A DNA stretch of 64,000 nt, from assembly GCA_020891255.1 (NCBI GenBank), contig BQFW01000002.1, positions 1,798,001 to 1,862,000 of the forward strand. Reading direction: 5' to 3'. The notes beneath the pieces were generated by a model. It saw nothing but the letters and a program-made list of their open reading frames with translations. It had not been told where the DNA came from and did no database searches. Position 1 is the first letter of the stretch, and every line of letters starts with the position of its first letter. The stretch comes from Entomortierella parvispora E1425. Taxonomy: Eukaryota > Fungi > Mortierellomycota. The position numbers and the translations under genes were made by a program. Shown here in pieces: positions 1-64,000 of this stretch.

Positions 1-885
1 TGCAGTTGGCCCTGATAAATCTCGTAAAAGGCAATAAATACGGACAGATGCGAATTCTCTGGACTACGAAGCTTGACAAAAATATCGCGCGCAGCAAGGA
101 CGTACAGGCCCTGGCTGCTGTCCAGCATAGTAAAAGTCTTTCCACTTCCCGTTTGACCGCTGATAGAGTAAAAGTTGACAAGAGTGATCCAGTTAGTGAC
201 ATGTTCCTATAGTCAGCGTTCTTTCCATCGAGACCTTGAGTGACAAGAACGTACTAGGCAAAGCAGGTTGCCTTTCCTCCCTCGAAGAGATACTGGACAA
301 GAGGGTAAGCTGTACGACGATACACCTGTTTGATCATTGAAGATGACGGTAAGTTAATCATCCAGTGTCTGGTATATGCGTAGTCGTCGTCACATTCAAT
401 ATCTGAACATACGTCTTCGTTGGTGGCTTCAGAATCAAAGACCTCATCAAACATAAACTTGTGTCTTTCGATGTACTTTGTCATGTCAACTCGGACCCTG
501 AGGTTATAACGAAAATGGATACGTCAGTATTCAACAATACAAAATATGAAAGTATTGGCAGATATATCCTTTGAGCCTCCATGTGCCACTTACTTTGGTT
601 CATCCACAGCCAACTGGCGGCCAATAACTGTAGCCATGTCCTTTTCGCCTCGCTGGACTTCTTTGCTGTTGAGGGGTCTTTTACGAACGCAGACTCGGAT
701 TTTTGTAGTCATGTCATTGCTGAGCATGGCTCCAGCATTCCTGCCAACGGTTCCTTTACCTGAGGGCACACTGTAGGCGTCTAATCCACGCTGACGAGCC
801 TCCTGAACGGGAATAGGCTCCTCTTCATCTTCAGATGCCTCCTTATAGTTCCTGCCGTCAGCATAGGTGTACTGCTGCTGTTGTT

Positions 886-917
<32 letters not shown>

Positions 918-2190
918 TGGTGCTGCTGCTGTTGCTGCATCATTTGCAACTCCCGTTGCTGCAGGCGATACTGTTGTTGTTGGAGCAACTGCTGCTGTTG
1001 CTGCTGCTGTTGGTATTGTTCATACTGCTGTTGTTGCTGTTGTTGCTGCAATTCATACTCCTGCTGCTGCTGCTGCTGCTGCTGCTGGTATTGCTCGTAT
1101 TGGCGCTGCTGCTGTTGTTGCTGCTCATACTCTTGCAGACGTTGCTGCTGTTGAAGTTGCTGCTGTTGCAATTGCTCCTGCTGCTGATAAGTCGCCGCCA
1201 TAGAAGTTGACATGCTCTTGGAATGCTGCAAATGATTCGTCATGGCTCCACCAGATCGACGACCGATCGAAAGTCTAGCCTCTGCAGCACTCTTGGCCAG
1301 ATCTGTGATACTCTGAGCGGCACCGCCACTGGATCCAGTATTGCTATATCCTCGAGGAAACCCTGTGGGAGTCATTGAGGAGTCGAGAGTCGCGTCATCC
1401 ATCGAGACTGAGCCACGTGAAGGTGTTGAGGATGCCTCGGGAGTGTCCGCATACTGTGCCTTGATGGACTGAATCAACTGAAAGAGCTTTCTCCGATCAT
1501 CCATGCTAGTTACTCCCAAAGTGCTGTAATCCTGCATCGACAGCTATAAAAGACAGTGCACAGCAAAAGGCATTAGAAGACAAGGAAGAAAACCCACACC
1601 CAAAGTGCATGCTGTCAGAATGAATCGCTATGATCGATGGCTGTGGGGGTGGAAGGGGTTCTTTTTTTCTGTTTGGAAGAGATCAGAACCCAGCTCAAGA
1701 AAACTGAAGAACCAAAAAAAGGAGTTGCAGGAACTGGACACATGGCCATATCCGAAATGCATGCAAACCATCCAACCAATATGCGGGTCCTTTGGCCCCC
1801 TTCATTGGTCCATAGCAGCTAATCTAGAGTCCTGCTGTCAGCGCCTCATACCTGAGTAAGGTGGTCCAGCTGTGTGATCCCCCTTGTGGAGAAGCTGCAA
1901 AAAGGGCAAAAAAGAGCAACGGGGGGTACAAGTTGGTTAGCATTGAAGAGTCCTTATTTGGCGTGTGAAAACCATCGTCCTCCTGGAAGACGTGTGACAA
2001 AAATTGTTGTTGAATCCACACACTGGCCGGGCTGAATGACGACAATCAGCCAAGAGACAAGACGGAGGTCCAATGAAGACCTGAATCTGACTCTGGTGTG
2101 GTCAAGAGCGGCCGATTGGGTTGCGTACCTGGGGTAGTAATGTTCTAGGTTTGAGCGCCGGAGCGTCTCGAGCATGAGCGCAGCGGACAT
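1..2190 (-). CDS. Kinesin-13 family motor with N-terminal SAM domain (KIF24-like); 3' end runs off the window
   Basis: Spliced model: exons 2190-2129, 1894-1852 and 1543-~594, then further exons. It reads [58 protein letters not shown] (SAM), a polyQ linker, [18 protein letters not shown] (KVD-type loop 2), [26 protein letters not shown] (P-loop) and [11 protein letters not shown]. All introns are GT-AG and in phase. Confidence 0.9.
860..1195 (-). repeat. CAG/CAA polyglutamine tract with QQQYEQY-like sub-repeats in the kinesin linker
   Basis: (CTG/TTG)n on the + strand; explains the spurious poly-L, poly-C and poly-A ORFs in the track. Confidence 0.95.
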
Positions 2191-3222
2191 TAGGGGAAGA
2201 GGACGGGAGATGAAGGACGCGAGCAGGCAGGGACAATGTGGGAAGAATGTAAGATGGGGGGAGGGACGCGATTGGAGGAAGAACGATGGCAAAGAGATGA
2301 ATGAAGAAGGTGGATGAACGGGACAATTGGGACTGAAAAGGGCGATGAGAGCAGGGACGGGACAGCGAGGGTGTGTGGGGACGGGGGGACAGAGAGGCAG
2401 AACGGGGGGGACGAGTCAGGGACAGGGAGGATGAGAAAGGGAAGAGAGCACAGAGAAAAAAGATTCAAAAAAACAAAACAAAAAAAATATGGTCAAGCAA
2501 CAGGCAAAACGCGCGCGCGTGGCATCGGTGTGCCCTGTCTGTGTGTGTGCCTGTCTGCTTGCCTGCCCTTGGTGGGTCTGCCCTGGATGGATGGATCGGG
2601 GCGAATCCTGCTCCTGCTCTTCCTGTCCACCCACAGGCACACACACCCATTCTCGCCTTCCTTCCCTGCTCCCTTGCATGCTGTTTGTTGCTCTTCCACC
2701 AAAAGAGCCTTGAACACCGCTCTCAAACCCACATGGCATGATGGCAGGACTCAGGAGTGCAGTGAAAAAGATCTACACGTGACTCGACAGGTGCGTCCAC
2801 GTACAGTACAATAGAGTGGGCGCACATGTACGTACAGTGCCGCACAATGCCCGTGCGCGCGCGACGAGAAGAGAGACCACGGCGACAATGCATAAGAAGG
2901 TTTGAGATATGGGTGACCAAGCGTGCGATACGATGCGATGCCCTTGTTTCTGAATCCCCTTCATTCTCCCTCCTCTCCCTCTCTTTCTTTCTTTCTTCTC
3001 TCACTCTTATTCCTGACTTTGCTTCCCCCTCATTCACTTCCTCCTGTCTGTCTCCATTTGCCTTGTGGCGTGCTGTGCGATTGCCATCAGTCTGGTTTCG
3101 ATTGAGATCAGCCTGACTGGATGTCTCAGCCAGACCTCCACACTCCCCTCTTCCCCACCCCTCGCTCCTTCCTCTGACCTTTTTGTCTGCCAGAGTCACT
3201 GTTGCCGTGACCCTCTCCCACC

Positions 3223-6200
3223 ATGGTCCTAGCTAGATCCTCTTCCACGGACGAGACCCTGGCCCAGGACAACTACCACCATCGTGCATCGACAGCATCC
3301 CAGCTCGAGTCCTTCCCTCCACTGTTCATCACAAACTCAAATATTCTCAATTCACCCTCGCTCAGACTAGAGCCCGTGGAGACCAGTGAAAGCCTTCACA
3401 CTATTCAAGGATCCAGGCGCTGGTGGATTCTCTCTCTGTCATGCCTCCTCCTCTTTGGAAACTACTTTGGTAAAAGTCAAAAAGAAGGAAAAAATCACTC
3501 AAATGAACATTTTCGTGGAGGTGAGGAGCATGCACGCAGGTGACTGACAAACACGTTTGTTGTTTTTCCCTTTGCATGTGGTTAGCGTACGACAATCCCG
3601 CGGCGCTGAACACCCAACTTCAAAAGTACCTGGACATGCCCTACAATGACTACCAGTACTTGCTTTCCACCCTGTACAGCGTTTACTCTTTGCCAAATAC
3701 TGTGCTGCCTTTTCTATTTGGTCACCTCGTGGACAGGCTTGGTCCTCAGCGTGTTCTCCTTGTCCTCAGTAGCTGCGTTTGTGTTGGACAGACTATTTTC
3801 GCCATTGGAGTGCAAAGTCGGCAGATCTGGATGATGCTTATTGGTAGGGCCATCTTTGGAATTGGAGGCGAAAGCTGCGGTGTCGCTCAAGCAAGCATAA
3901 CAACAATGCAGTTCAGGTAATCATGGTACATGGTACATGGTTCACGACTAGAACAAAACAAAAAAAAAAGGAGTTCAAGGGTCTGCATGATGGTCAAACC
4001 AGTCATGGCACTTACACTTATCTCGATCGGCATTCATAGAGGGCACGAGCTGGCCTTTGCTCTTGGGCTGAATCTGTGTATCGCTCGATTTGGTAGGATA
4101 GTAAAACAACGATCGTATCACGCATTTTGAGATCATCATCAGAGACTGACCTTATTCACGTTTTCCCTTTTTTTTATGAAATCAGGATCTGTCGTCAATA
4201 CACTAATTACGCCGTGGGTGGAGCAAAACTGGGGCGTTCCGACAGCGATTTGGGTTGGCACATTAAGTTGTGTTGCATCATTTATCTCAGCTATTGGTCT
4301 AGTTATTCTCATATCAAACTCTACCTCTGGCGCGACATCAAAGAGTGAAGTTGAATCCACTCCATTATTGGCTTCCGGAGTCTTCCAGGGCAACAGCAAC
4401 CCGAGAGCTTCTTCAGAGATGGACGAGGACGATCAACAAGCATCTCATTTCAACTTTCATGACCCACCACCTACTATCCTGGGTCATCTGCCTGGACTAT
4501 TAAGGCGCGAGGCAAGCTTTAGTGGATCAATCCACAGTGTACGGTTCACACCAGGGCATGCGAAATTAGGAACACGGCCTTCACTCCACATCATCACTGA
4601 TTCATCGCAAATCAAGGAGGATCAGGAAGACTGGTTGTCTCGCTGGTGGAGCGACCTGAAGTACTTCCCGCCCACGTTCTGGCTAATCTGTGGGCTGACG
4701 GTTTTACTCTATGGAACTGTGGTGCCTTTCAATAACATTGCGTCAGACTTTCTGCAGTCCAAGTGGTACCCAGGGAACCCAAGGAGAGCTACAGCAGTTA
4801 TGGGAATTCCTGACACCCTTGGAGCAGTTCTCGTCCCTGGATTTGGTATTGTCGTGGATCGCTATGGCGGGAGAGCAAGTGCCTTAATTGCCTCAGCTTT
4901 CATCATGGTGATCGTTCATTTAACGCTGGGATTTACTATGCTGAGCCCTGTCTATGCCTTTTCGTTACTGGGAATTGCCTATTCAATGTACGGTGTTGCA
5001 TTATGGCCCTCAATTGCATGGTAAGTAGCCTTTTTTTTTGAACATGCCAACAAGGACAAATAGACGACAACTAAAGAGGAAGAAGCAGCTACAACTTGCT
5101 AATATTCGAATAACTCTTAGTGTCGTGACAAGCGAGCTTCATCTAGGAAAGGCGTACGGCATCAGTTCTAGCTTCCTCAACATCTCCTTGACACTAGTAC
5201 CTCCAATTGTGGCAACAATTCTCGTCATTGGCGACAGCTTCATCCCAGTGGAGATGTTTTTCATTGCCATGGGGCTTTGCGGTATATTTGTCGGATATAC
5301 GCTCAAGATTATGGACCTTCGGGACGGAGGCGCTCTGGAGATGCCAGAGATTGAAGTAGAGGTACCAGTGATCCTGACACAGCCTACAGCATCCAACCCC
5401 GCTTCAGCAATTGCTTCGCCTGCACTTTCTCAGAGCCAAGCAAAGTTTGCCTGGAAAAGAAATCGTCAAAGGCCTGCACTATCAACTATTCAGACCGCAG
5501 AAAACTCAGGTCTGAAGCGCTGGCCTAGCTTCGATGAAGATAACAGAGGTCAACATTCTCGGAGTTTACCACGAATACCGTCGACCAGAGGAAATGGTGA
5601 TCAAGAAGATCCCACAGACGATGAAACGCAAGAAAATAGTCCTCAACTGTCCTCAAGCGGGAGCTGGAGCTCACCTACTATAGGGTCATCACCTCCCAAA
5701 GCACCATCTGGTGCATCTCCAAGGACATCTTGGTCACCAATGACAGAACGATTTCGCCGGACTAGAAAATGGTTCGGGAGACCATTGTTGCAGAGGACCC
5801 TCACCAGGGTTGGAAGCCCACTCTTGCAACAATACACGTACAGTCCTCGGAACAACGGCAGTCGCTATGGTTCGGTATCTTCGCCTTCGATTGTATCCTT
5901 GAGAGGCGATGGGATCGCAGGAAATGGCCCCTGGGATCTGGAAGGAGGGACGAACGCTCCCGCGGCTCAGGAAGAGTACAGCGTCAATCAGCACCCAATT
6001 TTATACAATCCATTGCGCGGTAGCTCTGGTAGTTTCCGCATTAGTCGCAACGCCAAACCTATTTCCTTTGGAGAAGGTGAGGAGGGACGGATATTTCTGA
6101 ATGGTCAAGTAGTAGAACCCTCGGCTGCCGCAACAGACGGATTCACCGCCACCAATGACGACGGCGAGGAGTATGGTGACGATGAGGGCAGGGATGAGTC

Positions 6201-6306
6201 TGGGCACGAAGACCCAACACAGAATAGTAAATCTGAAGTAGCAGTAGATGTAGATAGGGTAGATAAGGTTGTCCCGATGATAGGGAGAACAAATACCACA
6301 GAATGA
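3223..6306 (+). CDS. MFS transporter, MFSD1-like (lysosomal/vacuolar), with long disordered C-terminal tail
   Basis: RWWILSLSCLLLFGNYF / AYDNPAAL, YSVYSLPNTVLPFLFGHLVDRLG, GRAIFGIGGES and FGIVVDRYGGR motifs; 4 GT-AG introns join the ORF-track segments. Confidence 0.88.
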
Positions 6307-6464
6307 TGTTGCATTCATACACCTTGATGGGGTCCGATTGGATTGTTTTTTCTCAAAAACCGACTTTTTTGTATTTGGAAAGTGTTGCTTGTTCCGACGG
6401 TCCTTGAACTACTGGTCTCTCCACAAAGAATAGTGCGGCCAGAGCTTGAACTATGTTACTGCCT

Positions 6465-6993
6465 TCATATACCAGATGTGATCAGGTCAAAAGCCATCTT
6501 GCCTGTCAGTCCCAACAAGCCAAGATCGCCAATGCGGCCAAAAGCGCCCTTGCTACGATCTTCGGGGTTGCCTGTGGAGTATCCTCTATAGTAAAATATC
6601 CTTCCCAGAATCCAAATCCCTCCAAGGACGGCGGATGGGATCGGGTACTGGAGACCAGCAAACATCAAGGTCACCAGATACGAGGAGAATCCCTCGAGCG
6701 TATTTTGATGGATACGCTGGTAGCAGTTGAAGATGTGCTTCTGATAGTCCTCCTTGACCTCTGCGGCGTCAGCGTACATAAAAGGGAGCGGAACCTTGGC
6801 AAGAGCACGAACTCTGGCCACTCTGTACCCAAAGAAGCTGACCAACACTGTGGAAGCGACTGCGACGGCAACGGTCTGGAGATTTGAAACGTTGCAAAGG
6901 GATACCATTAATTAATGACAGAAATGACTTTCAATTACAAAGATTGACAACTCTTACATATCCGTATTCGGGAGAGAGAACAATAGTGGACAT
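6465..6993 (-). CDS. MAPEG family microsomal glutathione S-transferase (MGST3-like), 148 aa
   Basis: Exon 1 is 6993-6958 (MSTIVLSPEYGY), the intron is 6957-6876 and exon 2 is 6875-6465. Motifs FNCYQRIHQNTLE and GRIFYYRGYSTGNP. Confidence 0.92.
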
Positions 6994-7654
6994 TGTGAGA
7001 CGATGGGGGGTATTGTTGGAAATGTTGATTGATTGCTTGAATGGGTGGGGGGGAGGATTTATATAGGTTTTATGAGCATGTTTAAAGAAGGTGCGGATGA
7101 TCGTTCTCGTTCACCATGGTTGCGCGTTCTTTCATGGGAATCGCCGGGGCGAGCACGTCCCCCAACTCAAAAGCTGATGAAGTTTTCGTCAGCCAAAAGA
7201 GAGGTAGTCCAAGAATGGCAGGCTGCGCTTTCGATCAGATCGCAGTTCAAAATACAAGCACACGCACACGCACTCTGAAGACGCGCCCTTGCGGCACAGT
7301 GACGAATCAACGGATTTGTGATCGACCCCTCTGAAAGGAAGGTCGTTGAGCCCTCTGTCGGGCGGTGCCTTTTGACGGACAATGAAGGGTGGTCTTCCGT
7401 AGACGTTCAATCCCAGGACGCGTCTTTGTCTGTCCCGTCGCGTGCGTTCGCCACGTTTCTGACAACGCTCGCCTCGCTGCTGCCCATTGCCATTGTTATT
7501 GATTGGCCGGCTTCCACCTGCAAACAATGAGACTTCTGGCGAGCAAGGGGCATCTTGCAGCTGGCCATCGTGTTTGTTTCTCTTTGTTCTTTTGGATATG
7601 TACCTCTTGCGAATACAACAGATGTTCACTCCCAAACAACAACCCTTTGCAGGG

Positions 7655-7691
7655 CTGTCTATCTGTCTATCTGTCTATCTGTCTATCTGTC
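7655..7691 (+). repeat. (CTGTCTAT)4.6 tandem repeat upstream of the MIT gene
   Basis: Read directly from the sequence. Confidence 0.9.
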
Positions 7692-8010
7692 GCTCCATCT
7701 TCTCTCTCGCTCTCCATCTCGTCTCGTCTTTCCCTCCAGTGTCTCTCTTTCTCTCCATCTTCCTCTCTCTTCCTCTCTCTTCCTCTTTCTACTAGTTCTG
7801 CCCATCCTCGACTCTTCATCCCAACCGTCTCCTTGCTCTCCCCCGCGCTCTACTCGATGCATCATTCCTCTCTGCAGCCAGTAGTCAGCCTCCCTGCAGC
7901 AAGTTAGATACCGTATTACGCGTGGGGTCCTCCACTCCCCTTCCCCCGTCTTGCCCTTCCTCCTCTTTTTCTTCTCCTTCTTCGAATCCACATGTACATT
8001 TGCATTCACG

Positions 8011-11000
8011 ATGGATCCTTCACCCCATGTCACTGCATCCGGACGGTCATTCTCCATGTCTTCTGTCCGTCACAACCTTCGACCCGCTACCTCTTCCTCG
8101 CCCGGACAACTTTCAAGCAGCAGCAGCAGCAGCAGCAACCGAAACAATAACGTCGTTGCCTTTTACGCCAATGCTGACTTTAGTAACAACATCAACAGTC
8201 TTTTATCCAGTGGTGCAACCGACAGCCACCGTGAAGGCCGTGCCACCAGCTCTCGGGCCTTGCTGACTTCAGCCCTGGAAGAGGCCCAGACCGCGGTCCA
8301 GCTAGACCATCTTGGTAAAACAACAGCTGCCCTGGATTCCTACCGCAGGGCCACAGCGTTCCTCGCCACTGCCATGCAAGTTAGTACCTCAGAAGAAGAG
8401 CTTCATCGGCTGCAAACTATAGTAAGCAAAATGGCAACAAGTATTTTATGGTTCACAAGCTTCAGAGCGTACATACAGCAGTGCTCACTTGTGGAAGCAA
8501 AAGCAATTGTGGATGAGCTCAGAGGGTTGACCATTATCCACTTTTTTCTTGTTCCTGCTACTACTGCAGGTCGACTCATATCAACTCAGGATCCATGTCC
8601 TCGCTGCAAAGGCAGCGGAGCCTCCCTTGATATCCATGCCAAAGTCAGTGCTAGCCAACTACTCGTCATCTGCACCTTCGGCGAATATATCACCGTTGGA
8701 CGAAGCAACGTCCACGGGAAGATCTCTGAACTTTGCCATGCCTTCGCGATCACATGTTGCCTTCCAGGGACGGGGGGATTCTCAGCCTGCAACTACGTCT
8801 GTTGCACCCCTGAAGACAAAGCGAAGTGTCAGCAGCAATGCTCTCGTAAAACAGAGTCTTCACGGAGAGGCTCTTCCTCGCGATAGTAACAGCAAGAAAG
8901 GACGGTCACCTCGAGGTCGAAGTCATACAATTGGATCGCTGTGCAGTAACCCAGGAGATCTCACCACCTCCACAGAGCCGCTTCGGATCCCTAGACGACG
9001 GACTGAGCATGTTATCAATGAAACGGATTATAGCAGTGACTCTGGAAGCAACTCTAGCGGTGCCAAAAAGCGAGCCAGGGACCTCTTATTGGCCAAATAC
9101 ACTCCCTTGCATTTGGCACCCACTGTGCCTTTGCCTCCTCTACCATCGGATGATGCATGGTCACGGCCTTCTAGAGCGATTTCTCGCCCATCTGAAACGC
9201 TTCACTCGCCACCTTTATCGCCCAAAAAATCCTCAAGGAGAATCTCGCCACTGGTACCGTTGACTACAGCGATTGACCGTGAAGCATCCATTCTCTCACC
9301 TGTGTTCCACAGTAATCTCCCGTCACCCGTGTCGCCACAATTAGTGGCGCCTCCTGAATCATTCGTGGAAACGTACAGTAAAGAAGCAGAAGCGTTCTCG
9401 CTGACACTAGAGTCGGATGATGGTTCCTCGCCACATGGAAGACAATCGGAGGAGGCTATCTCAATATCAAATGCTACACCTTTAAGCAGTCGGGAGATAT
9501 TTTCGTTGACGCCTGTGTTTCACAACACCCGCAAGGCTGCTTCACCTAAACCTGATATACGAGGAGCATCAACCCCATTACTAGCGGAAGGGACCCATGA
9601 TCCGTTTATTCACGTCCCTACTTCCCATAATACTGGCAAGCCCGAGACTGATTCTCAGCCAAAGAACTTGCCAATTCAGTCTAAAGGCAGTAACAGTCAT
9701 CATGGCATTGAGAACGTAGTCAAGGAGGCAGCGGTAACGACACCGGATACATGGTTACCCAACTTCTCAGATTACTTTGCACAAAGAAGCGATGGTTCGC
9801 CAGCCCGTCGGCGACGTGTACAAATTGAAGGTATGACAAGGGTTTTTTGAAATGGAGATGAACATGCAGAGGGTCTAAAACAGGAGTTTCTTTCGTTTAC
9901 GATCAGAGCCGCTTAGCGAACATGAGGAAGATCAAGACTCGGTTATTAAAGAGTTGGCGGCTGAACTCGAGCACACGGACAGAGCTACTCCTTTAGCACG
10001 GAGAAACGAGCCTTATTCGACAATATCTGTCCATTTTTCTACAACATTCGTCCACCGAAAACGTCAAGAGTCTCTTTCATCCGTCTCACCTGCAGAGCCG
10101 ACGAGGACCTCCGCCCTTGGCGGATCAAGCTCTTTGGCCTTGAATTCTGATCCTTCACTGCGGTCCAAATCTGCAGGGGGCTCTATTGCTCGGGCCGCAC
10201 TCTTTGATAGGCCACTTCCACCTGATCCATCTTCGATTTCCAGTTTTCCTCCAGGACTTTCCTCGCCGATGCCAGATTTGCCAAAGGATAGACGCCAATT
10301 ACGCCGCAGTTGGACCCTTCTTGATGTTATCAATGATGATCCCTTCCAAGGCGTGAACGAGGTGAGCAAAGAGAGCCTTTTGGTAGCTGTCGACGTATTG
10401 GATTCAATGTTAATCATATCATAGATCTGCTCTCTAACCAATATACGACCTTCCGTTTTCAGTCTTATCAGCGAAAGATCCCAAATCAGGAACCTACTCC
10501 TACAGAGCCTTTTCTCCGTTGCTTTTGGCTGATGCGCCGATTAGAACAGACCATGACCCAGGGTGGATTCCTAAGTAAGCGACTCTATGTCCCTCCTCAA
10601 GTGTGGTATCAACGAGCATTGGTCCGACTACCAGCAGTGGAAACAAAGCTTCAGGGATGTCAACAACTGGCGAAAATGTTGGACGACCTCATGATCCAAT
10701 CTAAAAAGGGGATCATTACTCTTTTGATCCCTGGAGGAGCTGGTGTCGAGCAGGATCATGATCGGTTGATGTTGTTGAAGGAGCTGGAGACACTGGAACT
10801 CGTAGCCTTGCAGATCTGGACCAAACTCAGCAAGAAGCTTTCGTTCATCCAAAAGCCAGACAAACACCCTGGGTCCATGGGATTGAGCGCAAGTATGGCT
10901 GGAGGCTCAGCAGCCTCAACTGCTCGGTCGGACTCTGCAGGTGCCAGTAGTACTGGTGGCCGCGCAGACCACTCAAGGGATAATACACTACTATCATCGT

Positions 11001-12013
11001 TTGCCCCTGGAGCAACGATAGCGGGGTCTATGTTCTACCCAACCGAATCTCCAAAACGGTCGCCTTTGCCAGTCTATGACTCTATGGATGACGATGATGA
11101 AGGCATGGAGACCTTGGGACAAAAAGCAGTTGACTTTAATTGCGATCGCGACCTCCACGCAAAAGTGACAAAGGGGCCTGTTTCTGTGAAGGAGGCGGAT
11201 TTGGGCGAACCTATCGAACGAACTCTGTCTCTGGACTCGGCGACACCATCGAGTTCTACTTCTACATCGACATCCAATACCGGGGCGTTTGATCTAGGAG
11301 AAAGCGTGACATCTCTAGAGTCATCTTCATCAGCGACACCATCCCCCAATAGAAACGCCTCACCACCTCTAATTTCGATTCCGGCCTCAAAGACTTCCAG
11401 CTGGAAAAAGCATTTGGTGCGAAAGAGCCTGGACGACTTTATTCGGAGTCGTGATCGATTGCCTTACGACCATTCCATGTTTGTTCCTATTGTCAATCCC
11501 AAGAAGGCCATGTCGAGTGGCGGCAGCAGTCCGAGCCAGGTTACCAAACAAGAACAAGGACATAGCCCAAGCCAAACTCCCGGCTACGGCAACAACGGAA
11601 GTAGCTCGAATCTTCCAGGAACGGACCTCTTGGCGAGTCAATTCAAGTCTTTGTCGATGTCCATCCAGAAATCAATCCTTTACGACAAATTGTAGGTCCT
11701 ATCCCCTGCCCTTTTATTTTATTTTTTGTGGATATATTTTTTAACCAGGATTTCTCATTTTAATCTCTATAGGGAAGATACATCGATCTACACAGAAACC
11801 GTCATGCACCTCTTTCAATCCAGCTATATTCTCGAGTCCATGCTCAAACATTACGAGTCCCTGGTACCTTTCCAGATCCATCTGCAACTCATCAACAAGC
11901 TTCGCCGGCTATGTGATTTCCTCTACTTTGTCGTCTGTTCCTTTGTCCTTCAAGACTTGCAAGAGCTGATACCCAAATATCTCAAGCAGGTCAGTCTCTC
12001 GGCGGCCGAATAA
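8011..12013 (+). CDS. Fungal MIT-domain protein (N-terminal MIT, long S/P-rich linker, conserved C-terminal helical region)
   Basis: LLTSALEEAQTAVQLDHLGKTTAALDSYRRATAFL...VDSYQLRIHVL (MIT) and AFWLMRRLEQTMTQGGFLSKRLYVPPQVW (conserved C-terminal block). The last exon ends at TAA 12013. Internal exon boundaries are only partly verified. Confidence 0.75.
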
Positions 12014-12285
12014 AAAAGAAAAACAGAAAAATGAGAACTCCGCCTCTATTCATTGCTGTTCAAGAACTGAGATCCATATCATCCCCCCCCCCCCCCCCAA
12101 AAAAAAAGAGATCATGACGATCCCAACAATATTCGATCAGGGCAAGAAACCAACCGTGTACATATCAAAAAGGACATGGGTCGGCCAATGGCCAGTAGGT
12201 GGAGAGCCAAAAAGGACCGTGTCCTTTGTGGTCGTCGGTTGAAGATCTTCAGGTGGGTGTTGCCAAAATTAGCAAAAGAACTGAG

Positions 12286-12358
12286 TGCCCCAACTCGGAG
12301 TTGAACCGAGGACCTTTTCATTACGAGTGAAACGTTATAACCACTAAACTATTGGGGC
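12286..12358 (-). tRNA. tRNA-Thr (anticodon CGT), intronless, 73 nt
   Basis: Reverse complement GCCCCAA-TA-GTTTAGTGGTTATAAC-G-TTTCA-CTCGTAA-TGAAA-AGGTC-CTCGG-TTCAACT-CCGAG-TTGGGGC-A. It has a 7-bp acceptor stem, 5-bp anticodon and T stems, A and B boxes, and a TTCTTTT Pol III terminator just downstream. Confidence 0.98.
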
Positions 12359-12360
12359 CG

Positions 12361-12503
12361 TCTCAGATAATTATTTTTTAGAATTTTACAATAAATACTA
12401 ATATCTCAGAAACCGAAACCCTTAAGTAAATTAAACATCACGTGATTATTATATTTAAAAATCTTTTGTATAAATTTATAATTATTCTAGGTATTATTTT
12501 AAT
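12361..12503. promoter_or_regulatory. AT-rich island upstream of the tRNA, containing palindrome ATCACGTGAT (12437-12446)
   Basis: 26 G+C in 140 nt over 12361-12500 (~81% AT); about 92% AT over 12445-12503, against a background of about 50% GC. Confidence 0.55.
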
Positions 12504-12518
12504 GCTTGGCCATACAAG

Positions 12519-14757
12519 TTGGAATACTACAATCAACATGGTGGACCCAAGTTACGAACAATGGACGATGCAGAAGACGAGTTCAGATCCCAAGAACATA
12601 ACGCTGACAAGGATTGGCTGAAGGATGAAGTGCGTCGAGTGCGAAACCTGGCCAAGCTAGAGGCGAAGGAACGGGCCTACCATGCCAGGAGTCAAGAAGA
12701 AGCTCGAAGACAACAAGAGGCAGCAGCTCGAAGACAACAAAAGGAAGCCCGAAGACAACAAGAGGAAGCTCGAAGGCAACAAGAGAAACAAGAGGCAGCT
12801 CGGCGGCAGAAAAGACGACAAGAACGACAAGCGGCGATCAAGAACAAGGCCCTCCGGCGGCGGGTGGCACAAGAGCGACGGCTCAAAGACGCCCACCGGA
12901 GGCGGTCCGAAAGACTCAGGTCGGTCACAAGAACGTTCAAGGCACGAAAAGCAAGGACCCGTAAACTTCAGAGAAAGTACCTTCAGCCTGAAGGTGGCAT
13001 CAATGAAGAAAGGCTAGAACAAGACGCGCGGACAGAATTGAGCAAGTCGACAACACCGAGGGAGCGGGACCTACCCAGGAAAGACAAGTTCAGGGACATT
13101 TATGGACTCTTAATCACGACAGTGGTAGAAGACGCAATCCTGGAGGCACGAAATAGTCTGGAGGGCCTGGGACCCCTGGAGTTCTACTCGGATGGATCGT
13201 TGAAGGACCATGGACTCACAACAATCAGCATGGCATTTGGTGTTGTCATTAAGAGGCCAGGAACCGTACGGTACAGGACAGTCATCTCTGGTAAAGTGTT
13301 GGGCTTTGCATCCTCAACAAAAGCTGAGCTAGTAGGACTGCTGGCAACAATCTTGGCATGCCCCCAGAGACACACAAGCGACAGTATTTATTGACAACCA
13401 GACAGTGGTTGACAAATTCAAGACGCTTGTGGTAAACAGAAGAACAGCAACGGCGAGAGAACGGCTGCGGTCCTCGTACTCCGTATGGTGGGCAGCAGTG
13501 GCTAAAGCATTCGAACGGCAAGGTCAAAAGATCAGCGTCAAGTGGGTCAAAGGACATGCTGGGAACATAGGCAACAACATGGCAGATATTGCCGCAAAGG
13601 CGGCACATACCAAGGACGCTTGGGACATGGACCCCGCGGTGCACACAGACATGAAGTGCCATGCAACTTTCAAGGGACGGCTGGTAGAAGACGACCTGCG
13701 ACAAGTGCTGAAGAAACAGTCAGTGGCAAGGACACACCTCAGATGGGCAAACCAGCGCAGAACAAAGGCAATGATTCCAGAATGGGGACTTGTTGAGTGG
13801 CAAACAACAATTGCTATCGTTCACAACGGCTCCAAGCCGAGAAGCTTGTTTACAAGCAACTCGGACTGCACGAAACGGGCACACAGGGTAAAGAAACTGC
13901 ATGGCATGTTGCCTACGCAAAAGTACATGCACAACTGGAGACCGGACCTATATGAGGATGACTACTGCCGAGTCTGTGAATCCAATGTGGAGGACACAAA
14001 TCACATATGGAGGTGCCCAGAAACGCTGACGAGTCAATGCGAAGGTTGGGAAGAGACAATGGAGTTGGTGACCAGCCTTGGAAAAAAACTGTGGGAGCGA
14101 GCAAAGGAAAGCTGGGAGAGCGAGAAGAAGAAAGCAGAGGAAGAAGGCAAGGAATTCAAGAAGAAGGAACCGACGTTTTCGAACGAGACTATGGACAGCT
14201 TTTGGACGATGCTGATGGATTATTTCCGAGGAGCAAGAAACATCAAGGAACAAAACCTACTGGATGACGATATGGAAAGAGAGGAAGTGGTCGATCTCGG
14301 ATCACTCGGATGGCGACCATGGACGGTCATCGACGCCTACCACGGATTGGCGCCACTTTTCCTGAAAGACAAGTTCCAGACACTGTTCTACACGACCCAA
14401 GAGATCGCGAGCATCATGGCGGACAGGTTTATCAAAGGCATCGAGGACTACGGCCGAACAGGGATTTGGAATCCACGTTGCAAAAAGACTGTGGACTGGG
14501 AGAAGTCTATCGGAGTTACTGGTGTGAGCAAACGTACCAGGCCTGAGGAACCGGGTACCCGTGCTGGCGGACACGGAGGTAGCAACAGTAACTTTGGTAA
14601 CTTTAACCGGGACAGGTTTGATGTGACAAGGATGAAGAGACTCCACAAGGCTGCGGACAAAGATGTCTTAGATGAATACCAAGGAAAGGGCGTGTTGAAC
14701 GTCATGGAAAGAACAGGGGGAGTGAAGTACTTCTTGGAAAAGGATCTCGGAAACTAG
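12519..14757 (+). pseudogene. Retroelement ORF2 C-terminal part: charged helix + RNase HI + CCHC zinc knuckle, split by one +1 frameshift
   Basis: FYSDGS (13182-), KAELVG, [frameshift in C5 run 13361-13365], VFIDNQ and WVKGHAGNIGNNMAD give the D-E-D-H-D set. CRVC-x8-H-x3-C lies at 13966-14016. Removing one C gives CPRDTQATVFIDNQ and a single ORF of about 750 codons. Confidence 0.9.
12699..12809 (+). repeat. Five degenerate 21-24 bp repeats encoding EARRQQE inside the retroelement ORF
   Basis: gaagctcgaagacaacaagag / gcagcagctcgaagacaacaaaag / gaagcccgaagacaacaagag / gaagctcgaaggcaacaagag / ...gcagctcggcggcag. Confidence 0.9.
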
Positions 14758-15001
14758 TGACGAACGAGCATGAAAGGCCACAGAGGGGACTGGACCTGGC
14801 CTTGCTGTAGCAAGCCAGAAGCTCCCGCCCTTTGGTCGCGGTGTTACGAAACCAGGGTGCATGGGCCGTCATAGACGGGTTGTGCAATGCAAAAGCATTT
14901 TATTTAGTCCGTTTCCCTTGGGTGGAGCAGGCGCACCTGCGTATGTGTACTTACAATTAACAGACAATAAACCCCGTACCTGCGAGGGACCCTTTGACAA
15001 G

Positions 15002-15037
<36 letters not shown>

Positions 15038-15545
15038 ATTTTAATGCTTGGCGGTTTGTTCTCGCCGTGAAAGGAACGAGCGAATGGGTGGATTCTATAG
15101 TTGGGAGTGGCTCGTCGATCACAGTTGATATTTTCAAAAAAAAAACAGACAAAGAGAACCAACAGCATAGAAGTGAAGAATGAAAAAAAAAAAAAAAAAA
15201 GAAAAAAATAACAGAGGGCGTCTTTGGATGTGATCGGACGTTTTCCGTCCAAGCACAGGCGTGGGGCGAATCACCAGCGAGATCGCGCGTCTTGGGTTGC
15301 ACGCAGGGTTTGTGCGTGTGGAGAGAGAAAAGAGACAACTCAGTCAAACGGGCAGACGGTCGGACGGAGCTCACACTTTCTTCTGTGCGGCGATCGTGTC
15401 CCTTTCTTGTTCCTTGCCCCACATCCCATCCACGCCTCGGGTCACTGTTCTGCCGACCCTTTGGCTCTTCATTCCTTCATAAAGCAAAGGTCTCCTTTTC
15501 CATTCCTTTTTCTTTGTCTTTGTCTCTCTTTCTTCATCACTTCCT

Positions 15546-15577
15546 CCTTGCACCTTGCACCTTGCACCTTGCACCTT
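15546..15577 (+). repeat. (CACCTTG)~4.5 repeat in the leader of the hydratase gene
   Basis: Read directly from the sequence. Confidence 0.9.
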
Positions 15578-15597
15578 CCTACTTTTCTACTCTTGCA

Positions 15598-16685
15598 ATG
15601 TCTACACCTGCTCCATTCCAAGTCGATGTCTCCAAGGCCGTCGGTTTTCAGCCCGCTCCTCAAAAAGTCATCTATAACTCGCGCGACCTCATGCTCTATG
15701 CCATCTCCATTGGTGTCAAGCAGGACGAGCTCAAGTTCTTGTACGAGAACGAGCCCGACTTTGCCGCCTTCCCCACCTACCCTCTGGTCTTGGGATTGAA
15801 GAAGGATCAGCACGGTGTCTCCGTCTATGGTGGCGGCGGCAAGGAGGAAGTCCCGGGTATCCCTTCCTTTGACCCCAACAGACTCGTCCATGGAGATCAA
15901 TCCTTGGAGATCCACCGTCCTCTTCCTTTGGGTGGAGAGTATGAGCTCCGCACCACTGTTTCAGGTGTGTACGACAAGGGCAAGGGCATGGTCATTGAAC
16001 GCACTACCGTCATGGTCGACCCCAAGGACCCCTCCAAGCCTTATTCCTCCATGAAGGGCTCTGCCTTTGTCCGCGGTTACGGGGGCTGGAACGGCCCCAA
16101 GGGTCCCAAGCAAGAGTCCTTCGAGGCTCCCAAGGATAAGGCTCCTGATGCTGTGTATGTGGACAAGACCAGTGATGATATTGCCATCCTTTACCGTCTC
16201 TCTGGGTAAGTTGATATGTTCTCGGAAATGCACTGATTTTCATGCTAGCATTCTAACCTTCAAAATGTTGAACGCGGAGCAATTGAACAAATGGATTCTA
16301 ACATTCTCCCACGCGTTTTTTTCTTTCCTTCTTCCTTCCAATAAGTGACTACAACCCTCTTCACATCGACCCCAAGATTGCGCCCGCCGTCGGATTCAAA
16401 AAGCCCATCTTGCACGGTCTTTGCACCTATGGTCATGCTGCTCATGCTGTCCTCAAGACCTTTGGTCACTCGGACGCCAATGCCATGAAGTCCATCACTG
16501 GTCGTTTCACCGCCCCCGTTTATCCCGGAGACACTCTCGAGACCAGGATGTGGAAGGTCCCAGCTGATCACAAGGACCAGACAAAGATCATCTTCCAGGT
16601 CGCTGCCAAGGAGCGTAACCAAGTTGTCATCAACGGTGGCTGTGTCGTCCTCTGGTCCAACAAAGCTCCTCAGAGCAAGCTGTAG
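15598..16685 (+). CDS. Peroxisomal enoyl-CoA hydratase 2 (MaoC/hot-dog fold, stand-alone MFE-2 hydratase domain) with PTS1
   Basis: YNSRDLMLYAISIG, LVHGDQSL, LYRLSG|DYNPLHIDP (catalytic D/H) and PILHGLCTYG; intron 16206-16345; ends -SKL*. Confidence 0.93.
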
Positions 16686-17375
16686 AAAACTGTATATATA
16701 TATATAAAAAAGAAATTGATTTTATTCATCAAAAAAATAGTACGCAGCACCATGTTGGAGAAGCTAGGAAGAGGATGGAGAAAAAAAAGTGGCTCAAACT
16801 ACATTCGATATAGAATGGAGCGAGAACGGAACATAAAAGAGGGGATTTTTTTTTTTTTTTTTTTTGACAGTCGCTAATCCATCATGGGAGAGGAGCAACA
16901 GAACTTTTTGCATAACAATGGTAACCATGGACAAGCCCAAGATCAAGGAAGGTCGTAATGGGTGGAGGTGGCGGATATGGTTTACATGAGAAGGGGGATA
17001 TGAATACAAGGCCACTTGGACATAATTGTCAAGGGTTAGAGTGCGCGGGTGAGAAACGAAAAAGAAATAGAAAAAAAACTAGCAAAAAAAAAAAGAGAGT
17101 TGTCAATCTTTGAAAGTATGCAGCATCGCAGGGGAGTTGTGGCGGGCGAAAATGAAAGGGTGGAATTTGTACACGAGGAGACAGTCGAGGGGCAAGTAAT
17201 AATGCCCAGACAAGAGAGAAACGTTTGTTTCCATCCCGCTCGAAGTGATGATTGTACGATGTTGCAGTGACCTCAGGTCAAGACAAGGAAAAAGAATCGC
17301 AGGATATAAAGCGGGTATGATACACAGACAAAAACAGAGAGGGCGCAGAAACATCCTTAGGACGGCATGAAGTGT

Positions 17376-18857
17376 TTAGAACGTCTTGTACACGTCTACG
17401 AGATAGAGAGAGTGGAAGATTGATGAGCGTCAGTCATGGATGACAGGAGAAGCCACATCCAGAAAGATGTTGGCAAAAAAAGTCTTACCATTCCGTTGGG
17501 TGTTCTTCTTGGGCCACACTTTGTATTTGTAGCGCATCAGTTCTTCGCCCATGAGGTATCCATAACGATCAAAGAATGCACGAGGGAGCTCCCAGTTGTG
17601 GGGATCCAGAGGGTGGCCATGGCAAATGGCGCCTCCAATCAACAGTTGACAGAGATCTTCAATATCATACTGGTTCTGGTGAATGATCATTTTGGCCTAT
17701 GGGTTGCGAATGAGAGAGGGAGAACGCTGTTAGTCTGTGATAAAACGATTCAATATATAAAAAGGTATACGTCCGGTCCTCTTACCCTGAGCTTTGGACA
17801 GGGGATCAAATCAATCCTGGAGTCATGAGGAAGAGCATAGATTTGAGGGTCGATGCTGGGATCTGTGGCTGGAGTTGCGGATGCAAGGGCGCGAATCTCT
17901 GTTTGAAGGCGGTAGGTGGGAATGACCTTTTGCTTCAGGTTACCGTCGTCAAACGTAAGATTGGGTGTTGACATGCTGAACTCGTTACTGTCGACATCGT
18001 CCGAGTCCAAGAAATTAGGAGTCTGTGCAGGGAAGGCAGAGTCCATAGAGCCAGCGCTGAACGAAAACATGTTTTGGTTGGGGGAGAACGACGGCTCTGC
18101 CATGGTGCGTTGATCTGGTAGCTGGCCAAAGAGAGAAGCGTCATTTCCGTTGCCCGTTGGTTGAGAAAAGAGCGATGCCTGCAAATCGTCCAAGGCAGAG
18201 GATGATGATTGCTTTTGAGTCCAAGGTGCAGAGGTTGACCCAAATGTAGGTTGGCTTGGAACCACAGGATCAAACTGGTTCAATGGCGAGTTTAGGCGAT
18301 TGTTGTCGGTGTTGGCAGTGGGGAACAAGGCAGGGGCCTTGTACAAAATCTCACTGTTCATCGAGAAGATATTGTCATCCTGAGGATCATCAAGTCCAAG
18401 CTGAGTCCAGGCATTGGGTGTGGAGTTGGACGACGATGACGATCCAGAAGCGGAAGAGCCGACATTGCTGGGGGTGTTGTTGTTCATGCTGAGGTTGAGA
18501 GGTAATTGAGCTGGTGAGAAAGCTGTCTTGGCATTGTTGGCGTTCAGGTGATTCTTGTTAGCAATATTATCTGCAACATTTGGCGTTTGTGAATGGGTAG
18601 CAATATGAGCAGAAAAGGCGGCGGCTAAGGCTTGGTTCAGCATCTGCACCTGTGTGGCATGTGGAATACTATCATCGACAGGGACGGGTCCAGGGATAGG
18701 ACGCGAGGGAAGCGAAGGAGTAGGGGTCGAAACAGACACAGACATGGGGCTGTCAGGTCCAATAGAGGACATTGAAGGAGATGGCTGGTGTCGGTGCTGT
18801 TGATGAGCCTGCTGCTGCTGCTGCTGTTGCTGAGGTTGTTGTTGTTGTTGTTGCGGC

Positions 18858-18916
<59 letters not shown>

Positions 18917-19686
18917 TTGCTGCTGAGCAGGGCCAGAAAGAGACAGTTTCCTGGCAGCGTGGTTTTCGTAATGCCGACGGTAGAGCTCTGCCTTGACGTC
19001 CTGCAAAATGGTAGAGTTGCCCGTCTTGCCCAGAGCAGATTCAAACGAGAAGACGACCTCGCGCAAGTAATAGTTCTCGCTCTGGAGAGACTCAATGATG
19101 GTCTTGAGCTGGTGCGACTCGTGCTGAAAGCGTTCAGTGGCCTCAAAGTGAGTTTCCTTGAGTTCCTTGAGCATGCCCTCGAGCTGCTGGAGATGACGCT
19201 CCTTGCGGTCGCGGAAAGCTCTCTGGGCGGCCCTGTTCTGCTCCTTGCGCACGGCAGGAGAGGCGGGATTGGGCTTGCGGCCGGGCTTTTTGCGAGTCTT
19301 TGCAGGGGGCTGCAGAGACTCGTCCCGGGCTGTGTCGTGGCTTACGATGGATTGGCGATCCTGGTCGTCCTCCTGGGCCTCGTCCTCGTCGTCCGAGTGG
19401 TTGTCTCGGGCTAAATGGGTAGGGAGAAGGGAGTTAGTACGACCGTGTTGTGTTGGCTGTGTGTCGCTGTGTTGGGGGCAAATAGACCAGGCCCGATGAC
19501 CTGTTTTGGGTGGTGGTGTTATCTGGACTGGGCTGGGTGTGAGTGGTCCTGTTGGCTGAGCTGATTGTCTGTACCTTTCTCGGAGGGAGACGCGCCTGGG
19601 TACGGCCGCTTGTCAGGGCGCACATGGTCTAGATGGGGTGCAGCATTGACAGGCAGGTTCGCTGGCTGGGATGCAGTCGAGGTCAT
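17376..19686 (-). CDS. AP-1/Yap-like bZIP transcription factor with polyQ and C-terminal DUF3425-type domain
   Basis: KKPGRKPNPASPAVRKEQNRAAQRAFRDRKERHLQQLE (bZIP); HDSRIDLIPCPKLR...LDPHNWELPRAFFDRYGYL. ATG 19686; 3 introns; stop at 17376. Confidence 0.85.
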
Positions 19687-22600
19687 TGCAGGGAATGAAT
19701 CTCGGGATGGACAAAAATGGGAGGTGAAAATGAAGGGTAAGGATCCAAGCGTGGGGGAGGGTGAGAAAAAGTGGGCAGGGTGTAAGGATTGGGAGAGATT
19801 TCAATATGCAGAGAGGAGGGGGAGGAAGGACGGATTCCAGAGAAGAAGAAGCTGCTCGGTGCTGAATCCAGGAGGATGGGGTGGGTGTGGAGAAGAACAA
19901 GAAGAGAGAGAAGGAAGGAAATGAATGAAAAAGGCGCATGGGGGAAGAGAGGAGGAGGAGAACGAAGGTCGGGCAGGGGACATGCACTTATGGAGAGGAA
20001 AAGGGCTTGTTTGCACCAAGGGAGAGGGAGAGGGAGAGGGAGACAGTGCCTGGGTAGTACATGTATCAGCAGGGTCAGCTCATCGTGAGCAAGTGTTGCT
20101 CGTGGACTGTGGACTGTGGACTGGATGGCCTTGGCCACTTTGCTTCTCGTCCTTCCTTCCTTCCTTCCTTCCTTCTTCTCCACTCCTTCGCTCCATCCTC
20201 CCACACGGAAGAGATCAGACCACTGCGAGGAAGGGAGCACCAGCAGACCGTCACTCTCGATAAAGTTATTCATGTGTTTGCTCCCTGGCCCTCCGTTCGT
20301 CCGTCCGTTCGTACTCCATATCCATACACACCCTCAGGGCTCGTTCGGGGTGCTAGTACGCTGTTTGCTGTTTGTTGTCCTGAATGGGTTCTCGAACAAC
20401 ACAACAACGGCGGCAGAGGAAGAGGAACGGGCGCAACAGAAAAACAACAGATTGGCGTGGAGAAAAGAGGCAAAAAAAACAAGTGACCAGTGAATATGGT
20501 TTAGGTCGCACGCCTGCAGAATAGGGGGCGAGCAAGGGGGGAACAAAGACAACGAAACGAGCCTTCTGCGAAATGAACCTTTACTTTTTTTTTTTTTTTT
20601 TTTGTTGCGCCTCTTGATTTATTCGTACTACCCTCATGGGGCCATTGTCAGTTCTTTGCTGGCGTGGAGCGTGCTTGTCGGACTGAGAGTGCAAGTAGCA
20701 AATCACCACCCGCAACGACATCATGGCACCACACACGTTGGTCTGCATCCTCATGTTGCACTTGAGTGCGTTGTGTTTTGTGTGAAGGTTTGTTACGAGT
20801 ACATGTACATACAAAATTCCACTTGCAAAAGTTTTCCTCCGCACCCCTGCACCAAACAATGACGGATGCCTTCGATATTCAAAGACTTGTTAGCATCCAA
20901 AAAGAGCCTGCGTTCCGTTCCTCGAGGGGAAGGGGGGTCAATAGTCCTTCATTTATGATGTCTATTTCGCATGACATATCCTTGAACCAAAAAAAAAAAA
21001 AAAAAAACAGATCTGGAGTGACAAAACGAGTCGCGTCCACGTCCGCGTTTTGGGCCTAATCTTCCAATGTCAGCATGAAAAGAAGGGTAACTCTTTGATG
21101 AACAAGCACGTTGGTAGTTGACTGTCACTTCTTCATTTATCAAACGACAACATCGTCGGTGAGTAATGTTCACTTTCATTAGACACCCCGCTTAGATCTG
21201 ATGGCGCGTGTGTGTACTTGCTGCAATTAGCTCTCCACAAAAAACAAAGAGTTCTTCGGCTCCTTCCAGTTCATTGCTACCAGACTTTGTCCAATTGACA
21301 TCTCCAACCTTTTTGTTTATTCTCCAAACTCACGCAACTGAACCCGAGGGCGAATTTGATTTTTTTAGGGTGGTCGATGCTCTCTCCTCTATTTTAATAT
21401 CATCGCCTTCTGGTTCAGCAAATGATCCAAGTCTCCGCCGGAGAAGAAGGCTCTCAAAAAGAAAAAAAAAAAAACAGAAAAAGAAAGAGAGACATGCTGG
21501 TCGCCCACATGCGACGACAACCACTTTGCCCAACCCCAACCCCCCCCACGTTTCCCCAAAGTAAAGCATTGTCATTTGCTTCTCAAGGTACGTACAGTAC
21601 ACAAGTGTGCAAAAAACATGTCCTGATCATCCTCCTCCCTCTCCCTTGCAGGGTAGCTCCTTTTTGTTTTCAACCAAAACAACCAAAACCAAAACAAAGC
21701 ATACATGACCACAACGCAGCAGTGCGCTTTTCATTTCTCTAAATTGCATTTTTCTTTTTTTGGTGTTCAGGGCAGTGGCAAGGAGCTTGCTCGATCCCGT
21801 TAAAAGCACATGGGAGTGGACAAAAAGAAAAAAGGCAGCGCAAACAAAGACACAAAAGACAAAGGGTTATCCTCTTGAACTATGAAGCTGCTTGCTTGAA
21901 TGAACAAAAAAAAAAAAAACGGACGGACACATGGCAAGGGCCTTGACGCGAGTAGAATACGGTTCCGTGCTCGGTCCAACGCACAGCAAGCCCAAACCGT
22001 CTCTCTGGGCAAAAAATGCCAGTCTAACCCGAATGTTGTATGGGCGAACTGCTCTTCCTCTGTCTCTTGCTCTCTTCTCGCTTTCCACTCTCCATCCCTA
22101 ACGACATTAGTATTCAACGGCCGCTTGTGTTCTCCAACTGTGCACCCGCGAGGGTGTCTCTCCGCCATTCCCTATCTCTCCTGTCTTGCGTGTGCTTGTT
22201 CACTATCGCGAACTTGTTCCTTGAGCTCTCTCGTGCTCGCCTCTGCGCTTGGGGCACTGGCACGGAGCACACATGAGGACTGCAAAAGAAAAAAAAAATA
22301 TTGTAGAGCTGGGAGCAAGACACTTGTGTCGAGACGAACAGTGCACCGATGGTACTTCAATGGTACAACGATACGCGCATTCACATCATCACAATCACGC
22401 CGACCTTCCGACCCTCCCTCGCATTCGCTTTCCTTCCTTTCCTTCACTCCCATCCATCCTTTGCGTGCGTAACCAAGTCTTTTCTCCTTTGATTGCCCTC
22501 CCTCGCCCCCTCTTCATTCTGTCCTTTCATCTTTTTTGCAGATCTTTACAATCCCTCGTGATATCGGGATATCGGATGCACCCTCTTTGCTCTTGTTCCT

Positions 22601-22772
22601 GAAAAATATCGACTCTCCCTCCCCTTGCTATCTCCTTTTATCTCGTCTTTCGTTCCTTCATTCATTAGCATTTCACTGATTCTCATTCCTTCATTTCAGT
22701 CTACCTGCATTCTTTGTATTCTCTTTCTTCATCAATTTCTACATTCTATTCCTTTTGCATTCGCGATTCATC

Positions 22773-24913
22773 ATGGACATGTTCAACACCGACAGTGGAT
22801 TCCGTCCACCTTCGCCTCTCTCGTTCAACGCGTCCGTCCCTGGACTGTTTGATAAGCCAACGAGCTACTCAGGTAAGCATGCAACTTGTCTTTGCTGTTA
22901 TTTTTAAAATCTCTTCTGTCCTTTTTCGCCGTTCATTGCTTTGCTCGCTCTCTTTTTTTCTCTTGATCGATATTTCGATTTAATTCAATGAAACGCGACT
23001 CTCCGAAGGGAAATTGTGATGATAATAATAATCCCACAATGAGCTTTTCTGGGACGCGTTTCGGTGGTTTTCTTTCTTTTCTTTCTGGTGATCGTTGGTC
23101 TACCTTCAAATAACTCACCCTTCTCTACGCTTTCTTCCTTTCTTTTCCTTTCCTTCTCTACAAAAACAAACAAACAAACACAAAAAAAGGTCTCTTTTCT
23201 TCCCCTTCCACAGTCATTTCATCTTGCACTAGTGCGCCTGCTCTATCCGCAACCTCAGCCCCTCAGCCAGACCAATCCATGATGGCTCTGCTCATGAGCA
23301 ACGCAGGAGGAGGCCCTCAAGATGGCCTTTTCAACCCTTCAGAACAACGCTATTTCTCAGAGTTCTTGGACACGCTGGTCGTTGATCAGAACTTTGCCTT
23401 TGATCCCAACATGATTCCCACTCTCCCTACTCTTCCGAGTCTGCCCTTGTACGCTTTGCCCAGTCATGAACAGCAGCATCCCTCGCATCCCTCCTTGGAG
23501 ACACCAAAGTACCCTCCCTCATTGGACTATGACCAAAGTCCAACCTCGACCACCTCCTCCAATTCGTCAGGTCCACTGTATGATTCCGGTATCGTGCTTC
23601 CTTCGCAGGGCGACAGGAATGGATTATTTTATTCTTCTCTGTACGCTGCAGCCTCCTTGCCCATCAAACGGAGAATGAACATTGGAGCTTCCACAGAGGA
23701 GGAGGGCCAAGATCTTGTGGCCATCAGTCGAGTCGGAACACCTTCTTTGGACCCCATGTCCTACCAAAAGGAAACCACACACAAAATGTCCAAGTTGACC
23801 TTGGAGCAAAAAGTCGGCAATGGCCATCACAACCGTGAGGATTCCTCTTTAGACAACCCAGACCAACCGCAACGGGTTTCACCTCCTCCACCCCTTCCTA
23901 CCCCACCTCTTCCTCGCTATGGTACGCCTCGACCTGTGCTGGCCTCACATCGGTCCATGTCTAGCTCTTCACAGCCTCGCACGCGATCAAACTCGCAACC
24001 TCAACCGAGATCGAGCCTTCCTTCTCAGATTCCGCCACCAGTGCCTTCAATGATGCACTCTTATGGCAATAATGACTACAGCAATGGCCACAGTGAGTAC
24101 GAATACGAGTACGCATCCGATACACCTCTGCATCTTCGTCAACATCGACCCCGTCGCCCCATACAATCAAACAGCGACGGTAAAGCCAATGATCCTAGCA
24201 ACAACAACAACACCAGCAGTAGTACCAACGCGACGCCATCTTTGAATGGTACAATTAAACGTAAACCCTACAAGGAGCTGCTGACGGAGGAAGAGAAGCG
24301 CGCCAACCATATAGCATCTGAACAAAAGCGACGCAACACAATCCGGAATGGGTTCAGGGACATGACCGATATTATACCCGACCTCAAGGATCTCAACAGT
24401 TCCAAATCCACCATCTTGTTCAAGGCCGTTGATTTCATTCATACTCTCGAGAAGCGAAATCGAATGTTGAAACGCAGGGCCGACAAGCTGGAGTCTAGAC
24501 TCAAGATCAAACAACAGCATCAGCAATTGCAAGAGCAGCATTCGCAGCACTCATATCAGCATCCACATCCTCAACAGCAACAACAACAACAACAACAACA
24601 ACAACAGCAGCACTTTCAGCAGAGCCATTATTCCTTATTGCAGCATCAAGATCTGAGCCCCCGATCACCATCCTCACCTCCACCGCCTCTTCCCAGCGGC
24701 TCCCCTGAACAACATTCGCCGCTCAGGACAGGGTCCAAACAGAGCTATTCTCAAAATTACACTACTGTCAAACAAGAGCCCTATAGCCCGTACGCTCGAC
24801 CAGGTGCTCAACAACTGCAGACACCACCTCATCAAAATCAAAGGCAGTTACAACCTAGTTATCATCCCTCCGATCGGCTACAGGACATTCCCCATCTCTA
24901 CCCTGTACGATGA
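22773..24913 (+). CDS. bHLH-ZIP transcription factor (Mlx/Max/Ino4-like)
   Basis: Exon 1 is 22773-22872 and the intron 22873-23213, in frame with ORF 23279. Motif LLTEEEKRANHIASEQKRRNTIRNGFRDMTDIIPDL...SKSTILFKAVDFIHTLEKRN. Confidence 0.88.
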
Positions 24914-25191
24914 GGTGCGGCCTCTTCTAGACCCCCTCACATAATACCCCGAAAATAATTTTTTTTCAAGGCGATCGATCGATCGAAAAAAAAAAAAAAA
25001 AAAGAAAAAAAAAATTCATGATATATTTACATGGTCGGGTGTGAGGAAGAGCCTTTTTTGAGCTCGAGTGAAAGGGTTGGGTTGCAGAGGAGGATGGCAT
25101 AAGGAAGGATAGCATAAAAAAACAAGCGTCAAAAGAAACAGGCGGTGTAAGAACAAAAAAATAAAAAAATAACATGGAACATGTATAGGCT

Positions 25192-28038
25192 TTAGGCGCG
25201 ACTCCTCCTACGCGACCAGTCGTCCGGGCGTCCTGAGGTCATGGGTCTATCAGGAGGTCCTCCTCCACGACCCCCACCGCCACCACCTCCAAAGCCCGAC
25301 CGCCCCGGTTGCATCATGCCTCGGGCATGGTTCATCTGCATCATATTCCGATTAAAGGGCATGCCGCGCACAGGGGGTCCTCCTGGGCCTCCCATGACTG
25401 ACATTGGGGGAGGAGGTCCATGATGGTAGCCACCACCACGACCTGCACTTGGACCATCGGGCGCAAAGAATCCACCTCGACCGCCACCGCCACCGCTTCT
25501 GGGACCATTTCCATTGATGCCGTTGGAACTGCCAAATCCGATCCTGGTGGGTGGAATAGACGGTCCATGACCAGATGAAGAAGAGTAGTTGGACATAGAG
25601 TTGGGTCCAGAGCCTTTGGGCTTGTTGATGTTGCCATTACTGTTCCCGCCCCGCTGTGAGTAGCCCTCAGATGAGTCGTTGTAGTAACTATCTCTTCCAC
25701 CAGAATTCCTACTGGCAGCTGGTCCTGTGGGGGGAGCCAACGACGTCGGTGAAGTAGAAGACGACATCATCGACGAAGGTCCGTTAGAGTAGCGCGAGTT
25801 GGTAGGTCTTTCTGGAAGTCCATTAGCATGATGTTGGTAGTTGCTTCCTCCAGATGTATGGCGGCCATGAGGGGCGCCAGAGGGTCCCATGTACTCCGCC
25901 CGCGGATACTTTGTTGGTCCATCCGAGCTCCCACCAAAAGGTCCTGCGCCTCGATGCATGCTGCCTTCCGATATGGATGGTCCTCCTGGAGGAGATACAC
26001 TCCGTTGGCGCTTTGTTTTATGAGAGGGGGTAGGGATCGAGGGCATGGCAAAGCTGGTTGGCGTTGAAGAAGTCGAGGAGGCAGAGGAAGCAGAATTACT
26101 CATTGGCTTTCTTGGTATCTCCAAGTTCAGTTTTGATCTGTCAATGAACCGATCATAATCCCGCCTGCAAAAATATTCAAAGGAAAGAGAGGACTCGTCA
26201 GCAGCCATACTTTGAACGAGGTGAAAGCGAATGCAGGAGAATCCTGTTCTGCATACCTTCTTCCGCCGAGTTGCCTTGGTGTTTGATCAGATATCCGGTC
26301 ATGGTCTTGCTGGTATGGTCTTCTAGAGTCCAGATTTGACGAAATATGACTCAACACGCGGTCCTTACGTTTTTCTTCTACTGATGATGGTGGATATTTT
26401 GAGTTCATGTGCTCCATTGTCCGTGGAGGGAGTTGTGCCGAAGCAGGTCCAGAAGGGATCGGGTGTTCAGCCGACATTGACAAGGGTGCCGTCGGCGGTG
26501 GTGTCGTTTCAGATGGAAGAGTCAGTGGGAGCGTGGAAACAGCAGCAGCAGCGGCAGAAGCGGCGGCGGCAGCGGCGGCCGCTGTAGCGACCTCCTTCTT
26601 TTGCAATGCTTCCCGGAAAAGCGCAAACAGCCGACTCTTCTCCTTCCTCAATCCGTCCAGTTTTTCAAGAATTTCCAGCTCAACCGGATCGGGTCCTGCA
26701 GGCGTTGTGTCCCCTGCAGCCTCAAGGGCAGCAACACCCGCAACTACACTTGGTTCCCGTTCTTGGGATTTCTGTTTTGTTGGTACAGGAGCGGTCGTTT
26801 CCGTCGTTGTTGTTGCAGTTGCGACTGAAATGGCATCGACCCCTATCAGGGAGTGAGCGCCGTGTTTGTCGCCCTTGCCATTTGCTTGCAGGTTGTTTTC
26901 GGGTACAGCCTCAGAATCCTCCACTACAGACACTGCATCCGATGGCGAGCCACTCGTTTGTCGAAGATATTCAGTTTTCCACCGGCTCTTGGCATTCATA
27001 AGTCCTGATCCTGGTGATACTACGACGACCCCCTTGCTGTTTTCATGATCATGATGTTTGTGGCGGTGATGATGGTGGTGATGATGGTGGTGATGGCTTT
27101 GAGACTTCCTTGACGGTGACGCAGTCGCAGAGCGAGAGGCCGAGGCTAGTACGTAGAAGGTGGAGGTTGAGAGTACACACAAGGAGGAACGGTGAGTAAA
27201 ACAAGAGCGACAGTACAAAGGGCGCCTTTTGAGCCATCTTCAAAAAAAAAAAAAGGTCTACCCTATCAACAAACAAACAAACAAAAAAAAAAAAAAACCA
27301 ACGAGCGAGGGAGAGAGCACTTTTCTCCCTCCTCTCCCTCCTCTCTTTCTCGTCTTTGCCTTCTTAGGGCGCAACGGATCGCTGGCCCTTTGGCTCTCGT
27401 GCATTCATTCATTCGCCACTCTAGTCACCCTCCGCTCTCGGATGTTTTTTGTTTTATTCTCTTTCTCTTTGTCCTTTTGCCATGATGGGCGTTGAGAAGG
27501 GGCCTGGATTGGCATAATAGTAAAAGCCCCCTCTCCCGACCAACCCTCGACATATTGTAAACCCTTGCAACCCCCTCTCTCTTCACCACCTCATTCCTAT
27601 CAAGGACAGATTGGCAGCATGGTTCTCTTGTTTTTTGCTGCATATTCATATCAAATTTGATTAGATCGGTCATGCCTGTTGCACACATCAACATCTTTTC
27701 TTTGACCCCGGGGGGGTGTTTGTTCGCCTTTTGTCCAGCTTCCACTCACGGCTCATTAAATAGGGATTTCCCCAAACAAATGAAAAAGGCTGTTCCGTTG
27801 AAGATTGCAAGTGGTGGAGAACATCGAGTCAGAGTCGGTGGGGTGTATCCTGTTGCATACCTTTCCTGGCTGCAGCGCCAGTGGAAACTATCTTGGGTGA
27901 GTTTTCGAGAAAAGATTCATCCTCCTCGGTGGAGGCCTCCTCCTCGTCAAGCTCCCGTTGACGCACAATCCGTTTGGCTAGAGCACGACGAATGATCGCA
28001 TTCCGGTCTGGATCCGCTTGGAATTCAAACACGGTCAT
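25192..28038 (-). CDS. Uncharacterised low-complexity protein with two short GPS2-like helical motifs and an RGG-rich tail
   Basis: Exons 28038-27861, 27145-26257 and ~26165-25192, with phases compatible. His tract, coiled coil EILEKLDGLRKEKSRLFALFREAL, and a G/P/S/N/M-rich C-terminus. The gene model is more certain than the family call. Confidence 0.6.
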
Positions 28039-28566
28039 TCAACTGTTTGTGTGATTTGCTGCAAACTGATGCCGATGCCCTTTTTTTTTTTTTTGTTGTG
28101 TCTGTCGAGTGTTTTTTGTTGTCGTGAAAAGGACAGAGCCGTTTGATGCAATGCGATGTGGTGCGATGTGATGCAAATGAGTAGTGGGTCAAGGTTCGAC
28201 GGTGAGGATGGAGGAGTGGGAACGATGAAGGCCGCCGAGAAGCAACTAAAAAAAAACGAGTCGAGCTGATCTTTCTTTTTTTTTTTTTCTCTCTCTTTTT
28301 TTTGATGATGCAGGAATGGAAGGAAGGAGGTGCAGGATCGTGAGAAAGAGGAAAGAGAGATTATAATGAAAGGGGGAAAGAGAGAAGGCGGGAGAGGAAG
28401 GAGTGAAAAGAGAAGAAGGGACCCCGATGGGACTCGACGAGAAGATTGTTCTCAGTCCGTCCTCAGACTGTTCAGTGTGTGCGAGACATTTGAAGAAAGG
28501 GAGTGAGACGGGAGGGCAGCCGACAGTGGCAGGACACCCTGTGACTGTGTGTGTGTTTGTCTGTCG

Positions 28567-28614
<48 letters not shown>
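28567..28614 (+). repeat. (GTCT)12 microsatellite
   Basis: Read directly from the sequence. Confidence 0.97.
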
Positions 28615-29929
28615 CGTTGGATGAAAAATAAAGGGTTCGTTCGTGGTTCGTCCCCTTCTCTTTTCCTCCGTCCCTGCTCTTGTCTTCTCCTCTCCTCTCC
28701 TCTCTCTTTCTCTCTCTCTTTCTTTCACTCTTCTTTCCCTCTTTCTTTCACTCTTCTCTCCCCTTGTTCTTTCGACCTTCGACCCTCGGAAACGTTTTTT
28801 CATTGTTGCTGCTCTGCTGGGATCACCCTTTTTCCCTGTTTCGTGCACACACATCGTCCCGGTCCGTCTTCCCCTCTCCTGCATACGTGTCGCTCCCACA
28901 AACAACAGCTCGCGATCCTGTCCGCTTCACCCTCTATTCGAATTCCCTGCGAGATGATCCGTCCCAAAAAAAAAAGGAAAACATCCCCCCTGGAACAGTG
29001 TCGTTATCATTTTTTTGACGTTGTTGTTGTCGTTGTTTTGTTCGCCGCCCTTTGACACATTCACGGGTCAGTGCGGTTCTGTTCTGTTGCACTGTTGCCA
29101 ACGCTTGCCCGCTGACTCATTCGCAAGCTCTTCACCGTAAAAAATTATCACCTGTGTCGCCTCAACTGCACCCTGATGGACTGGTCCCAACATGCAACAT
29201 GCAACAAAAAAAAAAAAAAAAGTTGATTCATCGCGAGTTTTCGCGTTTTTATTTTTTTTTTATTTTGTGTTACTAAAATGGCCAAGTCCCATTTTTCATT
29301 TCATTTTGTTTTTTTTTCCCGCCAAAAAGCAAAGTAGAAAAAAGGTTGCGTCCCCACTCACATGTGCTCGCTCAACTGAGGTACCTCGCTTGAAATATAG
29401 TCGGGAGCTCTCGTCAGAGCTGCGACTCTGTTGGTTGCCGCGGTCGTCATGCTTTCGACTGATTCTGGACGATATCAACCCTTTTATGATACCCTGGCAA
29501 TATCTCTGCTCATCATTATCAATTCTCCTATGGATGATGGCCAGCAACAAAGACATCAAACGCTTCATGCCAAAACAAAATAGAGTCGGGGTGATAGAGA
29601 ATCCACTTCTCAGCAACCTCACGCGAGTCCATGAGATCAGTTGACTCTTTTTGTACTGATGAAATGGATCAAAATACGGAGATCGGCTAATCTCTGATCA
29701 AACACTCTCAACAAAACGCAACTTTTGCAATGACATTCGCCTTCGCATTTAGCAAACGAGCCCTTGGACAAATAAAGACAAAAACTACTGCTTTTATATT
29801 ACGATGCGTGGAAAAGGACTATATCTACATACAAATCTTAGGAAATAAGGGAAATGCAAAATGCGGGTGTGTGTGCAAGAGTGAGGGGGATAAATAAACA
29901 AGAGATAGGATAGGCGACTAGGAAAGAAT

Positions 29930-32900
29930 TTAGAATTCCTCCTCAGAGTCGGAAACCTCCTCACCACGCTTCTTGGCAGCAGCACGACGCTTCTGCTTCT
30001 CCTTGAGCTCCTTACGGGACAACTTGCGGGTAGACTTGACCTTCTCGACGTTACCGAAAGCGTCAACCTTGACCTCCTCCTCCTTCATGACGATCTTCTC
30101 TAAGTTCTTCTGAGTGTAGTTGTTACCGGTGACAACGAGCTTACCGGCATCAACGGACCACTTCTCGGTGGTGACGGTGTCAGTGAACTCACGGTTGTGG
30201 GAAATAATGACAACTCCACCTCCGAACTCCTTGATGGCCTCAGACAAGGCACCGAGGGAGTCACGATCCAAGTAGTTGGTAGGCTCGTCGAGAACCAACA
30301 AATGGGGGTTAAGCCACATGGCGGCGGCAAGGACGACCTTGACCTTCTGACCACCGGAAAGACCGCGGATACGGCTGTGGGTGGCGAACTCAGCATCAAG
30401 ACCGAGGTCACCCAAGTGCTTCTCGACCTCAACAGCGGTCAAAGAGCGGGTCCAGGCACCAGCCTTGGCAGCCTCCTTGTCGTCGAAGGCCTGGAGGACC
30501 TTCTCGAAACCCCACTCCTCGAGCTTCTCACGAGCAATCCAGGCGTTGTCCTCATAAGAGCGGCCAACGAACTGAACCTCGTACTCGAAAGAGCGCTTGG
30601 CCTTGCGACGTCCATAGAGATCCTCGATCTGGACCTTCTCGATCTTCTCGTTGATCTCCCACTGGATGAACTTCTTCATCTGGGCCTCCTCCTCGGGCGA
30701 GATCTGGCGAGTGGCCTTGTTGACCATCTCACGATCCTCACCATACTGGTAACGCCAGCGAATGTACTCGTTGGGGGTCTTGTCCAAGTGCTGCTCGACG
30801 TGGTGGAAAGCGTGCTGGGCGACGTAGGCGACACGGACGTTAGGGTGCTTGGTAACAACACCATCGGTGGGGAGAGTCTCACCGGTCAAGACCTTGATGA
30901 GGGTAGACTTTCCGGCACCGTTAGGTCCAATGACAGCAACACGGGAGTTGAGGGAGACCTGGCAAGACATGTTCATGATGGTCAACTTGGAGGCACCAGG
31001 GTAGGCGAAATCGATGTTCTGGAGCTTGACGAGGGCCTTATCCTTGGACTTGACACCATCCAAGAAACCGGGCTCGGGAAGCTTGAAGGCAATGGGGGAA
31101 GCGGATAACTCGTAGTAAGACTTGCCCTGGGGGTACTGCTCAACGAACTTGGACAAGTTACCCTTGTACTTCTTGAGCTTGCGAGTCTCGTAGTGGATAA
31201 TACCAGTGCAGACAGCATCAAGGAATCCAGAGTCGTGAGAGACGATCATGGAGGTAACGTTGGTCAAGGAGTTGAGGTAGTTCTGCAACCAGGCGACGTT
31301 GGCAACGTCCAAATGGTTGGTGGGCTCATCCAACAACAAAATATCGGCGTTCATCAACATGGCACGGGCCAACTCGAGCTTCATCTTCCAACCACCGGAA
31401 AGAGATCCGACAGCCTGCTCCTGCTTCTCCTTGTCGAAACCGACAGACTCGAGCATGGCAATGACATCAGCACGCTCGAGGTTCTTGATCTTCTCATCAG
31501 CAAAGATGAAAGTGGCGACGGGGAGATCGGCATCCTCAGCCTGGAGGTTGTGCTCAACGAAAACGGTACGGAGCTCATCGGGGGAGGGGAAGCCCTCGAG
31601 CTGACCATCAGCAATGGCGCGCATGAGGGTCGACTTACCGACACCGTTGGGTCCGCAAAGACCGTAACGCTGACCACGACGAAGGTTGAGGCGGGTCTTG
31701 TTCAACAAGATCATACCACCATAGGCGAGAGAGAACTCGCAGTCACAGAGAAGCTCACCCTCCTCAACATCAGCAACAGCAGCGTTGGAAAGGGCGTTCT
31801 TGGCATCGTAATCGACGTAAAAAGCGTTGAGCTCCTCAGCAAGGGTGGTGACCTCGGCATCGGAACCGATGACGGTGAGGTAGGGGACGACGGAAGCAAC
31901 CCAGGCATCCTTCTCAAAGTTGCGGGAGGCAATCAACTCGGCGCAAAGAGTAGAAACGTAAGCGAGGACAGCGGCAGAGAAAGCATCCTCCTTGACGAAG
32001 GTGGCCTTCTCCTTGAGGACCTCGAGAACCTGGGCGGAAGAGACAGTGTAGGCAACAGTGACGACCTGGTCCTTGGAACCGGGCTCACCACCACCGACGC
32101 GAACCAAGGTGGAGCGGGCACGCTCGGCAACGGAGCGGAGCTCGGGGGAAGCACCGATCTCGATCATACGGTCCAAACCGGGCAAAAGCTTGGGCAAGAA
32201 CTGGACGGCGTGAGCGGGGTTCTCGACGAGCTTGCACATGTTGTCGATAATGACAGCGGTCTGACGCTGGATGGAGGGGGTACGCTCAGCAAGACCACGG
32301 ACCAAAAGAGGGCACATGATAGCGAGGGTAGGCTCCTCAACGGTGGTGACGAAGGTGGTGGCAGCAAGCTGGTGAATGCAGTCGGCAGCCTCCTCAGGAC
32401 GGTTGATGCATCCAACCAAGTAGGGGATGGAGGAGATCAAATCGGGGTTACCAACGACGTTGAAGCAGTCAGTGATGGTCTTGGTGGCCTGGTCACGAAC
32501 CTATAGTTTTGGTGGCAAGAGCAGGTCAGAAACAGGTCACGGTCACACGAGGAAAAAAAGAGACTTTCGCCCACTCTGAGTGGACAGGTCGCAACTGCGC
32601 TCTGCGCTTTTGGAGAACAAAGGAAAAAACATACCTCGGGCTTGGAGTCCCACATGGTCTCGCTGACAATGGGAATAATGTCAGAAAGAGCAGACGAGAT
32701 CTGCTGGGGAGCAGTCTGGGTCAATCCAGAGAGAATATCCAAGGCACCGATCTTGGAGTGCCACTTGGACTCCTTGATGGCGTGGAAGATGACAGGCAAC
32801 AAAAGACGGACGGCGTAGCGGGTGGGCAAAGCCATGATAGCCTTGGAGGCAACAGCGGCAGACTCACGGACAACAACCATCTTGTCAGAGTAGAGCTCAA

Positions 32901-33159
32901 AGACCTTGGGCATCTGGGGGATCAAGAAGGGCTCGCCAGCCTGGCCAAAGGCAGTGGCCAAGGAGCCGAGGGCAAGAAGAGCTCCCTCTCGGTGGGGGAC
33001 GGACTTCTTGTTCTCGAGGAGAGGCGAGAGGCTCTCGATAATGGCGACGGACTTGACAAGACCTTCGGACTTGGCGAAGGCAGCAAGGGCGTCAGCAGCG
33101 ACTTGGCGCTGCTCGGTGTTCTCGGCCTTGACGATAGCATCAATAAGAGGGGCGGACAT
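29930..33159 (-). CDS. TEF3: Fungal translation elongation factor 3 (HEAT + two ABC cassettes + chromodomain insert)
   Basis: GQRYGLCGPNGVGKSTL, LSGGWKMKL, LLLDEPTNHLD, GPNGAGKST, LSGGQKVKV and a basic C-terminal tail; one intron at ~32503-32635; strong codon bias. Confidence 0.97.
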
Positions 33160-34296
33160 GCTGGGATATATATGAATGCGGAAAGGAGAGGTGATGGGTT
33201 TGGGGGGTAGGGGGATATAAGGAGAAAAGAGCGGAAGGGTGCGGGTTTTCTTACTCGGGAGGAAGATGGTATGTGGGATTAGGGTAAGAGGAGATGTCCC
33301 AGCTAGTGATGCCGTGAAGGGGAGAGGGGAAAGGGAAAGATCATTCGTCTCCCGAGAAGATGTTCCTTTTATACATGGAGGAAAAAAAAAAAAAAAAAAA
33401 AGTTTTTTTTGTGACCGCTATTTTTTTTTTTCGACGATTGGACTTCATTTTAGCCTGTCTCAAAATAGAGAGGAAGCCATGCGGCAGAAGAGGGGCAGAG
33501 GGGCGACAACGCATACGCTGGGAGAGCAAGAGGACCGAGCGCACGCTACTGCCGAGTGGAGCAACTGGAAAGCCAGAGGAAAGAGAGTTTGATGAGGTGC
33601 AGCTCTACCGCGGCACCAATTGAGGCCGATTGGAGGCTATTGTCAACAAATGCATGCGATGTTTTGCTGCCACCGAACGGCTATTTTGATTTGTGTATGT
33701 TTGTCTCTGGGCCACGTTTTTTTCATTGACCGTTTGGCAAGCACAGACAAAGAGGCTGTTCGGGAGGCAGCGGGTGGGATGATTCTGACGGACTGCAACA
33801 CAATCGATGACGATAACGGAACGTAAGCCCGTCCTTTGTTTATTGTTTGCTTGACACTGCAGCTCTGCAACTCTGTGCACCGCCTGCCCTGACCTGCGGA
33901 TGGACAAACGCCATTCAAACATCAAGACCCCATCATCACAAGCACCCAGAAACAGGCGCAAGCGTCGGAGAGACCCACAACCTTGCCGCAGTCGAGTCTT
34001 ACTCCCACGCTTGGCTCTGATGGGCTGTGTGCGCACTGAGCACCGTGTTTTTCGTACTCCGGTGCCATGCGACCGCCAAGCAGTCTCATCAACGTTTTTT
34101 CTTTATTTTTTTTATTCTTTTTATCTTCGTCAGACCTGTAAGTATGAAAGGAGAACGACGAAAAGGAAGGAACTATATAATAAATAATAATTACAGGGGT
34201 GTTGCTGCTCTTTTTTATCACAAAACAACGGCCAGAAGTGCCAACTTGTTTTTTTAAGAGGGGTAAATGATCCTCGATTAAATTCCTGTTCTTGTT

Positions 34297-37200
34297 TTAC
34301 ACAACGACAAGGTGCATCAATGACTTGAGTCGAGTAAGACTGACGAGCCATCCAGGAAGGTAGCGCTCGCCTTCCAGATCTACATCCCGGATCTCGGGCG
34401 TCTCGAACGATCCAGCATCCTCGAGTGAGATGGCATCCAACATCAGCGTGTCATTCTTCTCATTCGCAGCCACTCGCATCGCAATCGCCTTGATCAGTTC
34501 CGGGCTCACGGGGACTTCATAATCTGCAATCATGTAGTTCTGGACCAGCTTTTGGATCTGAGTTGGGGTCAACATCCAGCAGACATCGTAGATGATCTCA
34601 ATATCGTTTTGGGACGCCTTCTTGAGCTGCAAAAGCTTGGTGGCCTGCATCAGGTGCTCCAACTGGAGCGTACCCTCGGGCAGATCATGTCCCTTGCACC
34701 ATTCCTCAATGCGAGTAATGTTGTACTGGATCTGCATGGCACGCTTCCAGGTACAGAAGTTGCGTCGCATCAGCAAGTCGTTGAAGCCCGTCACTCCGAC
34801 CATCTTGAGCAATTCTGTCATCACTTGACGAACCACAGAGTGCTCCACGTAGTAGCAGCTCATGGCCTTCCAGATCTTGTTGAACAGCAGCAGCAGGTCG
34901 TCCATGCTAAAGGTTGGACCTGAACCGATCAACTTGTTGAAGAATCGTCCAGAGTCGTTGGTGATGAATCCTGGCAGAGCCTGACTCTCAATGATTGCGG
35001 GAATAATCATCTTGTTGAGTTGCTTCTTGAGGGACTTCATCCAGACGTGGAAAATGTTGTATTCCAAGCACTCCAACTCATACTTGACCGTCGACACCAA
35101 TTGCTCATATTCGGGCCACAGGTCGTCCGTGCCTCGAGCAACATACTCCTCCCGGGTAATGTCTTGTTCGCTGATGCAGATCAAGGACAGTAACTCGTGC
35201 ACGTTCGAAAGCCAGTACGCACAGGGGACGATACTCTCGTCGTTTGAGTTGGCCATGGATTGTTGTTGAATGGCCTGCATGACGTTGATCATGAGACGTT
35301 CAGACTCCTTGACAAATCCATATTTCCACATCTGGGTCGTCAGCAATCCAATCAAGTGAGCTGGGAACATGACTTCCTTCACAAGCGGCACGTTTGACAG
35401 ACTGGGCGAAGGGATCTTCATGTTCTTGATCAAACCAGTCAAAATCTCCTCCTGAAGTCCTTCTTCATCTTCCAGAATTCTCACAATTTCCACCTCGGGC
35501 TGCTCAACCAGGCTATGAATGCTTGGGCGAGCGCGGGCCACACGACGAGCCCAGTCGTCGCTTGACATGGCCTTGGCACCGCGACTGTGGTTGTCCAAGT
35601 TGTCAAAGACATTGTTGGTAGTCTTTTGAGGTCGGAACAAGGCGGGGTTGTCCAATCCAGCAATATCTGGGGTGCTGTTACTGCGGTTGCGATTACCCTT
35701 GGGTGCCACAATTCCATTCTTGGCGGCGACGTGATGAGGCACTGGTACGGAAGGTGGGAGGGCAGTGACGGTCTTGTGTGGAACCTCCTTGGCAAACGAG
35801 TAAGAGTTTTCGTACTTGTCGATGGTATGGTTATGCATCGATGCCATGGACTGCGTGGGCAGCAAAGTGGCAGGGTTGCTTGAGGGTGGGGACGTGACTC
35901 TGGAGGTAAGGGGGAAGCTGGAAGTATCGCGTCCAGTAGCCTTGGAGAGCTGAGCCAGTTGTTCTTTGACATGCTGGTTCTCGCGCTTGAGAGCAAGGAC
36001 GGCCTCGGTATCTTCGGGCTTGACCTTGGCCTGGGCCGACAACTTTTGGATCTCCTCCTTGGTGCGGCTAAGGTGCTCCGTGAGCTTGGCAATCTCCTGG
36101 TCCATGGATCTGTTCTTCTCCACAGACTCGTTATATTTCGACTGCAACTCCACATTCGCAGCCTTCAAAGTCTCGAACTCTGCCTTGGGCACTGTCGGGT
36201 TCTCGGCAGCAAGGGCAGTCTCCTTCGACTTGGATTGTTGTAATGATTCGTATCGTTCTTTCCATAAACGGACCTGGTTTTCGAGCGTCGCCACTTGGGA
36301 GTCGAAAGATTTGTTCTGCTGATGCGCCAAGTCCAAAGCTCGCGTCAGCTCCACCACTTTTCCCTCCAAGCGATAAGAGACTTCCTTCAGGTGATCCACG
36401 GAGCGGGCCTCCGCCTTGAGTGCCAAAAGCTCCTTGCGGGCAATGTTTCGGCGGATGCAAGACTGGATCAGAATAATCGACTTGCGCTCCTTCTTGTATT
36501 GGCGACGAGCCCGGACTCCGCGCCAGATCTGTTGGATCTTGGTCGCGCCATCGTTTGCGCGCAACTTCTGGTAAGAATCGCGTGCAAGCTTGGAACGGAT
36601 GGCACACTGGAGTCGGAGAACATGGTTGCGGGTCTCGACGTACTTCTTGCGCTGGACATAGCCTCGAAGGAATGTTTGAAGAAGAGTCGCCGAACGTTCC
36701 TCGCGCAGCGAGCGAGCAGCCTTCTCGGCAGCCCACTTGCGGGCAAGGCATTGGAGCTTGATGGCCGCTTTGCGGGCAATGCGGTACTGCTTCTGACAAA
36801 CGAAACGGCGCATGTTCTTCTGAATCAATGTAGCGTACGAATTCAATTTGTCTGTGCGGAGCTTTTCCATATAGGCCAGAAGACCGGCACGGAAGAAGAT
36901 CTTTGTCAATCCGACCTGGTACTTGTCAGCTTCCTTGATAGATGCCTCCAAGATGGCAGAGCACATCTTTTGGGTATCAAAGCCCCAGTGCTCAGAGTTG
37001 ACCAACATGTAGTAACGCTCCACAAACTCGGGGAATGACCAGCGAGAAGGATAGCCTGCACACGAGATGCGGATTGTCTCCAAGACACCGCAGGCTCGCA
37101 GCTGGCCCAGAACCATAGGAGCGTCAAAGACCCAAGGTAGCTTGGCTTCATTAGGCTTGAGACAGCGGATATAATGGACGTTGGTCGAGTTGATCGTGTC

Positions 37201-39596
37201 CATGAGCTGGATAAGCGAACCTTTGAAGATGGATCCCAGGGTGGGCTTTCTGTTGATAACACTTTTGCGCTTGTCCTCAGACAACTATAGGATCAATAAA
37301 GTAGTCAGCACTTGTCTGCGCTCATACAATAAAATCCTGTGAATCTACGAACAGAAACTTACACTTCCGCCAGCTCCAAGTGTGGCGCTAGTCATCAAAA
37401 CCTCCTCCAAGAACTCATTGTCAGAGTTCTTCAACAAGTTCAAAAGCTCATCAGGAAGGGTGTCTCGATTCTTTTCCAAGAAGCCCTCGCACTCATACGT
37501 GACTTCGTGAGCGTAATGAGAGATGGTAAAAGCCGAGTTGGAGAAACGAGGCTTGGTGAACCACTTCTTGTGTTTCTCTGTGCCGAGCTGCGTGAACAGT
37601 TTGTTGCACCAACCCTGGTCAGTACCAGAAGGCAGACGACTCTCTTCATCCAAGAGCGAGAGGACTCCGAGCTTTCCTTCAATCATCTCGATACACGGCT
37701 GGTTATCGCTGAACTCGATGAACGTCCAGTCAATCTTTTCACGAACGTACTCCTCCTGTTCGAGCTTGAAGACGTGCTGGTTGAACTCTTGCTGCAGCTT
37801 TTCGTTGGCGTAGTTGATACAGAACTGTTCGAACGAGTTTTTCTTGAAGTGCTCAAATCCATAGATATCGAGAACACCGATGAAGGAGTGAATCCTGCTT
37901 GCAACAGAGTCATTTGAAAGACTGCTGTTGATGTTGTTGACGAGCCAGTCAAAGAGAGACGAGTAAATGTACTTTGCGACAGAGTCTCGGACCACCAAAC
38001 TCTGCTCCGGTTTCAAGTTGGAGACAATCTTCTCGGACCGAGTCGTAATTTGTTTCTTGATCAGCCACTTCTTGAACTCTGGCAGGGAGATGCCCAGGAC
38101 ACGTGTAGCCGTGATAAGCGAAGGGTCCTCGTCAGAGATCATTGAGTCATTCCGGCCAGTCACCTGAATGTTGCCGATGTGAAGAAGGGCGGCCAACAAT
38201 CGGAAGATATACCATTGCACCTTCACTGAGATACCGATAGTGGAGAGAGCGCGTTGTGTGATTTCAAACTCGGCAGCATCGTCGACACCATTGATAATGG
38301 GAACGCCTCCTTGCTTTAGGTAGTGGAACTGATGGATGGTCTGGAGGTCCAGTTCTTTCTTTTCTGAGGGAGGGGCACCGGCAACCAACTGGTAAAAGAT
38401 GTGGTAGTTACGCTCATGCTCAGGTTGGTAGACAAGACGCGAGCGCTCCAAGAGATAGGTCCTGATCTTGGCTCCAATGATATTGCGGTCCTTGTCAAAC
38501 TGAATCTCGGTGAACTTTCCGAAGCGTGACGAATTGTCGTTTCGGGTTGTTTTGGCGTTACCAAAAGCTTCCATGATCGGATTCGTGGCCAAGATTTGTT
38601 CCTCTGTCTCGCTCATGCCCACAGCTTTGGTTGCCTCTGTAGTGTGGTCGCTATCATCTGCTGTGGCGAAGTACCGCATGATGAACTTTGCACTGACAGT
38701 CTTTCCAGCACCACTGAATGTAGAGTGCACCAAAAAAAAAAAAAAAAGGGTGCGGTAGAGTAAGGGGTGCATTGTGTGAGTACACCATGTCCTTATTCGT
38801 GCAAGTTATACTGTTGCGAGTGCATAGACCATCCTTACCTCTCTCCAGAGACCACAATGGTCTGGTTCTTTTCATCGCGAATCATACAGCGGTAGGCATC
38901 TTCAGCAATAGCAAACAAATGTGGCTCAAGCTCACCGCGTCGACGACCAGAGTATGCTTGGATGATGTCCTGGGTATAGAGGTTGACGCGTGCAAACGGA
39001 TTGGCGGCAATCAACACGATTCCCGAATAGGTGTAAATGTTACAGTGAGAGTAGCGAGTCTTGATGTTGCTCAGGACTGTCGTTGGTGTTCAAGGGGAGG
39101 AGAAGAGGCAGATGGTTAGTTCTGGGGGTTCTTTATTTCGTTCGGATCATGTCATGTCAATGCAGGCGATGTTTCAATGCTCATACCTGCAGGCTCGTTC
39201 AGGTAGGACAAGTTTGTGAGATCCTCCGTGCCTTCCAGCAACGGGGGATTCCGCATCGGCGGGAGATTGGCATTGTTGTTTTCTTGGATCTTAGCCAGAG
39301 TTGACGAGAAGACATGATCCTGGAAACAAAAAGGGTCAGTCGGTGTGTTTTATATTTCATGTTCTGTCGCTGGGGTGTGGGCTGTGTCACGGCACAATCG
39401 TCCAAACAAACAAAAAAAAAGGACAAGAAGGAGGGGGGTGGGGAAGGGAACGTACCTTCCCAGTCTCATCGACGAAGGTCAGAGTGACTTTGCCGTCAGC
39501 AGCAACATCCTTGGTCGTCAACGTGGCACTAATCCATCCCTCTTTATCGTCCGTGAACCAGCACTGTGTGCCTTTGACATAGGTTTCCAACGACAT
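34297..39596 (-). CDS. MYO2: Class V myosin (motor, 6 IQ motifs, coiled coil, DIL cargo domain)
   Basis: IVVSGE|SGAGKT, EAFGNAKTTRNDNSSRFGK, LDIYGFE, HYIRCLKPN, six IQ repeats and NDLLMRRNFCTWKRAMQIQYN (DIL); 4 introns. Confidence 0.96.
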
Positions 39597-41037
39597 TGTT
39601 CAACGATATGAATCAAGGGCAGTTGTGCGGGAAAGTAATGGGCTCTGAAGTGGTGAGGCCACGCGAGCGCACGGGGAGGAGAGGGTGGGCGAGAAGTTTT
39701 TGAGAAAGGAAAGAGGTGAAATTTGGAAAAAAAGAGATGGTCAGGGGTCAAGGAAAATGCGGTGACAAGAGCAAAAAGGGTGTCGCCTCGTGCAAGATAG
39801 GATCGGCAGAGTCCTTGGTGTCTTCCAAATAGGGAGGCCGAGAACCAGCGAAAGAGCGGCAGACAGAGGACGAGGGGAGGAGAGAGCTGTCTATCTCCCT
39901 GGTCGACACGGAGACCGGGTGTCGTTGAAGGACAGCTCGCAGAGATACAATGACCAAGAGAAGGTAGAGGACTTTACACGATGGATGGTGGCAAAAAGCG
40001 ACCTGGGAGCGAGTGCAGTGGCAGAGGTGAAGATGGTGCAGGTGTGAGAGAGGAAACGTGAGGAAACGTGAGGAAAGAGAACGAGAGGTGTCGACACACC
40101 GAGTTCACAAAGCGGAGAGTAGGGCAAAGAGGTGGGGGAACGCACCCAAAGAGGGAGGAATACGAAGACAGAAAGAAAAGGAAGGGAGGGGAAAGGAAGG
40201 GGTCGACAAGGAGGGAGAAGAAAAGGAAAAGAGAAAAGGAGAGAAGAGAGAAGAGAGAAAAGAGAAATGAGGGGACAAGGGGAAAGGGGCCGATGAAGTG
40301 ATGGGGATGGAAGTCACTGCACGGGGATAGAACAGGGACACTCTTTTTTTTTAAAAAAAACCACCCGTGTGCATGCAGGCGTGTTGGTGCCACTGGCCAG
40401 CCTGTGTTGATGTCGAAAAACGAGGCCCGTTTGACTAAGGTGCACCTGCGAGAACAGCGGTGGTAAGGCACGGCTGATATCGTGCCCTGGCGGCTACGTG
40501 CAAGAGACACAAAGCACAGAGGGAGGCTGGTGCAAACAAGGATATTGTGATTTATCTTCGGTCGGCCAACCCTACCACCCTGTCCACATCACGCAGTAAA
40601 AGTGCTGCAGGTTCGACCACCGATCAACCCACCAGAATTAAAGAAACATAATGAGTCCGCCTAGAGTCTATGCCGAGTTCACATGCTGATACGCGACCAC
40701 CTTACCCGAGTCTCTGGTTCACGGGGGAATCAGAATCCAGGATGGGATTGAAGGTTACTTGAGCAAGGCGCCACTGCTGATACCTGGGTCAATGCCACAG
40801 CCACCATGACGACACACTCGTTGCTCTCTAACGAAGAATGCGTGGTGTCGGTGATGCAAGGGTCCCATGCCACTCTCTCGATCATTCGTCAACTGACACT
40901 GTGGTTATTGTTGACGCTCGACGCCAACAGCGGGGGTTTGCACGGCGACGGTAAAGGACATGATAGAGATTCATTGTATTCAACGAAAAAAAAAAGCAAC
41001 AACGGGACAGAACTAACAATGACAAGAATGAACGGTC

Positions 41038-42229
41038 TCAAATATCTTTTCTGCTCTCAGACTTGCCACCCATGAGCTTCATCTCCATGGCATTATTCTC
41101 ATCTGCCATGCGCAGATACTCCTTTTGCTGCTGGGCCGCCTGCTTCTTCAAATTTTCCAAGTCTTTGGCCACCGAAGAGTGGGATGACACGATATCGTTC
41201 AAATCCTTAAGCTCCTTCTGCAACTTCTTTTCCGACTCGGACACGCGTTCGTACTCCTTGCTCTGCTGAGCAGCCTGCTTCTTGATGACTTCCATTCTCT
41301 CTTCGCTCTTGAGCAAATCAAGGATAAGAACGAACGTGCGGTTCAAGATCAATGACAGGAACAAAGTGAATCCAGTCAAATACCTATTGTTGACATTGCA
41401 AAGCGGGAAAAAAAAAGCCTCAGTTAAGTTGCGCCAGTTCTGAGAAGGAGAGAAGCAAAGGCAGCAACGTGTTCATACATGTTTCTTTGGGCGTAGAAGC
41501 GCGAGGCTGCAAGAGTCGAGGTCGTGTGGGCGGTGGGGTTGTGCACATTTTCATATTTTTCCTCCACACGCATGACGCGCTTCAACGAGTCTGTTTTCAA
41601 AACAAAAAAAAAAGGGTCCGTTAGTTCAAAGCAAAGTCGAAGATCCAAAGCAAAGAAAGAACATGGTTGATTCTTACCAAGGAAAAGAATAAACACAAAG
41701 CTATACGTTCGTATCCGGGTGTTGTGGGGTAGAGAAAGATATTAGAGCGTGTCGCCAATCCTGCAACAAAAGTCCTCGAAATGATCTTGATTCTTCCAGG
41801 TAGCCACTTACATAAAGACAATTTTCATCGAGTATTGAACATGGCCCATGATCTTTGAGGTGGCCATGAAGTTGAGCATGCCTCTTCTCCACTTGAATGG
41901 CAGAGGCAACTATGGCGAAAGAACAACGGAGACCAAGCGTTCAATAGTCAGTTTCAGCCGTTCTTGTCTAAAAAGCAAGTGTTACTACGTTGGTTCCATG
42001 GCGCTTACAATCAGGAAGATGAACGTGATCATCTGAGTTTAGAATCCAAAAGACACATCAAGTAGCACATTCGGGCGAGATTGTCCGAGTTAGATGAGAT
42101 GGAGAGTTGAGAGGCAGCAATGCAGCAATTAGTACGAGACAAGGATGTGATGTGCCCTGAGTGGTTCCTGCAACGGTCTCGTACCTCGGTCATCAGGAGG
42201 GTGAAGACCATGGTGTAAGGCAAAGACAT
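41038..42229 (-). CDS. BAP31/Yet family ER membrane protein
   Basis: Spliced sequence MSLPYTMVFTLLMTE|MITFIFLI|LPLPFKWRR...SRFYAQRNM|YLTGFTLFLSLILNRTF, then a coiled coil and ...SRKDI*; 5 introns in phase. Confidence 0.92.
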
Positions 42230-42579
42230 GACGGGGGATATTCCTTGCTCGGCGGCGGGTGATGGGGGATGAGGGTGAGTGTGAGTGTAAGGATGGAGAG
42301 ATGAGAGGAAGAGATTGAAGGAAACGAGGCAAAGCAAGCAATGCAGGTGAATCGTGGAGCCTGTTTTGCTTTTCAGCCAGTAAGAGTCTTGGCGTGCTTG
42401 AGCCCGTGCTTGGCCACCGCGTTTTCTTTATGCTGACATGCGAACCTGTGTTTTTTTTGGTGCTGTGGTTGTGAACGTCCATTCACGCGCTGCCACGATG
42501 ACAGCAAGTGCACGAACCATTCATTGCCATGGATATGATTTCTTTTCTTAAATGCTGACTGATGTTCTACACTATTGTT

Positions 42580-43429
42580 TTAATAGCAGCATTCGCAATC
42601 GAAGGGGCACTTTTCTGTTCCACCTCCCTTGCCAATGTTCAAGTCATGGATATCAAAGAGACGGAGTCCATCATCTGTCCGACGCTTTCCTTTCTTCTCT
42701 AGCTCATCATCGCTGTCAGGCCCATCGTCCCTGGCACGCTTGAACTTTTGGATCTTGGCAGCAGCAGCAGCGGCGGCAGCTGCTGCGGGGCGCTCATTGA
42801 ACACAACCGCTTCTACTTTTGGTCCTGTCTTTGCCTTTGTTGTTATTGTTGACGAAGCAGCTGCCGTGGCGGCTACGGCCGACTTGGTCTGTGCCTTTGA
42901 GTTGTTCTTCTTCTTTGCCTGCAGTTTAGCCAAGGCAGATTCCTCAGACTCATTTTGTTCTTCTTCATCGAACATCAATTCCTCTTCCTCCACGTCTTCC
43001 TCATCCTCGCTATCATCCAGGGATTCTCCAAGAGGTTTGTCGTCGTCGCTCTCGCTGCTGTCGTTTTGAGCAACAGGCTTAGTCTCTTTGACCTTTTTTG
43101 AGGATGAGGTGTCTTTGGTTTCCTTCTGTGTTTCCTTCTTGGATTTTGACAGCGGTGTAACATCCTTCAGTGGTTTTGATGCCGCCGAAGAGGTGGTTCC
43201 TGTACTGAAGATATCGTCAATCTCTGAGGCCTTTGCCTTTGTAGAAACTGTTCTCAAAAGAAAGTGTAGAGGTCTTAGTCGATCTGATCATGATTTGGGC
43301 AGTCTCAAGAACCCCAAACAGACAACAAAGACATCTCTATTTACCAGATTTCTTAGGTGCGTCCTTTGCTGAAGAGGGCTTGGCTGTTGTCTTGGCGATG
43401 ACCGACTTGAGAGTTTTCTTTGGTGGCAT
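42580..43429 (-). CDS. DUF1764-type conserved eukaryotic protein
   Basis: K-rich N-terminus, EIDDIFS, an acidic middle, and C-terminal RRTDDGLRLFDIHDLNIGKGGGTEKCPFDCECCY; one intron. Confidence 0.85.
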
Positions 43430-43592
43430 GGCGAATGTGATGGTGTCTGGTGTGAATGATAGCAATGGTCTTTCTTTTTTTCTTTTTTTTTGAAAGTGGC
43501 GCCGTATAAACAACAGTCACATTTCTTCGCTCAAATCCCGAGCCTTGATATGTGCATGCATGCTCTCTTGCTCATCACTTCATCTATCCGCA

Positions 43593-45257
43593 ATGTCTGC
43601 CACCGTCATCAGGGCAGCCACTAGCCTTGGCCTCCATGCCAATGCCAGGAGTCTGTAAGTCCTAGCCATCTTCTGTGACCCTGCTGGATAAGCTGACCCC
43701 AAACTTACTATTGTATGCTATTTCAATTCAGGTCTTCCATCACCCAGTCTGGCCACTATCTCACCAGACACATGATTATGCAGCGCCAGTTTGCCGCCAG
43801 GTAACCAGCTGTCTCCTTCATTGATGAGAAGAATAGATAATACAGACCCGGTGTTAACCTTCTTGAGTCGGTGTCTCTGCGGGCCATGTCATCCGCCGTT
43901 TGATCTGATTTTAGACATGCTTCAGCTACGAGCGCTTTCTCGCGCTCCACCTTTTACAGCACCATGCCCTCAACAAAGTCTAACGATCAGGTCCAACCCT
44001 CACCTGCTCCAATGGAGGATCTTACTGGCGCTATTAAAGCCGGTACTGCAGGATCTGTGGCTCCAGAGGACAGCTTAAGCTCTGCATCGACAACAGCTAT
44101 TGACACCAAGCCTCCTGCTGGCTTGTCAGGGAAGATCACGGAATTTGTCCGCAAGGGCAAAGAAATTGTGATTCAATGCAAAGATGGAGTCAAGCTTCTT
44201 TGGGTCAACAAGAAGATTGTCAAGGATCTGAAGCAAGCTCAACTTCAGGATGGTCACCAATTGACTCGTCGCGAATTCCAATTGGTAGGTATATTGTTTT
44301 TGTGCGCAGTGAGAAAGCAAGTCTTCCTCTGGCTCTAACCTTGCCTTTGTCTATTTAATCAGATCCATAAGACAGATATCGACGTCAAGCGTATGATCCC
44401 CTTTGGATTAATTTTTTTGTTAGCAACAGAGTACATCCCTTTGATCATCATCTTTGCGCCGCAATTGATTCCTTCGACCTGCGTTACCCCATCTCAATTG
44501 GTACGTTGTTGCTGGAAATGACCTTTGGGACAAGTAAACCTCGTTGATCGGCACTCGTCTAATCACTCGTTTCATTTTGTGCCTGTAGGATGGGCGCCGC
44601 AAGAAGATCCATGAAAAGAGAAGTACTATGACAGAGAAGCTTATTCTTCAGAACAAGCGTGAGGTATGTTGCGCATCTTGGGCCATTTTTATGTGGGCTA
44701 TGTAATTGTGACAATGCAGCTGATATATTGGAATTGTATAGATCACAAAAGAACATTTGGCCAGCTACAACTCGTTCATTTCCATTGCCAAGAAGTATGG
44801 CGAGGGATTCGACTACAACATGATTGATCGCCAGCACCTCTCTTCCTTCTGCAAGTAAGTGGACCGATTGTGCAATTGTCGTTGAGTGCATCCCTTTTAA
44901 CTCACCTGGTATATTTCCCTCTTTTTTTCTGCAAAAAGGTTCATGGGGTTGAGCGGATTTGGACCCAAGTTTATGTTGAAGAAGCGCCTGGATAAGCACA
45001 TGACATATCTTCACAAGGACGACGTCTTGCTGCATCAGGAGGGGTTGGACTCTCTCACCTTTTCTGAGCTACAGGTGGCCAACGAGGAGCGTGGCATGCG
45101 TTCGCTTGAAGTTAGTAGGGAACATCTTGAGAAGTCGCTGGCGTACTGGCTCAGGGTCAGCCAGAGCAAGGACGCTCAGGTGCCTCCTGCCTTGATGATC
45201 TTCAGCCGGATGTTCTTGTTGCACTCGACCTTCAAGTCGGACCCCGCCAGAAAATAG
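43593..45257 (+). CDS. Mitochondrial LETM1-domain protein (LETMD1-like)
   Basis: Presequence-like MSATVIRAATSLGLHANARS; LTRREFQL|IHKTDIDVKRMIPFGLIFLL.TEYIPLII.FAPQLIPSTC; LHKDDVLLHQEGLDSLTFSELQVANEERGM. Confidence 0.85.
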
Positions 45258-45503
45258 AAACTCATGTACAATACCAAAGATAAAAAGTGACTGTCCGCGC
45301 CAAATGCAATGAGCACGGGTGTGCTTGCTCCCTTTCTTGGCGACAGGGCCAAAGAGTCGACAATTTCATCTTTCCCCTCTTTCACTTTCCATCTTTCTCC
45401 ATTCACTCGTCGTGTCTTTACCGCCTAGCTTTCCTTCTTCCCTTTCACCATCACACCCCCGAACCACAACCTCTGCTTATCATTTAAAGGACTTTGGAGC
45501 AGC

Positions 45504-46729
45504 ATGAACAATCTCACCCCTCAGGTCGTCTTTACAACCATCTCTGACGCCATCAACCAGCTCACTGGATGCTGTCTGCCCAACCCTACATTATACATCA
45601 ACCGGCGGTCATTCAAGGTGGTCAAGCTGCTCGGTGAAGGGTAAATGATACTCGGTAGTACCTGTCCATGGAGTCATTGTAGAGCATGACCCGCTGACAC
45701 ACTTGCTTCATTTTACCCATGGCACGTTGCGTTCTTGTGGAATAGCGGGTTCAGTTTCGTATATCTTGTGCAGGACGTAGCCTCGGGGCGTTTGTATGCA
45801 TTGAAGAAAATCCGATGTCCATTCGGGAGCGAGGGCGTTCAGGATGCGATGAAGGAGGCCGAGATGTATCGTATTTTTCAACACGAGAATGTGATCAAGA
45901 TGGTGGTATGTGTCAGCAGTTGCTATCATGTTCTAGCAGTTGAGCGCGTCTGAAGCACCAGTGGATATCCCGCCAAACGTAACATGATCAGACATGATCA
46001 CTTACTCTATCTGAATGCCTTCATTGCCCTTCCCCTAGGACACTTGTGTAGTCTCGGACAAGGATGGCAGCAAGATTGTATACATTTTCCTGCCATACTT
46101 CAAGCGTGGTAATCTTTTGGATGCAATCTCGGCCAATCTTCTACACCACACACACTTTTCAGAGCCGGACATGCTACGATTTTTTAGGGGTGTCTGTTAT
46201 GGCGTTAGGGCATTACACTGCCACCGACTCCCCAATGTGCCGATCAGCTCCCGAGACCAGGACGATGCGTCTGTCCATAGCGGGATTGAAGCCTGGGATT
46301 CTCGTGAAGCTCGGACGACGGGAAGTGCGAGAAGGCAAGGGTCGGTCATGTCATTTACTGGATCCGAAAATGGGACCGGTTTATCTGATCTCGGAAGCCG
46401 ACACCAACCGCCAGCCCCCACAACGGCAGCTATAGATGACGAGGATGCAGTCATCGTGCCCTTTGCTCATCGGGATATTAAGCCAGGCAACGTATTGATT
46501 GCAGACGATGGTCAGACTCCTGTATTGATGGACTTTGGCTCGATGGCTCGTGCCCGAGTCAAGATCCAGACACGACAGCAGGCGTTGCATGAGCAGGACT
46601 TGGCAGCAGAGCATTGTTCGATGCCTTATAGGGCTCCCGAGCTGTTTGATGTCAAAACAGGTTCCACCTTGGATGAGAAGGTCGATATTTGGGTAAGAGT
46701 TTTCCTTTTGGATACATTGAGGCAGGTGC

Positions 46730-46763
<34 letters not shown>

Positions 46764-47052
46764 TTCTCGTTAACACGTCCCATACTTGACCATTTAGTCC
46801 CTTGGATGCACCCTGTACGCCATGGCCTACGGAACGTCTCCCTTTGAGACGAACCAGATCAACCAAGGAGGCTCAATTGCACTTGCAGTCTTGAACGGCA
46901 ATGTGAGGTTCCCGACTGTTGAGCAAGCAGATCGATACTCTGCAGAATTCAGAGAGTTTATCAAAACCATGTTGGTGGTGGATCCTTCAGAGCGCCCAGA
47001 TATCCATGAAGTGATTGAGCAGGTTGACCTTTTGCTGACAAGACCAATGTGA
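45504..47052 (+). CDS. NAK-family Ser/Thr kinase, STK16/Env7-like
   Basis: N-terminal GCC palmitoylation-type motif, LGEG|GFSFVYL, YALKKI, AHRDIKPGN, VLMDFGS, CSMPYRAPELF and DIWSLGC; 3 introns. Confidence 0.93.
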
Positions 47053-47740
47053 GAGCATGGGTCAGACTATTTAGAACCTATACCATGATAATACAAACCC
47101 TCTACGTAGAGAACTCTTGCAGAGACGAAGAGACCTGTTCACAAAAGAGTGCAAGAAGATGAAAAGCAGCAATATAGGGAGTAGGTGCAGAGAGGCGGAC
47201 TAGAGGAGACAATGAGGGGTAGAGTTAAGCCTAAAGGCAGGAGACCATGCACGCAATGCCAGCCAGTGTCTCCAGCCAGTTAGCGAGCGAGGTCGAAGAT
47301 CGAAGGGTGACCCCGGGCCACAGAAACGGGGGCCACAGAAACAGAGAAGCAGACTATGACGCATTTTGGCTTCATTTGGACTGGTGCGGAACTCTGTTGG
47401 TGACTTTGAGTGTGGGCGGAAGATCGTTGCCTTCTGTCGTTGTCCTTTCTTCCTTCCTTTCTTTGTCCTTCCCTCCATCCCTCCTTCCCTCCGCTCCCTC
47501 TTTGCTCGTTGCTCCTCATAGCGTCGCATTCATTCGTCCTTCTTTCCATTCATCCATCCGGCCAGCTCATTCCAGTCACTCGCTTCCCTCTCGTCTTTCT
47601 GGTGGTGCATTCCAACCTGATCCCCGTCTTACCTCCCAGAACCTTGGAACTTTTTTTTTTTTTTTGATTCTATATTTCAGCCATCCCCCCTCTTCCCTTT
47701 CCCTTTAATCCTCTTTCCTGCCCTCCTCCTTACAACAGCC

Positions 47741-50463
47741 ATGAACAGAACACAGTCAGCTCTGCATGCTTTACCAAGCGATTTGATCAATAAGCTTTGT
47801 CGGACAAAAGTCACTCGACTGTCGGTATGTTCGATCTCCACCTTTGCTCGTCTTGTTAGCACAACTGTTAAATCGAAAAAGAATGCAGCTCTCATACCAT
47901 CTACCTACCTGTCCTTCTTCTCCCCGACCGCTCTCTCCTTCTAGCTAAAGCAGATGTACACGCTTGGAAGGTAACAATGACAATAGGAAAAAAGAAAAAG
48001 AAAACCACTCGGCTGGTATTTACCGTTCTCATGTCTTCCATGTGCCTTGAGGGGACGCACGACAGAGTCATTTTCGTCAGAGAGTTAGCACGGATTTAAA
48101 AATGCCTTCTTCCTGGTGCCTGTCTCTCCTATCTATTGCCAGCAAAACCCGCATTGCACTAGATGGGGAGAGGGCATTTAGCGCTGCATGGCCCTGACTC
48201 GTTGAGACACACCCAACACACCATGCACCCGGGCGAACAGATAGCCAGAGAAGTGGGCCCAGAGTGGGAACATTAGCGTTTGAGAGTGACTGACCCGGTT
48301 CGTTATTTCCCTCATATATATTTGCATATGACAGACATGTCTTGGAGTCCAAGAACCAGGGCGCTCTGGTTATTCCCGCAGTCTTTCTGCATCAGGAGCT
48401 GCCCATCCGCCTGTCCCATGCACTGTCGATGCTAAACTCGAACATGCTGCCCGTCAACATGGCAGATATGCCCAACTTTCAACATATTGCAAGGTCTTAC
48501 CTAGAGGACATAAGGTAAATCATGCCACTGAGTTTGCTTTGCCGTCTGTCTCCAGCGTGAGAACAATGGCAAAGGGGATCCACTTGTTATTTGTGCGCTG
48601 GCTAGTTGTGAGGTGATTTGGGCAAAGGGAGTAAGAATGGTGCAGCACGGCCCGGGTCTTGATCGGAAGGATGACACATTGCTGTCATACTACTGACAGC
48701 CCAAATGCCTCCATTGTGGAGAAATACGGAAGAGAGCACCAACTTTTTACAGTCCTCCACACCCCAACTACTCTTCCACCAACACACCCCCGTACAGCAC
48801 ACTCAGGGAAACGACCGAAACACATGTTACCACCTTCCCACACCCCTTGTACCCTCCGGTTCAAAAACAGCAGCAGCAACAGCGACAGTTGGTGCTCCAG
48901 ACAATACAAGGACGGCAAGGAGACAGGAAGGACCCTGGAGCAGAAAAGGAGGCAACATTAAGGTTCTTTCCACAGGCTTTCTCAGCGACCGAGCACAAGA
49001 CAGACAGGTGGCATCACCTAGGCTCTCGTAGACCGCTTTCCGTGAACACAAAAAACCAGCTAGACATTTACCAATTACTGCCAATTCTACGTGCTAACAG
49101 ACCTGTTTCTTTGATTGCAATAGTATGGTCACTCAGATGCCAAAACCATCAACGCCAAAACTGGAAGAAGAGTTTACATCCCTACTGAGGACACTGGAGC
49201 AGCGACATAAGATCAAAATTATGGCCATTAGTCGTGGCTTCAGAGAGCTTATGGATAATGTACAAAAGCAATGTATCGAGCAGGACTCTAGTTCCAATTC
49301 GCTCTTTTATCACAATGGGAAGGGATGGACCATTAACCCTGAAGCAGACAAGGCCATCCAGACATTTTTCAATCGGTTCTACACCATCAATCTTGGAACA
49401 AGACTCTTGATCGGTGAGTTTTGTCACGGCCGTTCCTTTTGAGTGGTTAGATCCTATTATGGCAGTTGACTAATCTAACAAACCCATGCATGTTCTAGGC
49501 GAGCATTTATCTCTGCATTGCCACAACAACAACCTAGTGCAGCGAGTGCACCCGCTTTCAATATCCAAGCGAGCCATCAGAGACGCTCAAAAGGTCGTGG
49601 CTGCTCATTATGGACAGCCCGCACCCTCTGTTTTGATTCACACCCCCAATCCAGATATATCTACGACGTATGTAGACGAGTTCCTGCACCGGAATATTTA
49701 CGAGCTTCTCAAGAATGCCATGAGAGCAACCTGCGAGACACACCTGAAAGTAAACCCGTCCATTTCACTTGGACTCTCTTCATCATCCACGGCCAGTAAA
49801 TCAAAACTGCCACCCATCAAGCTGGTCTTGGTCGATGGTGGCGAGGACGTGACGATCAAGATTTCGGACGAAGGTGGCGGAATGGCCTTGAGTGAAATGG
49901 ACAAGATTTGGAGCTATGTTCATTCTGGGGGATCGTCAAGTCTTCGACAGCCGTCGATTACGACACAACGACCTCCAAAGACCACGACGACAACAACACC
50001 TTTCCAGCCCTCTGCTCCCAATACCTCTGCCCTCCTGACATCAAATATTTCACAGACAGAGAAGGCTAGCCAACCTCCCAAAGTCCCGCAGCCCGCAGAT
50101 TCCATGTCCTTCATGGGAGGATTGTCAGGCGAGGCTAAGGATTATTTGGATTTGCCATTGAACGGATCTGGTCATGGCCTTCCTTTGGCTCGCCTGATCG
50201 CGCGTTATTTCGGTGGAGATCTAAACCTGATTAGCATGGAGGGGTACGGCACGGATTCGTACCTGTCTCTGTATCGGGACGATGATCACCTTGAAAACTT
50301 CCCAGAGGTGGATGAGGAAATGGCGGCTGAAGTGGATGTGTTTGTGAGTGAGCTCATGGATGAGCCATCAACGCCGCCACGGGAGGAGGGATCGGCGGGA
50401 ACAAACATTTCAGGAGCTTCCTCAGGCGACCATCTCCGAGCATCCAGTGGACACCTTGTTTGA
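47741..50463 (+). CDS. Mitochondrial PDK/BCKDK-family (GHKL) protein kinase
   Basis: FLHQELPIRL, INLGTRLLIGEH, YELLKNAMRA (N box), ISDEGGG (G1) and GSGHGLPLARLIARYFGGDL...EGYGTD (G2); many introns, some boundaries tentative. Confidence 0.88.
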
Positions 50464-51127
50464 AGGCGCAATATCATACAATAAATGTCCATGATACGAC
50501 ATCCGCACGGCCGTTTGGGGTCCATCTCGCTTTGACAGACTCTAACTGCACTTGAGATACTACGATGGCTTGCCGCTGCTGTGTCATCAAAGAAAACATG
50601 TTGTCCTTGGGCACACTATCGTACACGTTCATGAGTTTCGATTGAATTAAAAAACAAAACTGCAGACCATGAACGCGGCGCTTTCCTGAAAGTACAGCAT
50701 GGGAGTATAGCGCTATAAGAAATCAAGGGTGGCAATGGAACTAGGAAGTTGGCGAAAACGCATTTCAGCAACCCAAATGATCTGGCGGGGGTAAAAGGGG
50801 ACAATCATCTGCAGAAGAGTGACTCTCCGACCCTAGCTTGAGACGAAGACCGGTTCTTCTTGGAATCTGATAGTGGCAAAATAATATGTTGTGATCTTTG
50901 AAAGCCAGTCGAGCGTGCACTGTGAAGATGTTTGACCGAGTTTTTGTGCATCCCACGGTGGGCTTGGCGAAAACAAACAATTCACTGCCACATCGAAACA
51001 GTGTTTTGGAACCTGCTGGACTCTTTTGCCCATCTTAATCCACTCTTCCAGCACTCCCCCCCTCCATCCCACTCAAGAGTATCCAGCTTGGTAACTGGAA
51101 GGTCAAGACAGACTATCCGTCAGCAAC

Positions 51128-51715
51128 ATGGCGTACATTTACCCATTCCTTGACCACGAGTATAACTCTACTGCAACTCTACACTCTTTTTCCAATGCCG
51201 TCTTCAACTATCTGGATTCGCGTTACGAGCCCAGGGGGTCTCAATTGCTAGAGCCAGAAAAGATGAAGGCTCTTCTCCGCTTTATATCGCCTGGACATCT
51301 CGCTCCAGTTTGTGACAGATTCAGCTCGGTGATCAACAATGAATGCTTCTTGGCCTACCGGGTCGAGACTGTCTACACTGCGTATGGTCCATCAGCGACT
51401 CGAGCAGGGTTGCTGGCGTATCTCCATGCCGAGATCATGAGTGACCCGGATGATGCCTTTGTGGGCTTTAATAAAGCTACTCTGCAGATGGGTCTAGGAT
51501 ATCCGATGGTCCGAGCCCAGTTTCCAACGGTGGCAGAGCCAAAAACGAAGCAGCTGTCATCCTATATCCAAGCCCAAGTTTCACTGTCTATCAAGGGCAT
51601 TAGCGCTCAAGAGGAACAGTTGGAGGCTTTGAGAGCACGGGCCGCCATCATTGCCCGAGGCGAACAGGCGTGCCTTGACATCACCAGGTCAGATGTAATT
51701 TACAGATATAGGTAG
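51128..51715 (+). CDS. Intronless hypothetical protein, 195 aa (weak resemblance to an EF-hand-like fungal family)
   Basis: Clean ATG-to-stop ORF with globular composition; NAVFNYLDSRYEPRGSQLLEPEK and SATRAGLLAYLHAEIMSDPDD motifs. Confidence 0.7.
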   Translation: MAYIYPFLDHEYNSTATLHSFSNAVFNYLDSRYEPRGSQLLEPEKMKALLRFISPGHLAPVCDRFSSVINNECFLAYRVETVYTAYGPSATRAGLLAYLHAEIMSDPDDAFVGFNKATLQMGLGYPMVRAQFPTVAEPKTKQLSSYIQAQVSLSIKGISAQEEQLEALRARAAIIARGEQACLDITRSDVIYRYR

Positions 51716-52106
51716 GAATTCACTTCCTCTACTAAAAGATGTGGTCTATCATGACAAGGCATACCTTTCTGCTTGTGATGGGTTGTGCGTTTAACGACAT
51801 GGTCACTCGGTGTATGTGCAGGTGAACATTGGGCTGGCCCTGTGTGCGGCCATGTGATTTTTGATTTTATGAAGTTGAGGCGAAAAGTCAATTTCCATCT
51901 CTGGAGGTCAGGTCTCCGCACATCACCTTCCTCTGTTCCTTCTGTTCTTCACCTGCATTCCCTTCGCCTGCCTCCACTGCTGAGGACATCTGGAGCGACT
52001 GCTGCCAGGAAACGAATCTAGGATCCATCCCTCTGCATCCCTCTGCATATACGCACCATCCCCGCCTGCCATCTGGTTCTCGGGACAACTCCATTGAAAA
52101 GAGACC

Positions 52107-55100
52107 ATGACGCGGATTATACCCCCAGCCAACGGAAGAACAGAGCTGCAGGAATGGCAACAAGCGCGTCATAGAGATCCTTACGATCCTTACGACCTGT
52201 CAGACTCGGACCTCAGCCAGGACGATAGCTACTATGTGCCCTCGACCCCATTCGCACAAAAACTCACCATTCTGGACCCAGCGTTATACCAGGGCTCTGG
52301 GTAAAGAAAAAAAAAAGAGGCGACAATCAGGGAGACTTTTGAATGGAAAAAAAGACAACGAGAGGACTCACCGACCTCTTCTCTCTCTTTTTGCTCCCCT
52401 CTCCTTCAACAGCGAGGACTTTTGTAACGTTGACAATTTTGACCAGACGAGCGCATTCGTGAACCATCAATTGGGGATCCATGGGTTCATGGCCAACTTG
52501 CAGTTCTTGAAAGGCGACAAACAGAACGCGTCCAGGGTTGTGTCGGCCCTGTACAAGGTGCTACAGCAACATCAAAAGGATATCCAGTACAAGGAGGAGA
52601 TGGACCTGAACTGGAGACGGTTGTCGAGCGACTATGATACAGCCGTTCAAAATCTGGTGTGTTTTTCATTGGTGTTTGTGTTTATCGCATGCAATGAGGA
52701 CAAGGCTGCAAACAAATTTTGCTAACGGGAAATTAACTTGAACATGTTAGAACAATACCAGGGCTCAACTGGAAAAATCAGAACGGGAAACTGACCTTCT
52801 CAGTGGCAGGATAGGGTAAGAACGTTTTCCCTCCCCCCCATTTGCGTCGTTTATGAAAAGATATGGAGCGGTAAAGGTACTCTATCGTTATTAATACCAC
52901 TGTATTGTATATATTTGCCCTTGCATGTGAGTAGAGCCATGGAGGACGAACTTCGCGTGGAAGCTGAAAAACATCGACATACTCGCGACGAACTGAAATC
53001 AGCAAAGGCGAATCTGCAGTATACAAAGACACAGTTTGCTGTGAGTGCTTTCTTCGATATGACTGGATGGTTTTGTTATAGCAGGGTGTGTACTTGGGGT
53101 TTCTGACCTACTCTCTTTTATTCTTTGCACCCCAATAACGCGACAAAATAACGGATTAGCATGAATCACGAAAGAAGGAACAGGAGATGCATGTTCTCAA
53201 GGAAAAGGTTCAAAAATCCATCAACAGGACCACCAACAGTTCGGTTTCCACCTCAATACCAGGAGGAATTACTGTCCTCAACCCAGTACCACGGTCACTT
53301 TATGGACGGCATAATACCAATGAAGCCGAGCTGTTGCTTCAAGAGGTGATTGAGCAGCAACAGAGCAAGGAGAATGAGATTGTGGAAGAGAATGAGCAGC
53401 TTCGGAGGACGCTCTACACTGTGCACATGGAGCTAGAGGGACTACTACGCAGGCATGCTAATACCAAGAATGTCCCTAATGTATGTATTCGGACATAGTA
53501 AGGGGTTAAGCAATATTGTATCATCATTCTTACACCGTTCTTTTTACAACACCCTTTTCTACAGAATGCATATGGTCTGCCGTACGAAATGGTCAAGGAC
53601 AAGATAGAGACAGAGATTCGGGATACATTGACACTACTCAGCGATCAATGGGCCCATCGACCCTCTCAAGATCCAGTGATTTCCCCCAATGACATTGTTA
53701 TTCGGGATCAAATGATTGCCGACCTGCAGAAACAAATTGAAAAGTTGCGACTGGAACTCGAGGATTCGACCCTGCTGGTTCAGGGTGCCCAAAAGATGAT
53801 TGATAACATGACTGGTGGCAACTTTATGGCAGGACTGCAGGATTTCAAGTTGAACTTGGAGGGGTAGGGAACTGTGGTGTTTGGAAAGAAAAATCTTCTG
53901 CATCGCCTTGCGATTTGACTAATATTTTACCAACTCTCTTATCAGATCTGATATGACATTACAAGAAATTGAGGATGCGGAGGCAAAGATTATTCAGCAA
54001 CGCGAACAGCTCGCCAAGGAGAGAAAAAAGTTTACAGAGGCATGCCTGGACCTTGGCAGGCAGCGGGAGGAACTGCAGCGTGCCAAGGTTGAATTCGAGG
54101 AGGGCAAGAGGTCTTTTACCCTAGACAAGGTTATGTCATTCCTTTCCAGTTCACCAGCACCAAACGTGCCAGCGTAAGTCTTGAGGATTATTTATGAAGC
54201 TCCAAAAAAAAAAGGTCTCCAGGTTTGCTCACGGCTGCTTTTTCCTTCTCTGATAGAGCTGAAAAGCGAACCTTTGAAAAGTCACCGCCACTTTCCCCGA
54301 CAAACAGACCAGAAACAACAACGTGGTCTAGGAAACGTGTTGCTACTTCGCCTTTACCTCCAGTCTTTGGACAACCTGAGGGACGTGCAGTTCGGCCAAA
54401 GACTCAACTCAGGACCACAATGCTGGAAGTGCCCGACAACGACAGTTCTCAGTTTGTTCCGTCATTATCTACGACACAGGCTAAGACCAGTAGCGTTGTC
54501 AACAGGCATCAGCCTTCTGAGGGCCAGGACCAAGACCGTAGCTACACCGACCGTCTGCACCAGGATGAACAGGAGGACGAGGAAGACGAGCCTTTATTGA
54601 GAACACCAACAAGGGCAAGAACGACACACTTTCCTATCACAATGGATTTGAATCGGGTATCGCAGATGAACAAGGAGGCAAACGAACGTGCCAATGCAGT
54701 CGCAAAGTCGCCATTTGCAAAGCGTACCAACATATTCTCTACAGCGACGGAAAGAGGAGCGGCATCCGTACCTTCAATATCGGTGGCAAGGGCACCTACA
54801 CCCACTTCTTTTGCCTCTCCAGGACGAGCATCACGCCTGGAAGGACTTCTCGGCTCTTCAGCAACGACTACTACCACTGCTGCTGCGGGTACTTCTGCGT
54901 CAACAGCCCCTCCACGGCCAACGACTCCGTCATCTTTCACCTCCAATTTCGTTTGGGATACCAAAGATCAGTCTTTTAGCAAAAACAAAGGTCCATCCTC
55001 GACCAACGATTTTGCCGTTCCAGCAACGAAATCATCCTTCTTGTCTTTCCACTCTGACAAAGCTCAGGCATCAACTCGAGACAGTGGAGCCTCCAGGAAC

Positions 55101-55802
55101 AACTTTGCAGCAGAGATGTCGGATACCTCGGAGAGAGAGGATGCGCCTTCGCTGATCCAAGCTTCTAAAATGCCCTCAGCCCTTTCGCGCGCGGCTGCTC
55201 ATTTGGTTTCACGGAAATCAGCGGCAGCCTCTCGCCCTCCTTCTAGGGCCTCTGAGTCTACATCTTTCTCTTTTGAGAGCCGCGCTGTTGGTGGTAACAG
55301 TGCTGGTAACAGATCAAGCCCTTATACCTCGACCTTTACCATCCCAGAACCAATTGTCAGGAGCACAACGCCGTCACAGTCCCCTCCGCCTCAGGTAGCG
55401 CAACAGCCACAACCACCACAGCAAGAGCAGCAGCGTAGTGCTCCTTCGAGTGCAGATCGTCCTGGACCTGCAGGCACGGGTTCAGCGGCAGCATCCTCCG
55501 CGGCTACCAAAGCTTCCTCTGCTCCCTCGTCCCATTCAACAACAAGACCTGTTTCGAGGACTGGCGTTAGGACTGCAACTGGAACTTCAGGAGCAAGGAC
55601 AGCTACAACCTCGAGACCAAGGGTTGTTGCCACTACAGCAGGTCGCACTAACTCAGCAAGGGTCCAGCCCACACAACAGAAGCGGCAAGCTCCTCCACCA
55701 AAAGGGCCTGCCATTGGAAGGGATCTAGCTCAGAGTCAGCTTCAAGCCCAACAACTCTATGCCGCCAACCGTCAGACCTTCATGACAGCACGCAAGCCAT
55801 AA
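52107..55802 (+). CDS. ADIP/SSX2IP/Msd1-like coiled-coil protein (afadin- and alpha-actinin-binding domain)
   Basis: FVNHQLGIHGF...VVSALYKVLQQHQKD...KSAKANLQYTKTQFA|HESRRKEQEMHVLKEK pattern, followed by coiled coils and a S/T/P-rich tail; about 7 introns. Confidence 0.8.
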
Positions 55803-55921
55803 CAACAAGAGAAAGCAATAATAAAGCATTCCGCAATTTTATACATATTGTTTAACGTTATTAAAACGAAAGGGGGTGTGGGTTTGGAGGGGGGGGTAGG
55901 AAAGAGGGGAGTGGGGAGCAT

Positions 55922-56696
55922 TTAAGCAGTCTCCTCAATGGTGGCCTCCTCGAAGGACTCGACCAAAGCGGGGACCTCATCATCATCATCCTCGGGGGAG
56001 GCACCAGCCTGGGCGGCGGCGGACTCCTGGTAGGACTGAGCAAGGCGACGGAGGGAAGCCAAGGAGTCAGGTCCGAGCTGGTTCAAGATACCGGGGACGA
56101 GCTCAGTCATCTCCTTCTCCTCACCACGGCCGTAGACGGCGTAGGTGTTGGAGGTGACGCTGGAGTGAACTATAGAGTGGCAAGAAATGACAAAAACAGA
56201 GAAGGATGGTCAATCGATGATCTGATAGTCCGCGCGCAAATGGGGTGCTCTGTCGTATCCAAACAGATCATAAGCAGGTCTGCTATAACCATAGGCTCCA
56301 GCCAGTTGAAGTCCAGCGTCCCAGAGCTGAGCACATGTTGTCTTCACAAGAGTCTGATGATTCCGTTCCTCGGTTATATTTTCGCAGGTATCCATGGATC
56401 TTAATGTTGAACGATCTCTCCGGACAAAACAAGACTGAAAAAAAAAATGAAAAAAAAAAAAAGAAAGAACCCTTACCCTTGGGGGCACGGAAGTGAAGGA
56501 TGGTACCCTCCTCCTTGAACATGTTGACCTCCTCGACGTAGGGCATGTTGGTCAAGGCCAACTTCTCAAGAGCACCCTGGAGCTTGCGGTCATCCTGGGC
56601 AACGGCGCGGTGGACCTTCTTGATCACACGGCGGGGGGTTCCCTTAGAGCCGGTACGGCCCTGAGCCTGGAGCTTAGCGAGTTTCTCGGGGTTCAT
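55922..56696 (-). CDS. EGD1: Nascent polypeptide-associated complex beta subunit (BTF3/Egd1)
   Basis: [53 protein letters not shown]|[27 protein letters not shown]; intron 56476-56170. Confidence 0.97.
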
Positions 56697-57335
56697 GGTT
56701 GAAGTTGTTGACTGTTCACGAGGCGAGAGCAAAAACAAAAAAAGGAGGGATCCAGAAATTAGTCTTTGAGGATAACGGGTACGAAGAGGAAACCCTGATA
56801 GAAAGTGGCAGGGTAGATGTATGCTATGCAACAGGTCCATTCATTTCATCCATCCATCCGTGAGCTGTGCTGTTTTCAAAAAGATGAGACGATCGGTTCA
56901 TTGTTGTTGCTGCTGCTGTCTTTCTGTTGCAATGAGTGCTGCCATTGATGTTGTTTGTTGCTGTTGTTGTATAGACAATGATTCCTCCTGTGTCCTGTGC
57001 AACAGGATCAGATCTGCCCTGAAAAATCGAGTCAACAGGGGATCCAAGCAGGGTTCATTCCAGCAGATCAGCGCATTCAAGCAGATTCGACAATGCACAA
57101 AGAAAGACAGAGAGAAGGGAGACAGAGAGCGACAACGGCCCCCTAGTCCAGTGATCATGAAGGGGATCGGATCTTACAGAGTGAGTGAGGTGAAGGATGC
57201 AAATCGCAGTGCACTGCCAGCCGACGCTCAAATAATATTTTTTTTTTTGCTGTTCTTTTTTTTTGCCACTGCCCATATCGAAAAATTCGGATGGCTTGAC
57301 GACCATCACTGTATTATTTTTGATCGCACGGGTAA

Positions 57336-59108
57336 TCATTTATTGGTTGCACGCGTCTTTTCATCGTCTTTCTTGCTCTTTCGCGGCACCTTCTTGACTT
57401 TTGCCTTCTTCTCTACAGGCTCTGCAGTGGACCAGTCCAGAGCTTCCTGGATTGCACGGGAACGCCACTCGTACCATGCCACAGCCTGCAGCAGACAGTC
57501 GCTCAGATCGTCCTTCTTTTTCTCTGCTCCGAACCACGCTTTCATCGCCGAGGTGCACCATACGCGAAATCGCGACGGTTCTGAGGGTATTGTTGTTGAG
57601 AGATCTGCACTTTCACTGTCCAACCACTCATTGACCAACGCTACCGATTGCTTTTTTTTCGTTTGGTAACTTATGGAGGGTAAAGTGCGCTTCTTCAACA
57701 GGTCTTGCTCTCCCGCGGTTTTGGTTAAAGACGATGCTCTGATGGCACCCACTTGGCCGATGCCCCACCATTGGGCCACTGATTTAGGAGGAACGACCTC
57801 AATAAATACATCATCTTTGTGATCCATCTGTATATTCCCCTGATGTCCATTCAAGTTTTCTAGTGGTCGCAAGGTTCGTTGTCTGTTGCGGTTATTCCAG
57901 GCCGTGACCCAGCAATGGATCATTCCCTCGATTACAGCGCATCGAATGGTCGAATCCAAGATCTCAGGCAAACCTCCCGAACGGTACCTCTGGCGTTCAA
58001 TCACGATTTTCTGAGGGGCCCGGGAAGATGTCGACTCTGGAAGAATATCATTCAGGGCTTTATCCAGGCGGACTGCAACCAAATGCGGGTCATAAGGAGC
58101 AGCTTCGACTAAGGGTGCCGTGGTCTTCTTGCGTAGACGTGATTTTTTGACAACTGTCCCCTTCATCTCTGCCGCCATGAGCGTCATCCTTGACTGTGAA
58201 TCCTTGGCCTCGACAGATTCCTTTGCAGCAGCAGTGGAGGGTAGTTCTTCAAGGGGTTCTGTACCATTGTTGCACTCATCTGGTGCAAGCAGGTCGACGA
58301 CAGACCACCGAAGAATCTCGCCTTCTTTGGATAGCTCCACCCAAGCTAGGTTACGAATGCCAATGTCGATCGAGATGATCGATTCGGGTAGGATATGGTC
58401 TTGAATAGCCCGTCGTTGTTGAGGATTATAGTGTAATAAAGAAGGCAGAGATTCTTTGGATTCACCTGCCAAAGGAGATGGCGACGTAGGGGGTGTAATG
58501 ATTGTTTCTGCCGAGGAGGATGTTGAAGAGGAACAGGGTAGAGCCAATTCGCCGGTTTGGTGTATTGAGTCGACCTGACCCATGATTGAGCTGAAGCAGG
58601 CAGAGAGTCTGGAGGTGAGGACGGTTTTCGTTCCGGATTGGGGAAGGCCTGTACTCTCCAGCAGGCTCGAAAGGTCCTTGTTAGTCAATCTTCAGGGGAA
58701 GGAAAGGAGGGTTTGGTGTAGAAGAGGACGCAAAAAAAAAAAAAAAAAAAAAGATGAGTTTGAGATCCGATCCGCGTGGCACAGGGTACAAAACAAAACC
58801 AGAAACAGGGTTCTTTACCTGCTCAGGTTGTGGTCAAAGAGAGCACGATAGACACGAGACGCGTCCTTGTGCGCAAACGTGGCAGTGGCGGTGGCTGTGC
58901 GACCATGAGTGGGGTCAGAGAGGGACGGTGCATTACTAGAAGTCAGATTCAGGGACGGGCGGGGATGCGTGCGGGTGATGCGACTGGGACATGAGCTATG
59001 GAAGAACGCAGATCGAGCAATGACAGGAGGGCGGAGAGGGGAGGGTGTGCATGTGAATGTGTATGCAAAGAGGATCCATCGCTGTGGACATGATCGCCTT
59101 GAATGCAT
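57336..59108 (-). CDS. Mitochondrial Holliday-junction resolvase Ydc2/Cce1 with SAP motif
   Basis: SAP-like LTNKDLSSLLESTGLPQSGTKTVL; IISIDIGIRNLAW, IVIERQRYRS and KKDDLSDCLLQA. The start at 59108 (R/S-rich presequence) is inferred. Confidence 0.88.
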
Positions 59109-59295
59109 CAAAAAGAGACAGGTGGTGATGTGCGTGAACGGAGAGAGGGAGGCAAGAAAGACAAAGCGAGGGAAAGGGGACCCTTTTCTTCTCCACACAC
59201 TGTCACATCCTGTCCCTGCTCGCCTTAAATGACAGGTCTATTTCGTTCTCAATTGCTAATGGACTCTTGGCTTCCTCTGAACTCATACATGTGCT

Positions 59296-61228
59296 CTACG
59301 GTGTCGCTTCCGTCTCTGGTCGTTGGATGGCCCCGATTCGATGATACACCGTCCTTGCCCTCGTATACGGCTCTGCCGCCCACCAGACCTCAGCCATCTT
59401 CATTCCCACTTCGTTGCGTTCCTGGATCACTGCCGCACAGGACGAGAGCTGTTTCTGTCCTTGCCAAATCTCGGTCAATCGCTCAAAGGTCAACTCCATC
59501 TCCTTTCTCTTGTGAATGGCCCTCGTCTTTGCCTCAGATTCCTCATGCATCTTTGCATTCTCATCTGGTGCGGCTTCCTGATACTGGTAGGGAACTTGAT
59601 CGTCTCCCTCATAGGCCTTGGTGCTCATCAATTGGTCTGGACTCACAAACTCCTCCAGATCCTTGCGATTATTGGTAAACTTGATTTTCGCTCGAATCAC
59701 AGGGTCCAGCATAGGCGAGATCATCTTCCAGAGTGCTCCAAAGATCCAAGGTGCCTTATGAACCACACAGACTCCAAGTAGTTCCGGGTAACAAGCCTCT
59801 GCAGCGTGAATAAAGAATTTGATCGTGGGCCAGTCCTATTGGGAACAAAGACAAAAACAGAAAGAGCATTTGTTCATTGTTAAGAGCTGGAAGAGTTGCA
59901 GCACTAGAGTTGTTGCAACAAGCTCCACCCCCTCGTTTACCATATTGGACATGGAGAATGAACTCATGTCAAAAACAATAGAAATGGTCTCGATGGGCGG
60001 GCGGAGCATCATCCTTGCGGTCTCAATCACGTAAATGGACAATTTCTGAACGGCCTGCTGACTCTGAGCATTTGGATTGTGCAGGCTTGGATCCAGCAGA
60101 CTAGTCAGACCACATACGAAAAAAAGAGCTGGTTAATCCTTGTTATTTTTGGAGTACGTTTTTTTTTGGGTTGCCTCCCTGTCTTTTTTGGTTGGACTTA
60201 CCACAAGGGTCGCCCCTCGCGATCGTGTCCGCGAAAGATCACTTTTCCATTCTTGAGCTGGTCCAAGAACCCGGGGTACCTCTGTTCCAACACCTCCTCG
60301 CCCTCCGTCACCACTTCGTCCACGCCCATGGTAATGCGCCATTCGAGCGCCAGGATCAGCATCTCCATGGCCTTCTCCACGCTCCATTTTCGTGCCCTCA
60401 GAAACCTTAGCACGGTCGTGTCCGGATGTTCTGATTGAACAAACGCCCAAAAGGCATTTTGATACTCAGACGGGGAATACTTGAACGTGAACTTCTTGGC
60501 CGGTAACCACGGTTTTAATTTGGCTGCAGATCGTCTCAAGGCTGCAGCTGCTGCAGCAGCACCTCCGGGTAAAGAGGACATCAAGGCATGCCCACCACTG
60601 CCACTAGCGCCACCTCCATTAGAGTTCATTGATGTACTGGCGATAGAGTAGTTGATGATGGGAGACGTCGCGCCTGAAGGCGAGGAGGCAACGGAGGGTT
60701 GATGGAAGGATTGACTGAGGCGAGTGGGCGAAGCAGGCTGAGGACTGCCTGTTCTCTCGGTTGAGCTGTGGTGATGACCAGAATTTCCAGGACTCGTGGG
60801 TGCCATGATTGGGATAGGTGTCGAATGGGAGGAGGATGATCCTTGCTGACGGTGGTGGTGATGGTGATGGTGGTGTTCCGAACCTGGTTCAGACGTCGTT
60901 GGTATACCATGGCTGCTCGATCGACGAGGGTGGCTCGACAATGGCTTGGACGAAGACGAGGAAGGTTCCGAGTACCAGAGATGGAGCAAAAAGGACCATA
61001 TTTCACCCCTGTTGTGATCAATGCAGAGAAGGATTGAAAGGAAAGAAAAAAAAAAGAGGAGCGCGCACAGCTTGTTTTATTAATAATCAAGGCAATGAAA
61101 ACGGTGTGATACAAGCAAAAGTGCTTGGACCATGCTCAAGTATAACGCAAGACTTACAGCGCGTCCCACTGGTCTGGAGTCAGGTTCCCAACATGTCCCG
61201 CCGTCGTCTCTGTGGAGGAGTGCTTCAT
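59296..61228 (-). CDS. CRAL-TRIO (Sec14 family, Csr1-like) lipid-transfer protein
   Basis: GHVGNLTPDQWDAL|GEIW, EHPDTTVLRFLRARKWSVEKA, GHDREGRP, ETISIVFDMSSFSMSN and LVHKAPWIFGALWKMISPMLDPVIRAKIKF. Confidence 0.92.
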
Positions 61229-61577
61229 GGTTGCTGTGGTTGTTGCTGCGCTGTTGCGTGTTTGGAGGAGAGGAAACGCTGGGAAATAAAAAAAGATAAA
61301 AAAAAAAAAAAATAACGCGCGAGGCCGTCGTGTTCGTTATGAATGGTGGGAACAATAAGAGGAATGGGGGTGAGGGAATGAATGGGACACGGGTAGAAAA
61401 AAAAAGTTGTAACTGTGGAGTGAATGAGAATCAAAAAGCAGAATGGGAATGAAAAACAGCAATGTCGCCATCTGACCCTTGTTTGCACCGTTTTTTATTT
61501 TCGTCAAGGGGCTTACTCCAGCTGATCCATGTCACAGGTTTCTGGCGCTGTTGCTGCCTCTTTTTTTCTTTTTCTCT

Positions 61578-63602
61578 TTAATTGATGGCAGTGTAAACGA
61601 GCTTGCATGGGATTGCCTGCTCAAGATGCAGTCTCTTCTTGGCACTTTGGTGAGACTCTTCGGCAGCCTTGCGCTTCAGAGCAGCTCCTGTCGAGTTAGA
61701 TGAGCGCAATACCTCTTGACCAGATTCCTCCTCCTGACTCAAATAGCCCGATCGAGACAACGCCGTCTTGTCCAAGATCGTATGAGCGTCATACTGACTG
61801 ACTGTACTTTGTTTGTCATTGTCAAGACGCAGGCAACATCTAAAAAAAGTGGTCGATCTTGCTTGTTCTTCTTGGCTTCCTTTTATAACCCCAATGAGTG
61901 CGAAGCATTGAAGTAGTTTGTCCCGTAATTCGTGTTTTTTGTATAGATTTCCTGCGTTGAGAGTCTTGAGCAATGTCTTCTACTCGTCATAATTCATTGC
62001 AGTATCAGCATGTGATTCGCATGGGGTTCTCCTGCAGAGCGCAGCAACGGGTGTACTTACAGCTGATGCATTGTCAACGGTGGCGGCATATTGTTGACCA
62101 AATTCATCCTCAAGCCCCAGCTCGAACAAGTACTCGTAGTCGAGAATATCTCGTCTGTTGCACGTGGGGCAGATTGGGCCGGCCTTGTCGCCGCTATTAA
62201 AGTAAACACCCAGTCAGAACAGATGCTCCATTGCTCTTTGTTCATTGAAAAGAATCAATCAAGTCCATGCATACCCATAATTGTGCCTGCAGTTGGCACA
62301 GATCCTTATTGTAAAGTTGCGAATATCCTTTGGGTGGTAAGAGATTACGCGTACATTGGCAGGCACAAGTACATGGCCATTGTCCTTTCCAGCATTTTTG
62401 TTCCGTGCAACTTCTTGCTTGATTTGCTCGGTAAAAACTCGAGTTGAGCCCAAGGAGCCTGCCATCGGAGATGGATCTCGAATGTCCCTGACTGGGGTGG
62501 CGAGGCGAGGGGTGAGTCTCTCTTCTTTAATCTCTTCCTGTTGCAATGGCGGTTGTTGCGGCGCTGGTTGTTGCGAGAGGGGTTGTTGAAACGCTGGTAG
62601 TTGTGAGAGCGGTAGTTGCGAGAATGGCTGTGAAAATATTTGCGAATCTGGCTGTTGTGTGAATGGTTGTTGTGAAAGTGGCTGTTGTGAGAATGGTGGT
62701 GGCAGAAGAGGCTGTGCTAGTTGCTGCAAAAGTGGCTGCAGCACAGGCTGTTTTACAAGTGGTTGCTGTTGCGATTGTGGTTGTTCCAATTGTCGAGGTG
62801 GTTGTTCCAATTGTCGAGGCGGTTGTCGCTGCGGCTGTGGTGGCTCATCTTGTGGCGGTTCTTGTTTTGCCATGGTTGCTGGCTCGGCATGGATGGGTTC
62901 TAAACCTGCTCCTCTAGTAGACCGTTGGACATCTCTAACATACCGAGATTTCCTACTGGTACCAGATAAGGAGGCATTCAGTTAGCCTCGATCCGTTCAC
63001 TCGTCTGATAGGCATGTACCTTTCTTTCTCTTCTCTCTTGGGAGAATCTATTTACGCTGTCAATGCCCTCGCCAGGTCGTCGTCCTTCGAAAGTAATGAT
63101 ATAGGATTCAGCTGCTTGAAACCGTATCCTCGGTATCCCCGCATTGCCAGTTCAATCCTTCCACCGGTGACCCTGCAAACGAGGTTCTTTAGATACACAA
63201 TATGACCCGCTTGGATTCCCATGGATCTGGCCGCATGGTGATGTTCGTCCCACAACGTAATCAACAAAGATGCCTTCCCGATGGGCCTGTTGTCGCCTTC
63301 GTTGTAATAGGGCAGTTTTTCATGTTCAGTATAGTCGGTGACTGTCAAGACCATGTTCTTGTCCGAGTCAAAGATCGAGCAGACCTACACAAAGTTTTGG
63401 GTTTGTTGGTGCCTGAAGGTCAAAAACGCGCCGACACGGTTGGTTCGTCAACATTGGATAGGCAGACAGAGAAGCGTCTTACCTCAGCGACCAAGTCACA
63501 AAAGACGTTCTCCCGCAAGTGATGAACCGTGCTCAACTTTGATGTCGGCGCAGGTGGAATGTTTCCTGACAGGTAGCTGACCTGTCCCTCGGGAATGTCC
63601 AT
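61578..63602 (-). CDS. POT1-like OB-fold protein: POT1PC (OB2)-type domain, Q/P linker, C-terminal OB with C4 zinc ribbon
   Basis: FCDLVAE|V...MVLTVTDYT...LITLWDEH...GHIVYLKNL matches the fungal POT1PC pattern; ICANC...ICPTC; YEYLFELGLEDEFG. Introns are in phase. Confidence 0.75.
62530..62870 (-). repeat. 15-bp (QQP[LF]x) and 21-bp (QPPRQLE x2) coding repeats in the POT1-like linker
   Basis: QQPLS/QQPFT/QQPDS/SQPFS/QLPLS/QLPAF/QQPLS/QQPAP/QQPPL; near-exact duplication of ggttgttccaattgtcgagg. Confidence 0.85.
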
Positions 63603-64000
63603 GGTGGTTGTTTGAGAGTGCAATTGGTGGCGCCAATGAGGATGAAAACAACGGATCACGCGATCCTTTTGTCCTGGATGAGCCCGTTACTGGCAATGTA
63701 GCAGGGGCGGGTCAGTAAAGTGATGAGTGTGAGGATGCTGACAAAAAGGGACGCGGTCGGATGCAGTCTGTCCAATGGATTGAAGAGAGGAAGGAAGGGA
63801 AGAGGGACGACGACAGGGGAACGAAGTGTCGAGACGAGACTCGGGACTCGAGACTAATGAAGTTAGTCACAATAATTAGACCGGTTCTTTTACTCTAAAT
63901 AGACTATTCCAAGAAATAAAAGAAACGAAGGGAAAAAAAAAAAAAAAAAAAGCACACCTTCGTCCCCCCCCTTCCCTCTTTTTTTTTTCTTTTTCTTTTT

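Follow-up and report, generated by a model that had tools for sequence, protein, structure and literature searches.

A LINE family of Entomortierella parvispora E1425 that inserts at a defined distance upstream of tRNA genes

Introduction

The textbook illustration of retrotransposon survival in a compact genome is the targeting of Pol III genes. LINEs integrate by TPRT and have no integrase, and for them the described cases that we found come only from dictyostelid amoebae; in the literature searched, tRNA-upstream LINEs lie ~4 and ~50 bp from their targets (PMC5006619). TRE5-A of Dictyostelium discoideum (and TRE5-B/C) is an APE-type non-LTR element with two ORFs whose insertions occupy defined positions upstream of tRNA genes; its TSDs vary, its copies are often 5'-truncated and can be stacked, and its host genome is compact (PMC5911963, PMC5006619). 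The TRE5 elements lie 44-54 bp from the tRNA gene, TRE5-A in the opposite transcriptional orientation to it, and their ORF2 has the order APE-RT-zinc finger, without RNase H. Binding of the TRE5-A ORF1 protein to TFIIIB has been shown. Two elements unrelated to the TREs, Pp_NLTR-B of Polysphondylium pallidum and Dp_NLTR-A of D. purpureum, bear an RNase H and target sites ~50 bp and ~4 bp upstream of tRNA genes, respectively (PMC5006619).

Ty1 of Saccharomyces cerevisiae inserts some distance upstream of Pol III genes by way of chromatin and Pol III (PMC5911963). It is an LTR element with an integrase, and its insertions occupy a broad window of up to ~1 kb, with nucleosomal periodicity and in both orientations. 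Ty3 and DGLT-A type LTR elements also use an integrase, and the Pol III complex directs them to sites beside tRNA genes, at or within ~30 bp of the start site. The Tx1-group LINEs Keno (U2 snRNA), Mutsu (5S), and Dewa (tRNA-Leu spacer) are associated with small-RNA genes (PMC3706591), and each recognizes one DNA sequence.

We analyzed a 64-kb stretch of DNA (the window) from Entomortierella parvispora E1425, a fungus that can be cultured and for which a near-complete assembly has been published. A sequence-only reading of the window had proposed a tRNA-upstream-targeting LINE, with the caveat that it rested on one copy, and knew of none described in Mortierellaceae; our literature search found no LINE with this habit in any fungus. 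The family that we describe resembles TRE5-A in its APE-type, two-ORF organization, its variable TSDs, truncations, and stacks, and its orientation opposite to the tRNA (22/23 tRNA-linked copies in E1425). It differs from the TRE5 elements in its spacing (106-152 bp, median 147), in an ORF2 of ~2025 aa that includes a linker of 590 aa, an RNase H, a CCHC motif, and an extra C-terminal region, in an ORF1 with tentative RRM and CCHC features, and in its fungal host, and it has no binding data. The RNase H is shared with Pp_NLTR-B and Dp_NLTR-A, which belong to amoebozoans and insert much closer. Unlike Ty1, it uses TPRT and shows a single narrow peak in one orientation; to Ty3 and DGLT-A it is unrelated. 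In contrast to the Tx1 group, it has used 12 different tRNA genes, and its TSDs and targets differ in sequence, so that targeting is by position.

Our best overall explanation, to which we assign a probability of roughly 0.88, is that the window contains a young, 5'-truncated copy of an APE-type LINE belonging to a position-specific family, with a tether to the Pol III complex or its chromatin that is inferred.

The insertion upstream of tRNA-Thr(CGT)

The features of the insertion are shown in Table 1. ARAGORN gave a single tRNA in the 64 kb, tRNA-Thr(CGT), as the earlier reading had claimed, and this gene was also the highest-scoring RF00005 match genome-wide (G000:C2:1810286-1810358). The tRNA end, the TSD, the A34 tail, and the head-to-head position of a plus-strand element, all reported before, were confirmed. 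We measured a gap of 152 bp from the first tRNA base to the first element base, and the TSD spans -135 to -152 relative to the tRNA; the first-strand nick is inferred to have fallen at the tRNA-proximal TSD edge, ~134 bp from the tRNA. The claim that this is the only mobile element in the window agrees with our result that the remaining window sequence had no match to the repeats in the 56 fetched loci, but this is not a full transposon annotation.

Except for a 1-bp indel, the window copy is 100% identical to a full-length copy on G000:C2. A detail missing from the sequence-only reading is a private 1-bp insertion that disrupts the window ORF: a run has five C where two other copies have four. 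Because of this frameshift the ORF was searched as two pieces. The insertion is a very recent, dead-on-arrival LINE copy, both 5'-truncated and frameshifted. The linker segment between RT and RNase H differs in length among relatives, as seen in an alignment with two metagenome relatives. The TCACGTGA box between the tRNA and the element is a member of a genome-wide tRNA-upstream motif zone.

Table 1. Features of the tRNA gene and LINE insertion, in window coordinates
Feature	Position	Strand	Description	Evidence
tRNA-Thr(CGT)	12285-12358	-	5' end 12358; intact Pol III gene adjoining insertion	ARAGORN; RF00005 71.4 bits
TCACGTGA box	12438-12445	.	80-87 bp upstream of tRNA-Thr(CGT); undamaged by insertion	sequence
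Left TSD copy, ATTATTTTAATGCTTGGC	12493-12510	+	tRNA-proximal; 18 bp; exact repeat of 15035-15052	
LINE copy, 5'-truncated	12511-15035	+	terminal 2.5 kb of ~8.2-kb element; 5' end toward tRNA 5' end	
ORF2 linker segment	12696-12920	+	Glu/Arg/Gln-rich; between RT and RNase H; probably helical	translation
RNase H domain of ORF2	13170-13605	+	frameshift-split in window copy	Pfam PF00075
Catalytic D/E/D/D motifs of RNase H	13185-13599			
Private 1-bp insertion	13361-13365	+	in C-run; frame broken	alignment of three copies
CCHC motif (CX2CX9HX4C)	13966-14016	+	downstream of RNase H	translation
ORF2 stop codon	14755-14757			
3' UTR	14758-15001	+	244 nt; retained by nearly all truncated copies	~30 genomic matches end there
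A34 tail	15002-15035	+	uninterrupted	
Right TSD copy, ATTATTTTAATGCTTGGC	15035-15052	+	first A common to poly-A tail	

Architecture of the family

The family is an APE-type LINE of ~8.2 kb. Coordinates were mapped with a BLAST query joining L032:4240-9982 to window positions 12511-15035, two natural overlapping copies that are otherwise identical. ORF1 encodes 602 aa and overlaps the start of ORF2 by 8 nt. In the full-length copy its Pfam matches to RRM_1 and zf-CCHC were both below the cut-offs; its Atlas neighbors are Mucoromycota clusters with RRM_1, and the translation contains a CX2CX4HX4C knuckle. An exact look-up of a record for ORF1 found none, and neither ORF1 nor the C-terminal piece of 450 aa had a match in PDB sequence searches.

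The order in ORF2 is APE, RT, linker, RNase H, CCHC, and C-terminal region. The full-length copy matched PF03372 (APE-type endonuclease; residues 53-285, E=1e-10) and PF00078 (reverse transcriptase; residues 669-935, E=3e-20), and the intact metagenome relatives carry the same two domains; a full-length RNase H match was obtained in an intact relative (E=6e-11). The best PDB matches of ORF2 were human L1 ORF2p and R2, with similar scores. An Atlas neighbor cluster of the intact ORF2 is automatically named 'Transposon TX1', which we take only as a lead. These PDB and Atlas results are no more than hints toward placement in the L1/Tx1 clade. The hallmarks of TPRT are present, namely a 3' poly-A, TSDs of variable length, and nested 5' truncations with a common 3' end: ~30 copies end at the same 3' position and start at different 5' positions.

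Distance and orientation of the genomic copies

A search of the E1425 genome with the element gave 49 matches, mostly 3'-end pieces, as expected for 5'-truncated LINE copies, and ~36 insertions of the family were resolved, which removes the one-copy caveat. Only the best candidates were scored, and the counts are lower bounds. Twelve copies are inserted directly at 12 different tRNA genes, 106-152 bp upstream (median 147). The gaps are 152 bp at Thr-CGT, 148 at Lys-CTT, 148 at Gly-GCC (the full-length copy, with a 20-bp TSD), 149 at Glu-TTC, 134 and 106 at two Thr-AGT genes (the second on C7), 145 at an intron-containing tRNA, 141 at Gly-GCC on C11, 138 at Ser-AGA, 146 at Arg-TCG, and 148 and 151 at two Asp-GTC genes. 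Ten further copies are head-to-head with a tRNA but separated from it by retroelements or other sequence, newer insertions having displaced older ones outward into stacks. When the later insertions were removed together with their own TSDs, four stacked sites gave restored gaps of 137, 137, ~142, and ~114 bp, so that, with direct (12) and restored (4) gaps taken together, the element lies 106-152 bp from 16 tRNA genes.

A tRNA lay within ~2 kb of 23 insertions, on the 5' side of the element in every case and divergent in all but one. Copies placed independently of tRNA genes, or at random distance and orientation, would have spoken against the proposal, and the opposite was found. By chance, 0.005 copies among 36 would be expected in such a position against the 12 observed (P=6.5e-38, with 192 nuclear tRNAs; PMC8759367), and P remains 2e-28 if 1193 tRNA candidates are assumed. 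In an unselected sample, 6/59 nuclear tRNAs had a LINE copy within 2 kb. Position-specific integration upstream of tRNA genes is therefore an observation about which we have very little doubt.

The same pattern could in principle come from random insertion followed by survival only in harmless DNA beside tRNA genes, or from segmental duplication of tRNA-LINE blocks. The genome is gene-dense, and rearrangement or a location away from tRNAs is commoner among older copies, as such survival would allow. However, selection cannot produce a window ~50 bp wide with a single orientation, and 8/12 of the youngest copies (>=97% identical) are direct tRNA insertions. Flanks, tRNA isotypes, TSDs, and truncation points differ between copies, which marks them as separate insertion events rather than duplicates; the one pair that appears to be duplicated is subtelomeric (C6:14869 / C14:2242489). 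Both versions are effectively refuted by the spacing and orientation.

Six further copies have TSDs of 10-20 bp in addition to the 18-bp TSD in the window, and these seven well-defined TSDs have nothing in common except an initial A. Since the TSD sequences are unrelated, the target is a position and not a sequence. The gaps were also normal at a long tRNA-Ser (84 nt) and at the 104-nt tRNA that contains an intron, a hint that the anchor sits on the gene's 5' side and not at box B. That the distance is measured from the tRNA 5' side is, in our judgment, probable.

Motifs between the tRNA genes and the insertions

CACGTG occurs at -55 to -107 in 16/23 tRNAs and GCCACCAA at -93 to -124 in 9/23, both just inside the insertion point. 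The TCACGTGA motif has 635 sites in the genome against 380 for a reversed control, with strong enrichment near tRNA genes. This distribution is what one would expect if a bHLH-type factor bound to TCACGTGA/GCCACCAA boxes, or motif recognition by the endonuclease, guided the element in place of the Pol III machinery. Against this, no CACGTG was found within 200 bp at four direct targets (Glu-TTC, Thr-AGT on C7, the intron-containing tRNA, and Gly-GCC on C11, which has only degenerate CAGGTG/CATGTG boxes), nor was it seen in the 146-bp stretch that precedes the tRNA in the related metagenome locus L053. These box-less targets keep gaps of 149, 106, 145, 141, and ~146 bp, respectively. At targets that do have a box, the box-to-nick distance varies by ~40 bp while the distance from the tRNA start is stable, and the TSDs and nick sites lack a common sequence past the initial A. 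Guidance by the boxes is disfavored, and we consider it very improbable.

Proposed mechanism

We consider it most likely that integration occurs by TPRT under a tether to the Pol III complex or to the chromatin associated with it; the tether is inferred, with no protein-protein or chromatin evidence. From the geometry of TPRT, the first nick would fall on the tRNA-sense strand, ~127-135 bp upstream of the first tRNA base, the priming end would be T, as each well-defined TSD starts with A, the second nick would follow 10-20 bp farther out, and cDNA synthesis would be directed away from the tRNA. A protein of the element may be held by the Pol III pre-initiation complex (TFIIIB/TFIIIC, on the side of the gene 5' end) or by chromatin organized there. 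Such a tether would put the endonuclease just beyond an extended control zone with a TATA-like element and the TCACGTGA boxes (-55 to -107). With the endonuclease outside this zone, the tRNA gene and the neighboring genes would be spared.

Which surface holds the element is less clear. A direct contact with TFIIIB, as in TRE5-A, is possible but doubtful, and it is an analogy only, because the spacing is about three times longer than that of TRE5-A; at 130-150 bp, the insertions lie well beyond the TFIIIB footprint on which TRE5-A or Ty3 relies. The distance also bears on another explanation, in which chromatin alone sets the position and the element, like Ty1, nicks the linker or the far edge of a positioned first upstream nucleosome (~147 bp) without contacting a Pol III factor. 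In favor of this, both the median gap (147 bp) and the first nicks (~127-135 bp) lie about one nucleosome from the tRNA start, well past the TFIIIB footprint, and there is the precedent of Ty1, which reads the nucleosomes in front of Pol III genes (PMC5911963). However, the symmetric edge of a nucleosome cannot alone explain the strict orientation (22/23), and there is one peak without the periodic peaks of the Ty1 type; nucleosome data are lacking for this fungus. We regard positioning by chromatin alone as possible but rather unlikely.

We tentatively propose, at somewhat less than even odds and without an RT phylogeny, that Pol III safe-haven targeting arose in a fungal LINE lineage separately from the amoebal TRE and NLTR elements and relies on a different ruler. 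The endonuclease of this lineage would act ~130 bp from the start of the tRNA, immediately beyond a lineage-specific upstream zone of E-box clusters, by means of a long-reach tether (either ORF1 or the 590-aa linker of ORF2, which includes the charged helix), possibly to a partner that is not the TFIIIB surface on which TRE5-A and Ty3 rely, and at least three unrelated families would split the niche by distance. The three-fold longer and sharply defined spacing offers a second system in which to study how host factors position a TPRT machine, and a position-specific LINE is of interest as a model for safe-harbor integration.

Copies that do not fit

About 12 of the ~36 insertions had no Pol III gene within ~1.5-2 kb of the 5' end. 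One of them, G000:C11:703359-703906, is young and has a clean TSD, so either targeting is not absolute or some targets were unrecognized. Rfam at a permissive threshold found no additional tRNA, 5S, or U6 at 14 tRNA-less loci. An intron-containing tRNA at L024:2545-2689, given by ARAGORN only, was unconfirmed and left out of the counts. Two pieces show other arrangements: a 108-bp fragment (L048), located 36 bp upstream of a 5S gene and with the geometry reversed, and a diverged piece (75-80%) that is found downstream of tRNA-Phe and has the same orientation as that gene.

An intact relative and other retroelements at tRNA genes

An intact relative (L053/L054; ORF2 of 2031 aa, 70-74% nt identity) is present on a metagenome contig of a related fungus. 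It starts ~146 bp upstream of a tRNA-Glu(TTC), head-to-head, and an older related fragment lies directly behind its poly-A. Its single-copy flank is 80% identical to the E1425 genome and maps to C14:106-109 kb, where we sought the orthologous empty site but found no tRNA-Glu(TTC) copy. The tRNA-upstream habit is conserved across two or more Mortierellaceae-like lineages, and intact copies of the element are found in nature. Together with the E1425 distances, the stacked copies, and the divergent orientation, this shared geometry supports the family proposed from the window.

A 608-bp solo LTR lies 15 bp upstream of two tRNA genes in E1425, which indicates that several families use the niche, as in Dictyostelium. 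The spacing of the LINE family also suggests that tRNA genes of these fungi have a protected upstream region of unusual length. The distances of three unrelated retroelement families were -15 for the solo LTR, ~-110 for a poly-A element, and ~-147 for the LINE.

The LINE copy and its family in the genome

The window (G000:C2:1798001-1862000) lies within a 38.9-Mb, 20-contig assembly of E. parvispora E1425, a genome published as 38.66 Mb in 19 nuclear contigs plus the mitochondrion, with 192 nuclear tRNA genes (PMC8759367). Its tRNA-Thr(CGT) gene was the best RF00005 match genome-wide. ARAGORN and reading of the sequence confirmed four features that had been noticed without database searches: this tRNA, the target-site duplication (TSD), the poly-A tail, and a LINE standing head-to-head with the tRNA gene. 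The plus strand between the repeats carries the 3' part of a LINE ORF2 (see table). The rest of the window had no further match to any of the fetched repeats.

The search of the genome with the window element gave 49 matches, mostly short and sharing the 3' end, which is the pattern expected of 5'-truncated LINE copies. Upstream of two long copies we recovered the full element, of ~8.2 kb, with a 20-bp TSD (GCAACCTTCTTGATGTTCGA) and starting head-to-head with tRNA-Gly(GCC). ORF1 (602 codons) has RRM-like and CCHC features. ORF2 (~2025 codons) starts 8 nt ahead of the ORF1 stop and encodes, in order, APE, RT, a linker of ~590 residues, RNase H, CCHC, and a C-terminal region. This sole full-length copy is split in ORF2 by a 7.66-kb LTR retrotransposon (168-bp LTRs, 99% identical; 5-bp TSD).

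The window copy is identical to the full-length copy across 2.5 kb apart from one additional C within the run at 13361-13365. That C, which causes the only frame break, is missing from two other copies and so is either a private mutation or a homopolymer error. Because of the identity to the full-length copy the window insertion is very young; the sequence-only reading had inferred a young one. Other LINE families, with RT DNA ~64% identical to that of this LINE, were found at three loci (G000:C1:514090, C11:1439473, and C5:1501118; L038, L039, and L040).

Coordinates of the LINE copies, of their tRNA genes, and of neighbouring retroelements. C, contigs of the E. parvispora assembly (G000); L, fetched loci with their own coordinates; gap, tRNA base 1 to first element base.
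Feature	Location	Strand	Gap (bp)	Remark
tRNA-Thr(CGT)	window 12285-12358	-	152	ARAGORN; single tRNA gene in the 64 kb
18-bp direct repeat ATTATTTTAATGCTTGGC	window 12493-12510 and 15035-15052			sequence reading
Glu/Arg/Gln-rich linker	ORF2 part of window copy	+		
RNase H domain	ORF2 of window copy	+		Pfam PF00075; D/E/D/D motifs located
CX2CX9HX4C motif	window 13966-14016	+		~245 codons more before stop
Stop codon of ORF2	window 14755-14757	+		followed by 244-nt 3' UTR
Uninterrupted 34-A run	window 15002-15035	+		end of LINE copy
TCACGTGA/CACGTG box	window 12438-12445			upstream of tRNA-Thr(CGT)
Full-length copy, Gly-GCC	L032:4270 to poly-A at L005:2687		148	
Lys-CTT	C2:1246731		148	
Glu-TTC	C2:3182970		149	
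Thr-AGT	C3:1466801		134	
Thr-AGT	C7:712196		106	
Intron-containing tRNA	C9:223266		145	
Gly-GCC	C11:747397		141	
Ser-AGA	C12:152419		138	
Arg-TCG	C13:1363103		146	
Asp-GTC	C14:778873		148	
Asp-GTC	C14:1772239		151	
LTR retrotransposon	L033:96-7755 (G000:C2:2893795-2901454)			within full-length copy
594-bp poly-A element	L024:1765-2374			reference copy; 3' end unrelated to the LINE
594-bp poly-A element	L012:1282-1446, L014:2000-2036, L015:1979-2434, L034:8267-8459 and 8933-9834, L044:2372-2946			more copies
608-bp solo LTR	L009:2256-2863, L018:798-1396; also L007:2456-3069, L010:2053-2165			
LINE fragment + poly-A element pairs	L021:1501-1775 and L022:1501-1775 (G000:C14:2242489-2242763, C6:14869-15143)			identical
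LINE 3' fragment at 5S rRNA gene	L048:1856-2119 (G000:C5:1873555-1873818)			108 bp; 86% identical

Positions of the copies relative to tRNA genes

All matches were mapped on fetched loci, which were scanned with ARAGORN (introns on and off) and Rfam. Our counts gave ~36 separate insertions of the LINE family, 12 of them directly upstream of a tRNA gene, at 106-152 bp (median gap 147 bp). Without exception the tRNA was found at the 5' side of the element, in divergent orientation in 22 of 23 cases. For a site chosen at random, the probability of lying 100-155 bp from a tRNA, upstream and in the right orientation, is 1.4e-4 (192 tRNA genes); 0.005 such cases were expected and 12 observed among 36 insertions (P = 6.5e-38), and with all 1193 crude tRNA candidates P was 2e-28. 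The tRNA-upstream targeting proposed in the sequence-only reading is thus supported: distance and orientation of the other copies show a strong excess and are not independent of tRNAs. Six of the 59 nuclear tRNAs scored by RF00005 search carry a LINE copy within 2 kb; extrapolated, this rate implies ~216 tRNA genes, and the published number of 192 is similar. Neither duplication nor retention bias can account for the pattern, because tRNA isotype, flank, TSD, and truncation point all vary from one insertion to the next.

A further 10 copies stand head-to-head with a tRNA 298-1834 bp off, and in six of the 10 identified retroelements lie between. These are of two kinds, a 594-bp poly-A element, itself 104-124 bp from the tRNA, and a 608-bp solo LTR. 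When the later insertions and their own TSDs were removed, the restored LINE gaps were 137, 137, ~142, and ~114 bp. At the C3 tRNA-Thr(AGT), a 99%-identical LINE copy is nearest, and behind it are an 88% poly-A element and an 88-93% LINE copy; this age order, with the youngest nearest the tRNA, indicates that newer insertions displace older ones outward. Copies with at least 97% identity, the 12 youngest, include eight direct tRNA matches and one behind the solo LTR.

For ~12 insertions, scans of the loci with ARAGORN and Rfam detected no Pol III gene out to 1.5-2 kb from the 5' end. Two of these are behind poly-A elements, others form a subtelomeric duplicate pair, and several more are old or rearranged; one (C11:703359-703906) is clean and fairly young, with an 11-bp TSD. 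The identical pairs of LINE fragment and poly-A element lie near two contig ends, mutually inverted, and are probably a subtelomeric duplication, not two insertions. One LINE 3' fragment points the same way as a 5S rRNA gene and stops 36 bp short of it, on the upstream side. This arrangement inverts that seen at tRNA genes and is unexplained. A 75-80% relative sits downstream of tRNA-Phe.

Relatives in another lineage

A metagenome scan with a 450-aa C-terminal piece of ORF2 revealed two relatives (65-66% protein identity), collinear with the LINE at 70-74% nucleotide identity. In both, ORF2 is intact, at 2031 and 2005 aa, and carries APE and RT as well as a full match to RNase H. The contigs of one end within ORF1 and are uninformative. 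The other, on a complete contig (L053), starts ~146 bp upstream of tRNA-Glu(TTC), head-to-head; L054, from a second sample, has the same insertion. Directly behind its poly-A is an older 5'-truncated related LINE copy (L053:8506-9300), the same stacking as in E. parvispora. The single-copy flank of L053 shares 80% identity with C14 of E. parvispora, which identifies the host as a related fungus; the habit therefore belongs to the lineage, not to one genome.

Junctions and comparison with known systems

In target-primed reverse transcription, the poly-A adjoins the flank that gave the primer. This places the first nick at the tRNA-proximal TSD edge, on the tRNA sense strand. With clean TSDs this edge is at -134 (window), -127 (full-length copy), -133, and -135, and at less certain junctions at ~-127, -127, -118, and -87. 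The second nick would fall 10-20 bp beyond the first, away from the tRNA. The TSD sequences are unrelated apart from an initial A in all, so the priming end is a T, able to pair with the poly-A, and the endonuclease is placed by position, not guided by sequence. The gaps are normal at an 84-nt tRNA-Ser and at the 104-nt intron-containing tRNA, and these two cases, the only relevant ones, favour measurement from the 5' side of the gene (start site, box A, TFIIIB) over measurement from box B. The molecular tether is still to be found.

The only non-LTR elements near tRNA genes that a 2018 review of Pol III targeting names are TRE5, TRE3, NLTR-A, and NLTR-B, all dictyostelid (PMC5911963). TRE5 copies lie 44-54 bp upstream, oriented opposite to the tRNA gene, and the ORF1 of TRE5 binds TFIIIB (PMC5911963, PMC5006619). 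The E. parvispora LINE works like TRE5 but fails two of its defining features, as the spacing differs and RNase H is present; the fungal family is distinct in its ~130-150 bp spacing and RNase H-bearing ORF2 of ~2000 aa. Sequence-specific LINEs such as Dewa, Mutsu, and Keno recognise DNA sequence (PMC3706591), whereas the E. parvispora LINE is positional. Among fungal LINEs, Zorro3 inserts into poly-A tracts and Cnl1 at telomeres (PMC7175516). A full-text literature search, with most subscription-journal papers outside its coverage, found no fungal LINE described as tRNA-upstream-targeting. Our results support position-specific targeting of Pol III genes by a LINE in a fungus; the targeting itself is of a known kind.

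Upstream motifs of tRNA genes

One to three CACGTG boxes (mostly TCACGTGA) were present at -55 to -107 in 16 of the 23 tRNA genes in the fetched loci, and GCCACCAA(A) at -93 to -124 in nine. Genome-wide, TCACGTGA had 635 sites and the reversed control 380; of five unselected tRNAs on contig C1, two had a TCACGTGA site, at -61 or -72. The LINE inserts just outside this motif zone. The boxes are unlikely to anchor insertion, because tRNAs without them are hit at the usual distance and the LINE-to-box distance varies, whereas the LINE-to-tRNA distance does not. Even so, they offer a reason why the spacing is long: insertion at that distance leaves an extended upstream control region intact. The literature search found no paper on a CACGTG-type motif upstream of tRNA genes, and we regard the TCACGTGA/GCCACCAA boxes as a candidate for an upstream Pol III gene element specific to this lineage.

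Other tRNA-adjacent retroelements

The 594-bp poly-A element, which often has the same discrete 5' end and lies between the tRNA and older LINE copies, is probably the short partner of another LINE family. The solo LTR (TGTCGTGA...TCACGACA; 4-5-bp TSD; copies 97.5% identical) is 15 bp upstream of tRNA-Glu(CTC) and tRNA-Asp(GTC). This position resembles that of Ty3/DGLT-A and suggests that the genome also has an LTR family that targets tRNA start sites.
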